Shown one piece after another: positions 1 to 64,000 of a stretch of 64,000 bases of DNA. Origin of the DNA: Candidatus Methylacidiphilales bacterium (GTDB taxonomy: Bacteria; Verrucomicrobiota; Verrucomicrobiia; Methylacidiphilales; UBA1321); contig JAJSLI010000108.1 of NCBI GenBank assembly GCA_021272315.1, positions 27,322 to 91,321 of the forward strand. Direction: 5' to 3'. Position numbers and translations under genes: made by a program. The notes under the pieces were generated by a model that worked only from the letters and a program-made list of their open reading frames with translations, was not told where the DNA came from and did not search any database. How positions within the stretch are numbered: the stretch's first letter is position 1; the number at the start of each line of letters is the position of its first letter.

Positions 1-119
1 GGTATTTTGATTCCAGCTTTCGCGCCGGTCTGATGCTCTCATCCTTCCTGATTCTCGCCGTCGTCTCGATTCTGATCGTTTTTTGGCGGATATCGAAACT
101 GCTGAGTTTAAAACTTTAA
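1..119 (+). CDS. 3' end of a membrane protein (partial, enters from left edge)
   Basis: Frame 3 is open from base 3: YFDSSFRAGLMLSSFLILAVVSILIVFWRISKLLSLKL, TAA at 117-119; one hydrophobic helix. Not in the ORF track. Confidence 0.45.
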   Translation, partial: YFDSSFRAGLMLSSFLILAVVSILIVFWRISKLLSLKL

Positions 120-134
120 GGCGGTCATAACTCT

Positions 135-220
135 TTGAGCGCCGCGGGCCGCGTAAACTCTTCGCTTCCCTGGAAAAAGGCGTACGCGACTACGTCAAGA
201 GTTACCTGGAAAAGATCTAG
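135..220 (+). pseudogene. Frameshifted remnant resembling the C-terminus of ADP-L-glycero-D-manno-heptose 6-epimerase (HldD/RfaD)
   Basis: 135-158 reads LSAAGRVN; after a 1-nt shift 161-220 reads FASLEKGVRDYVKSYLEKI-stop, resembling the HldD C-terminal pattern LRAAGYxxPFxSLEEGVxDYVxxYL. No start or N-terminal part is present. Confidence 0.4.
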
Positions 221-329
221 TACACTTAATCCTCTGCCAGACAAGCTCAAGTCCAGCACAAACCCACGATGAAGGTTTACAACCGAACGAAAACCTTGGC
301 TTTCGGGTGGCCCAACATAAACATCATGG

Positions 330-3185
330 TTAAGTTTCATCCAACGTCGCCTGCAACGTTTTCAATAAGGTTTCTGTGGTATAAGGCTTGGCGAGAAAGT
401 GTTTAATTCCGGGATCAAAAATTTTAGTTGCGCTGCCACTCGACGCCGAACCGCTCACCACAATGATTTTTATGGCCGGATTGATTTTTCTCAGGGCGCG
501 GATTGTCGCCGTACCATCCATGACTGGCATTGCCATGTCGGTCAGTACGACCGCGATTTCGCCTTGATGCTGCGCGTAAATGGCTATGGCCTCTTCTCCA
601 TTGGTGGCCATCAAGGTCTGGTAACCGAAAGCCTCCAGCGTTTGGCTGGTTACTGTGAGAACGGAGGCCTCGTCATCGACAATGAGCACCGTCTCGCCTT
701 TCCCGAGCAGCAGGCCTGGCAGAGCTGTCACATCTTTCCGTGCTTCGGAAGAGGCTGCCATCGCCGGGAGGTAGATTTTGAAAGTGGTCCCGCCGGCGGG
801 TTCGCTGGAAACGTTAACAAACCCACCATGACTTTTCACAATGGCCAGGACGGTCGAGAGGCCGAGGCCGGTGCCTTTACCGACCTCCTTGGTGGTGAAG
901 AAGGGTTCAAAGATTTTATCGAGGATGGCAGGAGGGATGCCCGTTCCGGAATCGATGACGTTGATGATCACGTAGCGTCCCGTCTTGGCCTGAAGGTGGA
1001 GCGCGGCGGGTTGCTGATCCAGCACGGTGTTTTCCAGGCGGAGGTTCAACTTGCCGCCGTGGGGCATCGCATCCCGGGCGTTGAGGCAGAGATTCAGGAG
1101 AATCTGATGTAATTGCGTGGCATCGCCCGAGATTTTCCAGGACTCCTCGGGCAAGGAAAGCTGCAGTTGAATGTTTTTCGGGAACGTATCCTTGATGATG
1201 GTTTCGATGTCATTAAGTAGGTCTTTGGGCTGGACCTCAATGCGTTCACCTTCCAGTCCGCGCGCGAAGGAGAGGACCTGCCGTACAATGTCCGCGCCAC
1301 GCTTGGAACTTACCTCGATGGTTTTGAGGATGCTTTGGGCCTGAGGATCGGTCGCTGTTCGCTTCAGGATTTCAATGGACATCATGATCGGCGCCAGGAT
1401 GTTGTTCAGGTCGTGGGCGATGCCTCCGGCCAGCGTTCCAAGGCTTTCCATCCGCTGCGCCCGCATGAATTGGGCTTCAATCTTTTTCTTTTCCGTGATG
1501 TCCGTATTGATCGCCAGCACGGATTTGGGACGGCCTTCCTTGTCCCGCACCAGCGTCCAGCGCGCTTCGATGGTCAACGCGCGTCGGTCCTTGGTGAGAT
1601 GCTGAAACTCGCCGGACCACTCGCCCAGCGACAAAAACAGCTGGTCGACCGCCTCAAATTTTCCTGGGTCGAGGTAAATGAGTTGGCCCACGTGGCGACC
1701 CATGGCCTCTTCGTGCGTCCACCCGTAGATCCGCTCGGCTCCCTTGCTCCAAAACAAAATTATCCCTTTCAGGTCACAAACCACGATGGCATCCCGCGCT
1801 TGATCCAAAAGGGCCGCCTGTTCCGCAATTTGTTCCTCCGCGTGTTTCCGCTCGGTGATGTCGCGGATCGCGGTCATCCGCAGTTTGCGGTTGCCCACGT
1901 GGACCATTTTGGCCTGGGCTTCAGCTTGGAATAAACGGCCATCTTTGCGAACCAACTGATGTTCGTAACATGTTTCCATTTCAGCACGGATTGCTTCCAT
2001 GACAATGGACCGTGTTTCCGGGCTGACAAAGTCTCCGGCCTCTCTCCCGATCATTTCTGACCGTTCGTACCCAAACATTTTGAGCCCCTGATCGTTCATA
2101 TCAATGACGCGCCCATTTTCAGTGATGAAGATACCCTCGAAAGCCGCTGCCGTAAGATTACGGAAACGGTCCTCGCTTTCATGCAATTCCTCCATGGTCT
2201 TGCGGTGGGTGTGGAGAACGATGGCCGGGATCAATCCCACCAGCGATGCGACCGCCAGAGAGAATTGTAAATTGAAAAGATATTCTCCCGATGAAACCTG
2301 CTCCGGTGTAAGCCCGGCGGAGAACTGAGAGGTAAAGAAGGCCATGGGCAGCGCCAGCAAAAGGTTGGCCGCGGTCGCTCCACGGGGACCAAAACGCAGT
2401 CCCGCCCACAACAGAGGCAGTAACATCTCGCTCGTATTTGCGGTCATGATCCCCTGGCTTAGATGCAGCAGATGCCAAGTGAGGGTGATCGATACCACCG
2501 CCAGCAAGATGGCTTCCACCAGCTTTCCGCGCTGGTTGAGGAAATAGAGATAGGTTCCCCTTGGTATGGAAAACCACGTCAGGATAAATGACGAAAATAA
2601 TAAAATCGCCATCGCCTCACCGGTCCACCAATTGATCCATGACTGAGCGAACGAAGTGCCGGAGTCCAATACCGTCAGCATGGCCGCGCAGAAGGTGGCG
2701 CCCAGCATCGTGCTTAACACCACGGAAAAACCCAGCAACCCCATAAATTCCTTGAGCGTGGCAAGGGTGGGCCGTTCCGCCACGAACCGGCGGACCAGCA
2801 AGGCGCCAATCACTGCCTCGGACGTGTTCGCGCAGTAGAAAACGAGAATGACGACGAGCTTCGTCCCATGCAACAGATCAAAAAGAAGGTTGGCGGGAAG
2901 GACAGCCAGCGCCAGCCACAGCCAATCCCGGGGCTGATTCAACAACAAGACCGCCACATATAAGCCAGCGGGAAGCCAGATGGGGATAAAGGGACCGCCC
3001 GGCACATACAAATAAATGCTCGCCTCGGCACAGAGAAAATAGCCCATGCCGAGCAATGCGGCTTTCTGCCATAGGGGAATTTGGCTTCGTTCGGCAGCAT
3101 TCACGACCGGGGTTCCCATCTCGCTTACCGGATTTTGTGGACGATTTGAAACATGAAAATTCATTATTTCAATTCTTGCGCCCAC
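330..3185 (-). CDS. Hybrid sensor histidine kinase (MASE1-PAS-PAS-HisKA-HATPase-REC)
   Basis: Multi-TM MASE1-like N-terminus ([17 protein letters not shown]), two PAS/PAC segments, H-box [12 protein letters not shown]-box [15 protein letters not shown]-boxes DSGTGI and GTGLGL, receiver VLIVDDE...VLTDMAMP. True start may be 3164 or 3119. Confidence 0.93.
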
Positions 3186-3456
3186 TCTCTCCTAACTGCC
3201 AGTCGATGGGCCAGAGTGCGGCTGATGGTTCAAAACTTCATTGAAGATAGCTCAGTTTACGCTGCCAGCGAAAAAATAAGCAGAATGCACGCCAAAGTCG
3301 AACTTGTTGAGCAAGCGCTTTTCGAGGGAGTGAAAGCAAAGCTGAGAGCAACCGGCGCAAGGATGGCGAAAAGTTGGTCAATCTGCGCTAGCCGGACCCT
3401 GCGTAAACGTCGTTTTCCTTGGGATCGGAATAAAAATCAACAACGGCTTGTAAAGC

Positions 3457-4257
3457 TCAAGTCACAGAGCAGACCTCGTAAGCCTGGCGCAGCGCCTTGA
3501 TTGCGTCGCCCTTCGGCATGAATTCGTGCCCGATGTAGAGGTCGTAGCCGGTGGCCGAGATTGCCTGGCAGATGCCACGGTAGTTGAGTTCCTGGCTATC
3601 ATCGAGATCGTGTCGGCCGGGGTGGCCTGCGGTATGAAAATGACCGATCCACCGGATCGCCTTTCGAAGGGTGCGGATGATGTCCCCTTCCATGATCTGC
3701 ATATGGTAGATGTCATAAAGAATCTTCACGCGCGGGCTGTTCACCAGTTCGCAGAGGGTCAAGGCCCAGTCGGTGTGGTCGCAGACATAGTGAGGATGAT
3801 CAATCCTGCTGTTGAGCAGTTCCATGTTCAGGTTGATTTTTTTCTCCTCGGCATAAGGCGCGATCCGCTTCAGGCCCTTGGCGCAGACTTGCAACGTCTC
3901 AAGGTCGGACTCCCCGGGATTACGATGGCCACTGAGGATAATGAGGCCTGGAATTTTGTTTTTGACGGCGATATCAATCGACTCTCTCACTTCCGCCTCG
4001 AGCCGGTCGTGGTTCGCGCTGCGGCTGAAAGCTTCGGAATGCGGGCCGGCGGTGGGAGAGACGTGTTCATGACCCACCATGCTCACGACCCGCAGATCGT
4101 TGCTCCGCGCGGCCTCAATAAATTCACTGAGGTCGGCTTCACGGCCCCATAACTCGACCGCCGGGAATCCGATTTTCCTGATTTCCCTCATAAAATCGCG
4201 AAGGGAGGTGTTTTTAGGCTTTAACATGGGGATGACGACGCTTTGATTAACGGGCAT
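3457..4257 (-). CDS. Hydroxypyruvate isomerase-like / sugar-phosphate isomerase-epimerase TIM barrel
   Basis: Motifs GFPAVELW, NMELLN, KILYDIYHMQIMEGD, GHFHTAGHPGRH, IGHEF typical of the Hyi family. Confidence 0.85.
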   Translation of the reverse strand: MPVNQSVVIPMLKPKNTSLRDFMREIRKIGFPAVELWGREADLSEFIEAARSNDLRVVSMVGHEHVSPTAGPHSEAFSRSANHDRLEAEVRESIDIAVKNKIPGLIILSGHRNPGESDLETLQVCAKGLKRIAPYAEEKKINLNMELLNSRIDHPHYVCDHTDWALTLCELVNSPRVKILYDIYHMQIMEGDIIRTLRKAIRWIGHFHTAGHPGRHDLDDSQELNYRGICQAISATGYDLYIGHEFMPKGDAIKALRQAYEVCSVT

Positions 4258-4295
4258 ATTTTTCTCCGGTGGCTTTTAGGTTGTGTGAGGGAGTT

Positions 4296-5327
4296 CTAAT
4301 ATTCGACGCCAAGTTTGATGCTCTTATCCGGCGTTGAAAAAACCTGTTTGTACTCGGCAACCAGATTGTCGGTGAACTTCAACACCGGCGTCACGATCGA
4401 TTCGGCTTTGATGTGACCGTCCATGATCATGCGATGGGCCGTGTTGCGCACGCGCGTATTGTCCCAGCGCGGATGTTCCCGATTCGGATCGCTTTCGGTG
4501 CGACTAAAATGAATGTTTGGACGATTCATATGGGCCTCCGCGCCGAGGTCCAACCCCGCCTTCATGGGACCGGGAAAAGCGCCCAGGACAACATTGCCGC
4601 CGAAAGCGACTCCGCGCAGCGAAGCTTGCAGGGCCTCCATCGCGCCGCTGTACTCGATCACGGCATCAACCCCGCGCCAGTTGGTCGCCTCACGCAACGC
4701 CAGGCCGACGTCTGTTCCAACCGGATTGATGACTTGATCCGCACCCGTTTTTAAAGCCACCTCGCGGCGATTCGCCAGCGGATCGATCGCGATGATGGGA
4801 TGGCAGCCGGCGAGCTTGGCCATTTGCACAGCCATCAGCCCGATGGCGCCCAGACTGAAAACCGCCACGGCGTCACCGACGCGAAGATTGGAGTCCCGCA
4901 ACGCGCTAAGCGCAAATGTGACCGGATCGAGGCAGGTCGCCGCCTTCCAATCGGTATCGCTCCGGATTTTCCAGCTGTTTTCTTCACGGATCACGGCGGA
5001 AGTGGCGAAGCCGCCGAAATAGAGGATACGATCTTTTATGGAATAGGTCTTGATGCCGCTTCCAACCTCCTCGATAAAACCCACCTGCATGTTGCCCAAG
5101 GGAATCGGATAATTCCAGGTCACGCCCCCCGGCATAAACATCTGCTTGGCGGCATCCCACCGCCCGCGCTTGTTGCCGTGGCCGTGAATAAAAGACGCCA
5201 TGGTGCCGTGCTTTTCCGCTCCATGCGTATTGCGGACGCGAATTTGATCCGGTTCGAGCTTCTTCGGCAACTCGTACTCCTGCCAGTCAATGACATTATG
5301 TTCGGTGCAAACAAGGCGCTTGGGCAT
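4296..5327 (-). CDS. Medium-chain dehydrogenase/reductase (MDR) family oxidoreductase, probably Zn-independent
   Basis: GroES-like N-terminus plus Rossmann motif VAVFSLGAIGLMAVQMAKLAG, GVDAVIEYSG; the catalytic CxxD and GHE Zn motifs are not recognisable (AEKHGT, PLGNMQVG). Confidence 0.8.
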   Translation of the reverse strand: MPKRLVCTEHNVIDWQEYELPKKLEPDQIRVRNTHGAEKHGTMASFIHGHGNKRGRWDAAKQMFMPGGVTWNYPIPLGNMQVGFIEEVGSGIKTYSIKDRILYFGGFATSAVIREENSWKIRSDTDWKAATCLDPVTFALSALRDSNLRVGDAVAVFSLGAIGLMAVQMAKLAGCHPIIAIDPLANRREVALKTGADQVINPVGTDVGLALREATNWRGVDAVIEYSGAMEALQASLRGVAFGGNVVLGAFPGPMKAGLDLGAEAHMNRPNIHFSRTESDPNREHPRWDNTRVRNTAHRMIMDGHIKAESIVTPVLKFTDNLVAEYKQVFSTPDKSIKLGVEY

Positions 5328-5476
5328 GGATGATATTCCTTTTCGTTGTTAAGGGATCGAAACGGAACAGGAAGCTAATCCGCCCCGTTCTCATTGGTAG
5401 ATATAGGTTATGGAGCCGGAAATGGGAATGGACGAGACTTCGAACTTTATGGATGATCTTTTGACAAGCTTGATCC

Positions 5477-6328
5477 ATGCAAATCTACATCGATCCTTCT
5501 CCCGCCAACGCCTCCGGCCATGTCCATATCCCGGCGATGGGCCTGCGCGAAATGATGCCGCCCGGCATGATCCATCACGGGGGCTCCGGCTCGGAGTACC
5601 CGTGCGTCTTCATGGTCTTTCATGGGCCGGTTCGGGTGCTTGCGCCTGACCGGAGGCAGTGGCTGCCAGCGGAGCATCATTTCATCGTCTGGGACCGCGA
5701 AGCCGAGCATCATTACGGCAACGAGGCTTCGGCTTGGGACCATTCCTGGCTCCGCGTCTCGGGCCGTTGGATCGAACGGCTCTTGAGCGGCAACCTCCTG
5801 CCCCTCGGCGTGCCCATCGACCTCGGGAGTGATGCCCTGCCGTTCCATTACATGCGATTGATTTGCGACGAACTGCGCGGACGTGTCCGCCAGGACCCGG
5901 ATATGATTGAGGGGCTTTTTCAGATTTTCTGGCACGATGTCGCGCGTCACCTCAGCGCCGACCGGGCCATGCGCCGGACCGACTCCCGGCTCGATCAGGC
6001 CCGCAAATTCATCGAAACCCATTTCGACCAGCCCTTCGATTTGGCCACGACCGCGGAACAGGCCCATCTTTCCCCCGCCCACTTTTGTCATTGTTTCTCC
6101 CAACAGTTTGGGGTGCCACCGCGTGAATATGCCATGCGCATGCGCCTGCAGCGGGGGGCCCAGCTTCTGGCCAACCGTGAACTGGCTGTCTTCCAGGTCG
6201 CCGAGATGGTCGGCTTTGCGGACGCGCTTTATTTTTCCCGTCTCTTTCGTAAACGCTACGGCCTGAGCCCGAATCAGTTTCGCCGGCAACAACAACCGAA
6301 ACTCGTGCCGCCGCCCGCGCGCGACTAG
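5477..6328 (+). CDS. AraC family transcriptional regulator
   Basis: Cupin-like N-terminus; C-terminal double HTH (AEQAHLSPAHFCHCFSQQFG, VAEMVGFADALYFSRLFRKRYGLSPNQFR). Divergent from the MDR-isomerase pair. Confidence 0.92.
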   Translation: MQIYIDPSPANASGHVHIPAMGLREMMPPGMIHHGGSGSEYPCVFMVFHGPVRVLAPDRRQWLPAEHHFIVWDREAEHHYGNEASAWDHSWLRVSGRWIERLLSGNLLPLGVPIDLGSDALPFHYMRLICDELRGRVRQDPDMIEGLFQIFWHDVARHLSADRAMRRTDSRLDQARKFIETHFDQPFDLATTAEQAHLSPAHFCHCFSQQFGVPPREYAMRMRLQRGAQLLANRELAVFQVAEMVGFADALYFSRLFRKRYGLSPNQFRRQQQPKLVPPPARD

Positions 6329-6375
6329 GAGCCAGTACACTCACCCTAAATTACCTCTGAAGAATCTAAGGGTTA

Positions 6376-6448
6376 TAGTCCCAACGGGATTCGAACCCGT
6401 GCACCGGCCTTGAGAGGGCCGTGACCTAACCAGCTAGTCGATGGGACC
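6376..6448 (-). tRNA. tRNA-Glu (anticodon CTC)
   Basis: Reverse complement GGTCCCATCGACTAGCTGGTTAGGTCACGGCCCTCTCAAGGCCGGTGCACGGGTTCGAATCCCGTTGGGACTA folds as a cloverleaf; anticodon arm CGGCC-CT-CTC-AA-GGCCG; T-loop TTCGAAT; CCA not encoded. Confidence 0.95.
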
Positions 6449-6531
6449 TTGAGACGCGTGCGTCACCCCGGTTGCCAAGGTGGGTCAGCAAACCACACCG
6501 GTGTGACCTTGTCGAGCCCGTTCGCTTCTGT

Positions 6532-6560
6532 TTGACCGCTCCGCGAAAAACGAAGATAAT
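6532..6560 (+). promoter_or_regulatory. Sigma70-type promoter of tRNA-Gln
   Basis: TTGACC (6532-6537), 17-nt spacer, GATAAT (6555-6560), then a GC-rich discriminator-like CCCCGCC; tRNA starts at 6571. Confidence 0.7.
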
Positions 6561-6570
6561 CCCCGCCCTT

Positions 6571-6641
6571 TACCCGATGGTGTAATGGTAACACAGCGCC
6601 CTTTGGAGGCGTTATTCATGGTTCGAGTCCATGTCGGGTAG
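6571..6641 (+). tRNA. tRNA-Gln (anticodon TTG)
   Basis: TACCCGA/TCGGGTA acceptor stem, D-arm GGTGTAATGGTAACAC, anticodon arm GCGCC-CT-TTG-GA-GGCGT, T-arm CATGG-TTCGAGT-CCATG. Confidence 0.95.
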
Positions 6642-6657
6642 CCCATTTACCCAAAAT

Positions 6658-9330
6658 CTAGCGGGTAAGAATGGTGTAAAGGCTGTCCCTCGGGAGGGTA
6701 AGGGTTGCGGCGCCATTCACGACTTGCGGTTGCAATTCACCCCGGGCATAGCCTTGTTCGTCGAGGATGACGGCTTTAAGACCGGCGCCGTTGGGGATGG
6801 TCACGGTAGCGTCGATATCGCGCACCGTGATGGGCACCCGCCCGATATCCTGGATCATGCCGTTGACGGACTTAAAGCCGTACATTTTTTCCTCGGTGAA
6901 GGCCTGGATGAGGATTTTGCGCGAAGTGGAAAGAGGTTCGCCGTCGAGGCTGATGACGTGGATCGTGCCGTAGTCGTTGTGAGACTCGATGGTGACGTCG
7001 GAAAGCTTGACCGGCCCGACCTTGGCGAGAAAGCCGGTCACCCCCTGGCTTCGGGGTGAGTTGACGGTGAGAAGTCCCTGGCCGTAGTCCCAAACGATCT
7101 CACCCGTGCTGCTGGTGATGATTTTTTTATCGCGGTCGATGTACTTGCCCAGGTCCGTGGCCACCGGTTCGGCTTTGGGATCAAAGGTGCGCTCCACCCG
7201 TCCCACGAAGAAGGAGAGAGGATCGAAGCCGGCGATTTGATCGGCCTGATCGGATTTGGGCGATTCCGTGATACGGAAGTCGGCATTGGGGCCTTCCAGC
7301 AAAGTCGAGCTCTTCAGGTTGAGCAGATCGTCGACGGTGGTGACCTGACGGATGACGGTATCGCCGGGTTTGAGATCACCACGGCGATATTGCAGCGCCT
7401 CGGCGGGCGACTGGCCGATTTCTCCCGGCATCATATAGGTCCAATTGCCGCCGCCGTTATTCTCCCAATTGCCACTGCCGGCGGCGAAGAGGTACATGCC
7501 ATCGACGCCTTGCAAGGAGGCATAGGCGCTGATGAGGGGTTCTCCTTCGGCGATAAAGCGATTTGGTTTGTTCCAGGCGATTTCGGTTTGGATATGAGGA
7601 TGACCGGGCAGGCGCACATATTGAAAGGGAACCGACGCGGGATCGTACATTGCCGTTTTGTCCTGGTACGTATGACCAACCCGCACCGACCACCCGGCGC
7701 CGTCTCCCTCGTGTTTGCCGCCGAAATAACCGTGCTTGTCGATGACTTCGACGCCGGAATAAGTATAGCGCTCGATAAAACCGAGTCCGGGCGCCGTGGT
7801 CCAGTTACTGGCCGAAATGGGCCACTTCGCGCCCAGTTCATCACGGAGAAACTTGCGCATGTCGGCATAAAAATCGTGCTGAACCTCCGCGAGGAAGTGA
7901 ATCTGATCGAGAAGACGTTTCTGCCGGTCGGGCGACTGCTTGGGAAAACCGGCGCTGCTCATTTCAAAAGCGCCGTAGAACCCGGCGCGGACATCAGGAG
8001 CGCTGTCTTCGGGATGTTTATCACCAGGCCAGGCGGCAAAAGCATGGTCAATCGATCCATATTTGTTGGCAAGCCAGGCACCGAATTTTTTCTCGAGCAA
8101 TTCGCGCGGACCTTTGCCCAGGGACCCCGGTTGGAAGGTCCAGAAGAAGAGACTGTCCTCGTTTTGAATCTCGAATACGCCGACCGATGTTTCCTCCGCC
8201 AGGGTCTTGCCGGAATAGGGGCTTTTCGTGGTAAGGACTTGCCTGATCCATGACTTATAGATTTCCTGCATACGCGGCTCAAAGATGAGAAGTCCAAAGG
8301 GAATTTTGCCGATGATATCGTCCGTGCCGGGGATGCCATCGCTCGCCTTCACCGTCAACCACAGGGGAAAGTAATTGGATAGGTGGACGTAGATGCCCTG
8401 CTTTTTCAGCGCGTTGATCAGGTAGAAATAATTATCGAGTTTCGCGGCATCGATTCGGGTCGGATCATCCCCGCTGCGATCAAACAACCCGCCGTGAATA
8501 CGCACCATGTTGATGCCGAGCTTGGCAAAGCGTGCCGCCATGAAATCAAGCTCCTCTTTGCTCAGATCACCTGGAGGGGCGCTGACGTTGACTCCCCAGA
8601 ACCGGACGGACTGGCCATTGCCCAATTTGAAGCAATCACCGTCGGCCTGGATAAAACCGGACTGGCCCGCTTCGTCTTCATTGAGTGAGCGGAGATCAAG
8701 CAGGGCGTCTTTGCTGAAGGTTTCGGGTCCCGGCTCAAAGGCCCACCAGCCCGGTTCATCCGTGCCGAGTTTTTGGCCGGGCTTGAGTTTGCCGTTGGGA
8801 GTGAAGGGAGCCTGGGTGAAGAGGAAGCAATCAAGGCTGCCATGATTGTTGTTCGCGCTGTGAAACTTAAACGCGATGGTGTTTTGTCCCGCCTGCAGGT
8901 TCACCGATCCGACCTTGATCCAGGCGATGAAACGAAGGTCGGGCTTGTTGTCCTTGGCGATATTGATCACGTCGGTTTTGCCGCTGAAGTCAACCGGAAC
9001 CCAGTCTGCGCCGTTGAGTTGGTAATCGAGCTTCGGGTCCCCGACGGGATTGGCGCGAATCCAAAAGGTATAGGTTCCTGCCTGGACGGCATTGACCTGG
9101 TAGGTGGCGAGGCCTTCCTGCGGGCCGAAATTGGAGATGAAATCACCCCCGGAAAGCAGAGCCTTGTCGACCTGGCCCGCGTACCAGGGATGCGGTTTCA
9201 TGTTCGTACTGACGGGGTTTTCACCTTCAATCCAAATAAAATTGTCGTCGGCAAAAACAGGCGCGGCGACCAGTGCCGTGACGAGAAGACCGAGACAAAT
9301 ATGAAACCGGCAGCTTATTGGAATTCGCAT
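6658..9330 (-). CDS. Secreted clan GH-A-like glycoside hydrolase with N-terminal carbohydrate-binding-like domain
   Basis: Signal peptide (..LLVTALVAAPVFA-DD); beta-rich N-domain; catalytic region VRFWGVNV..GINMVRIHG..QGIYVHL..FEIQNEDSL (NE acid/base-like) and IQTEIAW (nucleophile-like). Confidence 0.7.
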   Translation of the reverse strand: MRIPISCRFHICLGLLVTALVAAPVFADDNFIWIEGENPVSTNMKPHPWYAGQVDKALLSGGDFISNFGPQEGLATYQVNAVQAGTYTFWIRANPVGDPKLDYQLNGADWVPVDFSGKTDVINIAKDNKPDLRFIAWIKVGSVNLQAGQNTIAFKFHSANNNHGSLDCFLFTQAPFTPNGKLKPGQKLGTDEPGWWAFEPGPETFSKDALLDLRSLNEDEAGQSGFIQADGDCFKLGNGQSVRFWGVNVSAPPGDLSKEELDFMAARFAKLGINMVRIHGGLFDRSGDDPTRIDAAKLDNYFYLINALKKQGIYVHLSNYFPLWLTVKASDGIPGTDDIIGKIPFGLLIFEPRMQEIYKSWIRQVLTTKSPYSGKTLAEETSVGVFEIQNEDSLFFWTFQPGSLGKGPRELLEKKFGAWLANKYGSIDHAFAAWPGDKHPEDSAPDVRAGFYGAFEMSSAGFPKQSPDRQKRLLDQIHFLAEVQHDFYADMRKFLRDELGAKWPISASNWTTAPGLGFIERYTYSGVEVIDKHGYFGGKHEGDGAGWSVRVGHTYQDKTAMYDPASVPFQYVRLPGHPHIQTEIAWNKPNRFIAEGEPLISAYASLQGVDGMYLFAAGSGNWENNGGGNWTYMMPGEIGQSPAEALQYRRGDLKPGDTVIRQVTTVDDLLNLKSSTLLEGPNADFRITESPKSDQADQIAGFDPLSFFVGRVERTFDPKAEPVATDLGKYIDRDKKIITSSTGEIVWDYGQGLLTVNSPRSQGVTGFLAKVGPVKLSDVTIESHNDYGTIHVISLDGEPLSTSRKILIQAFTEEKMYGFKSVNGMIQDIGRVPITVRDIDATVTIPNGAGLKAVILDEQGYARGELQPQVVNGAATLTLPRDSLYTILTR

Positions 9331-9432
9331 ACGGTCATCTCTTTGTTGTTCGAGGCCATGTCAGGTAGCGACCGGCCTTTCTTTTGTTCCGGCGCCGACC
9401 TTCGCAACGGTGGTGGCTGAAAGCGGAAGAAT

Positions 9433-9909
9433 ATGCTACAAGGAGATATGGGCAAGGTTTCTCCCGGCATCGATGCAGCGGCGTGGCTGCGAGGACACGG
9501 GCTGCGCGCCACGCACGGACGGATCGCAATCGTGCGGCGACTCGACGCCAGCCGGGTGCCGCTGACCTTGGCGGACATTCACGCGAAGGTGCGCGCCGCC
9601 GGTTGTGATTTCGCAACGGTGTTCCGGTTCATTTCGATCCTCGAAGAGAAGGACTTGGTCGAGCGGGTGGCGTGGATCGATGGGACCACGCGGCACGAGA
9701 TCCGCGCCCGGAACGGGCCCCATCACCACCACCATTACCTGATTTGCCGCACGTGCCAGAAAGTGGAGCCGATCGACCAGTGCGTGGTCGAGCAGGTCGA
9801 GAACCAAATCGCGAAGGAGCGCGGATATGCGGCGCTAAGCCACTCGCTCCAGCTTTCCGGCGTGTGCCCGGAATGCCAGGCCAAACCGAAGATGAAGGGC
9901 AAAAAATGA
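9433..9909 (+). CDS. Fur family transcriptional regulator (Fur/Zur/PerR type)
   Basis: GLRATHGRIAIV, DFATVFRFISILEEKDLV, HHHHHYLICRTC and terminal GVCPEC. Start may be 9448. Confidence 0.92.
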   Translation: MLQGDMGKVSPGIDAAAWLRGHGLRATHGRIAIVRRLDASRVPLTLADIHAKVRAAGCDFATVFRFISILEEKDLVERVAWIDGTTRHEIRARNGPHHHHHYLICRTCQKVEPIDQCVVEQVENQIAKERGYAALSHSLQLSGVCPECQAKPKMKGKK

Positions 9910-10139
9910 CCTACGTCAACTTCAAGGATTTGATTCGGGGCAGGCTTCAAGATTTGCCTCTAGGCCTGACCTGGGCGGAGTTGAGAAACGATTTGAAGCT
10001 GCCTTACGAGCGTCCTTGTCCGGAATGGACTCGCCGCCTTGAACAGGAGATTGGACTGGTCCGCAAACAGGGCCCTCGTCGCGCCTTGCTCTGGACTCTT
10101 TTGAAGGCTCGCCCTCGACAAGCCGGGAATGGGCAATAA
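9906..10139 (+). CDS. Small hypothetical protein (77 aa)
   Basis: ATGA overlap with the Fur-family stop (ATG 9906); MTYVNFKDLIRGRLQDLPLGLTWAELRNDLKLPYERPCPEWTRRLEQEIGL. The ORF track lists it as the C-terminal part of 9672..10139. Confidence 0.7.
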   Translation: MTYVNFKDLIRGRLQDLPLGLTWAELRNDLKLPYERPCPEWTRRLEQEIGLVRKQGPRRALLWTLLKARPRQAGNGQ

Positions 10140-10728
10140 TAATTCCCCCATGCGCTGGGCCTTGTTCTGGATTTTGCTGTCGGTGAACGCACCGGCTTGG
10201 GGAGCAGCGAATCAGGATGCCGATGTGCCGCTTAACGGGAGAACATTCAAGGTCGCGGGGCTGAGTTTCACGGTCCCCTACAGGTGGCAGAGCCGGCCGG
10301 TCGAAAACTCCAACCGGGCGGGACAATGGCATGTGCCACTGCCGCACGACGAGGACGGCGAGGGCGCGGAAGTCACGGTCTTTTATTTCGGTCCGGGCAT
10401 CGGCGGAAGCGCAAAGGAAAATGTCACCGCGTGGAATGGATTGGTACTGGACCCGGAGGGCAATCCGGCCGCGGCTAAAGTCACGACCCTGGCCTCCGGT
10501 GGGTTCAAAATCACGGTCGTGTCGATTTTCGGGACCTACCAGCAGACGGTGACGGAACCGGGCCTGCCGCCCGTAACAAAGCCGAAATTCGGATTACTTG
10601 GCGCGGTGGTGGAAACGCCGCAGGGTAACATTTACTGGCAGTTGACGGGGCCGGAGGCGCTGGTGACGGCAACCCTCCCGCTTTTCAACAAAATCGTGGC
10701 GAGCGTAAAACCGCAGGATAAACCATGA
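10129..10728 (+). CDS. Exported conserved hypothetical protein
   Basis: Signal-like MRWALFWILLSVNAPAWGA (start probably 10150); FYFGPGIGGSAKENV and LLGAVVETPQGNIYWQLTGP segments look like a folded alpha/beta domain; overlaps both neighbours. Confidence 0.75.
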   Translation: MGNNNSPMRWALFWILLSVNAPAWGAANQDADVPLNGRTFKVAGLSFTVPYRWQSRPVENSNRAGQWHVPLPHDEDGEGAEVTVFYFGPGIGGSAKENVTAWNGLVLDPEGNPAAAKVTTLASGGFKITVVSIFGTYQQTVTEPGLPPVTKPKFGLLGAVVETPQGNIYWQLTGPEALVTATLPLFNKIVASVKPQDKP

Positions 10729-11738
10729 GCCAGCCGGACATTCCCACCGGAAACGATCTGCCGCAGGATCCGCCGCAGGTTTCGCTCTCGCTCTACTCGC
10801 ACGGGCTCGACCTTGAACAGACCCTGACCAGTGGACAGGCGTTTTCGTGGAAGCAGACGGCGAACGGACGCTGGCGCGGCTGGATCGACCGGAAACCGTG
10901 CCTGGTCTGGTCGCAGGGCGACGCGCTACGGGCGGTCGGGCCGGGACTGACGAGCGAACTCGTTTCGCGCTATTTCGGGCTGGACGTGTCGATGCCGGAA
11001 GTTTTTTCAACGTTCCCGAACGACGAGTGGCTCGACCGGGCGCGCGCGTTCGCGCCGGGGCTGCGCATCCTGCGGCAGGAACCGTGGGAGGCGCTGTGCA
11101 ATTTCATCTGCTCGTCCCTGAAACAGATCGTGCAGATCGAGCAGATCAACCACAAATTGCGGCTCACCTTTGGCGACCCGGTGGGCGAAGGGCTCCACTC
11201 GTTCCCGGAACCGATGCGGCTGGCGCAGGCAACGGACGCGCAGCTGCGGGAATGCCGGCTCGGCTTCCGCGCGCGGCATCTTTACGTGGCGGCGCGGCAG
11301 GTGGCTTCAAGCGAGGTGTCGCTGGACCGGATCGGGTCGATGACCACACCGCAGGCGCGCGAGGCGCTGAGGCAAATCCAAGGCGTAGGCGAAAAAGTGG
11401 CCAACTGCATCCTCCTTTTCGCCTATGGGCGGAAGGAGGCGTTCCCGATTGACGTGTGGGTGGAGCGGGTCTTGCGGCAACTCTACTTCAACGGCAGTTC
11501 GCGCGTGTCGCGCGAGCGGCTGCGCGATTTTGCCGATTCTCACTTCGGAGCCTGCCGTGGCTACGCGCAGCAGTTTCTTTTTCACTGGATCCGCAAGGAT
11601 CCGAAGGCGCCGTCCCTTGTTAAAATCGAAAGCCCAAAAAAAAAGCGGATGAAGCGGACTCCCAAGGCTGCGGAGATCATGCCCCCCCCTCAAATCAACC
11701 AGGGGCGCGGGGCAATTCATGGATTGCGGGACGGATAA
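10725..11738 (+). CDS. 8-oxoguanine DNA glycosylase / HhH-GPD N-glycosylase-lyase (OGG1-like)
   Basis: DLEQTLTSGQAFSW, GLRILRQEPWEALCNFICSS, GLGFRA-like, HhH GVGEKVANCILLF, AFPIDVWV. Confidence 0.9.
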   Translation: MSQPDIPTGNDLPQDPPQVSLSLYSHGLDLEQTLTSGQAFSWKQTANGRWRGWIDRKPCLVWSQGDALRAVGPGLTSELVSRYFGLDVSMPEVFSTFPNDEWLDRARAFAPGLRILRQEPWEALCNFICSSLKQIVQIEQINHKLRLTFGDPVGEGLHSFPEPMRLAQATDAQLRECRLGFRARHLYVAARQVASSEVSLDRIGSMTTPQAREALRQIQGVGEKVANCILLFAYGRKEAFPIDVWVERVLRQLYFNGSSRVSRERLRDFADSHFGACRGYAQQFLFHWIRKDPKAPSLVKIESPKKKRMKRTPKAAEIMPPPQINQGRGAIHGLRDG

Positions 11739-11744
11739 GAAGCC

Positions 11745-13691
11745 GTGGCACACGAATTACGATCCGAGGAGAAAGCCGGGCGGGCGCTCCGGCTGTTGCA
11801 GGCGGCAATTCTGGCGCTGACTGGCTGGTGGGCCTTCGCCCCGGCGCTGATGGGATGGTGGATTTGGGACGACCTCCGCTACTTGCCCAACAATGTGCTG
11901 CTGCACGACCCCGCACGGCTTTGGAAGACGTGGTTTGCACCCGGGATCTTCAACGAGTATTACCCGCTGACGGCGACCGTGCAATTCATCCAATGGTCGC
12001 TCTGGGGGAGTGAAACGCCGTATTATCATGCGACAAACATGGCGCTCCATATCGTGAACGCCTTTCTGGTTTGGAAGCTGTTCGAAAAATTGGGGCTGCG
12101 GCTGGCCTGGCTGGGTGGAATGATTTTCGCGGTCCACCCGCTAACGGTGGAATCGGTGGCGTGGATTGTGGAATTGAAGAACACGCTGTCGCTGGCGCCG
12201 TTTCTCCTGGCGATGATCTTTTACCTCGATTACGAGGAACAGGGCCGTGAGCGCGACTACTGGCTGGCGCTGGGGCTGTTCCTGACGGCGATGCTGGCCA
12301 AGGTGACGATGGCGCCCTTCCCGGCGGTGATCCTGCTCTATGCCTGGTGGAAGCGGGGGCGGATCAGGTGGAACGACCTGCGCGCAGCGATGCCGTTCCT
12401 GGTGATTGCAGCCGTACTGTCAGGCCTGACAACGATATCAGGAATAGAGAACCAGAAGATTCATCCGGAGGCGGATCAGGAACCTCCTGAAGGGGGGTGG
12501 GAAGCGGGACCGGCCAGTGCGGGCCTGGCGATTTTCTTCTTTATCGCCAAGTTTTTTTGGCCGACGGGGCTCATGCTGATTTATCCGCGGTGGCTCGAGG
12601 CCGGGGTGTCGCCGTACGATTTTTTGCCGTGGATCGCGCTCACGGCGATAGTGGGATGGCTCTGGTGGAAACGAAAGGAGGGATGGAGCCGCAACGCCCT
12701 GCTGGGGCTCGGCTTTTTCCTGATCATGCTGACGCCGGCACTCAGCATGTTTTTGGTGAAAGATGCGCGCATGGTCCGGTCACTGGATCACCTGGCCTAT
12801 ATTCCCATGATCGGGCTGACGGGGCTGACGGTGGCGGTCCTGGGGGCGATTTCGGCGCGACTTTCACCCCGGTTGCGGTGCGCGGGAATGGGCGTGCTCG
12901 CGGTGGCGCTGGCGGTGCTGGCCTGGGGAAGTCACACCTACGCCGCCCTGTTTCAGGATGAGGAAACGCTGTGGAAATACACGCTGGAACGCAATCCCCA
13001 TTCCTCGTTGGCGCATGAGACGCTGGGCAACGTGCTGCAGGAGCACGGTCGTAATTCCGAGGCGATGGAGCAGTACCGGCTGGCGCTGCGGTACAGCCCG
13101 ATCAACTCCGGACCGCACGTGAACATGGCGCTCTTCCTGTTTCAAAGCGGACGCACGCCGGAAGCGATGGCCGAATATGCGAAGGCGCTCGAAATCAACC
13201 CGAAGGAAGCCATGATCCATTACGACCTGGGCAACGCGCTGACGCAACTGGGGCGAGAAGCGCAGGCCATCGTGCAGTATCAAACGGCGATAAAATTAGA
13301 TCCCGACGGGCCGGAAGCGCATTACAACCTGGGCAACGCGTTTATCCAAACGGGGCATGTTCCGGAAGCGGTGCAGGAGTACGAGGCTGAACTGCGGCTC
13401 AATCCCGACCACGGCAACGCGCACGCCAACCTGGGCAACGCCCTGCTGCAGCTCGGTCGTGTGGAGGAAGCCCTGCGCGAATACGTCGAAGCTCTGCGGA
13501 TCAATCCGAACGACGCGGACGTGCACACCAACATGGGAGTGGCCCTGATGCAGTTGGGCCGGCTGCCGGAAGCCCGGACACAGTTTGAGGCGGCCCTGCT
13601 GCTCGATCCGCACAATGCCACCGCGCAAACTGGCTTGTCGCGGATCGACGCAGCGGGCGGTCCTGCGGACGGCAGTAAGGTTTCGCCCTAA
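11745..13691 (+). CDS. TMTC-like GT-C glycosyltransferase with six C-terminal TPRs (paralogue 1)
   Basis: GTG start; WIWDD acidic motif after TM1, YYPLT, HPLTVESVAWI.ELKN, LAKVTM, DHLAYIPMIG; six TPR units at the C-terminus. Confidence 0.85.
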   Translation: MAHELRSEEKAGRALRLLQAAILALTGWWAFAPALMGWWIWDDLRYLPNNVLLHDPARLWKTWFAPGIFNEYYPLTATVQFIQWSLWGSETPYYHATNMALHIVNAFLVWKLFEKLGLRLAWLGGMIFAVHPLTVESVAWIVELKNTLSLAPFLLAMIFYLDYEEQGRERDYWLALGLFLTAMLAKVTMAPFPAVILLYAWWKRGRIRWNDLRAAMPFLVIAAVLSGLTTISGIENQKIHPEADQEPPEGGWEAGPASAGLAIFFFIAKFFWPTGLMLIYPRWLEAGVSPYDFLPWIALTAIVGWLWWKRKEGWSRNALLGLGFFLIMLTPALSMFLVKDARMVRSLDHLAYIPMIGLTGLTVAVLGAISARLSPRLRCAGMGVLAVALAVLAWGSHTYAALFQDEETLWKYTLERNPHSSLAHETLGNVLQEHGRNSEAMEQYRLALRYSPINSGPHVNMALFLFQSGRTPEAMAEYAKALEINPKEAMIHYDLGNALTQLGREAQAIVQYQTAIKLDPDGPEAHYNLGNAFIQTGHVPEAVQEYEAELRLNPDHGNAHANLGNALLQLGRVEEALREYVEALRINPNDADVHTNMGVALMQLGRLPEARTQFEAALLLDPHNATAQTGLSRIDAAGGPADGSKVSP

Positions 13692-13781
13692 ATAAATCCA
13701 TCCCGCTTTGGAGATTCCCGTGGGGAGAAGCAATTCATGGGTTGCTAGACGGAGAGTAAGCCTCTTGTTTATAGGGTAACC

Positions 13782-15425
13782 GTGGCACACCCATTACCAT
13801 CCAAGGAAACGGCTGTGCGGTCATTTCGTCTGCTCCAGGCGGCAATTTTGGCTTTGGCCGGCTGGTGGGCCTTTGCCCCTGCGCTGACGGGGGGCTGGAT
13901 CTGGGACGATACCCGTTATCTGCCTGACAATATCCTTCTGCACGATCCGGCACGACTGTGGAAGACGTGGTTTGCGCCCGGGACATTCTACGAGTATTAC
14001 CCGCTGACGGCGACGGTGCAATTCATCCAATGGTCGCTCTGGGGGAACGAAACGCCCTTTTATCACGTAACGAACATGGCGCTCCATATCGTGAACGCCT
14101 TTCTGGTTTGGAAGCTGTTCGAAAAATTGGGGCTGCGGCTGGCCTGGCTGGGGGGAATGATTTTCGCGGTCCACCCGCTGACGGTGGAATCGGTGGCATG
14201 GATTTCGGAATTGAAAAACACTCTTTCGCTGGCGCCGTTCCTCCTGGCGATGATCTTTTACGTCGATTACGAGGAACAGGGCCGTGAGCGCGATTACTGG
14301 CTGTCGTTGGGACTGTTTCTGATAGCGATGCTGGCCAAGACGACGATGGCGCCGTTCCCGGCGGTGATCCTGCTTTATGCCTGGTGGAAACGGGGGAGGA
14401 TCGGGTTGAGCGATCTGCGTGCGGCGACGCCGTTCCTCGTCATTTCCACCGTACTGGTGACACTGACGGTGCTGTCCGCAATATGGTATGTGCAGGTGTT
14501 TCCGGAGATAGATAAGGAGCCCCCTGAAGGAGGCTGGGCGGCGGGACCGGCCAGCGCGGGCCTGGCAATTTTTTTCTTTGCCTCCAAGTTTTTTTGGCCG
14601 ACGGGGTTGATGCTGATCTATCCGCGATGGCTGGAGGCCGGGGTGTCGCCGCCCGATTTTTTGCCATGGATCGCCCTGACGGCCGCGGTTGGTTGGCTCT
14701 GGTGGAAACGGCGGGAGGGATGGAGCCGAGGCACGCTGCTGGGGCTCGGTTTTTTCCTGATCATGCTGATGCCGGTACTCAGCATGTTCTTAGTGAGAGA
14801 CACGAGCATGGTCCGATCTCTGGACCACCTGGTCTATCTTCCGATGATCGGGCTGACAGGGCTGACGGTGGCAGGCCTGGAGGCGATTTCAGCGCGGTTT
14901 TCAGTCCAGTTGAGGTGCGCGGGGACGGGAATTCTGGCTGTGGCGCTGGTACTTATGGCCTGGGAGAGCCACGCCTATGCCGTCATTTTTCAGAACGAGG
15001 AAGGACTGTGGAAATTCACTGTACAGCAAAATCCCGGTTCCGCGGAAGCTCACTACAACCTGGGCAATATGTTGATCCGGACTGGGCATGTTCCGGAAGC
15101 AGTTCAGGAATACAGGGCTGCTTTGCGCCTCAATCCCGACCACGGCGATGCGCACACCAACCTGGGCAACGCTCTGCTGCAACTAGGCCAAGTGGCGGCG
15201 GCGCTGCCCGAGTACAGTGAAGCGCTGCGGATCAATCCGAACGATGCGGACGTGCATACCGACCTGGGAGTGGCGCTGGCGATGTTAAACCGTCTGCCGG
15301 AGGCCCGGATACAGTTTGAGGAGGCTCTGCGACTCGACCCGCATCATGCCACGGCACAAGCCGACCTGTCGCGGATAGGCTCAGCGGGAAACCCTGCGGA
15401 CGGCAGTAAGGCTGTGCCCAAATAG
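13782..15425 (+). CDS. TMTC-like GT-C glycosyltransferase with three C-terminal TPRs (paralogue 2)
   Basis: Same motifs as 11745..13691 and long runs of DNA identity (e.g. 14073-14152 = 12036-12115); only three TPRs. Confidence 0.85.
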   Translation: MAHPLPSKETAVRSFRLLQAAILALAGWWAFAPALTGGWIWDDTRYLPDNILLHDPARLWKTWFAPGTFYEYYPLTATVQFIQWSLWGNETPFYHVTNMALHIVNAFLVWKLFEKLGLRLAWLGGMIFAVHPLTVESVAWISELKNTLSLAPFLLAMIFYVDYEEQGRERDYWLSLGLFLIAMLAKTTMAPFPAVILLYAWWKRGRIGLSDLRAATPFLVISTVLVTLTVLSAIWYVQVFPEIDKEPPEGGWAAGPASAGLAIFFFASKFFWPTGLMLIYPRWLEAGVSPPDFLPWIALTAAVGWLWWKRREGWSRGTLLGLGFFLIMLMPVLSMFLVRDTSMVRSLDHLVYLPMIGLTGLTVAGLEAISARFSVQLRCAGTGILAVALVLMAWESHAYAVIFQNEEGLWKFTVQQNPGSAEAHYNLGNMLIRTGHVPEAVQEYRAALRLNPDHGDAHTNLGNALLQLGQVAAALPEYSEALRINPNDADVHTDLGVALAMLNRLPEARIQFEEALRLDPHHATAQADLSRIGSAGNPADGSKAVPK

Positions 15426-15472
15426 AAATGTTGCCGTCCGCCCAGCGATAATCTTTCAAGGCGAAGCTTTAC

Positions 15473-15609
15473 TGCCGTGCGCAGCACCTGCCGTGCGCAG
15501 CACCTGCCGTGCGCAGCACCTGCCGTGCGCAGCACCTGCCGTGCGCAGCACCTGCCGTGCGCAGCACCTGCCGTGCGCAGCACCTGCCATGCGCGGCACT
15601 GCCGTCCGC
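15473..15609. repeat. 16-bp tandem repeat (VNTR), unit TGCCGTGCGCAGCACC
   Basis: Seven perfect copies at 15473-15584, one degenerate 15-bp copy at 15585-15599, and a partial TGCCGTCCGC at 15600-15609. No spacers. Confidence 0.97.
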
Positions 15610-15656
15610 TGCGACCTTGCTTCGTTGCGCCGATCTTGTTTAGTAGGCGGGTGGAT

Positions 15657-16334
15657 TTGACGGTTTCGCTCACATGCTCGGCGTTGCACAAGACGTTTCG
15701 GTTGGGTCACACCGACTTGGAAATCCTGCGCGGACTCGACGCGGCCTTCGCGCGCAACGGGGTGAACACGATCCAGGGGGCGTCGGGCTCGGGCAAGAGC
15801 ACGCTGCTGCAAATCCTCGGCGGACTGGAGAAGCCCGACGCGGGCGAGGTGCGCTGGGGGGAGGAATCGATTTACGGCTGGTCGCGCGACCGGCTGGCGG
15901 CATGGCGGAACCTGACCGTGGGGTTCGTGTTCCAGGCGTATCATCTTTTCCCGGAACTCTCGGCGCTGGAGAACGTCGAATTCCCGGCGCGGCTGGCCCG
16001 GCGGAACGATCCGGCGGTGGCGGCGCGCTTGCTGGAGCAGGTCGGCCTGGGGACGCGACTGGATCACCGGCCTTCCGAACTCTCGGGCGGAGAACAGCAG
16101 CGGGTGGCGATTGCGCGGGCCTTGCGAAACAACCCGGCGCTCTTGCTGGCGGACGAGCCGACGGGGAATCTCGATACGGCGACGGGACACGAGATCATCG
16201 ACCTGCTGCTGCGGCTGCACGAAGAGCGGGGCCACTGCCTCATCATCGTCACGCACGACGACCGGATCGCCGCACTGGGCCAGCAGCGGTTTCATCTGGA
16301 GGATGGGCTGCTGGTGAGTCAGGGACAGGGCTAG
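15657..16334 (+). CDS. lolD: ABC transporter ATP-binding protein, LolD/MacB type
   Basis: Walker A GASGSGKST, VGFVFQAYHL, signature ELSGGEQQRVAIARAL, LLADEPTGNLD, IVTHD. Start set at TTG 15657; the ORF-track extension to 15477 is just VNTR sequence. Confidence 0.8.
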   Translation: MTVSLTCSALHKTFRLGHTDLEILRGLDAAFARNGVNTIQGASGSGKSTLLQILGGLEKPDAGEVRWGEESIYGWSRDRLAAWRNLTVGFVFQAYHLFPELSALENVEFPARLARRNDPAVAARLLEQVGLGTRLDHRPSELSGGEQQRVAIARALRNNPALLLADEPTGNLDTATGHEIIDLLLRLHEERGHCLIIVTHDDRIAALGQQRFHLEDGLLVSQGQG

Positions 16335-16398
16335 CCGATCACGTTTGAGGCTTGGATAGAGTGATTGCGCTGGTAAAATAGCATCCAAAAGTCACGCC

Positions 16399-16830
16399 AT
16401 GACATTTTCATTTGGACAATCAGAACGAGAGCGCATTGAGGTGGATGTCCTTAACTACGAGCGCTCTCCAATTGGTGAATATTATGATGACAATTGGTTA
16501 ACCATAAAAATCGGAGTTCATGCCGGGGGTTTCCATGGAAAGGCCGAAGCCGCGATTCTCACTTTCGAGCTGGTAAAGTTTGCCTCGGACCTTCGACCGC
16601 TTTTTGAGACATTAAGAGGCACAGCAGAGTTTTCGACCATGGAGGAGCAATTAAGTTTGCGGCTCACAGGCGATGGCAACGGACACGTCGAACTCAGCGG
16701 GGAAGTTGAAGACCAAGCAGGAATCGGTAATCGTCTCAAATTTAAGTTACAAATTGACCAGTCGCAGTTGGGAGCATCTATTCGTGAACTTGAAGAAGTT
16801 ACGACAAAGTTTCCAGTTCGAGCAGGCTAA
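16399..16830 (+). CDS. Hypothetical protein resembling WapI-family immunity proteins
   Basis: Visibly lower GC than its neighbours; YYDDNWL, FSTMEEQLSLRLTGDGNGHVELSG, GNRLKFKLQIDQSQL resemble proteins annotated as WapI-like (recognition by eye only). Confidence 0.55.
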   Translation: MTFSFGQSERERIEVDVLNYERSPIGEYYDDNWLTIKIGVHAGGFHGKAEAAILTFELVKFASDLRPLFETLRGTAEFSTMEEQLSLRLTGDGNGHVELSGEVEDQAGIGNRLKFKLQIDQSQLGASIRELEEVTTKFPVRAG

Positions 16831-16899
16831 CAATCCTTCCACGATTTCAAACAGCCTTATCAACCGCCCCCGGGCTTGCGAAAACGGGCGGGATGAGGG

Positions 16900-17793
16900 A
16901 TGCTGTGCCTTCCCATGCAGCACCTGAAAATTTATCTCGATGGCAAGTTTGTGGACGAACCGGACGCGAAAGTGTCGGTGTTCGATCACGGCCTGCTTTA
17001 CGGCGACGGCGTCTTCGAGGGAATTCGCTTTTACAACGGGCGGATTTTCCTTTTCGAGGAACACCTGGACCGTCTTTACGACTCGGCCAAGGCGATTCTG
17101 CTGACCATCCCGATGGAGCGGAAGGCCCTGCGCGAGGCAACCCTGGAGACGTGCCGCCAAAACGGCCTGCGCGACGGCTACATCCGGCTGGTGGTCACGC
17201 GGGGCAAGGGCGACCTGGGGCTGAACCCAAACAAGTGCAAGCAGCCGACGGTGTTCATCATCGCGGCGACGATCGAGCTTTACCCGGAGAATCTCTACAC
17301 CGAGGGGCTGCGGGTGAACACGGTGCCCACCCAGCGGATCTCGCCGTCGGCGCTGAGCCCGGCGATCAAATCGCTCAATTACCTCAACAACATCCTGGCC
17401 AAGATCGAGGGCAATCTCTACGGGGCCCACGAGTCGATCCTGCTCAACCAGCAGGGTTTCGTGGCCGAGTGCACCGCGGACAATATTTTCGTGGTCAAGC
17501 AGGGGAAGATTTTCACGCCTCACGTATCGGACGGGGCGCTGGGCGGAATTACGCGACGGCTGATGTTTGAACTGGCGCGGGAGATGGACCGGGAAATCCT
17601 CGAGGCGAACCTGACACGGTACGATCTCTTTGTGGCCGACGAGCTTTTCCTCACCGGAACGGGCGCCGAGGTGGTGCCGATCAGCGAGGTGGACGGGCGC
17701 AAAATCGGCCCGGGCCGGGCGGGAGCCGTCACGGAGGAGTTCATCCGGCGTTTCCGGGAACGGACGCAAAAGACGGGCGTTCCCATTTACTGA
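16900..17793 (+). CDS. ilvE: Branched-chain amino acid aminotransferase
   Basis: FDHGLLYGDGVFEGIR, YIRLVVTRG, IKSLNYLNN, ECTADNIF, LGGITR, FLTGTGAEV. Start probably 16915. Confidence 0.95.
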   Translation: MLCLPMQHLKIYLDGKFVDEPDAKVSVFDHGLLYGDGVFEGIRFYNGRIFLFEEHLDRLYDSAKAILLTIPMERKALREATLETCRQNGLRDGYIRLVVTRGKGDLGLNPNKCKQPTVFIIAATIELYPENLYTEGLRVNTVPTQRISPSALSPAIKSLNYLNNILAKIEGNLYGAHESILLNQQGFVAECTADNIFVVKQGKIFTPHVSDGALGGITRRLMFELAREMDREILEANLTRYDLFVADELFLTGTGAEVVPISEVDGRKIGPGRAGAVTEEFIRRFRERTQKTGVPIY

Positions 17794-17839
17794 ACTTAGG
17801 CTATATTAAACGTGCGCCGGTAAGGCGCGATTTAAAACC

Positions 17840-18334
17840 ATGATTTGCGAAGTTTGCCAGACTGAGAACGCGACCGTGCACCTGACCCAGATTATCAGCG
17901 GGAAGATGCAAAAGATCGATTTGTGCGAAAAATGCGCGAAGGAGAAAGGCGTGGCGGACCCGGCGGGCTTTTCGCTGGCCGACATGCTCCTGGGCCTGGG
18001 CGCGGCGGACGAGATCAAGGCGAACGGCTCGGAAGAGCTGGTTTGCCCGCAGTGCGGCTTCACGCAGCCCGATTTCAAGAAAACAGGGCGATTGGGCTGC
18101 CCGCAGTGCTATGTCACGTTTGAAGAGGGCCTCGGCGTGATCCTGAAGGACATGCACAAGGGCACGGCGCACAAGGGAAAGATTCCGACCCGCGCGGCCA
18201 AGGCTTTGGTTTACCAGACCAAGCTCAAGACGCTGCACACGGAGTTGCAATCGGCGGTGCAGTCGGAGAACTACGAGCAGGCGGCGGCCTTGCGGGACCA
18301 GATTTCGCAGCTGGAGACGCAGTTGAAGAATTAG
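17840..18334 (+). CDS. mcsA: McsA-like protein (four CxxC motifs plus UVR domain)
   Basis: MICEVC, LCEKCA, CPQCG, GRLGCPQCY, HKGKIP and C-terminal ENYEQAAALRDQI. Confidence 0.88.
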   Translation: MICEVCQTENATVHLTQIISGKMQKIDLCEKCAKEKGVADPAGFSLADMLLGLGAADEIKANGSEELVCPQCGFTQPDFKKTGRLGCPQCYVTFEEGLGVILKDMHKGTAHKGKIPTRAAKALVYQTKLKTLHTELQSAVQSENYEQAAALRDQISQLETQLKN

Positions 18335-18395
18335 AGCGTGCCGGCAAAAGGGGTGTCGACCTTGCCCCATTTTAAAAACAGACTCTGCCAGAACC

Positions 18396-20081
18396 TTACG
18401 AGTCTTTCGCAGCGGCAACCATCCCAACCTTGGCTTTGGGCAAGACACCCGAGAGGCCGGTGAGGTTGCCGGAGAGCTTGCGGGTGTCCTGGATGTTGGC
18501 GAGTTTTTTGCGGAGGGTCTCGAGGCTGAAGGGCTTTGCGAGAATGCCAAGCTTGAGCTGGGCGAACTCCGACATGAAGTCCTGGAAGTGGCTGGGCGGA
18601 AGCCCGCTCATGAGAAGAATCTGGGTGTTCTTGTACTTCGGGTTGTCGACCACGGCGGTGCTGTAGCGACCGATGAACTGGGCGCCGTTCATGCCGGGCA
18701 TGTTGTAATCGACAATGACAACTTCCGGAGGGACATCCGTGGAAAGGAGAGCCTGGAGGGCGACTTCGGGATGGCGGTAGGATTCGGTGCGATGGCCGAG
18801 ATGCACGAGCAGGCTGCAGAGGCCGTCGCGGACGAGGTCATCGTCGTCAATGACGTAAATCAGAAAGTGGGCGTCAGCGGGCATCCGCTGGGACTGCATA
18901 ATAAGGCGTTGGGACCGCCTGAAGATGCGGTGCGTGGAGCGGCGGGCATCGGGATCATTCTTGGCCTTGAGGGAAGCCGCCTTGACATCACCGCGGGGCC
19001 AGACGAGGGAAATGGACGTGCCCATGCCGACGGTGGAGCGGATTTCGACGGTACCGGAGTGCTGGTGGAGAATGCCGCGTACCATGGCGAGACCAAGGCC
19101 GGTGCCTTGTTTCTTGGTGGAAAAAAACGGTTCGAAGATGTGGGCGAGATCGGCCTCGGGGATGCCGGCGCCGTGGTCTCGAACCGTGACGATGGCCATG
19201 CTTTCAGTGCCCTCCCAGATGACGTGAACGGTACCGCCTTCGGGCATCGCTTCACGGGCATTCTTGATCAGATTGAGCAGACAGTGGCTCAAGCTGGAGT
19301 AACAGCCGACGACCATGATGGGGTCGCTCTTTTCCAGGAAATCCTTGCCGAGGGCGATGCGGTAGTTGCAGTTGCCCGCGGCGACCCCGGCGATGCGGGC
19401 GGCATCATGGACGAGATCGACCAGGTTGAAGGGGGTCATGGTGAGAGGCTGGCGCTTGGCGTAGCCGAGAAGACTGCGGGTGAGCGAGGCGCCGGTGGAG
19501 CAGGCGCGGATGATGTTGACGAGGCTGTCGCGCGCATGCTGGGGCATCTCGGGTTGGGCGAGCATCGCCTCGGCGTTGGACTGGATGCCCATGATCAGGT
19601 TGTTAAAATCGTGGGCGACGCCGCTGGCGAGTTCCCCGATGGTCTCGAGTTTCTTCTGGTTGACGTCGCCTTGGGAGTTGTCGAGGAGGCTGACCGAGCT
19701 CTGGAAACAGAAGAAGTACCAGTGTTCCTCCTCCTGGCCGTCCTTGGCAGGGACCAACTGGTAGAAGACCTTGGCAAAATAGTTGGGATCGGGCTTGGAA
19801 GGATGCTGGTACTCGGGGAGGGCCTCTTCGGGGGCGCCACTGACGATCTGGAGGGCTTTGGAGAGATATTCGGCCAGCGGGACGGGCAATTGACTCCATT
19901 CCAGGGACTGCCCGGCGGAGGTGGGACTCTCAATCTCAAAGAGGTCGACGGCGGCGCGGTTCCAGTCGACCAACTCATAGCCTTTGGCGGCGGAAAACCG
20001 TACCAGGAGTTCGATACGCCCCCCTGCTCGATCCAGCAATTCCTGCACCGGCCCCGGGTGTAGTGGAGTAGACACGATCAA
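18396..20081 (-). CDS. Cytoplasmic hybrid histidine kinase (PAS-like, HisKA, HATPase, REC)
   Basis: LASGVAHDFNN, LLNLIKNAREAMPEGG, DHGAGI, FFSTKKQGTGLGL, receiver YVIDDDD..IVDYNMPGMNG; no TM segments. Confidence 0.9.
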   Translation of the reverse strand: MIVSTPLHPGPVQELLDRAGGRIELLVRFSAAKGYELVDWNRAAVDLFEIESPTSAGQSLEWSQLPVPLAEYLSKALQIVSGAPEEALPEYQHPSKPDPNYFAKVFYQLVPAKDGQEEEHWYFFCFQSSVSLLDNSQGDVNQKKLETIGELASGVAHDFNNLIMGIQSNAEAMLAQPEMPQHARDSLVNIIRACSTGASLTRSLLGYAKRQPLTMTPFNLVDLVHDAARIAGVAAGNCNYRIALGKDFLEKSDPIMVVGCYSSLSHCLLNLIKNAREAMPEGGTVHVIWEGTESMAIVTVRDHGAGIPEADLAHIFEPFFSTKKQGTGLGLAMVRGILHQHSGTVEIRSTVGMGTSISLVWPRGDVKAASLKAKNDPDARRSTHRIFRRSQRLIMQSQRMPADAHFLIYVIDDDDLVRDGLCSLLVHLGHRTESYRHPEVALQALLSTDVPPEVVIVDYNMPGMNGAQFIGRYSTAVVDNPKYKNTQILLMSGLPPSHFQDFMSEFAQLKLGILAKPFSLETLRKKLANIQDTRKLSGNLTGLSGVLPKAKVGMVAAAKDS

Positions 20082-20217
20082 AATATTTTAGACCTTTCAG
20101 CAGGAAAGGCGAGTAGATAAAAGCTACCGGCAGGAACGTCCCCCAGAGGGCATTTCATTTTCTTGCGAAAATTTAACTGGATTTTCCGTCGCCCTTCCCT
20201 ATTGCTTACGGTTCCCC

Positions 20218-20928
20218 ATGGCTCAGAAGTCCAAATCCAGCGCGAAGTCGAAAAAAGCGGCCAAGGCAGCCCCCGCGAAAGCAAAGGCGAAAGCCAAAGC
20301 CAAGAAACCAGTCGCGACGAACCATAAGGCCGCCGCAAAAAATTCGGCCAAAACGGCCAAGATCAAACCGTCCACCAACGGGGTGGCGAAGAACCACGAG
20401 CTGGTGCGCCCGCCCGTGCGCCCGCCCGTGCGACTACCCCGCGACGCAAAGACACTGGCCTTTTACGACCGGCAGAAAAAGCGCCTGCTCGAGCTGCGAG
20501 ACCATTTCCTGGACCAGATGCAGAGCGTGGCGCAGGACAGCCTGCGTTCCCGGGCCGAGAATAATGAGGCTTCGGCCGTGGGCCAGCACCAGGCGGACGC
20601 GGGCAGCGATGCCTATGAGAAGGACTTTGCGCTCAGCCTCCTTTCCCAGGAGCAGGACGCGCTTTACGAGATCGAAGAGGCGCTCAAGCGCATCGAGGTG
20701 GGAACCTACGGTATCTGCGAGATGTCAAACAAGGCAATCCCACATGCCAGGCTTGAAGCGATCCCCTTTGCCCGATTTACTGTCGAATGCCAGCAGCAGC
20801 TCGAAAAGGAAAACCGGGGCCGCCGCCGCTGGGATACCGCCCCGCAGTTCATGGATTCCGCTGAAGCCTTCGCCGATGAGGAGGAAGAGCCCGGGGATGA
20901 CGATGATAAGAAGAAAGAAAAGGATTAG
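20218..20928 (+). CDS. dksA: DksA/TraR family protein with Lys/Ala-rich N-terminal tail
   Basis: HQADAGSDAYEKD coiled-coil tip, LYEIEEALKRIEVGTYGICE..IP.ARLEAIPFAR. Confidence 0.88.
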   Translation: MAQKSKSSAKSKKAAKAAPAKAKAKAKAKKPVATNHKAAAKNSAKTAKIKPSTNGVAKNHELVRPPVRPPVRLPRDAKTLAFYDRQKKRLLELRDHFLDQMQSVAQDSLRSRAENNEASAVGQHQADAGSDAYEKDFALSLLSQEQDALYEIEEALKRIEVGTYGICEMSNKAIPHARLEAIPFARFTVECQQQLEKENRGRRRWDTAPQFMDSAEAFADEEEEPGDDDDKKKEKD

Positions 20929-20931
20929 CCT

Positions 20932-21168
20932 ATGCCCCCTGCCGCCAAACCGACCCGGCCCCGCCGCCGGACGCTGCGCTCACTCCCCAAGCGCCGCATC
21001 GATATCAATATGGAAGCCATCGACTTCAAAAACACCGAGATGCTTAAAAAATTTCTTACCGAAAAGGGCCGCATCCTGCCGCGCCGCATCACCGGCATGA
21101 CGGCGAAGATGCACCGCAAGCTGACTCAGGAAATCAAGCGCGCCCGCAACGTGCTGCTCGTCAAATAA
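20932..21168 (+). CDS. rpsR: 30S ribosomal protein S18
   Basis: [38 protein letters not shown]. Confidence 0.95.
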
Positions 21169-21183
21169 CCGGAGAATCCCATC

Positions 21184-21447
21184 ATGTCCCGACTTTGTGA
21201 AATCACCGGCGCCAAGCCCGTTTTGGGCACGAGTATCCTCCGCAGCGGTAAAGCCAAGAAAAAGGGCGGCATCGGTACCCACGTCACGGCCAACACGCCG
21301 CGGGTGTTCCAGCCGAATCTCAAGGAAAAGCGCATTTTCGTCCCCGAACTGAAGCGGTACATAACGGTCAAGCTGACCGCCCGGGCGCTCAAGACACTGA
21401 CGAAAAACGGCGCCTACTCGACGCTAAAAAAAGCGGGCGTCATCTAG
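21184..21447 (+). CDS. rpmB: 50S ribosomal protein L28
   Basis: MSRLCEITG..KAKKKGGIG..PRVFQPNL..VKLTARALKTL. Confidence 0.93.
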   Translation: MSRLCEITGAKPVLGTSILRSGKAKKKGGIGTHVTANTPRVFQPNLKEKRIFVPELKRYITVKLTARALKTLTKNGAYSTLKKAGVI

Positions 21448-21465
21448 CCTTTCAGGTTGAATACC

Positions 21466-21490
21466 CCGAAGCTTGCTTCGGTTTTCTTCT
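21466..21490 (+). terminator. Intrinsic terminator after rpmB
   Basis: CCGAAG-CTTG-CTTCGG followed by TTTTCTTCT, 18 nt after the rpmB stop. Confidence 0.8.
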
Positions 21491-21705
21491 CAGTTTCAGG
21501 ATGTCTTCCCAATTCCTCCGGAGCTTGCTCCAGGATTCTTTAGTGTGGGGTATATAAGATTTTTTCACCTCACAACACAGGCGAGGTAATTATCCCGCAA
21601 ATTTTGGCCGGCCTGCGAAGTTCGGGCCGAAGCTGAAAATAGAGCCTTCGTTGGCCGGCGCAAAAAAGCATCGGCATTACCGGCGAATACGTTTAAGTTA
21701 CGGTC

Positions 21706-22911
21706 ATGTCCGACGCGCATAAACGCATCATGATCGACGATTTTTTCGACATTATCGTCCAATACAATGCCTCCGATCTTCACATCCAGGAGGGGCAGCC
21801 GCCGAAGATGCGGCTCCATGGCGACATCATTCCGATCCGCCAAGTTTCCCAAATTCACACCGGCAACCTGACCCGCGCGGAAATGGAGCAGATGTTGAGC
21901 GAGGTGGCGGGGCCCAAGCGATGGGAAAAATTCGTGAAGACGGGCGACGCGGACCTGGCCTACGAATTGAGCGCGGACGCGCGATTTCGCTGCAACCTGC
22001 ACAAACACCTTCACGGGCTGGGCGGGATTTTCCGCCTGATTCCGAACAAGATCGCGACGTTGGAGCAATTGAATGTGCCGACGGTGATCAAGCGTTTCGC
22101 CAATGTGAGGGGCGGGTTGGTGCTGGTCACGGGCCCGACCGGCTCGGGCAAATCGACCACGCTGGCGGCGCTGATCGACTACATCAACAGCAGCTACGCG
22201 CGGCACATCATCACGATCGAGGAACCGATCGAGTTCGTCCACAGCAACAAACTGAGCATCATTACGCAGCGCGAAGTGGGCGAGGACACACCGAGTTTCG
22301 CCGACGGCCTGAGGAACGCCATGCGCGAGGACGCCGACGTGGTGCTGGTGGGCGAAATGCGCGACCTGGAAACGATCTCGCTGGCGCTGACGGCGGCGGA
22401 AACGGGCTTGCTTGTCTTCGGCACCCTGCACACGAACAATGCGCGCAAGACGGTGGACCGCATGATCGACGTTTTCCCGAGCAGCCAGCAGCCACAGGTC
22501 CGCACCATGCTGGCCTCCTCCATGCGCGGCATCGTGGCCCAACTTCTGATGAAGAAGGCCGATGGCAAAGGCCGCGTGGCGGTGAACGAGATCCTGATTT
22601 CAAACAGCGCGGTGTCCGCCATCATTCGCGAAGGAAAAGTGGAGCAGCTCGCCGACGTTTTGGTAACGGGCAAAGCAGAAGGCATGCAGTTCATGGATGA
22701 CGCGATCATGACGCTGGTGAAGGACCAGGTTGTCGCGCCCAAGGAGGCCTACATGAAGGCGATCGACAAGGCGCGCTTTGCCCCGTTACTAAAAGAAGAG
22801 GACGCGGAGCATGGAGGCGGTTTGATGGCCAACATTGCCAACAACGGCGGCCAAGCGGTTCCCAAACCGACGATGGCCAGACCTCCGGCCATGCCGAAGA
22901 TCGTCAAATAG
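21706..22911 (+). CDS. pilT: PilT/PilU-family type IV pilus retraction ATPase
   Basis: ASDLHI, VTGPTGSGKSTT, TIEEPIEF, MREDADVVLVGEMRDLET, GTLHT. Confidence 0.9.
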   Translation: MSDAHKRIMIDDFFDIIVQYNASDLHIQEGQPPKMRLHGDIIPIRQVSQIHTGNLTRAEMEQMLSEVAGPKRWEKFVKTGDADLAYELSADARFRCNLHKHLHGLGGIFRLIPNKIATLEQLNVPTVIKRFANVRGGLVLVTGPTGSGKSTTLAALIDYINSSYARHIITIEEPIEFVHSNKLSIITQREVGEDTPSFADGLRNAMREDADVVLVGEMRDLETISLALTAAETGLLVFGTLHTNNARKTVDRMIDVFPSSQQPQVRTMLASSMRGIVAQLLMKKADGKGRVAVNEILISNSAVSAIIREGKVEQLADVLVTGKAEGMQFMDDAIMTLVKDQVVAPKEAYMKAIDKARFAPLLKEEDAEHGGGLMANIANNGGQAVPKPTMARPPAMPKIVK

Positions 22912-23701
22912 CGGGACCTGCATCCACCTGCCGCCAGAGATCAACCCATTCCTGCGGGCTCAGGTGCTCGGCGCGGCGTTGATCCGCCACGGGCAGAAGA
23001 TTCGAGAGTTTTTTGCGCCGCTGCGAAAAGCCACGTTGGACGACTTTCATAAAACTCTCACGCGCGGCGGATGGGACGAGCGGTTGCGCGCGAGGCGTAA
23101 GCTGCACGGCAACCGATTCGACTTCAGGCGGCGGATAAAAGACCGAACCGGGCAGGGTGCGTTCCAAAACGACATTGTAACCAACCTGAACGAAAACGGA
23201 AAGCGCTCCATAGGCTTTGCCGCCCGGCGGGGCAGAGAGGCGCTGGCCGACTTCCTTCTGGAGGAGAAAAAAGAGGCGGGCGGGTTCACCTGGCAGGCGC
23301 AGACATTCCATGACCAACGGCGTGGAGATGTAGTAGGGAAGATTGCCGCAAACGACGGCGGGCGCGGAGTCAAGGCGCGGAAGAAGGTCGAGAGCGTCGC
23401 CTTCGCGAAGGTCAAGTCGGCCGGCGGCGATATCGCCGCCATACCGTTCGCGCAAGAAGGCACAGAGACCGCGGTCCTTTTCGATGGCAATTAGAGGTTC
23501 TTCGCCAACAAGGAGAAATTCGGTGAGCGCGCCGAGACCGGGGCCGATTTCCACGACACGAGCACCGGGCACATGGCCCTCGAGGACTCGCCCGGCAAGC
23601 CACCGGGCAAGGTTTTGGTCGTGGAGAAAATTCTGGCCGAACTGCTTGAGCGGCCGCAGTCCGCGGGAATCGAGCGCCGCGCGGATTTCCTTCAGGGTCA
23701 T
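22904..23701 (-). CDS. rsmA: 16S rRNA (adenine1518/1519-N6)-dimethyltransferase
   Basis: KQFGQNFL, VVEIGPGLGALT, CGNLPYYIST, FYPPPEVES, FSQRRKKL. Start reset to ATG 23701 (MTLKEIR); the ORF-track extension overlaps the upstream gene. Confidence 0.92.
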   Translation of the reverse strand: MTLKEIRAALDSRGLRPLKQFGQNFLHDQNLARWLAGRVLEGHVPGARVVEIGPGLGALTEFLLVGEEPLIAIEKDRGLCAFLRERYGGDIAAGRLDLREGDALDLLPRLDSAPAVVCGNLPYYISTPLVMECLRLPGEPARLFFLLQKEVGQRLSAPPGGKAYGALSVFVQVGYNVVLERTLPGSVFYPPPEVESVAVQLTPRAQPLVPSAARESFMKVVQRGFSQRRKKLSNLLPVADQRRAEHLSPQEWVDLWRQVDAGPAI

Positions 23702-23705
23702 TGGC

Positions 23706-25061
23706 TTAGAACTGTTCGCTGACAATGTCCAAGACATCGGTATTGCTAAGAAAGCCGCGCAACTGCAGGGAGCCCTCCCCACGCGAGGCGAGCCAGGCAG
23801 GCTCTGCGGTGGCAGCCGCCTGGGTCTGGAATCGAAAGGCGGGTTGGGGCTGCAGGAGGCCGTGGGCATTGGTACTGAACAAGCCGTTGTCGTAATGCTC
23901 ACGCATCCAAGCAGCCTGTGCACGCGTGGTGGGCGGCCCACCGGGACCAGCCAACCAGAGCGGGAGAGGCGTGGGAGGCGGAGCGGTCTTCACATCCGGT
24001 GACGGCGCGGCGACCACGTCATCCGGGGTGGGGACGGGCAGCGGACCGACGGAACCGAGGCTGTAGTTGTTGGTGACCATGACGAGGGCGTCGGGCCCGG
24101 CATATTCGACGGCGGACTCGATGGCTTCATCAACCTCGGCGACTTCGTTGACGGCGAGTTTGCCGAGGTTGCGCTCGGAGGCGCGGGCAACGAGGTCGTG
24201 TTCAACGACAAGAAAGTAACTGCCGTAGTTGTGGTTGAGGCACGAGATGGCGGTACGGGTCATTTCGGCCAGCGAGGGCTGACGCGAACGCTCGGGTTGA
24301 AGGGAGTAAAAGTAGAATTGATCGGGAGCGAAAACGCCGAACAGCCTGCCGGTATTCCATGTAAAAACTCCATTAAGTTCATCGCGGCTGCGGACCACCT
24401 TGTAACCACGGCCCTTCGCCTCGTCGAGGAGATTGATGTTGTCGCGCCGGCCCCATTCGTTGGCAGCGTTGGCCGGGATGAAGTATTGCTCGCCGCCGCC
24501 CAGGATGATGTTGATGTTGGAGTAGCGCAACAGGTAGGCGGCATTGCTATAAGGCTCGGGTGTCCCCATGGTGGAGGAGTAAAAGGCAACCGGCGTGGGC
24601 TGAACAAGCGAACTGGTGGTGACGAGGCCGGTGGCGCGCTGGGCCTGCTCCGCGGCATATATGAGGGAGCGGATCGGTTGGTTGCCGCCGATGTAGCCGT
24701 TCTGGACGCGGACGCCGCAGGCGAGCGCGGTGGCGTCCGCGCCTTCATCGGGGACGGGCCGGTCGGAGTCCTGAACGCCAAGGAGGGCGATATTCCAGAA
24801 GGAATCGATGTTGAGGATGCTGCTGCGGTAGGCGGCACGGCGACGCGCATCGCCGATATTGGGGTCATCCGGATCACTGAGCAGGGGGCTGCGGCCAAGC
24901 TGCTGGCGGGCGAGATTAAGCGTGTTGAGGTCGAGGCCGTTGACGACGAAGAGAATGACGGCGTCCTGATGTTTTCGGACAAAGGCGTTGACGTAGAGGT
25001 AGGCAAAGCCCGCAAACAACGCGAGGACAAAGAGGACCGTCAGGACAATGCGCCATTTCAT
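23706..25061 (-). CDS. Membrane-anchored alkaline-phosphatase-fold protein with degenerate active site
   Basis: N-terminal TM (MKWRIVLTVLFVLALFAGFAYLYV, start 25061); AP scaffold motifs DATALACG, ATGLVTT, IILGGGEQYF, PSLAEMTRTAI, YFLVVE; catalytic residues substituted (see findings). Confidence 0.8.
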   Translation of the reverse strand: MKWRIVLTVLFVLALFAGFAYLYVNAFVRKHQDAVILFVVNGLDLNTLNLARQQLGRSPLLSDPDDPNIGDARRRAAYRSSILNIDSFWNIALLGVQDSDRPVPDEGADATALACGVRVQNGYIGGNQPIRSLIYAAEQAQRATGLVTTSSLVQPTPVAFYSSTMGTPEPYSNAAYLLRYSNINIILGGGEQYFIPANAANEWGRRDNINLLDEAKGRGYKVVRSRDELNGVFTWNTGRLFGVFAPDQFYFYSLQPERSRQPSLAEMTRTAISCLNHNYGSYFLVVEHDLVARASERNLGKLAVNEVAEVDEAIESAVEYAGPDALVMVTNNYSLGSVGPLPVPTPDDVVAAPSPDVKTAPPPTPLPLWLAGPGGPPTTRAQAAWMREHYDNGLFSTNAHGLLQPQPAFRFQTQAAATAEPAWLASRGEGSLQLRGFLSNTDVLDIVSEQF

Positions 25062-25146
25062 CTTGGGAACCTGCCAAAGAGTTAACGGGAAACGGCCCGC
25101 CAAGGAAAGGGGGAAGTAAGCGGCAGGTGGCGACGAAGGGAAACGG

Positions 25147-26415
25147 TTATAAACCGCCGTTGTAACGGAAGACCTCTTCGAGAATTTCGCAGGCGCGACC
25201 GGGGCCGTTTTCGGCGCGGATAAGTTCGCCAAGACGCCGGGCAGAGGCGGGCGCATCGCCGGAATGGAGGCGGCGAAGGGCACGACCCATGTGGAGCGCG
25301 GTGTGTTGCTGGCGCAACAGGACTTCAGCGACACCTAAGCCCTCGAGACGGCGGGCGTTGTTGGGCTGGTCGAAGGCAAAAGGGCAGGCCACGGAAGGCA
25401 CACCTGCGCGGAGGGCGTGGGAGAGAGTGCCAACGCCGCATTGATGGATGACGCTACGGGCGCGGGGCATGAGAAGTCCATATGGCGCATAAGGCAGCGA
25501 GAGAATGGTGCCGGACGGGCGTACCGGGCAGTTTGCAGAGAGGCCAACAAGAAAGATGCCGCGCAAGTCGAGCGCGTTCAGCGCTTCAGCGGCGACGGAA
25601 AAAAAGACGCCGGGGTTCTGGACGACAGTTGAACCGAGGGTAACGAGAACCGGGGGCTCTCCCTGGGCGAGAAATTCCTCAACCTCGGGCGACAGCGCGG
25701 TTGTACCGGGTGGATCGTAAAAGCAGAAGCCGGCGTAACGGATCGAGGAGGACCAATCTGGCGGACGGGGCGCGAAGTGTTCGCTGTAGAGCTGGAGATT
25801 GAGGACGCCCGAGTGGGCACCGAAGACGGCATCACGGACGGGGCCGAGGCCATGCCGGGCACGGAAGCGGTTGACAACCGGATCGACCATGACACGGGTG
25901 ATACGTTTGCCCGCCGACCAGACCAGGCGGTTGCGCAGACGGGCAATCAAGCCGTTCCCGGCGCGGCCAAAATTGGGTCCAGGCAGCGAAAAAGCCGAGG
26001 GGACGATGCCGGGGGCGAGGCTGACGGTGACCCAGGGGATGCGGGCCAGTTCCGCCGCGATGGGGGCGGGGAAGGCAAAGTGATGGGCGACCATGACGTC
26101 GTGGGCGCGCGCTTCGGGAAGCAGCGCTTCCATAACGTGATCAAAGCCGGGCGCGATAGCGCGATTGACCAACGTGTGAAGCGAGATGAGACCACCCCAT
26201 TTCATCGACATGACCTCGGGATGGTCGCGGATAAAGGTGTCGCGCGGCGGCTCACCGGTGGAAACAAAGCGGAGCCCGGCGATCCCGGTCTCAACCCTCC
26301 AGTCGGGGTGGCCGACGAGGGTGACCTCGTGACCGCGTGCCATCAGCGCTTGACCGAGCGAGAGGAAGGGATGGAGATCGCCGTGCGATCCCCAGGAAAC
26401 GAGCAGCCAGCGCAT
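25147..26415 (-). CDS. GT1 family (UDP-glycosyltransferase/sterol glucosyltransferase-like) glycosyltransferase
   Basis: MRWLLVSWGSHGDLHPFL (start 26415), VLVTLGS, YAPYGLLMPR, IHQCGVGT, PFAFDQPNNARRL. Confidence 0.9.
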   Translation of the reverse strand: MRWLLVSWGSHGDLHPFLSLGQALMARGHEVTLVGHPDWRVETGIAGLRFVSTGEPPRDTFIRDHPEVMSMKWGGLISLHTLVNRAIAPGFDHVMEALLPEARAHDVMVAHHFAFPAPIAAELARIPWVTVSLAPGIVPSAFSLPGPNFGRAGNGLIARLRNRLVWSAGKRITRVMVDPVVNRFRARHGLGPVRDAVFGAHSGVLNLQLYSEHFAPRPPDWSSSIRYAGFCFYDPPGTTALSPEVEEFLAQGEPPVLVTLGSTVVQNPGVFFSVAAEALNALDLRGIFLVGLSANCPVRPSGTILSLPYAPYGLLMPRARSVIHQCGVGTLSHALRAGVPSVACPFAFDQPNNARRLEGLGVAEVLLRQQHTALHMGRALRRLHSGDAPASARRLGELIRAENGPGRACEILEEVFRYNGGL

Positions 26416-26434
26416 CAAAATGGATCCAGACGCG

Positions 26435-27502
26435 TTAAAGCAACGCCGGTTGCTGCTGAGTGATACAATGGAACGAGCCGAGGCCCCAGATAAGATCGAG
26501 TGCGGGCCAGGCGACGACGCGGCGCGTGGGAAAGAGTTCCTGCAGGATATCGCGGGCCATGGAGTCATTGGGGTGGTTGAAGGAGGGCATGATGACGACT
26601 TCGTTGGCGATGTAAAAATTGGCGTAACTGGCGGGAAGGCGCTGGCCCTCCTTCTCGACACGACCCGGCGTGGGCAGATTGATGATATTCCATGGCTGGC
26701 CTTGTAAATCGCGCATGGCGGCAAGACGCCGGCTGTTCTCACGCAGGAGCTCATAGTTTTCGTCGGCAGGATCGTCCTCGACGACGGTGACAAGCGTGTC
26801 CGCCGAGGTAAAACGGGTAAGGTCGTCGATGTGTCCGTCGGTGTCGTCGCCGACAATCCCCTCCCCGAGCCAGAGAATTTGTTCGACGCCGAGGTAGTCG
26901 CGCAAATAACCCTCGATTTCCTTCTGAGTGAGGTTGGGATTACGGTTCTTGTTAAGCAGGCAGGCCTCCGTCGTGAGGAGCGTGCCTTCACCGTTCACTT
27001 CGATGGAACCACCCTCAAGAATCATGGACGGGGAGAAAAGGCGCAGGCCGAGAAGCTTCGCAACGTGCCGCGGAACGTCATCGTCGAGGTCGCAGGGCGG
27101 ATACTTGCCTCCCCAGGCGTTGTAGCGCCAATCGACGATGGCGAGTTCGCTTTCGTTACGGATGAAAATGGGGCCGTGATCGCGGCACCACGGTTCGTAG
27201 GCGGGGAAAGGATGGAGATGAATGCGCGAATCGACGGGCGCACCGGCCTCATTGAGCGCGGCGCGGACGCCGGTTTCGTGGTCCGGTGAAAAGACGTTGA
27301 TGTGGACGTGTTCGCCTTCGGCGAGGAGTTTCGCCAAGCCGGCCCAGAGAGCGGGGATGGCATCGAAAGCGTCGGGGAAGCTGATGCCCTCTGGCCGCGG
27401 CCAAGTGAGCCAGGTGGCGTCGTGCCGCGCCCATTCGGCGGGCATGCGGAAACCAAGATCGCGGGGCGTAGCGGCGGAGCCGGAAGCAGACGCACTCATC
27501 AT
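26435..27502 (-). CDS. aguA: Agmatine deiminase
   Basis: RMPAEW, WCRDHGP, LEGGSIEVNGEG, DDTDGHIDD, PASYANF, GSFHCITQQQP. Confidence 0.95.
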   Translation of the reverse strand: MMSASASGSAATPRDLGFRMPAEWARHDATWLTWPRPEGISFPDAFDAIPALWAGLAKLLAEGEHVHINVFSPDHETGVRAALNEAGAPVDSRIHLHPFPAYEPWCRDHGPIFIRNESELAIVDWRYNAWGGKYPPCDLDDDVPRHVAKLLGLRLFSPSMILEGGSIEVNGEGTLLTTEACLLNKNRNPNLTQKEIEGYLRDYLGVEQILWLGEGIVGDDTDGHIDDLTRFTSADTLVTVVEDDPADENYELLRENSRRLAAMRDLQGQPWNIINLPTPGRVEKEGQRLPASYANFYIANEVVIMPSFNHPNDSMARDILQELFPTRRVVAWPALDLIWGLGSFHCITQQQPALL

Positions 27503-27517
27503 AATAAAAGATCGATT

Positions 27518-28408
27518 TTAATCGATCAATCGGCGGGTCAGCCCGCCATAGGCGTCGATGCGCCGGTCGCGCAGGAAGGGCCAGTGGGTGCGGGTGACCT
27601 CGACGGTGGCGAGGTCAATTTCGTGAACAAGCACTTCCTCCTGTTCGAGACCGGCCTTGGCGATGATCTGGCCGGAGGTGTTCGCGATAAAGCTCTGGCC
27701 CCAGAACTTGATGCCATCGCCACCCACGGGACACTCGTGGCCGACGCGATTGGCGACGGCGACATAACAGCCGTTGGCGACGGCGTGCGCGCGCTGGATG
27801 GTTTCCCACGAAGAGTGGTGCGCTTCGCCATATTTTTCGCGTTCGCTGGGATGCCAGCCAATGGCCGTGGGATAGAAGAGAATCTGCGCGCCGCTCATGG
27901 CGGTAAGCCGGGCGGCCTCGGGAAACCACTGGTCCCAGCAGATAAGAACGCCGATGCGCCCGAAACGGGTGTTCCACGATTTGAATCCAAGATCACCGGG
28001 CGTGAAGTAAAACTTCTCGTAAAAGAGCGGATCGTCGGGAATGTGCATCTTGCGATACGAACCGAGATAGGAGCCATCGGCGTCGATGACGACGGCGGTG
28101 TTGTGGTAGATGCCGGCGGTGCGGCGCTCAAAAAGCGAAGCCACGACAACGACGCCGCGCGCCCGGGCCAGTTCGCTGAAAGCCTGGGTGCTGGGCCCGC
28201 CGGGGATTTCCTCGGCAAGGGCGAAATTGGCGTGGTCCTCGCTCTGGCAAAAATAGGGAGAGCGAAAGAGCTCCTGCGTGGAAATGATCTGCGCGCCCTG
28301 GTCGGCGGCTCGGTGGGCAAGCTGCAGGGTGCGCTTTAAATTGTAAACCGGGTCGGCGTCGGCCCAAGTCTGCAGGAGTCCAATTTTGATTTTTTGCGAT
28401 GCGGTCAT
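27518..28408 (-). CDS. aguB: N-carbamoylputrescine amidase (carbon-nitrogen hydrolase)
   Basis: TQELF, YRKMHIPDDP.FYEKFYF.PGD, ICWDQWFPEAAR, YPTAIGW; directly upstream of aguA. Confidence 0.92.
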   Translation of the reverse strand: MTASQKIKIGLLQTWADADPVYNLKRTLQLAHRAADQGAQIISTQELFRSPYFCQSEDHANFALAEEIPGGPSTQAFSELARARGVVVVASLFERRTAGIYHNTAVVIDADGSYLGSYRKMHIPDDPLFYEKFYFTPGDLGFKSWNTRFGRIGVLICWDQWFPEAARLTAMSGAQILFYPTAIGWHPSEREKYGEAHHSSWETIQRAHAVANGCYVAVANRVGHECPVGGDGIKFWGQSFIANTSGQIIAKAGLEQEEVLVHEIDLATVEVTRTHWPFLRDRRIDAYGGLTRRLID

Positions 28409-28528
28409 GGAAGTCTCAAACTAAAGCGCGTCGGCGGGATAGGGCAAGGGCCACCTTCAATTTTCCGGTGAAAAGTCCTGGCGGGCGGCAGTTACGTTTC
28501 GCCTAGCCACATGCCGGATGCATCATTT

Positions 28529-29584
28529 TCAGGACGAAGTGTTACTGCCGTCCGCAAGATGGATTTTTTCCTCGAGCGCCTTGAGGCGCTCCACCAGTTC
28601 GGGCAACCGGCGGACGAGGGCCTCGATCTTGAGCGCCTCGCGGATGGGTGCGGCGTGGCGTCCGGCTAAAACAGCGCCGGCGGGAACGTCTTTGTTGATG
28701 CCGGACTGGGCCGTAAGGGTGACGCGGTCGCCCACATTGAGATGACCGGCGAGGCCGACCTGCCCGGCCAGCGTGACATAGCGGCCCAGCGAGGTGCTGC
28801 CGGAGATGCCGCTCTGGGAAACGATGATGGAATGCGCGCCGACCGTGACGTTGTGGGCGATCATGACGAGGTTGTCGATCTTGACGCCTTCGCCGATGTG
28901 GGTGCGACCGAAACGGCCGCGGTCGATGGTGGTATTGGCGCCGATTTCGGCGTCGTCATCGATCTGAACATGACCGGTATGGGCAATCTTAACATGGCGA
29001 CCGGTGCGAGGATCAAAGTCGTAACCAAAACCGTCTGCGCCGATGACCGCGCCGCTGTGGATGATGATGCGGGCGCCAAGGATGCAACGCTCGCGGACGG
29101 TGACGAGCGGGTAGAGTCGTGTTTGCTCTCCGATGACAGCCTGCTCACCGACAAAACAGTTGGCGCCGACGACAACGCGCGGCCCGAGGCGGACTCCGGA
29201 GGAAATGACCGCGTGGGGGCCGACGCTGACACCTTCGCCAATAACGGCGTCGGGCGCAACCACCGCGGTCGGGTGGATGCCTGGCTCGTCCCGGACGGGA
29301 GGCGGGGCGAAAAGTTCCGAGATTTTCGTGAAGGCTTGGCTGGGGGAATCGACGATGATGCGGGTGAAGGTGAACCGGGGAGCGTCTTTGGCCGTAACGA
29401 GGATGGCAGCAGCCCGGCTTTCACGGGCGAGCATTTCGTACTTGGCGTTGCCAAGAAAGGAGATCTCGCCAGGCCCGGCGGAGCGGAGATCGTTGATGCC
29501 GGTGACGCTGGTGTCAGCGCCATCGCCGATGAGGGTGCCGCCGACGTGGGCGGCGAGAGAGCGTACCGTGTGCAGGGAACTCAT
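28529..29584 (-). CDS. lpxD: UDP-3-O-acylglucosamine N-acyltransferase
   Basis: Hexapeptide repeats, GADGFG, IGANTTIDRG, KIDNLVMIAHNV, GISGST. Confidence 0.95.
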   Translation of the reverse strand: MSSLHTVRSLAAHVGGTLIGDGADTSVTGINDLRSAGPGEISFLGNAKYEMLARESRAAAILVTAKDAPRFTFTRIIVDSPSQAFTKISELFAPPPVRDEPGIHPTAVVAPDAVIGEGVSVGPHAVISSGVRLGPRVVVGANCFVGEQAVIGEQTRLYPLVTVRERCILGARIIIHSGAVIGADGFGYDFDPRTGRHVKIAHTGHVQIDDDAEIGANTTIDRGRFGRTHIGEGVKIDNLVMIAHNVTVGAHSIIVSQSGISGSTSLGRYVTLAGQVGLAGHLNVGDRVTLTAQSGINKDVPAGAVLAGRHAAPIREALKIEALVRRLPELVERLKALEEKIHLADGSNTSS

Positions 29585-29651
29585 GTGCCTGTCCCAACCT
29601 ACCGCAGGACCGCGCCGGAGCGCGAGGTTAGAATGATGGGGTTGCCCCCGT

Positions 29652-30287
29652 TCAGGGCGAAGCTCTTACCGGGGCGGTGGAAGGCACAGCCGCACCCGAA
29701 GGCGCACCGGCGGTGGCCGGCGGTGCGTTAAGGTTCAACTGCCGGATGATTTCATCCGTGATGTCGGTGAGCTTGCTGGAATTAAAGAGGATGACGGGAA
29801 GGCCGCTGGAGGCGGAAGCACTGGACTTATCGACCACGATGTCAAAGCCTTGCGGACCCGAGTAATCGTCCACAACCTTGGTGATTTCATCGAGGATTTC
29901 CTTGTGACGGCGCATGACCTCGTCCTGAATTTCGCGTTCGCGCTCCACCTTGGTCTCCTGAATCTTGTTCTGCAAAGTAATCAGATCCTGCTGTTTCTGC
30001 TGGAGGGCCGTGCCCTTGTCTCTTTGGGCGGCGGGGGAGAGGGTGGGATCGTGGGAGGCGTCGTAAAGGTGCTTGGCTTCCTCCTGCATGTTCTCGTATT
30101 CGGTGGTGAGATCGGTCAAATCCTTTTGGGCCGCCTCTTCCTTTTCCTTGATGCGGGCCTCGGCATCCTTGGTTTTGTAGTAGGAATCAAAAGCCTTGCC
30201 GAGATCGATGACGGCAACTTTCAAATCGGCCGAAGCCATCGAAATGGGTGCAAGGACGAGCAAACAGAGGAGCAGTAACTTATTCAT
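29652..30287 (-). CDS. skp: OmpH/Skp periplasmic chaperone
   Basis: Signal peptide, KVAVIDLGKAF, long coiled coil, GFDIVVDK, DITDEII; lies between bamA and lpxD. Confidence 0.9.
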   Translation of the reverse strand: MNKLLLLCLLVLAPISMASADLKVAVIDLGKAFDSYYKTKDAEARIKEKEEAAQKDLTDLTTEYENMQEEAKHLYDASHDPTLSPAAQRDKGTALQQKQQDLITLQNKIQETKVEREREIQDEVMRRHKEILDEITKVVDDYSGPQGFDIVVDKSSASASSGLPVILFNSSKLTDITDEIIRQLNLNAPPATAGAPSGAAVPSTAPVRASP

Positions 30288-30302
30288 GAGCGGAGAAGCC
30301 TT

Positions 30303-32900
30303 TCAAAATTGGTAGCCGACGTCAAAACTAAACTTGCCGGTATTGGAATGATTCCAGCCCTGGTCCTTGTACGGGATGCCGTAATCGAGACGCAGGGGGC
30401 CGATGGGGAGATTGAGGCGCAAGCCGACGCCGGCGGCCATGTTCATCTCTTCCCAGGCATCGGTGTACTCGAAGGGACGGGCATCGAGGAAGCCCATGTC
30501 GTTCCAGACCGCGCCACGGACGCGGTCAATGATCGGGAAGGTCAATTCAATGTTGGAATAGGCCATCGTGTCGCCGCCCAGCGGCTGTTGGTTGTCGTCG
30601 ATCGGACCGATATCGTAATTACCAAAGCCGCGCACGGTGTTGCCGCCGCCGAGGAAGAAGCGGTCAAAGAGGGGCACTTCCGTGCTGTTGCCATACCAGT
30701 CGGCCACACCGGTCGACACGGCGGTCAGGAGGATGAGGTCGTAGGGTAGCGGGAAGTATCTCTTCACCGAGGCCTGGAGCTTGTAGATGTTGGTCTGGCC
30801 CCAAAGCGGGCCACCGGCCAGAGTGGCGGTGATGTCCGCGCGCACGCCGCGCCGCGTCAGCAGAACGCTGTCGCGATTGTCGTAGGCCATGCCCATGGTG
30901 ATGGAGCTTTCACTGCGATAGCCCTGTTCCGCAAGCAACTGGGGGGAAGCACCGGATTGCATGTCGTAGATATCGAACTCCTGGAGGGTGTACCCAACGC
31001 TGCCGCTCCAGAAGGGACCAAAGGCACGGGCCAGGCTGACGGAGGCGCCGTAGTTGCGCTCGTTGTAGTAGGTCGAGAGATAGCTGGCGTTGTGGTAGAA
31101 GAGGTTGTACCCGAGGGAAAGCTGCTGTTCGAGAAACCAGGGTTCCTTGAACTCGACTTCGACGTCCTGACGCTCGAGGCCGTACTGGAGACGAATGCGG
31201 AATTTCTCACCGCCACCGGTGAAGTACGGGAAGTTAAAGAGGTCGAAGTTGCCCTGGCTGATTTCGACAAAGCCGAGGAGGCTGTCGACCGAACTGAAGC
31301 CGGCGCCAAAAGTGATCGATCCGGTGCGCTTTTCCTCAACCGTGACGACCATGTTTTTGCGGTTGGCTACGGTGGTGTCCTGGGGCGAGATGTCGACCTT
31401 CTCGAAGTAGCCGAGGTTCTCGAGGCGCTTCTTGCTGGCATCGGCTTTCACGCTGTCGTAGATCTCTCCCGGGTGGACGAGTATCTCGCGGCGGATGACT
31501 TTGTCCTTGGTGCGGTTGTTGCCCTGGATGATGATCTGTTCGACGTAGGACTGGGATTTCTCGTCGATCTGGTAGAGGATGTCAATCTTGCCGCTGTTCA
31601 CGTTGGGCGTGCGCACCGGGGTGATGTCCGTTTCAATATAGCCTCGCGTACCGTAGAGATCGCGAAGGCGCTTGATATCGTTGTTAAGGGTCGGGAGTTC
31701 CTCGTTGGGTTCCTTGTTTTCGGGCGTGTAGCCCTGCGGGGCGTAAACCTTGCCCTCATCCATGCGGATGTTCTTGAAACCGCGGTAGGTGCGCAATTCG
31801 TCCTTGGTAAAAATGGTGTTGCCGGTGAAATCGATCTTGCCGACGGTGTACTGGATGCCCTCGAAGACGGTGATGGTAACAGTCATCAAGCCCTTCTGCG
31901 GATAGGTGAACTTGACGTCTTTGACCGCCATGTCGATGTAGCCCTTGCTGTAGTAATAGTCGCGGAGATTTTCGAGGTCCTGGCGGAAGTCATCTTCCTT
32001 GAAGAGGCCCGATTTGTTGATGAAGGAGAACATGTTTTTCTTGCGCGTCTTCAAGATCTTGCGCAGCTCCTTCGTGGTGAGGTTCTGATTGCCCACGAAG
32101 TCGACTTCCGTGACGTAATCACGATCCCCCTCGTTGATGATGAAAGTAACGACGGAGCGTCCGAAGTCCTCGTTGGTGTCAATCTTGTAGCTGACCTGCA
32201 CCTGGCTGTAGCCCTTGCCAAGATAGAGATCCTTGATCTTGTCGGCGTCGGTGGAGACTTGCTGCTCACTAAGGGAACTGCCGATCTTGCTTTTGATTTC
32301 CTTTTTGACCCGCGATTCCTTGATTTTGTTCGCGCCGGTGATGACGATTTCCTTCACCAGCGGCTTGGGCTCGACCACGACGTTGACTTTGACGCCGTCG
32401 CCGAGAGGCTCATCCTTGATGGCCAGATTGGTGAAAAAGCCCGTGGCATAGAGATTGCGGACATCTTCCTCAACCGAGTTGGCCGAGTAGGGTTGCCCGA
32501 CGGTGGTGCGCATATTGGAAAGGATGACGGCCTTGGAAACCGTCTTCGGACCGATGTATTGAATGTCGATTTCACGGACGATGGGGCCGTTTTCCGCGGG
32601 ACCGGGCGCCTGGGTGTCGGGAGCCCCGACGATTTTCTTGACCCGGCCATTCGGGCCAACCTGCGGAGGAGTTGTATTATCGGTTGCCGGCGGGGTCGCG
32701 CTTGGGTTCTGATCCGGCGAAACAGGTGTGGCTGTGGTGCCAGCCGGCGTAGCGGGTGTGGCAGACTGCGCAGGAGCGTTGGCGTCGGGAGAATTGGTCG
32801 TCTGAGGGAAGGCACCCTCGGACGGAAGAAGGAAGATGAGAAGGAGCGCCAAGGATCTGGCAACCCAAGATCGTCTCATTCGTCCAGTAAAATGTTTCAA
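30303..32900 (-). CDS. bamA: Outer membrane protein assembly factor BamA
   Basis: POTRA repeats, RTKDKVIRRE, LENLGYF, FFLGGGNTVRGF, LNLPIGPLRLDYG, C-terminal FDVGYQF; Pro/Ala/Thr-rich linker after the signal peptide. Confidence 0.95.
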   Translation of the reverse strand: MKHFTGRMRRSWVARSLALLLIFLLPSEGAFPQTTNSPDANAPAQSATPATPAGTTATPVSPDQNPSATPPATDNTTPPQVGPNGRVKKIVGAPDTQAPGPAENGPIVREIDIQYIGPKTVSKAVILSNMRTTVGQPYSANSVEEDVRNLYATGFFTNLAIKDEPLGDGVKVNVVVEPKPLVKEIVITGANKIKESRVKKEIKSKIGSSLSEQQVSTDADKIKDLYLGKGYSQVQVSYKIDTNEDFGRSVVTFIINEGDRDYVTEVDFVGNQNLTTKELRKILKTRKKNMFSFINKSGLFKEDDFRQDLENLRDYYYSKGYIDMAVKDVKFTYPQKGLMTVTITVFEGIQYTVGKIDFTGNTIFTKDELRTYRGFKNIRMDEGKVYAPQGYTPENKEPNEELPTLNNDIKRLRDLYGTRGYIETDITPVRTPNVNSGKIDILYQIDEKSQSYVEQIIIQGNNRTKDKVIRREILVHPGEIYDSVKADASKKRLENLGYFEKVDISPQDTTVANRKNMVVTVEEKRTGSITFGAGFSSVDSLLGFVEISQGNFDLFNFPYFTGGGEKFRIRLQYGLERQDVEVEFKEPWFLEQQLSLGYNLFYHNASYLSTYYNERNYGASVSLARAFGPFWSGSVGYTLQEFDIYDMQSGASPQLLAEQGYRSESSITMGMAYDNRDSVLLTRRGVRADITATLAGGPLWGQTNIYKLQASVKRYFPLPYDLILLTAVSTGVADWYGNSTEVPLFDRFFLGGGNTVRGFGNYDIGPIDDNQQPLGGDTMAYSNIELTFPIIDRVRGAVWNDMGFLDARPFEYTDAWEEMNMAAGVGLRLNLPIGPLRLDYGIPYKDQGWNHSNTGKFSFDVGYQF

Positions 32901-33062
32901 ATCTCCCCCTTCATTTTGGAACCAAGTAGCTTAGGCATATTAGTTCAGCGCCAAAAGCACATTATCCTCATCTCGGCTGAAATTTGGAGATGAGGCTACT
33001 AAACGTCAAGAGAATAACAAGGGGCCTTTTGGCACCCCTCTGGCCGTTCTCTGTAAACAACT

Positions 33063-33587
33063 CTAAGCCTTTTTGGCCTTGGGCTTTTTACCACCCTTGG
33101 TTTCAGTCGATTCTCCTTCGGCGCCTTCCTTGGGCGCAGGGTGGTTAACCGTAATATGGAGGGTGGCCTGAATCTCGGCCGCGAGTTTGACGGTGACCTC
33201 GTGTTCGCCGAGCTCCTTGATTGGCTTGGGCAGGTCGATCTTCTTGCGGTCAATGTCGTAGCCCGCTTCCTTGAGCTTGTTGGCGATATCCTGGTTGGTG
33301 ACGGCGCCGAAGCTCTTTTCCTGACCTTCGCCCGACTCGAGGATGAAGACGAGTTTGAGTTTGCCGAGCTTGCCGGAGAATTCCTGAGCTTCGTTCAACT
33401 CACGGGCTTCGCGCTCGGCGCGCTTGCGCTTGAGTTCCTCAACCTGGCGCTTGGTGGCGAGGGTGGCGGGAGCGGCAAAATCTTTCGGGATAAGAAAGTT
33501 GCGGGCGTAGCCGGGCTTGACCGAGACGATGTCGGCTTCGCTGCCCAAGCCTTCGATTTTGGTTTTGAGAATGACTTCGACGGGCAT
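33063..33587 (-). CDS. rplI: 50S ribosomal protein L9
   Basis: MPVEVILK..GLG...VSVKPGYARNFLIP, FGAVT, PIKELGEHEV. Start reset to ATG 33587. Confidence 0.95.
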   Translation of the reverse strand: MPVEVILKTKIEGLGSEADIVSVKPGYARNFLIPKDFAAPATLATKRQVEELKRKRAEREARELNEAQEFSGKLGKLKLVFILESGEGQEKSFGAVTNQDIANKLKEAGYDIDRKKIDLPKPIKELGEHEVTVKLAAEIQATLHITVNHPAPKEGAEGESTETKGGKKPKAKKA

Positions 33588-33746
33588 AAGGAGATGTGAG
33601 TTGAGGGTTGAGCCGTGCCAGGACGAGACCGGCGCTGCAACGGCAGTTGGACAGCCTGCCAAAGCCACCAGAGGAGTCAACGCGATTTTTGAGTCATGGA
33701 CCATTCCCTGTTTACTTTCATCGGAGAAAAAATAAAGCTAACGGTG

Positions 33747-34442
33747 ATGTTTTCTCCAACGAAGCCACAGACGTTGATCATTTTTGACGTGGACGGCACC
33801 CTCCTCGACGCCAACTCGATTGATTACGGTTGTTTCGACCGTGCTTTCTATGAAGTTACGGGAGTGAATTTATCTGCGTCCATGTGGTTACAGTTCAAGG
33901 AAGTAACCACACAGGCTATTGTTCATCAGGCTCTTGGTGACACATGGCCGGATATTGCTTCGACAAAGATTCGGGTTAAGGAAATTTTCCTCGAGAACCT
34001 GCGCACAAGCCTCGTTGGAAATCCAACCGCGTTCTGTGCGATCGACGGAGCCGTCAGCCTCCTTTCATCCTTGAAAACGAGTCCGGACTTCCGTGTGGCC
34101 ATTGCCACCGGATGTTGGAGGGAAACCGCGCACTTCAAATTGAAGGCTGCCGGGTTTGATCTGGCGGACATCCCCTTTGCCTGCGCATCCGATTGTTATG
34201 CCCGGGCGGAAATTATTTCGCTTGCCGCCAGCCGCGCCGGCATACCCGTGGAACAAGCGATTTATGTTGGCGATGGCATCTGGGATTTAAGAGCGACACA
34301 GAAACTCGGAATTCCTTTCATCGGGGTGGGACGCGGAACGGACGCATTGCGTCAAGCTGGCGCTAAATTTACGTTGGACTTGCTGAATGCAGACGCCCTA
34401 TCCCAAGTCGTGAGACAAATATTGAGAATTGGGGAATCATGA
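33747..34442 (+). CDS. HAD-superfamily hydrolase
   Basis: IFDVDGTLLD, AIATG, YVGDGIWDLRA; lower GC than its neighbours. Start set at ATG 33747. Confidence 0.88.
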   Translation: MFSPTKPQTLIIFDVDGTLLDANSIDYGCFDRAFYEVTGVNLSASMWLQFKEVTTQAIVHQALGDTWPDIASTKIRVKEIFLENLRTSLVGNPTAFCAIDGAVSLLSSLKTSPDFRVAIATGCWRETAHFKLKAAGFDLADIPFACASDCYARAEIISLAASRAGIPVEQAIYVGDGIWDLRATQKLGIPFIGVGRGTDALRQAGAKFTLDLLNADALSQVVRQILRIGES

Positions 34443-34455
34443 CGAAACTCACCGT

Positions 34456-35460
34456 CTACGGCTTCAACGCCTGGATGAGAATTTCCACGCGGCGGTTGGG
34501 CTGCTGCTGGTCGATGGTACCCTGCGGACTGACGATGTAATCGGCGCTGCCATGGCCCTGGGAGCGGAATTTGTAGGTGCCCTGAGCCGCATGATCCTGG
34601 AGCCAGGACTGGACCGCTTCGGCCCGCTGCTGGGAGAGGGTCGCATTGTAATCGGGTTTGCCGAAAGAATCAGAGTACCCGTCGATCTGGACGTTGGCCT
34701 GCGGATACTTCGTGATCAGGCCGACAGCCTGCGTCAGAAGCGGCGCGGCCTCGGGCTTGAGCTGGGCCGAGTCGAAATCGAAGAGAACGTCGCTGGGCAG
34801 GCGCAGCAGAACCGGCTCGGGCAGATTGGAAACGGCGGTGTTGGCGCGAAAAGCGGGCACGAGCTGGGCAAAGCCGGGGAGTGTGCCCTCGCTGCCGTTG
34901 CCGGTGACCTGCGAGCCGCTGGGCAGGCCGGGCTGAGGCAGCCCTGCCGTGGCGCTGATCAGGTCCTGCGCCGTTTTTGAGGCGAGGGCCGGGCTGCCGA
35001 CGGCGCCGGGTTCGACCTTGGCGATTTCAGCGGTGACCTGGGCCTGGTCGGACTCGGCAAAAGGAAGACCCTGCCCCAGGTCGGTGGCGGCGATGACGCG
35101 CGCCGGCTCCGGCACGGAGGGAGTGCTGAGCGAGGCTTGCGGCGTCTGGAGCGTCTTCTCGACGAGATTCGGGTCGAGGTTGAACTGGGAGGGATTTTTA
35201 GGCGGCTCGGCCACGGGAAGCCGCGCGATGGGATTGTCCTGCTCGGCCTTGATCGAGTCGGGGTTGATCTCGATTTCCTTCACGTTGAAGGGCCCGACCG
35301 AAGCGTGCTGGTCGAAATAGGGCGTCTTGAGTCCTGGAATCTTGTACCAGCCGAGCAGCCCAGCGACGATAAGATGGATCAGGAAGGCGATCCCGATCGC
35401 GCCGAAAATCCACCGTTTTTGCAGGCGGTCGAAATCGGCATGGACGCCAAGGATGGGCAT
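34456..35460 (-). CDS. OmpA/MotB-family protein with N-terminal TM anchor and Pro-rich linker
   Basis: LPSDVLFDFDSAQL, IDGYSDSFG..YN..LSQQRAEAV, NRRVEI. Confidence 0.88.
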   Translation of the reverse strand: MPILGVHADFDRLQKRWIFGAIGIAFLIHLIVAGLLGWYKIPGLKTPYFDQHASVGPFNVKEIEINPDSIKAEQDNPIARLPVAEPPKNPSQFNLDPNLVEKTLQTPQASLSTPSVPEPARVIAATDLGQGLPFAESDQAQVTAEIAKVEPGAVGSPALASKTAQDLISATAGLPQPGLPSGSQVTGNGSEGTLPGFAQLVPAFRANTAVSNLPEPVLLRLPSDVLFDFDSAQLKPEAAPLLTQAVGLITKYPQANVQIDGYSDSFGKPDYNATLSQQRAEAVQSWLQDHAAQGTYKFRSQGHGSADYIVSPQGTIDQQQPNRRVEILIQALKP

Positions 35461-35550
35461 AAGAAGAATCGAAGTTTTGACGGAATTAACGAATGCGAGG
35501 GGCTTATTCTTGAGACGCGCTCCGGCCCGGCCTCGTTCATCGTTTTTACC

Positions 35551-35982
35551 TCATCCCGCGGCCTGGCGGGATGGGCGCAGGAGTTCTTTTTTCACCCGGT
35601 CGAGGAGGCCGTTGACGAACTTGCCCGATTCGGCGGTACTGAATTTTTTGGCGATCTCGATGGCCTCGTTGATCGAGACGACGGGCGGAATCTCGGGCCG
35701 AAAAAGCATTTCATAAACGGCAAGACGCAGAATGTTGCGGTCAACGACGGCGAGCCGCTCGAAGTCCCAGTTATCGGCCAGGGTACGAATTTTGGTGTCA
35801 ACCTCGGGGAGTTTTTCGAGCACCCCGCGCAGAAGATCGTCGGCAAAATCGCGCACGTTCTGCGGTTCGTCGTTCTGTTTCCAGAAAGCGGCCCGCGCCT
35901 CTTCGATGTTCCCGGGACGGCGAACGTCGACCTGGTAAAGAAACTGCATGGCGGCTTCCCGGCCGTCGCGGCGCAGGCCCAT
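35551..35982 (-). CDS. nusB: Transcription antitermination factor NusB
   Basis: REAAMQFLYQ, VDRNILRLAVYEM, INEAIEIAKKF, FVNGLLD. Start ATG 35982. Confidence 0.95.
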   Translation of the reverse strand: MGLRRDGREAAMQFLYQVDVRRPGNIEEARAAFWKQNDEPQNVRDFADDLLRGVLEKLPEVDTKIRTLADNWDFERLAVVDRNILRLAVYEMLFRPEIPPVVSINEAIEIAKKFSTAESGKFVNGLLDRVKKELLRPSRQAAG

Positions 35983-35984
35983 GG

Positions 35985-36419
35985 CTATTTCCTCCCCGGA
36001 GGATGATCGCGCGCAACCTTGACCGCCGCCTCGGCCGCCTGACGTCCGCGGTTGAGTTTCCGGCCCATGCAACGGGCGCGGGCCTCGGCCTCGGTCCGGA
36101 CGGCGAGGACTTCGTGGATGACGGGAACGTCGGTCTCGAGCGAGATACGCATCAGGGCGTCGGTGACGGCCCGGAGAATTTCCTGTGCGTGCAGGGTGCG
36201 GCCCTGCCAAATCACGCCGAGGGCGATGACCGCGGCGTAGCGGCCCGTGCGGGCGAGGCGCTGGACTTGGAGGGGAATCTCGTAAGCGCCGGGAACCCGG
36301 ATAACTTTTTGCCCGTAACCCCGCAGGGCCGCCTGCGCGGAGGCGAGAAGCGCGTCGGTGTACTTGCGGTTGAATTCGCTGGCGACAATCACAAAGCTGG
36401 GCTGAAAAGAACGGGCCAT
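35985..36419 (-). CDS. ribH: 6,7-dimethyl-8-ribityllumazine synthase
   Basis: IVASEFN, RVPGAYEIP, AVIALG..G.T.H, PVIHEVL; upstream of nusB. Start ATG 36419. Confidence 0.9.
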   Translation of the reverse strand: MARSFQPSFVIVASEFNRKYTDALLASAQAALRGYGQKVIRVPGAYEIPLQVQRLARTGRYAAVIALGVIWQGRTLHAQEILRAVTDALMRISLETDVPVIHEVLAVRTEAEARARCMGRKLNRGRQAAEAAVKVARDHPPGRK

Positions 36420-36599
36420 AAGGCGAACGGCGACTTTCGCGGAAAACGAAGCGAACGACAAGAGGAACGTTTTGCATAGTGTGCTGCCATTACCTCAACA
36501 TCCCGCCAATGTGACAAATAGGTAATTCTTTCTTTCACCGAACCATTGCGGTGGACAAATCCGGCGGCAGCAACTACCTACGGAGAAAGTCTTTCCGTC

Positions 36600-38327
36600 A
36601 TGGACCTCAATCCCGCCCAACGCAGCACCGAGCCAGTCAGGCGATCCTTCAGCGCGGACCTGATCGTGCTGGCGGTCATCATCGGGGGATTATTCAGCCT
36701 GATCGAGATGGGCAAAGAGTGGCATCACCCTTTCCAGAACAAGGTCGAGATCGATCTCTCGCCTTGGTACCTTCCCTACTACACCATGCTTTCGTTTTTG
36801 CGCGGCGCGGTGGCTTATGTGCTGTCGATTTTATTCACCCTATTCTACGCGCGTTGGGCTGCCTATGACCGCCAGGCAGAAAAATACCTCATTCCGCTTC
36901 TCGACATCCTGCAGAGCCTGCCGCTGTCCGCCTTTCTGACGCCGCTGGAAATCGGGCTGGTGTCCTTGTTTCCGCACACCGAATTGGGCCTCGAATTGAC
37001 CTGCGTCATCGTCATCTTCACCGGTCAGGTCTGGAACATGACCTTCAGCTTCTACTATTCGCTCAAAAGCCTGCCCGACGATTTCAACTTCGTGGGCAAG
37101 CTGGCGCGATTTACTCCATGGCAAAAATTCACCCAGATCGAAATCCCGTTTGCCACCAAGGGCCTTGTCTACAATAGCATGGTCTCGATGGCGGGTGGCT
37201 GGTTCTTCCTTTCCATCACCGAGGCCTTCACCCTTGGCGACCAGGATTACCGCGTCCCCGGCATCGGCTCCTACATGAGTGTGGCGCATGACCTGAAGGA
37301 CGGATGGGCGCAGGTCTATGCCGTCGTCGCCATGATTCTGCTCATCGTGGCCCTCGACCAGTTTGTCTGGCGCCCGCTCATCGTCTGGTCGAACAAATTC
37401 AAGCTTGAAGATACCGAATCGGAATACCATGACCGCTCGACCGTGTTGCGTTACCTTAGCCGCTCGCGCCTGGCCGGCTGGCTCCACGACCGCATGACCC
37501 GCTTCGTACGTCAGCCCGCCGTTATCCACCCCGCGGTGGCGCCCAGCACCAAGCCCCGCCGGGAATGGAGGTTTCTCTCCCGCATCCCGTGGCGCAATTT
37601 GTTCATGGTCATCGTGACGGCTGCGCTGGCCTATGGCGCCTACAACGTCATCCTGTTGCTCTGGGCTGTTACCCTGAAAGAATGGCTGCACATCGGCATC
37701 TCCCTGCTGCTCACGCTCACCCGCGTACTCACCGCCATTGCCCTGAGCACCCTTATCGCCGTGCCCATCGGGATCTGGATCGGATCGAATCCAAAATTGT
37801 CCCGTTACCTCATGCCCATCACGCAAATAGCCGCGTCCTTCCCCGCTCCGCTCGTCTTCCCAAACCTCGTCGTGCTGATCTACCTGCTCCACGGCAATCT
37901 CGAATGGGGTGCTGTGGTGCTCATGATGTTCGGCACCATCTGGTACATTCTCTTCAATGTCATCTCCGGCGCCAGCGCTGTTCCACAGGACCTGCGCGCC
38001 TGCACGCAACTCACTCACCTTTCGGGCTGGCAACGCTGGCGAACACTCTGGTTGCCGGGCATCTTTCCGGCCCTGACCACCGGCTGGATCACCGCCGCGG
38101 GCGGCGCGTGGAACGCGAGCATCGTGTCGGAATACGTCCAAAATCCAGACCAAACTTTGACCGCCCACGGGTTGGGCGCCTTGATCCAAGATGCCCAAAA
38201 CACGAATAATTACCCCGTGCTAGCCGCCTCCGTGCTCGCCATGGCGCTTTTTGTCGTCTTTTTCAACCGGACCGTCTGGAAACGGCTTTCCGCCCTCGCC
38301 CAGGAGCGCTACCAGCTAATCACTTGA
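36600..38327 (+). CDS. NitT/TauT-type ABC transporter permease (two fused TM modules)
   Basis: [51 protein letters not shown]. Start ATG 36600. Confidence 0.88.
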
Positions 38328-38364
38328 TTCTGCTTCCCATCGCAGGAACCTTAAGGAACCGCCT

Positions 38365-39726
38365 ATGAGCACACCCACCACCCCCGAACCCCTCGTCGAA
38401 CTGATCGGCATCGAAATGCGCTTCGGCGAAGGCGAGAACCAGAAGATGAAAGTGCTCGAGGACATCAACCTCACCGTGCACGAAGGCGACGTCATGGCAC
38501 TGCTCGGGCCGTCAGGCTGCGGCAAGTCGACCATCATGCGCATTCTTTCCGGCCTGATCCACCCGACCGGCGGCATCGTCAAGAACCGCGGCCGGGTGCT
38601 AACCGGCGTGAACCCCGGCGTGGCCATGGTCTTCCAGAATTTCGCCCTCTTCCCGTGGCTGACCGTGCGCGAGAATATCCTGCTCGGTCTCGAAAACGCG
38701 GCCTACACGTCCGAAGAAAAGGAGCATCACTTCCAGAAATCGATTGAGATGGTTGGGCTCGACGGCTACGGCGACGTGCTGCCCAAGGAACTCTCCGGGG
38801 GGATGAAGCAGCGCGTCGGCATTGCCCGCGCGCTCATCATGGAACCCGAAATCCTCTGCATGGACGAGCCCTTCAGCGCGCTCGACGTCCTCACCGGTGA
38901 GACGCTCCGCAACGAAATCGGGCGCATCGCCATGGACCCGGCCGCGGGCTTCAAGTGCCTCGTCATCGTCACCCATAATATCTCCGAGGCGGTTTTTCTC
39001 GCGCGCAACATCGTGGTGCTGGCCGCCAATCCGGGCCGGGTTCAGAAAATCGTGCCAAACCCCCTTCCCTACCCGCGAGATCCGTCGAGCGCGCCGTTCC
39101 AGCAGCTCGTCGCGCAGATCCATGCCATCCTGACCAACGCCGTGCTCCACGACGAACCCTCCGTCACCGAACCCGAAATCGTCTCGCCCGAAAGTCCCGA
39201 GGAAGCCGCCTTCGTTCCAATCCCCAACGTGAACATCGGCGAGGTGATGGGCCTCGTCCAGATGCTCCACCCCGAGCCCGAAAGCCTCTTCGCGTTGGCC
39301 ACGCGGCTGAAAAAGGATTTCAGCACCTTCCTTTCCGTCATCAAGGCGGCGGAACTGATCAACCTCGTCGAGACACCGGGCCAAACCGCGCGCCTGACCC
39401 AAGCGGGCGTCGCTTTCCAAAATGCCGGCACGCACGAACGCAAGAAACTGATGCACGACCTGCTGCTGGAACTGAAAATCTTCCGCCATTTCGCCGACCG
39501 CATCGACCAGGCCGAGGACAAGAAAATCACCGAGGAGGAGGCCGTTAACGATCTTACCCAGCTCTTCCCCAACGAAAAGCCGAAGGTCCTTTTTCGCCAG
39601 ATCATCGGCTGGGCGCGCTATGCCGAACTCTTCAGCTTCGAACCGCGCACCGGCATCCTCAAACGCTACGAAAAGACCTATCTCGGCAAGCCGTCCGCCT
39701 CGCGCCTCAAGGAAGCGGAAGTTTGA
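38365..39726 (+). CDS. NitT/TauT-type ABC transporter ATP-binding protein with C-terminal extra domain
   Basis: [45 protein letters not shown]; C-terminal AAA-associated-like domain ([11 protein letters not shown]). Confidence 0.9.
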
Positions 39727-39813
39727 TGTAGCAGCGGCTACCCCTCTGAGTTTTGCAGCATCGTTTTGGGCGAAGCGTATCCGCCGTCCACAGGACCTGC
39801 TGTCCGCCAGGAC

Positions 39814-41802
39814 CTACTCCCACGCCGGGGGCGCGGGCTTGATCTTCCACTCGTTGACCATCCCGCGCGGAAAACCGCTGACGAAGCGCGACGGTTCCTG
39901 CCAGCGATCATCGAGAGACGCGGTGGCCCGCGTGACCGGGTAGGTCAGATAAAGCTCATCGCGGGCACGGGTGACGGCGACATAGAAAAGACGCCGCTCC
40001 TCCTCCTCGCCGTCGAGCGTCTCGATCGAGCGCCGGGCGGGAAAAAGACCGTCGCAAAGCATGATGACGAAGACAACCTTCCACTCGAGACCCTTGGCCT
40101 GATGCACCGTGCTGAGCCGGAGGCAGGGCTGGCCGCCAAGCGGGCCATCGGTGCGAGGGCCGCCGTCAACGTTGGTCAGCAGGGCGAGTTGCGCGAGGAA
40201 CTCCTCCGTGCGCTCGAAATTCTGCGCGAAGGCCCGCAACTGGCCGAGGTCTTCCAGCCGCGACTGGAAGTTCGGGAACCTGGTTTTCATGTAGTCCTCG
40301 TAGATCGCGTCGATCACAACCTGGATTTGTTCCGAGGCGCGACCGCGCAACTCGGGCGCGGAAATCTGCCGGTGCGTCTCCACCCACTGCTTCCACGGCG
40401 CGGCGGCCTTGGTGGGCGGCTCCAGCGCCGCAAAATCGGCCCCGCCGGCGAGTTGCTGCCAGAGCTTGTCGGCGGTCCGGTCGCCCACGCCCGGCATGAG
40501 GCCGGCGATGCGCTTGAAAGCGAGTTCGTCCTTCGGATTGAGCGCGAACCTGAGGAACGCGGCGACGTCCTTGATGTGCGCCTGCTCGAAGAAGCGAAGG
40601 CCGCTGAGCAGCTCGAACGGCATTTGGCGCCGCGTCATCTCCATCTGCAATTCCATTGAGTGGAAATGGGCGCGGTAAAGCACGGCGATCTCGTTCAGTT
40701 CGATCCCCTCCTCGACGATCTCCTCTATCCGCTGGCAGATGAACTTCGCCTGCTGGTTCGCGTCCTGCAGGCAGATCAGCGCGGGCTTCGAGTATTTTTC
40801 CGCAGGCCGGACCGAGTGGAGGTTCTTCGGAAACTGGCGCGTGTTGGCCGCGATCGCGTAATTGGCCAGCGTGAGGATTTCGGGCGTGCTGCGGTAGTTC
40901 GTTTCAATGCGAACCTCCCGCGTCCCGGGAAAACGCTGCGGGAAGGTCAGCACGTTCTCGAAATTGGCCCCACGCCAGGAGTAGATGCTCTGCGCGTCGT
41001 CACCCACCACCATGACCTGGTGATGGTGGGCGGCCAGGAGGTCGATGAAATCGGACTGGATTTTATTCGTGTCCTGATACTCGTCGACGAGAATGTGCTG
41101 AAACTGCTCCTGGTAAAATTTGCGGATGTCCTCGTTCTCCTGCAGCAGCCGCAGCGCGTAGACGAGGAGATCGTCGAAGTCCATGACGTTGTCGGCCTTC
41201 TTGCGGTCGCGAAAGATGCGGTGGATCGCCTCGAGTTGGCTGATGATCGCGTTGAAGTAGGGATAATTTTCGACCACCACGGTCGCGATCGACTTCTCGG
41301 TATTGGCCGCAAGGCCGAAAATGTCGCATAGGACGGCGCCCTTGGGCAGCTCCTTGTCCTTCGGGTCGAGCCCGGCGGCGCGCAGGGCGGCCAGGGCGAG
41401 GTCGTTCGCGTCGTCGCGGTCGAGAATGGTGAAGTCGGCGCTGAAGCCAATCGCGTTGGCGTGGCGGCGCAGGAGCCGGTTGGCCACCGAGTGAAACGTG
41501 CCGCCCCAGATGCGCGATATGTCATGAGGCAGGAGACTGCCCACCCGCTCGAGCATTTCGTGCGAGGCCTTGTTCGTGAAGGTGAGCAACAGGATGTTCT
41601 CGGGTTCGACCCCGTTTTCGATCAGATAGGCAACCCGGTAGGTCAGCGTCCGCGTCTTGCCGCTGCCCGCGCCGGCGATGACCAGAATCGGGCCCGGCTT
41701 GGCCGTTACCGCGGCGTATTGTTCGTCGTTGAGGCTGCCGCGGTAATCAATCTGCGCGCCGCTTGGCGCCGGGGTTTTCTTCAGAACATACTCAAGAGAC
41801 AT
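39814..41802 (-). CDS. uvrD: UvrD/PcrA/Rep superfamily 1 DNA helicase
   Basis: AGAGSGKT, LLLTFTNKA, ILVDEYQDTN, VGDDAQSIYSWRGA, NYRST, TVHQAKGLEW, EERRLFYVAVTRA. Confidence 0.95.
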   Translation of the reverse strand: MSLEYVLKKTPAPSGAQIDYRGSLNDEQYAAVTAKPGPILVIAGAGSGKTRTLTYRVAYLIENGVEPENILLLTFTNKASHEMLERVGSLLPHDISRIWGGTFHSVANRLLRRHANAIGFSADFTILDRDDANDLALAALRAAGLDPKDKELPKGAVLCDIFGLAANTEKSIATVVVENYPYFNAIISQLEAIHRIFRDRKKADNVMDFDDLLVYALRLLQENEDIRKFYQEQFQHILVDEYQDTNKIQSDFIDLLAAHHHQVMVVGDDAQSIYSWRGANFENVLTFPQRFPGTREVRIETNYRSTPEILTLANYAIAANTRQFPKNLHSVRPAEKYSKPALICLQDANQQAKFICQRIEEIVEEGIELNEIAVLYRAHFHSMELQMEMTRRQMPFELLSGLRFFEQAHIKDVAAFLRFALNPKDELAFKRIAGLMPGVGDRTADKLWQQLAGGADFAALEPPTKAAAPWKQWVETHRQISAPELRGRASEQIQVVIDAIYEDYMKTRFPNFQSRLEDLGQLRAFAQNFERTEEFLAQLALLTNVDGGPRTDGPLGGQPCLRLSTVHQAKGLEWKVVFVIMLCDGLFPARRSIETLDGEEEERRLFYVAVTRARDELYLTYPVTRATASLDDRWQEPSRFVSGFPRGMVNEWKIKPAPPAWE

Positions 41803-41999
41803 CCGGCTACCTTCGCGTCTCCGCGCGCACGGGGCAATTATTAAAACAAGCTGAATGGCGCATCGAGAAAGCTTTTTGCCCGGTTGAATCCAATTACAAT
41901 AAATTCACCACTTATCCGTAACCACCCGGCCCGGTCCGGAGTCCTTATTTAGTGAAGGGCAATCATGCCCGAACCTAACTCCAACCCATTCATCCCCTT

Positions 42000-42704
42000 A
42001 TGAGCGAACCCACCTCCTCTCCGACGCCAGCCGATAAAACCCCCGCCGTCACCAGTTCTTCCTTGTGCTGCTTGCGGACCCTCACCTACGTCAGCCTCGC
42101 GCTGAACGTCATTATCCTTCTTCTCATTGTTGCTGCGGTCATTTGCCATCATCTTCATCGCCATCACCATCACGGCTTTGGCGGTCGCGGCGGTTATGCC
42201 GATGGCTGCTCCATGCGCGGCGGTTTCGGCGGCCAGCGCTTTCACCACTTCGGCGGCGGATTTGGTCAGGGTCAGCGCTGGGGCGGGAACGGCGGATTTG
42301 GCGGAAATAATCCCGGCAACTTTCAGCGCGGACCCGGTGGCTTCGGACCTGGCGCCATGGGCGGCGGATTTGGCATGCGCGGCATGATGGGGGGCCAAAA
42401 AAATCCTCCTGATCCCGCCAAGATGACCGACAATATCCTCAATCACCTCACCAAGACGCTTACGCTTACCGACGACCAGAAAGCCAAGATCAAACCGATC
42501 GTCGAGCAGCAGGTTGCAGAAATCCAAAAGCAGATGGAGGCCCAACGTGCGGCCATCCAAAAGCAAATTGCCGATGCCAAAGCGCAGATCAGGCCGCTCC
42601 TGACGGCCGATCAGCAAAAGCAGCTCGACGCCATGCCGGTTCCCGGTCAGAAACCGCCGGACGCAGCGGCACCGGCGGCGACTCCGCCCGCGGCAACGAA
42701 TTAA
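42000..42704 (+). CDS. Membrane-anchored Gly-rich protein with Spy/CpxP-like helical C-terminus
   Basis: One TM (YVSLALNVIILLLIVAAVI), His run, GGFG-rich stretch, then LTLTDDQKAKI..LLTADQQKQL. Confidence 0.7.
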   Translation: MSEPTSSPTPADKTPAVTSSSLCCLRTLTYVSLALNVIILLLIVAAVICHHLHRHHHHGFGGRGGYADGCSMRGGFGGQRFHHFGGGFGQGQRWGGNGGFGGNNPGNFQRGPGGFGPGAMGGGFGMRGMMGGQKNPPDPAKMTDNILNHLTKTLTLTDDQKAKIKPIVEQQVAEIQKQMEAQRAAIQKQIADAKAQIRPLLTADQQKQLDAMPVPGQKPPDAAAPAATPPAATN

Positions 42705-42719
42705 GCCCAAGTCTTGCCC

Positions 42720-42750
42720 AAAGCCGTCGCGCCCACAGCGCGGCGGCTTT
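42720..42750. terminator. Bidirectional intrinsic terminator between convergent genes
   Basis: AAAGCCGTCGCGC-CCACA-GCGCGGCGGCTTT, a 13-bp stem with one G-T pair and A/T tails on both sides. Confidence 0.8.
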
Positions 42751-42755
42751 CTTCG

Positions 42756-45287
42756 TTACGTCGCCGCCAGCGTCCCGGTCGTCACGCCGAGCTGGCTCCA
42801 TAAATTCAACTCGCGAATGAGCGCCGGACCCAACGTATCGCCGGCCAAAAGCCGCTGGTAACCGCGCACGATCCGCTCCGATTCCGCCGCATCCTCCAAC
42901 AGCAGCTCAACGCGAAACGCCGCCGGGTTCTCCGCGCGAAACACCTCAAAAAACGCCGCCCCCGACTGCGCCTGCGCGTGGAAAAGCGTGTTGCGGCAGC
43001 CGACGTCCGCCTTGAGCGGATGCGCCAGCCCCACCCGGTCGCGCAATTCGACCCGGTGCGTGTCGCAGGGCCGGCCGCAATTGGTCGCGTCGGTGCCGTT
43101 GGAAAGGAACGCGGCGAAGACGCAATGCTCCATGTGGAACATCGGAATGTGCTGGTGCAACGTGATCTCGAACCAGCCGGGCGGCGCGGTCCGGAGCAGA
43201 TCGAGCACCTGGCCCGCGTTGAGATCGTAGGAAACGGTCAACCGCTCGAGCTTTTCGGCCATCAGCCGTTCGGCGGCGAGCGGATTGGCCACGTTGAGCG
43301 AGAAATCGCCCACGCGCCGCAGCGGCCCCGCCCGGAAATAATCGAGCGCGCCCAGGTTGCGGATAAGTACGCCGTCGGGCTGCGCGTTTTCGATCAGCCG
43401 GAAGAAACCCTGCTCGCCCGCCTTCTGGATGCGGGGCGTCGCCAGCAGGATTTGCGCGGGGGCATCGTGACCGCGCACCCGTTGGACCGCCTCGCGATAG
43501 CGGCGGATGTCCTCGAAATCGGCATAAATTTCACCAACCCCGGCCCGCAAGGCGGTTTCGATCTGTTCAAGATTGCGGCACAGCACGGTGAGAAGCGGCT
43601 TCCCCACTTTCGTCGCGGCGGCGCGTTGGGCGGCCAGCGCGTCGAGACGGGAACTGACGACACGATGGTCCGGGTCCGCGGCAGGTTGAACCAGTCCTTC
43701 AGCAAGCCCGGGATGAGAGAGTGAAGCACCGAGGCTTTCCACCATTTTCCGCGCCAACTCCCGCCGCAGCCGGTTCAACTCGCTGACGGGAATGATCACC
43801 CCGCCTTCGAGACGATTATCGAGCACGCCAAGATCAAGGCCCGTTTCGCCCAGCCGCCCCAATTGTTCGCGCAGCATCTCCGACGTCAGCGGACGCTTTC
43901 GCGCCGTCTGCAAAGGCATGGCCGACTCAACCGAAACGGAGACGCCACCGGACCGGCCCTCGATCCGCAGCGGCCCGCTCGCACGGCCCGAGACAGTCAT
44001 GTCGAGCAAGCGCTTCGGTTTGGGAATTTCGCCCGACCAGCTTTTGCGCAACTCGCGGTTGAGTTGGGGATCATCGGTCTTCCAAATCCGGTCGCCCGGC
44101 TTCACCGCGCCGAAATCGATCTTCCCGTGCTCAAAGGCAAGCCGCACCACGCCGTTCCGCTGCGACTCGGCCTGGTAAACGCGGCCGCCCTGCTCGTGCT
44201 CGGTATCGCCGCCCTGGTCGATGACCACGCCGTCGCCGGGCCGCACCGGCCCTTCCGCCTTTACTTCGAGATAATGGCGTCCCACCGCCGTGACCGCCCC
44301 GATGAACGCGCCTCGTTTTTTGCCGAACCGCGCATGGACCAGCCGCTGGTGATTGACCCCGTGCATCCATCCCGAATAGAGCCCGCGCGAGAACGCCATT
44401 TCGAGTTTATAGCGGTCGGCGGGCGGAACCGGCACGGGCCGTTGCGTCTCCCACGCCAAGTCGATCGCGCGGCGGTAGACCTGCGTAACCGCCGCCACAT
44501 ACTCGGGCGTCTTCAAGCGCCCCTCGATCTTGAAGGAAACGATCCCGAGCCGCACCAATTCGGGAATCTCCTCCACCGCCGCCAAGTCCTGCGGCGAAAG
44601 AAGGTAGCGCCGGTCGCCGAGGTCGCGCTTCTCGCCGTCGACCACCAACTCGTAGGGGAGACGGCACGCCTGGGCGCACTCGCCGCGGTTGGCGCTGCGC
44701 CGGCCCAGCGCCTCGCTCGTGAGGCATTGGCCCGAATAGGCGACGCAGAGTGCGCCATGCACGAAAACCTCCAACGGCATCCCCTCCGCCCCGGAGCGGA
44801 ACTTGGCCAGCTCGCGCAAGGAGAGTTCCCGCGCCAGAATCGCCCGCGTGATGCCGAGCCGCCGCGCAAAGGCGATCCCTTCCGGCGAAGTCAGCGTCAT
44901 CTGCGTCGAGGCGTGGACATGAAAGCCGGGTACGAGTTCCCGCGCCAGCGCCGCCAGCCCAACATCCTGCACAATCGCCGCATCGACCCCCGCGCGGGCG
45001 AGAAGGAGGAGTTGTTCCTCCGCAGCCGGCAGTTCGTCGGTAAATATCAGCGTGTTGAAGGCAGCGTAGCCCTTTACGCCGTGTTCGTGCAGAAACGTCA
45101 TCAGTTTCGGGAGATCGTCCGCGGTAAAGTTCGTTGCCCGTATCCGCGCGTTGAACGCCGGAAGCCCGAAATAGACCGCATCGGCTCCGTTGGCCACCGC
45201 CGCGCGAACGCATTCCCAGTCACCTGCCGGGGCGAGAAGTTCTGGCTTGGCGCGGGCCGGGGTTTCAAGGGAGGATAAGGAGGACAT
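42756..45287 (-). CDS. Long U32 family protein (RlhA-like Fe-S hydroxylase with DUF3656-like region)
   Basis: PELLAPAG, GADAVYFG, HASTQM, FVHGALCVAYSGQC..NRGECAQACR, FKIEGR. Confidence 0.9.
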   Translation of the reverse strand: MSSLSSLETPARAKPELLAPAGDWECVRAAVANGADAVYFGLPAFNARIRATNFTADDLPKLMTFLHEHGVKGYAAFNTLIFTDELPAAEEQLLLLARAGVDAAIVQDVGLAALARELVPGFHVHASTQMTLTSPEGIAFARRLGITRAILARELSLRELAKFRSGAEGMPLEVFVHGALCVAYSGQCLTSEALGRRSANRGECAQACRLPYELVVDGEKRDLGDRRYLLSPQDLAAVEEIPELVRLGIVSFKIEGRLKTPEYVAAVTQVYRRAIDLAWETQRPVPVPPADRYKLEMAFSRGLYSGWMHGVNHQRLVHARFGKKRGAFIGAVTAVGRHYLEVKAEGPVRPGDGVVIDQGGDTEHEQGGRVYQAESQRNGVVRLAFEHGKIDFGAVKPGDRIWKTDDPQLNRELRKSWSGEIPKPKRLLDMTVSGRASGPLRIEGRSGGVSVSVESAMPLQTARKRPLTSEMLREQLGRLGETGLDLGVLDNRLEGGVIIPVSELNRLRRELARKMVESLGASLSHPGLAEGLVQPAADPDHRVVSSRLDALAAQRAAATKVGKPLLTVLCRNLEQIETALRAGVGEIYADFEDIRRYREAVQRVRGHDAPAQILLATPRIQKAGEQGFFRLIENAQPDGVLIRNLGALDYFRAGPLRRVGDFSLNVANPLAAERLMAEKLERLTVSYDLNAGQVLDLLRTAPPGWFEITLHQHIPMFHMEHCVFAAFLSNGTDATNCGRPCDTHRVELRDRVGLAHPLKADVGCRNTLFHAQAQSGAAFFEVFRAENPAAFRVELLLEDAAESERIVRGYQRLLAGDTLGPALIRELNLWSQLGVTTGTLAAT

Positions 45288-45458
45288 AGCCAGCCTTTTA
45301 AGCTACCCGAACATCGCTCCCAGATAAATGAAATCATGATGCTTCATTGGCACAGCAGCGGCTTTGTCCTGCTTGAACTCCTCTCGGAATCGGAAAAGAG
45401 AGCCATCACCTTATTTGCCTCCGTTGAAGCTTAAGAAGAACACCTCAATGAATTTGCG

Positions 45459-46880
45459 ATGCCAGTCGCGCCATGTATAGTTCCGCGCATGTTAGCGACC
45501 GAAACCACCCCATTCGCCGCCGCCAGACCGATCAACAAGGTCAACCCCCATATTGTTATTCTCGGCGGGGGTTTTGGCGGCCTCAATTTCGCAAAATCGT
45601 TGCGAGGCACAAACGCGCGCGTTACGCTGATCGACCGGCAGAACCATCACCTTTTCCAGCCGCTCCTTTACCAGGTGGCGACCGCGACGCTCTCGTCGGT
45701 TGAAATCGCCAAGCCCCTCCGCTCGATCCTCAGCAATTACGACAACATCATCTGCGAACTCGCCGAGGCGCAGGCCATCGACCTCGACGCGCGCACGGTC
45801 AGCCTGCCCGACCGCGTCATCGAATACGACTATCTCATCATCTCGCTGGGCGGCGTCACCAGCTACTTCGGCCATCCCGAATGGGCCGAGTATGCGCCGG
45901 GTCTCAAGTCACTCAACGATGCGCTCCGTATCCGCCGGGAGATTCTCTTCGCCTTCGAGAAGGCCGAGGTGAGCAACGATCCCGAGGAGATCAAAAGGTT
46001 GATGACCGTGGTCATCGTCGGTGGCGGACCGACCGGCGTGGAGCTCGCCGGCGCGACAAAGGAACTGGGCCGTTACGTCATGCGCCACGATTTCCGCCGG
46101 ATCGACCCGACCAAAGTGCGGGTCATCCTCGTCGAGGCAGCCGACCGCTGCCTACTCCATCTGCCCCGCGACCTTTCCCGCAGCGCCCAAAGACAACTTG
46201 AATCCATCGGTGTCGAAATCCGGGTCAACACCATGGTCAAGGACATCAAACATGGCAGGGTCGTCGTCTCCTCGAAGGAAAAACCCGACGAAACCGAGAC
46301 CATTAACGCCGCGGCCATCGTCTGGTCGGCGGGCGTGGCCGCCAACCCGATCACGCGCACCATGGACGTCGAGATCGATCGCGCCGGTCGAATCAAGGTC
46401 AATCCCGACCTGAGCATCCCCGGCCATCCCGAGGCCTTCGCCATCGGCGACATCGCTCTCATCCTCAAGCAGGATGGCCTGCCCGTTCCCGGCGTCTCGC
46501 CCGCGGCGATCCAGATGGGCCAGTACGTGGCCAAGGTCATCAAGACCGAACTCAGCGACGTCAATTTACGTCCCGACCAGCGCGACCCCTTCGTTTATTG
46601 GGACAAGGGCACCATGGCCACCATCGGCCACTCGCACGCCGTGGCCATGATCGGCCCGTTCAAGTTCAGCGGCTTACCGGCCTGGGTGATGTGGCTCGGC
46701 GTCCACATCCTCTACCTTGTTGGCTTCACCAACAAGGTCATGGTCGTCTTCCGATGGGGCTGGGCCTTTTTGACCCGCCGGCAGAGCGCCCGAGTGATTA
46801 CCGCCAATGATGGCCGCGGCGTCACGCCGATCACAACCCTGCCGTCGACCACCGTGGTCTCGCCGCCAAGACAGAGATAA
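45459..46880 (+). CDS. ndh: Type II NADH:quinone oxidoreductase
   Basis: ILGGGFGGL, NHHLFQPLLYQVAT, IVGGGPTGVELAG, AIGD, AAIQMG, DKGTMATIG. Start probably 45489. Confidence 0.92.
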   Translation: MPVAPCIVPRMLATETTPFAAARPINKVNPHIVILGGGFGGLNFAKSLRGTNARVTLIDRQNHHLFQPLLYQVATATLSSVEIAKPLRSILSNYDNIICELAEAQAIDLDARTVSLPDRVIEYDYLIISLGGVTSYFGHPEWAEYAPGLKSLNDALRIRREILFAFEKAEVSNDPEEIKRLMTVVIVGGGPTGVELAGATKELGRYVMRHDFRRIDPTKVRVILVEAADRCLLHLPRDLSRSAQRQLESIGVEIRVNTMVKDIKHGRVVVSSKEKPDETETINAAAIVWSAGVAANPITRTMDVEIDRAGRIKVNPDLSIPGHPEAFAIGDIALILKQDGLPVPGVSPAAIQMGQYVAKVIKTELSDVNLRPDQRDPFVYWDKGTMATIGHSHAVAMIGPFKFSGLPAWVMWLGVHILYLVGFTNKVMVVFRWGWAFLTRRQSARVITANDGRGVTPITTLPSTTVVSPPRQR

Positions 46881-46883
46881 GGG

Positions 46884-46906
46884 CGTGCACGGCACTTGCC
46901 GTCCGC
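46884..46906. repeat. Single dispersed relative of the 15473-15609 VNTR unit
   Basis: CGTGCACGGCACTTGCCGTCCGC matches 15588-15609 (CATGCGCGGCAC-TGCCGTCCGC) at 20 of 23 aligned positions; contains a CGGCA/TGCCG inverted repeat. Confidence 0.6.
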
Positions 46907-46930
46907 AAAGTCCCGGAGCAATTTACGGGC

Positions 46931-47248
46931 ATGCCCGCGTCGTTCGTCAGCGAACCGATCACCCCGCTCGAAGCCAGCTTTGATCCCGCCGGCATGGCGC
47001 GGGGCGAACCGGGCCTGCCGCGTCAATTCCGCTGGCGGAAAAAGGACTATGTCGTGGCCGAGGTCCTCGAACAGGGGAGGGAGCACGGTGATTGCCGACA
47101 CGGCAGCGGCGAGCGTTACGTCCGCCGGCACGTTTACCGAGTCCGCACCACCGACGGCACCCTGTTCCGGCTCTATTTCCAGCGCAGCTTCGGGCGCGGC
47201 AAATTCCAGGCCCGGCACCGCTGGTGGGTGCAAAGCGTCGAAATTTGA
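46931..47248 (+). CDS. Small conserved hypothetical protein (DUF6504-like)
   Basis: FVSEPI..D...MARGEPGLP..F.WR..ERYVRRH.YRVRT pattern. Confidence 0.7.
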   Translation: MPASFVSEPITPLEASFDPAGMARGEPGLPRQFRWRKKDYVVAEVLEQGREHGDCRHGSGERYVRRHVYRVRTTDGTLFRLYFQRSFGRGKFQARHRWWVQSVEI

Positions 47249-47286
47249 ACTCTTTACTGGGCGGGTTTTCCCATTATAAGACGTTT

Positions 47287-48099
47287 ATGAAAATTTATCG
47301 CGTCCGTGACGTCGCCCATCAGTCGCGTCTGGCGACTTCGGATGACGGGAAGAATTTTTTTGCTTTGAGCGGTGATGTCGCGTGCGGGCCGGTCAAGGTC
47401 ACCAACGAACGGATCGAGGTCCTCGGTCTGCTCGCCCCGGTCGAACCCCGCACCATCTACGGAATCGGACTCAACTACCGCAAACATGCCGAGGAGTCCG
47501 GCGCAAAAATCCCCGAGCACCCGGTCGTTTTCCTGAAAAGCCCCACGGCGTTGCAAGACCCGGAACGGCCCATTACTCTGCCGCGCCAATTGCGCAGCGA
47601 CCAGGTCGATTTCGAGGGCGAACTTGCTGTGATCATTGGGTGGGAATGCAAGAATGTCCCTCGCGAGCGGGCCCTCGAATACGTCCTCGGCTACACCGTC
47701 GCCAATGATGTCAGCGCTCGCGACTGGCAGAAGACCTGGGGCGGCTCCCAATGGTGCCGGGGCAAGACCTTCGACACCTTCTGCCCGCTCGGACCCGCCT
47801 TCGTCACCAACGACGGCATTCCCGACCCGAACAATCTTGCGCTGACCACGCGCCTCAACGGCAGCATCGTCCAGCAAAGCAACACGCGCGACATGATCTT
47901 CAGCGTCGCCGAAATCATCGCCTTCCTCAGCGGCAGCACCACGCTGGAAGCGGGTACGCTCATTATTACCGGCACCCCGGAGGGTGTCGGCATGGGGCGT
48001 AAACCACCCCTTTACCTCAAGGCCGGCGACGTCGTCGAGATCGAGATCGAGAGCATCGGCACGCTCCGCAACCCGGTTATTGAGGAAGAGCTCAACTAA
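47287..48099 (+). CDS. Fumarylacetoacetate hydrolase family protein
   Basis: GIGLNYRKHA, VDFEGELAVIIG, GYTVANDVSARD, GKTFDTFCPLGP, IITGTPEGVG. Start reset to ATG 47287. Confidence 0.92.
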   Translation: MKIYRVRDVAHQSRLATSDDGKNFFALSGDVACGPVKVTNERIEVLGLLAPVEPRTIYGIGLNYRKHAEESGAKIPEHPVVFLKSPTALQDPERPITLPRQLRSDQVDFEGELAVIIGWECKNVPRERALEYVLGYTVANDVSARDWQKTWGGSQWCRGKTFDTFCPLGPAFVTNDGIPDPNNLALTTRLNGSIVQQSNTRDMIFSVAEIIAFLSGSTTLEAGTLIITGTPEGVGMGRKPPLYLKAGDVVEIEIESIGTLRNPVIEEELN

Positions 48100-48182
48100 G
48101 CCATTTTCCAGTACCGGCCCCGGTCTCTTGTGCAAAGCGCCCTTGGCTAATTTTGAGATAGGTTCTAAGCTGGCCGTCCCCC

Positions 48183-49076
48183 ATGAACCTCGAAGCCTAT
48201 CGCCGTCTCATCGCCGGCGAGCCCTTCACCTTCGTCCTCACGCCGCGGGCGCTCTGGCGGCTCAACGGCCCCGATGCCGAACGCTACCTCAACGGCCAGG
48301 TCACCGCCGACGTGGCGGCGCTCGCCGAGGACCGCGCCGCCTATGCCGCCGTCTGCAACGCCAAGGGGCGCATGGAAGGGGACGTCCATATCGCCCGCCA
48401 CGCGGCCGAATTTTACCTCGATTCCGACCTTGCTCAGCACGAAAGCCTCGGCCCGCGGCTCGACAAATATCTCATCGCCGACGATGCCCTCCTTGAGGAT
48501 GTCAGCGACCTCTGGAGCGTAAGCCATGTCTTTGGCGCGGCCACCCCGACCGCGCCTGAAATCGGCTTCGTCATCGCTCACGCCCGTTTCGGTCTGCCCG
48601 GCCATGATATCTGGACTGCCGGGCCCGGCGCGGCCATCAGCGGCGACAGCATCGACGCCGATCTCATCGAAACGCTCCGTCTCGAACACGGCCTGCCGCG
48701 TTGGGGCGCCGAGCTGACCGCCAACACCCTCCCGCCCGAAGCCGGTCCCCATCTGCTCGATGCCATCAGCTACACCAAGGGCTGCTACGTCGGGCAGGAG
48801 ACCATCGCCCGAATCAAAAGCATCGGCCACGTCAACCGCACCCTTGTTTTTCTCGAATCGGCCTCGGACGGCTTTCCCGCCGCCGGAACCAAGCTGACCC
48901 GGGACGACCGCGAAGCCGGCACGGTCACCAGCGCCGGATTTTCGCCGCGGCTTGGCCGGGGCATCGCCCTCGGTTACGCCCAGCGCCAAGCCTCGGACGA
49001 GGGGACCGCGCTCCTGGCCGAAGGGCTTCACTTGACGGTGGCGACTCCTTTGCATAGAAGGGCAAGGCCATGTTGA
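48183..49076 (+). CDS. ygfZ: YgfZ/GcvT-like folate-binding protein
   Basis: GPDAERYLNGQVT, signature KGCYVGQE. Confidence 0.88.
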   Translation: MNLEAYRRLIAGEPFTFVLTPRALWRLNGPDAERYLNGQVTADVAALAEDRAAYAAVCNAKGRMEGDVHIARHAAEFYLDSDLAQHESLGPRLDKYLIADDALLEDVSDLWSVSHVFGAATPTAPEIGFVIAHARFGLPGHDIWTAGPGAAISGDSIDADLIETLRLEHGLPRWGAELTANTLPPEAGPHLLDAISYTKGCYVGQETIARIKSIGHVNRTLVFLESASDGFPAAGTKLTRDDREAGTVTSAGFSPRLGRGIALGYAQRQASDEGTALLAEGLHLTVATPLHRRARPC

Positions 49077-50101
49077 AATTCCGAACTGGCCTCCTCCTCG
49101 CCGCGCTTCTGCTCTGCGCCTGCGATCATCACAAGAAAACCAACCAAGCCCAGGCCGAAGCCGGAACCGCTGCCGTCGGGCAAAATGATTCCGAACTCAC
49201 CGGCGAACCGTCCACACCGGCAACCAACGCACCGGTCTATCCACGCGCGCTTCCCGTTGCGAATACCAGCACCCCAACCGCAGCCGGCGTCCCGGCCACA
49301 AACGGCGCCGCGGTTGAAACCGCCTCGGCACCTACCACGCCTCCCCCTGATACCAACGCTCCTACATCGGCGCAAACGCCTGATGTGGCCTCGTCCGTAC
49401 CACCCGCAATGACATCGTCAACGGATACAACCTCAGTAATCACGCCTCCGCCCGCCAATCCGGCGGTTTCCTCCACCGCCACTCCGTCTTCGGACACAGG
49501 CGCGGACACCTCCCGGTTGACGCTTAACACCCCGAATCCGGTCGCGGCCTCAACTCCTGCCGCGACCACTGAAGAACAGGTCGTCATCATCGACACGACG
49601 CTGGGACGGATCGTGATCGAAACCGATGACTCCGCCGCGCCCAAGACGAGCGAGAATTTTCGCAAATTGGCCGCCGACGGATTCTATAATCACACCATCT
49701 TTCACCGCGTCATTCCCCATTTCATCATCCAAGGCGGCGATCCCAATTCGCTCTCCGAGGACCGTTCCATCCAAGGCAAGGGCGGGCCCGGCTACACCCT
49801 GCCGCCGGAAATCAAACTCAAACACGATCGCGGCGCTGTTGCCATGGCGCGATCTCCCGATTCGGTCAACCCCAGACGCGAATCCAACGGCAGCCAATTC
49901 TATATTTGCGTTGTCGACTGCCCCAGCCTCGACGATCAATACACTGTCTTCGGTCATGTCATCAAAGGCATGGACGTTGTCGAGGCGATCGCCAATCAAG
50001 CGCGCGATAATCGCGACAATCCGCTCAATCGGATCGAGATGGAGGTCACGCTTGAACCGAAGGAACAAGCCCTGTCGGAAGGTTCAGCCTCTAGTCCCTA
50101 A
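49070..50101 (+). CDS. Lipoprotein peptidyl-prolyl cis-trans isomerase (cyclophilin) with long Pro/Thr/Ser/Ala linker
   Basis: Lipobox LLCA-C; FHRVIPHFIIQGGDP, GAVAMAR, GSQFYI, YTVFGHVIKGMDVV. Confidence 0.9.
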   Translation: MLKFRTGLLLAALLLCACDHHKKTNQAQAEAGTAAVGQNDSELTGEPSTPATNAPVYPRALPVANTSTPTAAGVPATNGAAVETASAPTTPPPDTNAPTSAQTPDVASSVPPAMTSSTDTTSVITPPPANPAVSSTATPSSDTGADTSRLTLNTPNPVAASTPAATTEEQVVIIDTTLGRIVIETDDSAAPKTSENFRKLAADGFYNHTIFHRVIPHFIIQGGDPNSLSEDRSIQGKGGPGYTLPPEIKLKHDRGAVAMARSPDSVNPRRESNGSQFYICVVDCPSLDDQYTVFGHVIKGMDVVEAIANQARDNRDNPLNRIEMEVTLEPKEQALSEGSASSP

Positions 50102-50240
50102 GCCAAGCCCCGCGGAGCGAGCCCCTGTCGCCGACAACCTTAATATAGCATCTCATAAACAAATGCGCAGAATGACTTCCTGGCCACCCTAAATAGAGTG
50201 GCCACCCTTCGGAACAACGCAATGTCGACGACGCGCTGGT

Positions 50241-50636
50241 TTAGCTTAGGGCGTACTTCGCTTCGCCGACCTTCTTGAGGCCGCTGACTTTTTTGCCGGT
50301 CGTATAGAACCAACTAAAGATATTGCCCGGCTTCACCTTCAATTTTGCGGAGAGTTCCTTTACGGTGATGCCCGAGGAGCCGGCCGACTTGAGTAATTTG
50401 AGAATCGATTCCTTGAGCCTCTTGCTGCGCTTGCGAACCTTGCGGCCCTTCAAAGCCAACTTGGGCAATGCCGGACGACCCGGCTTGCGCCCACGCCTCT
50501 TCGGAACCGAACTACCGCTCTCGAGCGCGTTCAGCGCCGCGTCGACCTTGTCCAGTTTCGCCTGCAAGACTCCCCGCTTCTTGACCAACCCGATTAATTG
50601 CGCCAACTGGGCGCTGGATAACGTAGATAATGACAT
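50241..50636 (-). CDS. Small basic protein, candidate nucleoid-associated DNA-binding protein
   Basis: Leu-rich N-terminal helix, KRRGRKPGRP, Lys/Arg-rich linker, wHTH-like C-terminus (GITVKELSAKL..NIFSWF). Confidence 0.75.
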   Translation of the reverse strand: MSLSTLSSAQLAQLIGLVKKRGVLQAKLDKVDAALNALESGSSVPKRRGRKPGRPALPKLALKGRKVRKRSKRLKESILKLLKSAGSSGITVKELSAKLKVKPGNIFSWFYTTGKKVSGLKKVGEAKYALS

Positions 50637-50698
50637 GCCTTATCTCTAGAAGAGATCAATAACAGAATCAACTCTATATTTTTTATAGAATAACTGAT

Positions 50699-51070
50699 TT
50701 AGTTCGTGTGTGATGCGGAATCCGATCCGCTTGAATTCTCGTCCAGCTTTACTTTTCCGCCCCATGAAATAATACGGGCCTTCGCTCCCGCCGCCTCGGC
50801 TTCGGCTTTCTGCTTGTTCGCATTGTAAGCCAGGGAAAGGCTCGACCAGACAAATTGGTTGTTCGGATCGATCTGCGCCGCGCGCGTGCCCGCCTCAATC
50901 GCTTCTACATAGCGGTCGAGTTTATAAAACGCCATGCCCAGCGCGTGCCAACCGTCCAGAAATTGAGGGTCCTGCTCAACCACCTGGCGAAAATATTTCA
51001 CGGCTTCCTCAAGATCGCCGACCGCCAGGGCGGCACTCCCCTCGTCCATCAATTCATCATTTGTCGGCAT
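50699..51070 (-). CDS. Small TPR protein
   Basis: DEGSAALAVGDLEEAVKYF, GWHALGMAFYKLDRY.EAI, WSSLSLAY. Confidence 0.85.
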   Translation of the reverse strand: MPTNDELMDEGSAALAVGDLEEAVKYFRQVVEQDPQFLDGWHALGMAFYKLDRYVEAIEAGTRAAQIDPNNQFVWSSLSLAYNANKQKAEAEAAGAKARIISWGGKVKLDENSSGSDSASHTN

Positions 51071-51857
51071 GACTTGAATCTACACCAAATTGGCAAATTG
51101 CATCCACCAAGGAATCAAGCGTCGACGCGGATGCCTCAGCCGCGATCTCCCAGCCCAGCCGTCGCAACGCCGCGCTCGTCACCGGCCCGATGCTCGCCGC
51201 CCTTGGGCGGGGCAAAGCGATCGCCGGATCCAGTTTCAGGGCGTGCCAGTTTTCCGCCGTGCTCGCGCTCGTAAACGTGATCCAGTGGGCGCCCTCGCTC
51301 AGGTAACGGGCCCGCGCGCCGGTCGGATCCTCGTTCTCCGGCTGCGTGTCGTAAAGCACCCACGCCTCGACCACCGCACCCATGGCTCTCAGATGGTTGG
51401 CCAGCCGCGGATCAGCCCGGCACCCCTGCGGGAGGCAAAAACGCTGTGACTTCACCGCCTTCTCCGAAAACGCGGCGGCCAGTTTTTCCGCCGTGAAAAT
51501 TTCCGGCTGCAAGTTGACCCGCAAAGGGAGTTTATCCAGCTTCCGCGCGGTCGCCGGCCCGACCGCCGCGATTTTCACCGGGCCAAGATCGCGCAGGCTG
51601 CCCGTCGCGCGAAAAAATTCCTCAAAGAAGAGATCGACGGCATTCGGGCTCGTGAAGACCAGCCAGTCGAAGTGCCGGGGAAACGCCGCCAGCATCGTCC
51701 GGGCCTTTTCTTCGAGCGCGACCGGCACAATGCGGATGGTCGGAATTTCCAGGACATCGGCGCCAAGTTTCGCGAGCCGTTCCGTCAGCGCGCCCGACTG
51801 CCGCTGCGTCCGCGTCACCACGATGCGCCGGCCCAAAAGCGGCAGCGCGGCGGTCAT
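51057..51857 (-). CDS. hemD: Uroporphyrinogen-III synthase
   Basis: RIVVTR, WLVFTSPNAV, AAVGPAT, ITFTSASTA, SIGPVT. Start ATG 51857 overlaps the hemC stop. Confidence 0.9.
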   Translation of the reverse strand: MTAALPLLGRRIVVTRTQRQSGALTERLAKLGADVLEIPTIRIVPVALEEKARTMLAAFPRHFDWLVFTSPNAVDLFFEEFFRATGSLRDLGPVKIAAVGPATARKLDKLPLRVNLQPEIFTAEKLAAAFSEKAVKSQRFCLPQGCRADPRLANHLRAMGAVVEAWVLYDTQPENEDPTGARARYLSEGAHWITFTSASTAENWHALKLDPAIALPRPRAASIGPVTSAALRRLGWEIAAEASASTLDSLVDAICQFGVDSSHADK

Positions 51858-52753
51858 CGGGAAAGCTCGACCGCCAGATCGACACCCAGCATATCGGCCT
51901 GGTTCATCGCCCGCAGGAGATAACCGCGGCGCGGCCCCTGCTCGCCGACCAGCCACGCGATGCCGTCAAGCCGCAGCAGGTTGTCCTCGGCAACTTCCGC
52001 GTAGGCCGCAATCGGCTCGTCGCAACCGCCGCCCAGCGCGTGGAGAAACATCCGCTCCGCCGTCACCCGCGCGGCGGTCTCCGCATCGTGCAACGGCTTG
52101 AGCAAATCGAGGATATCGCGGTCACCCGTCCGCGTTTGCACCGCCAGCACGCCCTGGCCCGGCGCGGGCAGCATCGTCTCTAACGGAAGCGGCGTCACCG
52201 TCAGGCCCTTCAGGTCGGGCTTCAATCGCTCCAGCCCCGCGGCGGCCAGGACCAGCCCGGCCCATTCCTGGTTCTCGCGAAATTTCCGGATGCGCGTGTC
52301 GATATTACCGCGGATGTCCTCGGTGCGAATGTCGGGCCGGGCCAGGTTGATCTGCGCGGCGCGGCGCGGACTTCCCGTGGCAACCACCGCGTAAGAGAGC
52401 AGGGCCTGCAGCGAATCCGCACCCCGCGTGATCAGCACGTCGCGCGCGTCGGCCCGCTTCGTGATTGCGCCAAGAGTCAGCCCCGGCGTCTCGTCGGTCG
52501 GCATGTCCTTCAGGCTGTGCACGGCGATATCGATGCTATCCTCCAGCAACGCGCGCTCCAGTTCCGCGGTGAAAAGGCCCTTGTCGGGGCTCTGCTCGAC
52601 GGCAGGATTCTCCGCGAGCTCATCGCCCCTCGTCTTGATCGTGCGTATCTCGAAATTGCGCCCGGGCCAGATGCGCTTCAGTTCCGTCATGACCAGACGA
52701 GTCTGGGTCACGGCCAAGGCGCTGCCCCGTGTGCCGATAATCGCGGGTGTCAT
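51854..52753 (-). CDS. hemC: Porphobilinogen deaminase
   Basis: IGTRGSALA, KGLFT.ELE, AVHSLKDMPT, TGSPRR, RGNIDTR, LPAPGQG, ERMFL..LGGGC. Start ATG 52753. Confidence 0.95.
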   Translation of the reverse strand: MTPAIIGTRGSALAVTQTRLVMTELKRIWPGRNFEIRTIKTRGDELAENPAVEQSPDKGLFTAELERALLEDSIDIAVHSLKDMPTDETPGLTLGAITKRADARDVLITRGADSLQALLSYAVVATGSPRRAAQINLARPDIRTEDIRGNIDTRIRKFRENQEWAGLVLAAAGLERLKPDLKGLTVTPLPLETMLPAPGQGVLAVQTRTGDRDILDLLKPLHDAETAARVTAERMFLHALGGGCDEPIAAYAEVAEDNLLRLDGIAWLVGEQGPRRGYLLRAMNQADMLGVDLAVELSR

Positions 52754-53829
52754 GCCAGGGTCAGTCCCGTCCGGGCGTCGTCCGCGCCCGTCACGCCCGC
52801 CTGTCGCTGCGCCCACTCCATGTAGCGCGCAACATGTGGCTTGAGGATTTCGACGCTGCGCACGATTTCCAACTGCCGTTCGCACAGGTGCGCCTGGGCG
52901 ATCGATTGCAGGTCGTCGATATCGTAAAGGTAAACGTCGTCGAACAGGTTGATCGAAGGCTCGAAATCGCGAGGCACCGCCAGGTCGATCAAAAAGAGGG
53001 GACGCCGCCCGCGCCGCTTCAACAGCCCCTCGAGCTTTTCCGAGGTCAGCACGTAATGGGGCGCGCTGGTCGAACTGATCATGATATCGACGTCGATGGC
53101 GTGGTCTTCCCATCCCTCCCAGTGTACCGCCTCGCCTCCGAGTTGCGCGGCCAGCGCCTGCGCCCGGTCATAGGTCCGGTTCGCGACCAAAATCGACGGC
53201 ACGCCGCGGCTGAGCAGCGAGCGGGCTGTCCGCTCGCTCGTGTCGCCCGCGCCGATCACCATCGCGTGGCAGGCGTGCAGGTCGCCGAAAATTTTTTCCG
53301 CCAGTTCGACCGCAACCGAGCCGACCGAAACACTCCCGCGTGTGATCCCCGTGCCGGAGCGCACCGACTTCGCCGCCGCGAACGACGACTGAAAAAGACG
53401 GTTCAGCCACTTGCCCGTCTGGCCGTTCACGCGGGCCAGGTCGTAGGCTTCCTTCAACTGCCCGAGCACTTCAGTTTCCCCCACCACCATCGACTTGAGC
53501 CCCGACGCCACGGAAAAAAGATGCTCGACGCACGACGTCCCGCCGAGTTGGAAGGAGAGCAGCGAAAAATCGTCCGGCACCTGATGAAACCGGCGCAGGA
53601 AATCAGGCCACGCGGCGGCGGCCACCTCGGGCCGGGCCGTCGCGCCGAAATACTCAACCCGGTTGCAGGTCGAAACCAGCACCGCCTCGTGCAGACCGAG
53701 CATCTCCCGCATCCTGCCCAGCGCCTCGGGCAATTGCGAGTCGTTGAACGCCACTTTCTCGCGCAATTCCACCGGCGTCTTCTCGAACGTCAGACCTCCG
53801 CAAATCACCTGGGCGCTCATCGTGGCCAT
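52750..53829 (-). CDS. hemA: Glutamyl-tRNA reductase (short form)
   Basis: STCNRVE, SGLKSMVVGETEVLGQ, VIGAGD, VANRT, IDLAVPRD, LYDIDDL. Start 53829 or 53820. Confidence 0.93.
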   Translation of the reverse strand: MATMSAQVICGGLTFEKTPVELREKVAFNDSQLPEALGRMREMLGLHEAVLVSTCNRVEYFGATARPEVAAAAWPDFLRRFHQVPDDFSLLSFQLGGTSCVEHLFSVASGLKSMVVGETEVLGQLKEAYDLARVNGQTGKWLNRLFQSSFAAAKSVRSGTGITRGSVSVGSVAVELAEKIFGDLHACHAMVIGAGDTSERTARSLLSRGVPSILVANRTYDRAQALAAQLGGEAVHWEGWEDHAIDVDIMISSTSAPHYVLTSEKLEGLLKRRGRRPLFLIDLAVPRDFEPSINLFDDVYLYDIDDLQSIAQAHLCERQLEIVRSVEILKPHVARYMEWAQRQAGVTGADDARTGLTLA

Positions 53830-53830
53830 T

Positions 53831-54634
53831 CTAGCCTCCATGCGGGAAGACATGCGCCTCGCTCAGGGAATTGATCCCCCAGAAGGTCAGCAAAATAAAG
53901 ATGTACCCCCCCACCGACAAGAGCGCCGTTTTTTTGTGGCTCAACCGCCCCAGCCCCACGATCAGCGCGGCGTAGAGGCTCCACACCACCCCTGACCAGG
54001 CGATCTTCACCCAGTCTTCCGTATTCTGGTGCGGAATGAAAAAACCAAGGACTGCTCCAGCGGAAAAAATGACGAAGCCCATCACCAACACCCGGTGCTG
54101 TACCTGCTCGAGGGGCCCGACGTTCGGCAGCGAGTAAAACCACGGCGTCAACTCACGCCGCTTCAATTGCCGCTCCTGGATCAGGTAGGCCACACCGGCC
54201 AGGGCAGCCACACCCAGGACACCGAGCCCCAGGAGTGCCAGCGAGGCGTGCAGTTCCAGTTGCCAGCCCAAGGGAGGCAGCGTGCCCGGAGAATCGATCG
54301 GCGCTGTCAACGCGAAAAAGTTGATGAGAAAGACCACCGGCGCCGTGAATGCCCCCAGAATCGACATCCGGTAAGCCGGCCCAACCACCAGGTAGGTCAG
54401 CACCAGCGACCACGACAGGAACGCCAGCGTCTCAAACAAGTTCGTAATCGGACAATGCCTGATCGACTCCCCTCGTTGATGCAAAAAGAGAGTGTGCAGC
54501 ACAAAGGCCGCCCCGATGAGAAGAATCGTCCACCGGTTCGATACGGGCCGCCGCGAACCCAGCGCGTACAGGCCCCAGCCCGCGCTGGCCAGATAGCCGA
54601 GCGTCGCCAGAAAAAGCCAAAACCGGTCGTGCAT
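53831..54634 (-). CDS. ccsA: Cytochrome c biogenesis CcsA/HemX-like membrane protein
   Basis: Eight hydrophobic segments, conserved His positions (VLHTL, ELHASL), W.KI..S..VW.LY; first gene of the hem operon. Confidence 0.8.
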   Translation of the reverse strand: MHDRFWLFLATLGYLASAGWGLYALGSRRPVSNRWTILLIGAAFVLHTLFLHQRGESIRHCPITNLFETLAFLSWSLVLTYLVVGPAYRMSILGAFTAPVVFLINFFALTAPIDSPGTLPPLGWQLELHASLALLGLGVLGVAALAGVAYLIQERQLKRRELTPWFYSLPNVGPLEQVQHRVLVMGFVIFSAGAVLGFFIPHQNTEDWVKIAWSGVVWSLYAALIVGLGRLSHKKTALLSVGGYIFILLTFWGINSLSEAHVFPHGG

Positions 54635-54638
54635 TTGA

Positions 54639-54677
54639 ATAAGCGCTTATAATATGCTTTACCGACTTAAAGAGCAA
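54639..54677 (-). promoter_or_regulatory. Sigma70-type promoter of ccsA-hemACD with overlapping 12-bp palindrome
   Basis: Minus strand TTGCTC (54677-54672), 17 nt, TATTAT (54654-54649); perfect palindrome ATAAGCGCTTAT at 54639-54650. Confidence 0.6.
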
Positions 54678-54919
54678 GATTCAGGTCAAAAGGTTGCACA
54701 GACGACCTATCTTCCTCCGCTCGGCCCAAGCCATGGTTTTACCTGAGGTCATTGCCTCTCATGCAATTTGCATTCCCAGCCCCATCTTTCGGGCTTTCTT
54801 CCTCGAACAACAATGCGTTGTCCGAGGCAAAAAGATGTTCGACGGGCACAAAAGTGTCCGGGAATCGGACACAAACCGGCTCGAAAAGCAGCCGGGGTGT
54901 ATTCTTGAGGCCACCGCCT

Positions 54920-55273
54920 CTACAGAAGAACGTCGTTCTTCTCATCAAGCCGCACGATGTTCGGCTTGTGCTTGTGGGCCAGCTCGGCGGGCACTTGGGC
55001 GAAACTCATGATCGTCAGCCGGTCGCCGATCTTGCCGAGATGGGCCGTCGCGCCGTTCAACTCGATCACCCGCGATCCCGCCGTTCCGAAAATCATGTAG
55101 GTCTCGAACCGCTCGCCGTTGTTGATGTTCCCCACCAGGATTTTTTCGTATTCGAGAAAGCCCGCCTTCTTCGCCAGGTCCTCCGCGACGGTGAGACTCC
55201 CCTCGTAATGGAGACTCGCGCCGGTCACGGTCGCGCGGTGCAGCTTCGATTTAAGGATCGTGAAGTGGGACAT
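54920..55273 (-). CDS. panD: Aspartate 1-decarboxylase
   Basis: LKSKLHRATVT, LHYEG-SLTV self-cleavage site, NGERFETY, NGATAHL..GD. Start reset to ATG 55273. Confidence 0.95.
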   Translation of the reverse strand: MSHFTILKSKLHRATVTGASLHYEGSLTVAEDLAKKAGFLEYEKILVGNINNGERFETYMIFGTAGSRVIELNGATAHLGKIGDRLTIMSFAQVPAELAHKHKPNIVRLDEKNDVLL

Positions 55274-55304
55274 CGGTAAATCAACTATAACACAACGACC
55301 GGGA

Positions 55305-55730
55305 TTATTCGATCTCCCTGATGCGTTCGATGTGACGGCCACCCTCGAACGGCGTGTTGAGGAAAATCTGCACCAGCTCCAGGGCAATATACTCGGAAAC
55401 CATCCGCTGCCCGATGGAAATGACATTCGCGTCGTTGTGCTTGCGGCCCAGTTCGGCCGTCTGGGAGTTCCAGACATAGGCGCAGCGCACGCCCTTCACC
55501 TTGTTCGCCACCATCGCCTCGCCGTTGCCCGAGCCGCCCAGCACGATGCCCCGCTCGCATTCGCCGCTGGCCACCGCCTGCGCCGTCGGGCGGATGTACT
55601 CGGGATAAGGCACCGGCTGCTCGCTGTCGGTCCCGAAATCCTTCACCTCATGCCCCAACGACAGGAGCAGGGCCTTCACCTTCTCCTTGTAGGCAAAACC
55701 GGCGTGGTCCGAACCGATGGCAATTTTCAT
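55305..55730 (-). CDS. rpiB: Ribose 5-phosphate isomerase B
   Basis: MKIAIGSDHAG, GIVLGGSGNG..MVANKVKGVR, HNDANVISIG, FEGGRH..R. Confidence 0.95.
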   Translation of the reverse strand: MKIAIGSDHAGFAYKEKVKALLLSLGHEVKDFGTDSEQPVPYPEYIRPTAQAVASGECERGIVLGGSGNGEAMVANKVKGVRCAYVWNSQTAELGRKHNDANVISIGQRMVSEYIALELVQIFLNTPFEGGRHIERIREIE

Positions 55731-55804
55731 GGGCAAGCGGATAGGATTCTAAAAGCCAAGCCCGGTGTCAATCCGCGCGGTATCCTTTAACAAAGTTTGG
55801 TGCT

Positions 55805-56899
55805 TCAGCCCCATCCACAAGTATCAAAGTTTGAACAAATTCCTGATTCGACGTCGTAGTCGATACGCCAACTGCTCGTGCCGCTATCGGGAACGCCCGG
55901 GTTATAATAAATTGAAAGCCCATGATCATCACCCTGCCATAAAACAAAGTTACACAAAATGTGCTTCTTTCCCTTAACCATTATTCCTACAAACTGAAGA
56001 TGATACTTGCCGTAAGCAGCTAAAATGGACGGTATCTCGTGAAATTTTTCCGAGTCCTGTATCCTTCGCGCACGATCTCCTGCAGTCTCGTTGAGATAGT
56101 GAGGATAAATCGAAGCAAGGGTTTCTTTTGGTCCCTTGAGAACTTTACCAACTGCTTTATATGCCATATTCACATCGTCGAAAGAAGGTTGCCAAAATCC
56201 GGCCTCCTCTTTCCCTAAAAGGTAACTTAGGTTTTGTTCTGCGTATTCTTTCGGAATGATGTATCCGACAAAGTCGTTCGTAGGCACTTTGATAAACGCT
56301 CCGACCGCTGCAGTCCAATATCCTGTCAGGGCTACATTCAGCACTTTTTTCGCTTCGGGATCATACTGAGCCTGCAGAAAGTGCATATCCTTGGCGAAAG
56401 CCTTCTGAACAAAAACATATTCCTTGGTAGGATCTACGGCTTTTGAATCACTGTATTCCGTATCAACGAAGTTACAAAAAACCAACTTCTTACCATCCAT
56501 AATAATCCCAACGTATTGCCGCGCATAACGGTCATAGTGTTCCCTGATAAACGTTATTTCAACCCCCTGCCTTTGCACCTCATCGGCTGAATAACCTCCC
56601 TTGGGAGCCAGTTGAGCAAAAATCTGGCTGGGATCAGTACAACCCTGATCGATCGATTTACGCAGCGCCTGCTGCGCCTCAGCTATATCTTGAAGCGTGG
56701 GCGTCCAAAAATAGAGTGTTTGCCCGTTCTTCCCCAAACTGTCATTAAAATCAGCCTTGTGGTCCAAAGCATATTTTTCGGACACGATAAGTCCAGGTTG
56801 CGCGTCCGTATACACTGGGAAAAATATCTCGTCTGCCTCACAAGTAGAAAGGACAAACAAGCCGATTAACAAAAACAAAATCGCCATCGCGATACGCAC
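55805..56899 (-). CDS. Exported hypothetical protein with two copies of an unnamed domain (low GC)
   Basis: Signal peptide MRIAMAILFLLIGLFVLSTCEA; two repeats of FWxPxxxD...YxxQ(Y/F)VG..GKK...CNF...YD.E. Confidence 0.85.
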   Translation of the reverse strand: MRIAMAILFLLIGLFVLSTCEADEIFFPVYTDAQPGLIVSEKYALDHKADFNDSLGKNGQTLYFWTPTLQDIAEAQQALRKSIDQGCTDPSQIFAQLAPKGGYSADEVQRQGVEITFIREHYDRYARQYVGIIMDGKKLVFCNFVDTEYSDSKAVDPTKEYVFVQKAFAKDMHFLQAQYDPEAKKVLNVALTGYWTAAVGAFIKVPTNDFVGYIIPKEYAEQNLSYLLGKEEAGFWQPSFDDVNMAYKAVGKVLKGPKETLASIYPHYLNETAGDRARRIQDSEKFHEIPSILAAYGKYHLQFVGIMVKGKKHILCNFVLWQGDDHGLSIYYNPGVPDSGTSSWRIDYDVESGICSNFDTCGWG

Positions 56900-57007
56900 A
56901 TTCCTTCTTTAGCCTTTCCCTCGAACAACGTAAATTCTGTTTCCGCCCCCTCTTTTCTCCAATCCTGTTAATCTGGTTAATCCTATCCAAAAACTCCCCT
57001 GCCTTCC
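56878..57007. repeat. Direct repeat copy 1 (start codon plus upstream block)
   Basis: 56878-56950 is identical to 57625-57697 (73 bp); similarity continues through three 9-bp AATCCTGTT-type units at 56961-56987. Confidence 0.95.
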
Positions 57008-57046
57008 TTCATGTCCCCTCATGTTCCTCCTGTCTAAAAACCAACT

Positions 57047-57646
57047 TTAAAAATCCTGCCACTCCTTCTGCCACAAGCCCACCATGACGAGTTCCGAGCA
57101 GGTCCTCGCGTCGGGATCGTACCAGGCCTGCACGAAATGGATTCCCTTGTCCTTGGCAAAAGCCTTCTGCAGGAACACAAAACCGCCGGCGGGATCCGCC
57201 TCCAGGCCGGCAAAATAGTTGCAGAGGATCACCTTGCGCCCCTCCACGACCAGACCCACATACTGCCGCGCGTAACTGCCGTAATTCTGGACGATGAGGG
57301 CCATCTCCTGTCGTTCGAACTCGGGTTCGCCCGGCGGATAACCCGAGGGATTGGCGCCCATGTCGGGAAAAACCGCCGCCGGGTCCTTCGCCCCGCCCTG
57401 GAGCCATTCGCGGAACACCCGTTCGGCCATGACGACGTCCTCCGGTGACGGCGTCCAAAAATCGATGTCCTGCTCGTATTCGGTCAGCCCGGCCAGAAAA
57501 TCGGCCTTGTGCCCCGCGGCATACTCCTGGGAAACGATGTAGCCCATGCCCACATCGAAAGTCACCGGCGTCAAAGCTTCATCCGCCCGGACCGCGCCCA
57601 AAAACAGGCACGACACCCAGAACGAAATCGCCATCGCGATACGCAC
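57047..57646 (-). CDS. Exported hypothetical protein, single copy of the same unnamed domain (high GC)
   Basis: MRIAMAISFWVSCLFLGAVRA signal; FWTPSPED, YARQYVGLVVEGRKVILCNY, QKAFAKD. Confidence 0.85.
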   Translation of the reverse strand: MRIAMAISFWVSCLFLGAVRADEALTPVTFDVGMGYIVSQEYAAGHKADFLAGLTEYEQDIDFWTPSPEDVVMAERVFREWLQGGAKDPAAVFPDMGANPSGYPPGEPEFERQEMALIVQNYGSYARQYVGLVVEGRKVILCNYFAGLEADPAGGFVFLQKAFAKDKGIHFVQAWYDPDARTCSELVMVGLWQKEWQDF

Positions 57647-57779
57647 ATTCCTTCTTTAGCCTTTCCCTCGAACAACGTAAATTCTGTTTCCGCCCCCCGT
57701 TCGCCAATCCTGTTAATCTTGTTAATCCTGTCCAAAACTTCCCTTGCCTTCCCCTAAAAAAATTCCGTTAATTCCGTTA
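57625..57779. repeat. Direct repeat copy 2 plus 9-bp tandem units
   Basis: 57625-57697 identical to copy 1; AATCCTGTT/AATCTTGTT/AATCCTGTC at 57706-57732; AATTCCGTT twice at 57761-57778. Confidence 0.93.
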
Positions 57780-57810
57780 CTGCCCTCCGCAGGAGTTCCG
57801 TCAAAAATTC

Positions 57811-57836
57811 AGCGACGGTCATAGACCACCGCTACA
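57811..57836 (-). repeat. GTAG-type REP-like palindrome upstream of mutL
   Basis: Reverse complement TGTAGCGGTGGTCTATGACCGTCGCT; one mismatch to the copy at 58874-58899. Confidence 0.85.
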
Positions 57837-57842
57837 TTCGTA

Positions 57843-59750
57843 ATGAACCGCATCCACCTCCTGCCCGAGCACGTCGCCAACCAGATCGCGGCGGGAGAAG
57901 TCATCGAACGGCCCGCCTCCGTCCTCAAGGAACTCCTCGAGAACGCCCTCGACGCCGGCGCGACGCAGATCGACGTCCAGATCGGCGCGGGCGGGCGCAG
58001 CCTTGTCAGCGTGACCGACAACGGCTGCGGCATGAGCAAGGACGACGCCCTCCTTTGCCTCGAACGCCACGCCACCAGCAAGCTCCGCGATTCCGACGAC
58101 CTCGACCGCATCGCCTCCTACGGCTTCCGCGGCGAAGCGATCCCCAGCATCGCCTCCGTCTCCCGTTTCCGGCTGCGCACCTGCGAGCCCGGCGCCCTTG
58201 CCGGCACCGAAATCGTCATCGACGGCGGCAAGCTGCGCGACGTGCGGGAAACCGGCCTGGCCCCCGGCACGCAGATCGAAGTCCGCTCCCTCTTCTTCAA
58301 CCTGCCGGCCCGACGCAAATTTCTCCGCACCGAGGCGACCGAATCGGCCCACTTGCGCCACGTCATGCTCCTGGCCGGACTCGCCCGCCCCGACGCCGGC
58401 TTCACCCTCACCTTCGACGAGCAGCCCCCGCAGCGCTGGATGCCCGGCGAGGACCTGCGCCGGCGGCTCATCTCCATCTTCGGCCCCGAGTGGATCGAAC
58501 TCACCGTTCCGGTGGACGCCTCGACCGGCGGACTTCGCCTCCGCGGCTTCATCGGCAAGCCCGGCGTCAGCCGCGCCGCCCGCCAGGAGGAGCTTTTCTT
58601 CATCAACCAGCGCCCGGTCGAAAACCGCACGCTCCACTTCGGCCTGCTCGAGGGCTATCACAATTCGCTCATGAAAGGCCGCTACCCGGTGGCCATTCTT
58701 TTTCTCGAGATGGACCCCGCGGGCGTCGACGTCAACATCCACCCCGCCAAGCGCGAAGTCCGTTTTCACGACGATTTCACCGTCCGCCACTTCATCGTCA
58801 AAACCGTCCAGGAGGCCCTGCGCGATTTCTCCGGCGCGCCCGCCGCGAAATTTACTTTTGATCAACCTCCCAATGTAGCGGCGGTCTATGACCGTCGCTC
58901 GAATCCGCCTTTTCCAACAAACCGCCCCGAGGATTCCGCAACTGGAGAAGCAGCAACACCATCTCCATCCACTCCCATCCTTCAAAAGCGGGAAGCCGAC
59001 GACGGTCATAGACCGCCGCTACAGGCCGAAATTCCCGAAACTGCGCGCGCACCCCTCCATCTCGAAACCGAAGCCGAGGAAATCGCGCAGCAACCCACCC
59101 TCGCCCTGCCCGAGGAGACGCTCCCGCAAAAATCGGTTCCGCGCCCGGAACAGCTCATCACCAACCGCCTCGGCCTGCGCATCACCGGCTGCATCGCCAA
59201 TCTCTACATTGTCGCGGAAAGCCCCGAAGGCCTTGTCCTCATCGACCAGCATGCCGCGCACGAGCGCGTCCTCTTCGAGCAAATGCTCCGGCGCATGTCG
59301 CTCCAGAATCCCGCCTCGCAGCAGCTCCTCTTCCCGGTCACCCTCGAATTTCTCCCGCGCGAGGCCGACTTCCTATCCGCGCAGGTCGAAACCCTTCAGC
59401 AGGCCGGGGTCGGCATCACCCCGTTCGGCCCCGGTTCCTTCCTCGTCGACGCCCTGCCCGCCATGGTCAAGGCCCGCGACGTCGCCGGTTTCATCCGCAC
59501 CATCGTCGCCGACCTCCAGCAGGAAGGAGGCGAAACGCGCAAGGGACGGCGCTTGAGCGAGGAGGTCGTCGCCAAGACCGTCTGCCGCCACGCCGTCAAG
59601 GCCAACGACGCCCTCAAGCCCGCCGAGTGGGACCAGCTTCTCCACGATCTTCTCGCCTGCGAGCTTCCCTATACCTGCCCCCACGGACGCCCCACCATGA
59701 TCCAGCTCTCCCTCGCCGAACTCGAAAAGAAATTCGGCCGGGTGCAGTAG
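57843..59750 (+). CDS. mutL: DNA mismatch repair endonuclease MutL
   Basis: QIAAGEVIERPASVLKELLENALDAGA, TDNGCGM, RHATSK, GFRGEA, DVNIHP.KREV, endonuclease motif DQHAAHERVLFE, CRHAVK, CPHGRP. Confidence 0.97.
   Translation: MNRIHLLPEHVANQIAAGEVIERPASVLKELLENALDAGATQIDVQIGAGGRSLVSVTDNGCGMSKDDALLCLERHATSKLRDSDDLDRIASYGFRGEAIPSIASVSRFRLRTCEPGALAGTEIVIDGGKLRDVRETGLAPGTQIEVRSLFFNLPARRKFLRTEATESAHLRHVMLLAGLARPDAGFTLTFDEQPPQRWMPGEDLRRRLISIFGPEWIELTVPVDASTGGLRLRGFIGKPGVSRAARQEELFFINQRPVENRTLHFGLLEGYHNSLMKGRYPVAILFLEMDPAGVDVNIHPAKREVRFHDDFTVRHFIVKTVQEALRDFSGAPAAKFTFDQPPNVAAVYDRRSNPPFPTNRPEDSATGEAATPSPSTPILQKREADDGHRPPLQAEIPETARAPLHLETEAEEIAQQPTLALPEETLPQKSVPRPEQLITNRLGLRITGCIANLYIVAESPEGLVLIDQHAAHERVLFEQMLRRMSLQNPASQQLLFPVTLEFLPREADFLSAQVETLQQAGVGITPFGPGSFLVDALPAMVKARDVAGFIRTIVADLQQEGGETRKGRRLSEEVVAKTVCRHAVKANDALKPAEWDQLLHDLLACELPYTCPHGRPTMIQLSLAELEKKFGRVQ
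58874..59023. repeat. REPIN-like inverted pair of REP palindromes inside the mutL linker
   Basis: TGTAGCGGCGGTCTATGACCGTCGCT at 58874-58899 and its near reverse complement GACGACGGTCATAGACCGCCGCTACA at 58998-59023. Confidence 0.9.
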
Positions 59751-59753
59751 AGG

Positions 59754-60401
59754 CTACTCCCGGCAAACCCTCAGCACGTACGATCCGAAACTTAGTTTGT
59801 CCCCCGCGTCCACGTAGCCTTCCTTTAACGCGATGCCGTTCACGCTCGTTCCGTTTTTCGAATCGAGGTCCTTGACCAGCAACCCCCGGTCGGTTACCTC
59901 CAGGACGCAGTGCTGCCGCGATACTTGTACGCTCACCAGGTGAAGATCGCAGCTTGGATCGCGCCCCACCACATTGGTTTCCTTTTTTAGCAGGAGCTTC
60001 ACGTGCGGCGCGCCCTCCGGCACGAAGAAATAGCCAAAGGGAGGTTTTGCCTGTTTCACGGGTACCGGTATGGCCACTGTGACTGTGCCCATTTTGCCCG
60101 CCTTTTCATCGCCCTCGACCGAATTCCGGGTGGTATACGTCTGGATGTTCACCTGCATATCCCGTTTGGGCGACTCGGCCCCCGGCAACCACTCAAACGT
60201 GGCCCGTTCCAATTCCAAAGCCCGTTCAAGCGCCGATTCTCCCGTATTCCGCTCGGCTGCCGCGTGGATCACGTTTCCGTTATCAACAAAGAGATGAACC
60301 TCCTCTTCCACATTGAAGATCCGCAGGCAACCTTTCTGGCGTAACCGACCAACCCGCACGAAGGCCTCTTCAACGCTGAAAAGTCCCATATAGGATTCCA
60401 T
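59754..60401 (-). CDS. DUF4388-like domain plus FHA domain protein
   Basis: N-terminal HLFVDNGNVIHA..GESAL...ATFEW; FHA motifs VGRD, VSRQH, DLDSKNGT.VNG. Start 60401 or 60389. Confidence 0.8.
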   Translation of the reverse strand: MESYMGLFSVEEAFVRVGRLRQKGCLRIFNVEEEVHLFVDNGNVIHAAAERNTGESALERALELERATFEWLPGAESPKRDMQVNIQTYTTRNSVEGDEKAGKMGTVTVAIPVPVKQAKPPFGYFFVPEGAPHVKLLLKKETNVVGRDPSCDLHLVSVQVSRQHCVLEVTDRGLLVKDLDSKNGTSVNGIALKEGYVDAGDKLSFGSYVLRVCRE

Positions 60402-60691
60402 AAAAATAGCTTCCGGTGTTTTTATCAATCCTGCAACCGGTTTTGCACAAGCCACTACTTGGAGCCGACGCTACAGTTTCTCCTCATTCGCTCTCTACTT
60501 GGAATAACAAAGCATTCTTCGCACCATGGGCGTCCCCGCCGCCATGTTTTCCTTGAGAGAGCATCTGAAAAGTTGGCGCAGGCCATACCGAGTTTTCGGA
60601 CAGCCTCCAGCCCGCTTTTGCCGCTTCCCACGCCAACCCGGCCTGCACAATTGCGATTTACTCCCGACCTCCTCTGGAGCATCATCCGCCC

Positions 60692-61081
60692 ATGATTACC
60701 GCGACCACCGCCAAGGTTCTCCTCTTCATTGCGTTGACGCTCGGACCGGCCAATCCGACCGCCGTCTTCTGCACCAGCCACAATGAGAGCTACACATGGA
60801 CTCCCCAGCCCTACGGATGGTACCTCAAAGCGCTCGGCTTTCCCGCCGCCGATTTCAGCCGTGACCCTGCAAAAGAGGCCATGTTCGCGGGCTCCCCCCA
60901 TAAGGGCGACGTGCCTCCCTACCTCCGCGAAATCGCCGACCACAACTGGAGCCAAGATTCCGTCGTCGTCCTCTCCAATGGAGATCGCGTCGAGAAAAAG
61001 GGCGATCACGCCTACTACGTCGTTAATGCCGGCGCCCCCAACGAAAAAGACTTCACCATCTCTTACGAAACCGAAAAGTAG
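60692..61081 (+). CDS. Hypothetical protein, probably exported
   Basis: Hydrophobic N-terminus (KVLLFIALTLG), C-ending codon bias; no family recognised. Confidence 0.65.
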   Translation: MITATTAKVLLFIALTLGPANPTAVFCTSHNESYTWTPQPYGWYLKALGFPAADFSRDPAKEAMFAGSPHKGDVPPYLREIADHNWSQDSVVVLSNGDRVEKKGDHAYYVVNAGAPNEKDFTISYETEK

Positions 61082-61170
61082 CCGGTTGATTCTGGTGAGG
61101 CTGGGCGCGTGAGGTGGGGAGAACTACCGCTAATTTTCACCTCAAAAATAGTCTTGGAAGTGCGTTATCC

Positions 61171-61199
61171 TTGACTTGGAAATTATACACATATATACT
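61171..61199 (+). promoter_or_regulatory. Sigma70-type promoter upstream of nrdJ
   Basis: TTGACT (61171-61176), 17 nt, TATACT (61194-61199). Confidence 0.7.
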
Positions 61200-61300
61200 T
61201 TCAGAGAATTCATGGTTCCGTTCTCCCTCTCAAAGTCACTCATTCGCCATCCAATCTTCAAAAAAATATCAAATTTCTTCGATTTTCGTTGACCTTAAAA

Positions 61301-61350
61301 ACCACTAGCAGTAGTAGTAGCCCCCGCGACGTGCTACCTTATACGGTAGA
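61301..61350. promoter_or_regulatory. Two candidate NrdR boxes
   Basis: ACCACTAGCAGTAGTAGT (61301-61318) and CTACC-TTATAC-GGTAG (61334-61349), cores 32 bp apart, upstream of an RNR gene. Confidence 0.45.
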
Positions 61351-61409
61351 GATTGGACTGCCGGATAGCCCGCCGTAACCAGCCCTCCCCTCCAGCCTCC
61401 TCTCGCCTT

Positions 61410-64000
61410 ATGAAAACCGCCGCCCTGTCCAAGTCCCGCTCCCGCATCGCAGAAATTCCCTCCGAAACCCCCACCGGTGGTGGTACGACCACCACTACAG
61501 CCGGTGTTCATGCCGCCGCTGTCGTCGCCGGCGAAACCACCAAGCCCACCTTCAACAAGAACGGCCTCTCGTTCCAACACGTCTTCTCCAAACCCGGCGT
61601 CCATCCCTACGACGAAATCGAGTGGGACAAGCGCACGGCCGAAATCACCGACGACGCGGGCAAGGCCATCTTCAAACAGGAAAATGTCGAAGTCCCTAAA
61701 AGTTGGAGCATCCTCGCCACCAAGATCGCCGTCTCGAAGTATTTCTACGGCGACATCTCCCACGGCACCGATCCCTACCAAGGCGGTCGCGAGACCTCCA
61801 TCAAGCAGCTCGTCCACCGCGTCAGCCGCACCATCGCCGACTGGGGTATCCAAGACGGCTACTTCAAGACCCCGCAGGATGCTGAGACCTTCTACAACGA
61901 ACTGACTTGGCTCTGCGTCAACCAGCATGGTGCCTTCAACTCGCCTGTTTGGTTCAACGTCGGCCTCTACCACCAGTACGGCATCGGCAAGGAGAGCGGC
62001 CGGGGCAACCACTTCTTCAACCGCGTCACCGGCCAGACCGAGCGCGCCAAAACGCAGTATGAATATCCGCAGGGGAGCGCCTGCTTCATCCAGGCCGTCG
62101 ACGACAACATGGAATCGATCATGGACCTGGCCCGCTCCGAGGCCATGCTCTTCAAGTTCGGCTCCGGCACCGGTTCGGACCTTTCCACCATCCGTTCCAC
62201 CCGCGAAAAGATGAGCGGTGGCGGACGCCCCAGCGGCCCGCTCTCCTTCCTCAAGGTCTACGACCAGATCGCCAACGTCGTCAAAAGCGGCGGCAAGACC
62301 CGCCGCGCCGCCAAGATGAATACGCTCAAGGACTGGCACCCCGACATCGAGGAGTTCATCGAAGCCAAGCTGAAGGAGGAAAAGAAAGCCTGGGCCCTGA
62401 TCGAACAAGGCTACGACGGCTCCTACAACGGCGACGCCTACGGCTCGATCATGTACCAGAACGAAAATCTTTCCGTTCGCGTCAGCGACGAATTCATGGA
62501 AGCCGCCATCCATGACCGCGAGTTCTGGACCCGCACCGTTCGCGAGGGCAAACCGTGCGAGAAGAAACGCGCCAAGGAACTCCTGCGCAAGATCGCCGAA
62601 GGCACTTGGACTTGCGGCGATCCCGGCCTCCAGTTCGACGACACCATCCACGGCTGGCACACCTGCAAGGGCACCGACCGGCAGCACTCCACCAACCCCT
62701 GCTCCGAGTACCTCTTCCTCAACAACACCGCCTGCAATCTCGCCTCCCTCAATCTCATGAAGTTCAAGAAGGGTGACGGCTCTTTCGACATTGATCGCTT
62801 CAAGGCCGCCGTGCGCGTCTTCATCACGGCGCAGGAAATCCTCGTCGATAACGCCAGCTATCCCACCGACCGGATCGCGGAAAATTCCCACATCTTCCGC
62901 ACCCTCGGCCTCGGCTTCGCCAACCTCGGCTCCCTCATCATGAGTTACGGCAGCGGCTATGATTCCGACGAAGGTCGCGGCCTTGCCGGCGCCATCACCT
63001 CCCTCATGACCGGCCACGCCTACGAGGTCAGCTCCGAGATCGCTTCCGCCACCGGTCCCTTCCCCGGCTACCACGACTCCCGTTGCGCCGGCGTCGAAAA
63101 GACGCTCGCCCCCGACAACGTCGCACCCATGCTCGAAGTTATCGAGCGTCACCTCAAGGCCTGCGCGGAAATCGACTCCACCGCCCCTGCCGCCCTCCGC
63201 ACCGCAGCCCGCGACGCTTGGGACAGCGCCTTGGCCAAGGGCCGCGAGCACGGCTACCGCAACGCCCAAGTCACCGTCCTTGCCCCCACCGGCACCATCG
63301 GTTTCCTCATGGATTGCGACACCACCGGCATCGAACCCGACATCGCCCTCGTCAAGTACAAGCTCCTCGCCGGCGGCGGCATGCTCAAAATCGTCAACCA
63401 GACCGTTCCCGCCGCGCTCAAGGAACTCGGCTACAACTCCGCACAGGTCGCGGACATCATCAACTACATCGACAAGAACGACACCATCGAAGGCGCGCCT
63501 CACCTCAAGGAGGGGCACGTCTCCGTCTTCGACTGCGCCTTCAAGCCGGCCAAGGGAGAACGCTCCCTCCACTATCGCGCTCACATCCGGATGATGGCCG
63601 CCGCGCAGCCCTTCCTCTCCGGCGCGATCTCCAAGACCGTCAACCTCCCCAATACCGCCACCGTGGAGGACATCATCCAGACTTACATCGAGGCGTGGAA
63701 ACTCGGCCTCAAGGCCGTCGCCATCTACCGCGACGGTTCCAAGCGTTCCGCTCCCCTCAACGTCAAAAAGACCAAGGACATGGGAACAGCGGAAAAGGCT
63801 GAAGTCGTCTTCGCGCCGATGACCCAGCCCATCCGCCGCCGCATGAACGACACCCGCATTTCGATCACCCACAAATTCGATATCGCGGGCCACGAAGGCT
63901 ACCTCACCGTCGGCCTCTTCGACGACAAGCAGCCGGGCGAACTCTTTATCACCATGGCCAAGGAAGGCAGTACCATCGGCGGCCTTATGGACACCATCGG
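61410..64000 (+). CDS. nrdJ: Class II (adenosylcobalamin-dependent) ribonucleotide reductase, 5' part; runs off the window
   Basis: ATG 61410; FNSPVWFN, SACFI, FKFGSGTG, KSGGKTRRAAKM, TNPCSE, ACNLAS, GLGFANLG, APTGTI, SGAISKTVN; C-terminal THKFDIAGHEGY. Absent from the ORF track because it has no stop in the window. Confidence 0.95.
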   Translation, partial: MKTAALSKSRSRIAEIPSETPTGGGTTTTTAGVHAAAVVAGETTKPTFNKNGLSFQHVFSKPGVHPYDEIEWDKRTAEITDDAGKAIFKQENVEVPKSWSILATKIAVSKYFYGDISHGTDPYQGGRETSIKQLVHRVSRTIADWGIQDGYFKTPQDAETFYNELTWLCVNQHGAFNSPVWFNVGLYHQYGIGKESGRGNHFFNRVTGQTERAKTQYEYPQGSACFIQAVDDNMESIMDLARSEAMLFKFGSGTGSDLSTIRSTREKMSGGGRPSGPLSFLKVYDQIANVVKSGGKTRRAAKMNTLKDWHPDIEEFIEAKLKEEKKAWALIEQGYDGSYNGDAYGSIMYQNENLSVRVSDEFMEAAIHDREFWTRTVREGKPCEKKRAKELLRKIAEGTWTCGDPGLQFDDTIHGWHTCKGTDRQHSTNPCSEYLFLNNTACNLASLNLMKFKKGDGSFDIDRFKAAVRVFITAQEILVDNASYPTDRIAENSHIFRTLGLGFANLGSLIMSYGSGYDSDEGRGLAGAITSLMTGHAYEVSSEIASATGPFPGYHDSRCAGVEKTLAPDNVAPMLEVIERHLKACAEIDSTAPAALRTAARDAWDSALAKGREHGYRNAQVTVLAPTGTIGFLMDCDTTGIEPDIALVKYKLLAGGGMLKIVNQTVPAALKELGYNSAQVADIINYIDKNDTIEGAPHLKEGHVSVFDCAFKPAKGERSLHYRAHIRMMAAAQPFLSGAISKTVNLPNTATVEDIIQTYIEAWKLGLKAVAIYRDGSKRSAPLNVKKTKDMGTAEKAEVVFAPMTQPIRRRMNDTRISITHKFDIAGHEGYLTVGLFDDKQPGELFITMAKEGSTIGGLMDTI

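Follow-up and report, generated by a model that had tools for sequence, protein, structure and literature searches.

A membrane-anchored alkaline phosphatase homologue of Verrucomicrobiae that has probably become a non-catalytic pseudoenzyme

The 64,000 nt stretch analysed here (the window, contig JAJSLI010000108.1 of a Candidatus Methylacidiphilales bacterium) carries an open reading frame that is homologous to alkaline phosphatase (AP) and in which the active site residues appear to be replaced. This raises the question of whether the gene is a decaying phosphatase, an enzyme with a different activity, or a protein that is maintained for a role without catalysis. A sequence-only reading of the locus had favored the last of these, a pseudo-enzyme kept for binding, scaffolding or sensing in the periplasm. 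The coding sequence (PF00245, protein P0002, 451 aa) lies on the minus strand at 23706..25061, with an ATG at 25061..25059 and a TAA at 23708..23706, and the frame is intact for 451 codons, as that reading had it. A longer frame of 542 codons, present in a mechanically produced list of open reading frames, was discarded because all orthologues start at MKWR. The two neighbors that had been proposed are also found. The rsmA/ksgA gene (16S rRNA dimethyladenosine transferase, PF00398, 22904..23701, minus strand) begins 4 nt 3′ of the AP homologue, the spacer to its ATG at 23701 being GCCA. A GT1-family glycosyltransferase gene (25147..26415, minus strand, likely start ATG 26415) ends 85 nt 5′ of it, an adjacency seen at the genus level only.

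The protein matches Pfam PF00245, its sole Pfam match, with 141.7 bits (cut-off 24.4), over residues 80–334 only. The NCBIfam PhoA equivalog PRK10518 gives 59.8 bits and does not reach its cut-off of 540. Structure prediction, a check that the sequence-only reading had proposed, gives the AP alpha/beta fold: an AlphaFold2 model made from 54 aligned family members has a mean pLDDT of 84.4 and a pTM of 0.83. Low confidence is limited to residues 55–82 and to a Pro-rich loop of variable length at residues 340–378 (23928..24044, minus strand), which occupies the position of the AP crown insert. When the model is compared with the PDB by Foldseek, the top 50 matches are all APs (E = 1e-26 to 1e-20, TM 0.6–0.8 on the target), spanning human TNAP and the shrimp, rat, Vibrio, Thermus, E. 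coli and TAB5 enzymes.

Residue equivalences come from an alignment of E. coli K-12 PhoA with the window protein, other dead relatives and five canonical APs, and phmmer alignments to the Thermus AP 7kwd and the Vibrio AP 3e2d agree with them. The Zn1 ligands D327, H331 and H412 are replaced by A292, E296 and A417; the codons E287..A292..E296, equivalent to PhoA E322..D327..H331, are at 24174..24203 and A417 is at 23811..23813 (here and below, minus strand). The Zn2 ligands D51, D369 and H370 are replaced by N41 (24939..24941), N332 and Y333 (24063..24068), D51 being the ligand that PhoA shares between Zn2 and the Mg site. At 24744..24749, the D105-E106 pair corresponds to PhoA D101-S102, so that the Asp is retained and the nucleophilic Ser has become Glu. 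The phosphate-binding R166 is T167, and the clade described below has no Arg conserved there; K328 is R293. In the Mg site T155 and E322 are retained as T156 and E287, and D51 and D153 are changed to N41 and Q154 (Q154-P155-T156 = PhoA D153-A154-T155, 24594..24602); the Mg-site positions vary across 51 dead representatives of the clade. The PhoA and phmmer alignments thus bear out all of the motif substitutions that had been listed from the sequence (D51, S102, D327, H331, D369 and H370) as well as the survival of the T155 and E322 equivalents, and they add two losses, R166 to T167 and H412 to A417. With its nucleophilic Ser, its phosphate-binding Arg and both of its zinc sites lost, the protein is predicted to be unable to act as a phosphomonoesterase.

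A search of 1.84 billion cluster representatives gave 4,357 matches. Among the best 150 of these, motif extraction separates canonical APs from dead relatives. The canonical sequences carry GDGMG, TDSAAA, HATPA, IDxxxH and DH and match only residues of about 80–340, and the dead relatives match over their full length, are about 400–445 aa long and have an N-terminal membrane helix. In trees of dead and canonical APs (FastTree with 117 representatives, IQ-TREE with 88), 57 representatives without zinc ligands make up one side of a branch with a support of 100 and a length of 0.40, and the window protein falls inside this group. A single dead clade with such support indicates one ancient loss, and the clade is explained most simply by one ancient catalytic loss followed by diversification. 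Two sequences with Ala at the nucleophile position, P0217 and P0224 (signatures DADHDH and GADHPH), are situated within the canonical AP clade and are independent partial degenerations. No domain fusions of the dead homologue were found; the long relatives are canonical APs or of another type.

Within the clade the former catalytic positions differ from one subclade to another. Across the 51 dead representatives the nucleophile position shows A (9), S (9), E (7), P (6), T (6), D (4) and others, the D327 position A, G, R, E or T, and the D369 position P, T, D, G or R. What is conserved across the clade consists of glycines, residues of the hydrophobic core, D105, R142 and a W369-x-x-G-P motif; the clade-conserved W369-L-x-G-P-G terminates the Pro-rich loop. 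Such free drift at the former catalytic positions argues against a new shared active site, and residue conservation among the 51 representatives shows no sign of a replacement site common to the clade. Ser or Thr is still found at the nucleophile position in 15 of the 51, in which the zinc ligands are gone, and this suggests that the metal sites were lost before the nucleophile.

The loss of all the catalytic residues might also be expected of a decaying gene, or of an annotation artefact of a former phoA, and in one relative (G011, locus L033) the gene is split over several frames. However, all of the genes of the L033 locus are fragmented, so that assembly errors rather than decay appear to account for the broken gene. 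Elsewhere the frame is intact, in the window, in all 14 of the orthologous coding sequences compared and in more than 100 homologues overall; the frameshifted orthologues that had been named beforehand as a sign of simple decay were not seen among them. The sharing of the substitutions among orthologues and a dN/dS below 1, both proposed as checks, are likewise found. The substituted motifs are common to the 120 closest homologues (67–89% identity, about 450–470 aa), with D105 in 120 of 120, A292 in 118, Y333 in 117, E106 in 116 and N41 in 108, and at these identities such sharing shows that the substitutions are not due to chance. Against the 14 orthologous coding sequences, at the genus level, dN/dS (Nei-Gojobori) is 0.08–0.24, and the closest orthologue pairs have a dS of 0.58–0.93 and an omega of 0.11–0.19. 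The clade is also old, comprising at least 57 clusters at 50% identity. The intact frames and the dN/dS values rule against simple decay, which was rejected and would be extremely improbable.

The distribution was determined with a profile built from the 51 dead representatives, whose scores are bimodal (at least 400 bits for the dead clade, 213 or fewer for canonical APs). Of 401 genomes sampled evenly across the phylum, 10 carry the dead homologue, all of them in the class of the window genome; with the clade profile none was found in the other classes of this sample. Within the window's order it is present in 32 of 50 high-quality genomes and was not found in two genera with genomes of 2.2–2.8 Mb and in three other genera. 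In a complete genome of this order that lacks the gene, no remnant is found upstream of rsmA. In the order of genome G087, 98 of 119 high-quality genomes give a match at 1e-62, and in about 95 of these the match is full-length with at least 370 bits. The homologue was not found there in one family (f86, 0/12) or in two 0.9-Mb genomes, and family f19 has it in 13 of 13. Most genomes that carry the gene have a single copy. The dead clade is a near-core, usually single-copy gene of two Verrucomicrobiae orders, but since it was not found in some lineages of both it is not universally required. The group names Methylacidiphilales and Chthoniobacterales are used here as labeled in the source records. 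A wide distribution in the phylum, suggested by matches at 1e-40 to 1e-57, was rejected on motif inspection, which showed these to be canonical exported APs; similarly, more than half of a locus set collected by pattern consisted of canonical Parvularculaceae APs. In the window's own genome, which is 91% complete, the dead homologue is the sole PF00245 match, and no canonical PhoA, PhoD (PF09423) or PhoX (PF05787) match was found there.

The gene order on the minus strand of the window is rplI, bamA, skp, lpxD, aguB, aguA, GT1, the AP homologue and rsmA. The rsmA gene is found directly 3′ of the homologue and on the same strand in 22 of 22 related loci, i.e. those that extend far enough to show the downstream gene, with AP-homologue identities down to 33%, and in most of the 22 the gap is less than 30 nt. 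The pair recurs in locus L129. In a distant subclade (L132 / L133, 5005–8348, plus strand) the order is Ppx/GppA, dead homologue, rsmA and a NUDIX gene; the last position resembles that in the E. coli ksgA-apaG-apaH cluster, in which ksgA is likewise followed by a dinucleoside-polyphosphate hydrolase. In L130 (G030:C23, 488–2673) rsmA adjoins the homologue convergently; elsewhere in the window's order the two are co-oriented. The linkage to rsmA argues for housekeeping expression of the homologue, without indicating a mechanism.

The upstream neighbor varies among loci (GT1, lpxD and others). In the window, at 26435–32900 on the minus strand, the outer-membrane biogenesis genes bamA-skp-lpxD precede two putrescine genes, aguB (CN_hydrolase) and aguA (agmatine deiminase), after which comes GT1, and in L017 lpxD lies directly before the homologue and rsmA, with GT1 and aguA situated elsewhere. 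As the linkage of GT1, aguA, aguB, lpxD, skp and bamA is at the genus level only, these genes were rejected as partners. The pair with rsmA is absent from the Chthoniobacterales-type clade. There, the f19 family loci and two more contigs, of uncertain family, have the homologue divergent from gpmI, and other loci have aspS, rpoN or ilvD next to it, the neighbors being unrelated housekeeping genes. One Chthoniobacterales-type locus (L120, 6381–7902, minus strand) shows gpmI as two overlapping open reading frames of 112 and 409 aa, a frameshift or an assembly error. Further neighbors of the dead homologue are Ppx/GppA, a low-molecular-weight phosphotyrosine phosphatase and an LplT-Aas-like fusion. 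The fusion, upstream of the homologue in L025 (4467–7928, plus strand), is a 1153 aa chain of MFS transporter, acyltransferase and AMP-binding enzyme, and looks like the LplT-Aas lysophospholipid recycling system in one protein. No partner gene is conserved across the dead clade among the loci compared, and since the pairing with rsmA is confined to one order it appears to be an operon habit of the window's order.

The N-terminal transmembrane anchor that had been read from the sequence is also apparent. Residues 5–27 (24981..25049, minus strand) are hydrophobic, with a mean Kyte-Doolittle value of 2.43, and the AlphaFold2 model shows one membrane helix, at residues 3–28. Among close homologues, entropy along the protein is lowest in the blocks of residues 16–45, a region that takes in strand beta-1 and the C-terminal half of the helix. 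Clade-wide the entropy of the helix is 2.14 versus 2.2 overall, i.e. the helix is conserved to the same degree as the globular domain; of the 51 dead representatives, 44 carry R4 and 50 carry F16, and Y23 is conserved as well. Neither a cleaved signal peptide nor a passive anchor shows conservation of this kind, which indicates that the helix remains on the mature protein as an uncleaved anchor, and that it probably has a specific contact, with a membrane partner. With a linker of only about six residues between the helix and beta-1, the AP domain would sit on the membrane surface.

The side of the membrane on which the domain lies is less clear-cut, and the periplasmic location claimed from the sequence stands in part. 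In its favor, all of the canonical AP relatives inspected carry Sec or TAT export signals, and for this reason a periplasmic domain is favored. The charge bias across the helix is small, however, and supports this orientation weakly: the mean net charge in 51 members is +1.9 on the N side versus +1.4 over the first 15 residues C-terminal to the helix, and the charge of the N side exceeds that of the C side in 21 members, matches it in 19 and falls below it in 11. A domain facing the cytoplasm (N-out, C-in) and working with cytoplasmic housekeeping or phosphate-metabolism proteins would fit the positive charges to either side of the helix (R29 and K30, and a clade-conserved Lys-Pro just after the helix), the 11 of 51 members with a more positive C side, and the neighboring genes, which encode the cytoplasmic enzymes rsmA, Ppx/GppA, NUDIX and gpmI. 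But the N side is at least as positive as the C side in 40 of the 51, the MKWR N-terminus resembles the n-region of a signal peptide, and it is unfavorable to translocate a tail that carries two positive charges. With the export signals of the canonical relatives also against it, a cytoplasmic domain seems rather unlikely, though a real minority possibility, and the AP domain probably faces the periplasm. The likelihood given to the cytoplasmic orientation is independent of that given below to a new catalytic activity.

Such an activity would require that the pocket has been remodelled to catalyze a different reaction. An acidic pocket survives in the window's lineage (N41, D44, D105, E106, T156, E287 and H288), and a repurposed enzyme might use D105, E106, N41, D44, E287, H288, N331, N332 and Y333, possibly together with a single Mg2+ or Ca2+ bound at what is left of the AP Mg site; the T156 and E287 remnants make a single divalent-metal site and some activity possible. 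The retention of the T155 and E322 equivalents, the invariant D105 with E106 in 116 of 120 close homologues, an Asp, Glu or His at position 287 in 46 of the 51 clade representatives and the strong selection over the whole protein are consistent with this. Clade-wide, however, no pocket residue is conserved, position 41 being Pro in 16 of 51 and position 156 Gly in 14 of 51, and even in close relatives the former catalytic positions are only averagely conserved (percentiles 15–69). To our knowledge, all catalytic members of the AP superfamily combine a metal site with a nucleophile that is Ser, Thr or formylglycine. A repurposed enzyme is therefore considered improbable.

The predicted AP fold, the lost catalytic set, the purifying selection and the intact orthologues support the pseudo-enzyme interpretation, and the window protein is quite probably a maintained, functional, non-catalytic pseudoenzyme on the membrane. 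It would be a single-pass membrane protein, the globular part of which keeps the PhoA-type fold and no longer binds zinc or phosphate. Its role would most likely be one of binding or scaffolding, carried out without catalysis by a module held directly on the cytoplasmic membrane, with the AP domain most likely on the periplasmic side, as in the exported proteins from which it descends. The conserved transmembrane helix is probably in contact with a membrane partner, and in the window's order the gene would be expressed jointly with rsmA, in the manner of a housekeeping gene. By analogy, the clade could represent a core factor of the membrane or envelope that is specific to this lineage of soil Verrucomicrobia, in which the AP fold serves as a ligand-binding or sensing module and the helix signals to a membrane partner in a YejM/LapC-like manner, but this is speculative and rather improbable as a specific proposal.

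No published description of a verrucomicrobial dead AP family was found in the literature searched, and the clade is, as judged from sequence and phylogeny, apparently a large, old pseudoenzyme family of single origin without a description found in print. Source records in JGI and NCBI call its members alkaline phosphatase. Of 8,000 candidates scored in a profile search, 2,798 proteins match at E <= 0.001; they belong to Chthoniobacterales and Methylacidiphilales-type bacteria, groups that are abundant in soils, and misnamed members would thus affect phosphatase gene counts in soil metagenomes. As the sole "alkaline phosphatase" of the window's genome is a dead one, gene-centric estimates of organic-phosphorus scavenging would count a non-phosphatase. 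The gap in clade-profile scores, or the missing D-S nucleophile together with the missing DH and HT motifs, offers a simple annotation filter. Near-core in two orders, with a conserved helix and descended from one of the best-understood enzymes, the family may also offer a clean system in which to ask why a dead AP fold is kept.

Compared with the PhoA-type APs (PF00245; 1ALK/1ED8, 7KWD, 3E2D, 2IUC, 7YIV), the window protein shows clear homology, the same predicted fold and collinear core structural motifs. The Ser nucleophile, the Zn1 and Zn2 ligands and R166 of these enzymes are all replaced, a conserved membrane helix that appears uncleaved takes the place of the signal peptide, and a disordered Pro-rich loop that of the crown insert. 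A different comparison is offered by YejM (PbgA, LapC) of Enterobacteria, an inner-membrane protein that regulates LPS synthesis, carries an AP-superfamily domain in the periplasm and retains a metal site, with a reported Mg-dependent phosphatase activity (PMC7576196). In both proteins an AP-superfamily domain is tethered to the cytoplasmic membrane, and the main role of YejM is thought to be regulatory rather than metabolic. However, YejM has five membrane helices and an arylsulfatase-like periplasmic domain, whereas the window protein has one predicted helix and a PhoA-type domain, and no sequence relation between the two is seen beyond the AP superfamily. Thus the dead homologue may work somewhat like YejM/PbgA/LapC but is not a member of that family.

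Follow-up and report, generated by a model that had tools for sequence, protein, structure and literature searches.

The 64,000-nt stretch of DNA analysed here (the window) comes from a soil verrucomicrobium whose assembly is 91% complete, and carries the mutL gene listed in Table 1. The predicted protein combines the features of an endonuclease-type MutL, namely a GHKL ATPase, a transducer, a MutL_C domain and the motif DQHA(X)2E(X)4E. Pfam places HATPase_c_3 at residues 25-111 (the HATPase region as a whole spanning about 22-111), DNA_mis_repair at 210-326 and MutL_C at 449-591, and the translation contains DQHAAHE, where the sequence reads LIDQHAAHERVLFE. Identity to orthologues from the same genus is 78-86%. 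In the AlphaFold2 model the domains on either side of the inter-domain linker are both confidently predicted (pLDDT 80-97), the linker itself having pLDDT values below 50 and being devoid of secondary structure; this segment is variable in length and unalignable between congeners. A scan of mutL for sigma-70 promoters found none.

In this disordered linker, between the ATPase/transducer and the endonuclease/dimerisation domains, two GTAG-tagged REP-1 elements stand head to head, forming a 150-nt inverted repeat with arms of 40 nt each that are 83% complementary, lie 70 nt apart and are located where the first-pass annotation had placed them. The 24-nt REP-1 core has the layout GTAG-CGGCGGTC-TAT-GACCGTCG-C and was absent from dinucleotide-shuffled versions of the window. 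From the sequence, each arm can be read as a hairpin of its own, a stem of 9-10 bp closed by a 3-nt TAT loop, and REP-1 has the form of the GTAG super-family of REPs, that is, an imperfect palindrome of 20-40 nt with GTAG at one end. When the 150 nt are folded, a single long hairpin is predicted both as DNA (-40.1 kcal/mol, z = -8.6) and as RNA (-68.3 kcal/mol, z = -9.5), with the two arms pairing in a duplex of ~27 bp. Inverted REPs lying near each other and folding in this way have the geometry of a REPIN, and the GTAG tag, the hairpins and the head-to-head doublets together bear out the initial assignment to REP/REPIN-type elements. The repeat is translated without a stop as MutL residues 344-394 (N344-VAAVYDRR ... 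DGHRPPL-Q394), so that the early description of an element read in frame within the MutL linker, in the manner of the Rickettsia palindromic elements in their host genes, also stands. One of the three frames is open in the orientation of the left arm (again as read from the sequence), and two of three are open in the right arm, where every intact orthologue uses the identical one. The third REP-1 copy, upstream of the gene, fits a terminator-like pattern on the minus strand; a pattern scan found no such site at either internal arm.

Table 1. Features at the mutL locus (positions in the window)
Feature	Position	Strand	Description
Third REP-1 copy	57812..57835	-	1 mismatch; 7 nt upstream of the mutL ATG
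mutL	57843..59750	+	635 aa, endonuclease type; from the ORF list and translation
Disordered inter-domain linker of MutL	58836..59162	+	Residues 332-440; AlphaFold2 model and comparison with congeners
Inverted repeat	58874..59023		150 nt; arms at 58874-58913 and 58984-59023
Left REP-1 unit	58872..58906	+	AAT, core GTAGCGGCGGTCTATGACCGTCGC (58875-58898) and tail TCGAATCC; encodes N-VAAVYDRR-SNP; 0 mismatches to the family core
Spacer between cores	58899..58998	+	100 nt; not family sequence; encodes SNPPFPTNRPEDSATGEAATPSPSTPILQKREAD
Right REP-1 unit	58999..59023	-	Core at 58999-59022, 1 mismatch; inverted, GTAG end outward; + strand encodes DGHRPPLQ

The first-pass annotation had left room for a motif limited to these three places. 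This possibility is disposed of by a search of the whole genome, in which the 24-mer was found in 29 copies at up to 3 mismatches and its reversed control in none. Nearly all copies lie a few nucleotides from gene starts or stops, which makes REP-1 a dispersed, mostly intergenic repeat and agrees with the mainly extragenic family that had been anticipated. Among the nhmmer matches with E <0.01, the two mutL arms alone sit deep in a long, homology-supported ORF, two further matches falling in short or unsupported frames. A DNA-uptake sequence was considered and rejected, since the motif flanks a transposase-like gene and numbers tens of copies instead of thousands. An assembly artefact was likewise dismissed, the same structure being present in six other independent assemblies.

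REP-1 is found in 13 of 14 congeneric genomes (2-138 copies, with zero in G006), in none of the other sampled genera of the family, and in the rest of the order as a single match with 2 mismatches. Head-to-head doublets with spacers of 15-110 nt are common in the congeners, and the presence or absence of individual copies differs between species, an indirect sign of mobilisation. In five congeners, REP-1 flanks in inverted orientation both sides of a ~150-aa HUH/Y1 RAYT gene, whose product has the HUH motif PDHIHLF, the sequence WEYVLQNPVR and a PF01797 match (E = 3.5e-11). Six such loci were recorded (G005:C49, G004:C114, G004:C264, G002:C216, G012:C109 and G013:C17), the congeners' RAYT occupying four different loci and not one syntenic locus. 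The anticipated flanking of a RAYT gene is thus seen in these five congeners, but no cognate RAYT was found in the 91%-complete assembly of this genome. A PF01797 scan returned three genes, none with REP-1 inside about 1.5-2.5 kb; tblastn with four congener RAYTs gave matches of 22-35% identity only, the best of them (31-35% identical) being flanked by a different REP family; and the four sites syntenic to the congeners' RAYT loci have neither REP-1 nor RAYT. Two REP-1-flanked units of ~520 bp (C45:4536-5061 and C39:30011-30561) have the right geometry, but were rejected as RAYT units because they enclose unrelated small low-GC ORFs. It follows from these empty searches that RAYT-dependent renewal cannot be at work in this genome at present, barring a gene hidden in the 9% that is not assembled. 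With 25-29 copies, mainly singletons, and no cognate RAYT found, the REP-1 family looks to be declining in this genome.

The history of the pair was followed by comparing mutL of this genome (G000) with that of 13 congeners, 14 species of the genus in all. Seven species (G000, G010, G013, G005, G008, G004 and G002) have the complete pair at one shared site and in a common frame, each arm with 0-4 mismatches per 24 nt. The clean gap of ~50 aa that had been predicted for close relatives was not seen; as six of the 13 congeners share the pair, its spot and its frame, the insertion is older than the species. The left arm stands alone, at its usual position and frame, in G011, which together with G014, G001 and G006 retains a PPL(Q/H)-LE relic where the right arm would end. 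Arm-less G003, G014 and G001 form one clade with G011 in the MutL protein tree; this tree resolves only that clade within the genus, so that the order of losses is settled only in part. Abundant REP-1 is not sufficient to keep the arms, given that G001, G003 and G014 have 49-103 copies genome-wide and yet none in mutL. Spacer homology is recognisable only with the closest relative, G010, the spacers of the remaining congeners (31-145 nt) being unalignable, and the 100-nt spacer matches that of no other doublet examined; some congener doublets have spacers in common with each other. Among the doublets examined, then, the mutL doublet with its spacer is not a repeated unit copied as a whole, as a REPIN would be. 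When 80 distant MutL genes were scanned for GTAG hairpins, the matches were single and scattered.

The arms have been preserved to a degree that the surrounding sequence has not. Identity at four-fold sites is 0.79 in the left arm, compared with 0.54-0.56 in the conserved MutL domains, and the 24-mer core is also, third-position bases included, the consensus of the intergenic REP-1 copies. In addition, the two arms of G013, G008 and G004 have derived bases (G24 or C22) in common. The persistence of two near-intact 24-mers despite near-saturated synonymous sites exceeds what is predicted for a passive passenger.

These observations are probably best accounted for by an exonised REP doublet (REPIN-like) that was inserted early in the history of the genus, adding ~50 residues to the linker, and whose arms have since been homogenised. 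Under this model a single insertion event would have taken place in the ancestor of the genus. It may have survived on account of a linker tolerant of change in length and sequence, with the left arm's only open frame happening to be the one used. Such tolerance is in keeping with the low pLDDT of residues 332-440 and with a second family, REP-2, that lies in frame in this linker in G013 and G009. The arms would then have stayed near the master sequence of the family as the spacer DNA drifted freely. This upkeep is most likely due to sequence homogenisation, and less likely to selection on MutL; homogenisation could proceed by templated arm-to-arm correction, by gene conversion with other REP copies as donors, or through renewal by the RAYT. 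Where homogenisation lapsed, the arms would have decayed into ordinary linker. What the element gives MutL is probably spacer length and nothing more specific.

The doublet's history may have involved re-insertion or duplication instead of a single event, since both this genome and G005 have a PLH/PLQ-LE motif beyond the intact right arm, on its downstream side. The extreme form of this idea, in which the linker would be a recurrent hot spot (re)entered by REP-1 doublets independently in several lineages with older REP remnants as the target, is rather unlikely. It would explain, besides that relic, why the spacers of most species are wholly different in length and sequence, why the compact G005 doublet (79 nt) resembles the 63-75-nt doublets elsewhere in that genome, and why REP-2 has entered the linker independently twice (in frame in G013 and, in opposite orientation, also in G009), the G013 linker holding a cluster of five consecutive GTAG hairpins. 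However, the left-arm junction (KFTF-x2-12) and frame are identical in all carriers, a TCGAAT tail after the left arm is common to this genome, G010, G013 and G008, the G010 spacer is homologous to that of this genome, and the arm-less species group together in the tree, all of which argue against such a hot spot. If the upkeep of the arms is instead attributed to function, the hairpin could be a cis-acting element tuning MutL expression, with both arms under selection, through RNase III-type cleavage, a pause in translation or transcription, or a RAYT-addressable site, the duplex forming in the mRNA or as a DNA cruciform. Arms that stay near-intact in seven species next to a drifting spacer, derived bases that preserve inter-arm pairing, the highly stable RNA fold predicted and the third REP-1 copy just before the ATG are all compatible with this proposal, which is nevertheless improbable: one arm or both are gone from an intact mutL in six of 13 congeners, the spacer varies from 31 to 145 nt, gene conversion equally predicts derived bases common to both arms, and the upstream copy recurs at the same position in G009 only among the 13 congeners (two of 14 species overall).

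Even less is to be said for selection on the peptide, according to which VAAVYDRR and/or DGHRPPL would be a functional short linear motif and the DNA palindrome its by-product, a reading judged very unlikely. The first-pass annotation had regarded a peptide kept by orthologues without the palindrome as decisive against a mobile-element origin, and this was encountered in one lineage only: REP-1-free G006 retains VAATYDRR, with 8 nucleotide changes and 1 amino acid change (simulated P ~3e-4, for a single lineage picked post hoc from six). This hints at some peptide constraint, and part of the encoded peptide may have been co-opted. On the other hand, the peptide is wholly lost from G003, G014, G001, G009 and G012, the conservation of four-fold sites in the arm is unexplained by selection on a peptide, and the intergenic family consensus is this very 24-mer, down to its third-position bases. 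The suggestion of a mutator switch, in which the hairpin, as a deletion hot spot, would be excised or mis-repaired and mutL thereby reversibly inactivated, found no support and is scarcely credible. Long inverted repeats are generally unstable, a property in its favour. Switching of mutL through 6-bp tandem repeats is known from Salmonella (Chen et al. 2010; PMC2955026), where MutL function changes with repeat copy number and the repeats within mutL are proposed to modulate mutation rate. Those repeats are, however, short direct tandem ones, in contrast with an inverted repeat in a dispensable-looking linker. Moreover, an exact loss of the 150 nt would be in frame and affect only the length-variable linker, congeners with linkers ~20 aa shorter have an intact mutL, and speciation has left the pair in place. 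Among the orthologues compared, neither variant mutL alleles at the element nor precise excision was seen, and no frameshift or truncation occurs there except for a run of N in the G002 assembly. Under a more far-reaching proposal, the linker in this genus might be a long-lived nest of REPs whose hairpins are actively maintained and not just tolerated, with REP/RAYT functionally coupled to the repair machinery. It is suggested by arms kept at the master sequence across speciation, by the two unrelated REP families in the linker and by the published bias of intragenic REPs to DNA-repair genes, and is unlikely to be correct; if it were, MutL dosage might depend on the hairpins, or REP hairpins might be a target of MutL.

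In-frame GTAG REPs lying wholly inside ORFs were described in 2013 (Di Nocera, De Gregorio and Rocco, BMC Genomics 14:522; PMC3733652), and the MutL pair shares these properties. In that survey the most intragenic GTAG REPs were found in a verrucomicrobium, Opitutus terrae, many of the targets were genes of DNA synthesis and repair (uvrA/B, uvrD, polA, recBCD, dnaE2, ligase), and in some species one such gene was the sole coding sequence modified by REPs. The main text does not mention MutL, and searching the supplements for mutL and mismatch repair gave no match. The present case differs in being inherited across a genus (both arms in seven of 14 species), in having arms that remain close to the master sequence despite spacer drift, and in the independent entry of a second REP family into the same linker. 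With REPIN-RAYT systems (Bertels and Rainey 2011, PMC3116915; bioRxiv 10.1101/2021.07.10.451892) it has in common the inverted doublets with a long hairpin, a RAYT gene lying (in congeners) between copies of its REP, mostly extragenic copies and vertical inheritance in the lineage; decay after loss of the RAYT is also a published expectation for REPINs (same sources). However, REPINs are described as almost exclusively extragenic, whereas the MutL doublet is translated, its spacer shows no family-wide conservation, searches of this genome yielded no cognate RAYT, and the congener RAYT is at four loci instead of one syntenic locus. The Rickettsia palindromic elements are similar as in-frame palindromic repeats in housekeeping genes that keep coding (PMC3733652). 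Membership of that group was rejected, given their CGTC tag (PMC3733652) as opposed to GTAG, the unrelated sequences, and hosts that are obligate intracellular alphaproteobacteria and not verrucomicrobia.

In summary, the phenomenon was known already and the gain is incremental, with the MutL pair being real, old and present in about half of the genus. It means that a REP doublet can persist inside a gene of an essential pathway while an entire genus radiates, with hairpin arms that stay near the family master sequence despite a freely evolving protein linker. The genus offers a natural system to study whether gene conversion, templated repair or RAYT action keeps individual REP copies intact, and why DNA-repair genes so often contain in-frame REPs. 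In annotating verrucomicrobial proteins, unusual peptides such as VAAVYDRR and DGHRPPL can be recognised as repeat-derived.

The 150-nt inverted repeat reported in the first-pass annotation was recovered by a repeat search and is indeed read in frame within MutL (N344-VAAVYDRR...DGHRPPL-Q394). Its two 40-nt arms are 83% complementary, with 70 nt between them, and each carries the 24-nt core of a GTAG-tagged hairpin repeat family, REP-1, which was matched in 0 of 100 dinucleotide shuffles. Every REP-1 arm in mutL forms its own hairpin (9-10 bp stem, TAT loop), while the complete unit folds as DNA into a single long hairpin (-40.1 kcal/mol vs -17.5 +/- 2.6 for shuffles, z = -8.6); the corresponding value as RNA is -68.3 kcal/mol (z = -9.5). 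A third REP-1 copy precedes the mutL ATG by 7 nt, occupying the usual place of a ribosome-binding site; it fits a terminator-like pattern on the minus strand and is found at the same position in 1 of 13 congeners (G009). It is adjoined by ATTCCGT-type repeats.

Features in the window (plain positions) and in genomes of the genus (G000, the window's own genome; other G numbers, other species; C, contig; L, fetched locus)
Feature	Position	Strand	Details
mutL ORF, 635 aa	57843-59750	+ (ORF)	Pfam HATPase 22-111, DNA_mis_repair 210-326, MutL_C 449-591
Inverted repeat	58874-59023		
Left arm	58874-58913		
Right arm	58984-59023		
Left REP-1 core GTAGCGGCGGTCTATGACCGTCGC	58875-58898	+	0 mismatches
Right REP-1 core GTAGCGGCGGTCTATGACCGTCGC	58999-59022	-	1 mismatch
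Third REP-1 core GTAGCGGCGGTCTATGACCGTCGC	57812-57835	-	1 mismatch
ATTCCGT-type repeats	57760-57811		
ACGGAATT-like repeats	~57765-57805		
REP-1-flanked RAYT	G005:C49		
REP-1-flanked RAYT	G004:C114		
REP-1-flanked RAYT	G004:C264		internal stop
REP-1-flanked RAYT	G002:C216		
REP-1-flanked RAYT	G012:C109		
REP-1-flanked RAYT	G013:C17		
RAYT orthologue	G008:C305		>50% identical
Best tblastn match to REP-1 RAYT	G000:C85:66934-67317		31-35% identical
Second RAYT-like gene, REP-2-flanked	G000:C85:66823-67378		motifs VLMPDHVHLL, YILQNPVRAGLV
REP-1-bracketed unit	G000:C45:4536-5061		~520 bp
REP-1-bracketed unit	G000:C39:30011-30561		~520 bp
MITE-like copy	G000:C82:53233-53452		
MITE-like copy	G000:C59:2384-2603		
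Five-hairpin MutL linker (L006)	G013:C8, 2536-2728		
Hairpin pair in SNF2-family helicase	G000:C125 ~4811-4870		

REP-1 is not limited to these three places. In G000, a MAG of 3.83 Mb (169 contigs, 91% complete, 58% G+C), 29 copies of the 24-mer were found at <=3 mismatches, against none for a backwards-read control, and their oriented flanks extend it to a longer unit, roughly AAT-GTAG...CGC-TGAATTT. Nearly all copies lie ~5-20 nt from a start or stop codon and are therefore extragenic. Among nhmmer matches with E <0.01, only the two mutL arms sit deep inside a long, homology-supported ORF, two further matches being in open frames of 147 and 295 aa that are short or lack support. At <=2 mismatches, 2-138 copies occur in 13 of the 14 congeners, the genome search finding none in G006. 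The REP-1 family is genus-specific: it is absent from eight genomes that represent other genera in the same taxonomic family and, apart from one match with 2 mismatches, from 63 genomes sampled elsewhere in the order. Head-to-head doublets with outward GTAG ends are frequent in the congeners; their spacers measure 15-110 nt, and some are repeated within one genome. The tag, the hairpins, the doublets and the mostly extragenic location bear out the proposed REP/REPIN-type nature of the repeat (a REPIN being a REP doublet that folds as one hairpin). Another short repeat family, of ACGGAATT-like 8-mers (ACGGAATTAACGGAAT and variants; 6-10 exact copies vs 0 for the control), is spread throughout G000, often directly on the 3' side of a REP-1 unit; in several congeners it is also present upstream of mutL.

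A link to a RAYT, the HUH/Y1 transposase-like gene associated with REPs, was sought in the genus by a PF01797 (Y1_Tnp) scan followed by a REP-1 core scan of the matched loci. This revealed a gene class of ~150 aa, with the HUH motif PDH(I/L)H(L/F)F and the motif (W)xY(V/I)xxNPV, bracketed by inverted REP-1 copies 490-620 nt apart. Because this is the classical RAYT-plus-REP arrangement, the anticipated association holds for the genus (six loci in five congeners, G004 having two copies, one with a stop), but the cognate gene was not found in the 91%-complete G000 assembly. The congener units occupy four different syntenic neighbourhoods (L125, L126, L127, L136 and L142, compared with G000 contigs C33, C25, C74 and C85), in contrast to the single syntenic RAYT locus described in Pseudomonas and enterobacteria; both REP-1 and RAYT are absent from all four G000 sites. 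Decay of the REP population is expected after RAYT loss (bioRxiv 10.1101/2021.07.10.451892), and the REP-1 population of G000, with 25-29 copies, mostly singletons, in an assembly 91% complete, looks like the predicted decaying state. Two G000 units bracketed by inverted REP-1 share the geometry of the congener RAYT loci and contain DNA of low GC content, whose small ORFs are unrelated and code for a 133-aa protein and for a small membrane protein. A MITE-like element of ~220 bp has the first 12 nt of REP-1 as its termini (GTAGCGGCGGTC ... GACCGCCGCTAC); its two copies, in inverse orientation, match at 204 of 220 positions, and single ends of the same types are found elsewhere in G000.

The window's MutL has the endonuclease motif DQHAAHE. 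In an AlphaFold2 model built from an input alignment of 31 sequences, the N- and C-terminal domains are confident, whereas residues 332-440 form an unbroken stretch of pLDDT <50 without secondary structure, which wholly contains the REP-encoded residues 344-394. Linker length also differs between congeners, and a linker of such low confidence and variable length would account for tolerance of the insertion. The left-arm orientation offers a single open frame, VAAVYDRR, and the right-arm orientation two, with DGHRPPL used in all carriers; to judge from the sequence, frame use is forced.

When mutL was taken from 13 congeners (protein identity 78-86%), the gap of ~50 aa expected in close relatives did not appear, since six of them (G010, G013, G005, G008, G004 and G002) carry the same arm pair, making seven of 14 species with G000. 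All two-arm carriers share the junction after KFTF-x(2-12) and the reading frames, with 0-4 mismatches per arm to the core. The core-to-core distance is 31, 97, 100, 121, 130 or 145 nt, and G000 and G010 are the only pair whose spacers can be recognised as homologous. G011 keeps the left arm alone, G006 a decayed left arm (VAATYDRR), and G003, G014, G001, G009 and G012 neither; PPL(Q/H)-LE relics stand at the expected right-arm end in G011, G014 and G001, more weakly in G006. The only well-supported intra-genus clade of the MutL tree, (G011,(G014,(G003,G001))), unites species with partial or complete arm loss. Sister genera show no trace of the REP peptide in MutL and no REP-1 in their genomes. 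The simplest history would be a single insertion in the genus ancestor followed by several decays, which would explain the missing gap.

Four-fold degenerate sites were compared across the six species in which both arms can be read completely. Their identity reaches 0.79 in the left arm, against 0.54 for the N-terminal domains and 0.56 for the C-terminal domain. The first six codons of the left arm (GTA GCG GCG GTC TAT GAC) hardly vary, 0-2 mismatches were counted over the 24 nt of the right arm, and the surrounding linker is not alignable between species. The arms are thus conserved beyond neutral expectation, and selection on the peptide does not by itself account for third-position conservation. 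Derived bases common to both arms of a species (G24 in G013 and G008, C22 in G004) would fit homogenisation, either arm-to-arm or with the genomic REP population. Both arms are kept in 5 of 6 genomes with a cognate RAYT vs 2 of 8 without (G011, whose sole match is 40% identical with an internal stop, counted among the latter), a pattern only and not a test, as the species are related. G001, G003 and G014 have 49-103 REP-1 copies, yet their mutL lacks arms. G006 (L013) points the other way: it has no REP-1 in its genome, and its MutL retains VAATYDRR with a single amino-acid change despite 8 nucleotide changes relative to 58875-58898 (simulated P ~3e-4, for one of six lineages, selected post hoc). 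Retention of the peptide without the palindrome is seen there only, the five species without either arm lacking it.

The mutL element belongs to a REP family associated with a RAYT, is translated as part of a disordered linker and is shared across species by inheritance. The pair is probably a tolerated passenger, its arms kept by homogenisation. The ~27-bp arm duplex may affect mutL mRNA or DNA; a sequence scan of the internal arms found no promoter-like or terminator-like signal. Active maintenance of the hairpins, or their functional coupling with mismatch repair, appears improbable. The suggested mutator switch through hairpin deletion finds no support, as a precise loss would be in frame, orthologues with shorter linkers are intact and none is broken at the element, the sole exception being G002, whose assembly has a stretch of Ns there. 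The original interpretation is borne out in part, and its underlying observation holds.

A second family, REP-2 (GTAGCCGTCGACCGCCGGGCGACGG), has 19 copies in G000 vs 0 for the control and flanks the second RAYT-like gene, the one that gave the best tblastn match there to the REP-1-associated RAYT. It is also in frame in MutL linkers, on the plus strand in G013 and on the minus strand in G009, where REP-1 arms are absent. The G013 linker holds five in-frame GTAG hairpins one after another (two REP-1 arms, one REP-2 and two further types), between KFTF and the conserved LE-x-E-PEP block. In G000, a REP-2 hairpin together with a second hairpin beside it (GSRRPPGDGPPLGQRRLPP) is in frame in an 844-aa SNF2-family helicase, where the two separate the N-terminal region from the downstream SNF2 domain; this is another such case in a DNA-processing enzyme gene.

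REPINs are described as almost exclusively extragenic (bioRxiv 10.1101/2021.07.10.451892), in contrast to the translated mutL doublet. GTAG and CGTC REPs inside genes, often dimers coding 20-30 aa, have nevertheless been reported (Di Nocera et al. 2013, PMC3733652), many of them in genes for DNA replication or repair (uvrA/B, uvrD, polA, recBCD, dnaE2, ligase), one such gene being the sole REP-modified coding sequence in some species; MutL is not named among them in the main text and supplements. In-frame REPs in repair genes being already described, the mutL pair is a further example, to which it adds genus-wide conservation, evidence of arm homogenisation and a MutL linker used repeatedly by two REP families.
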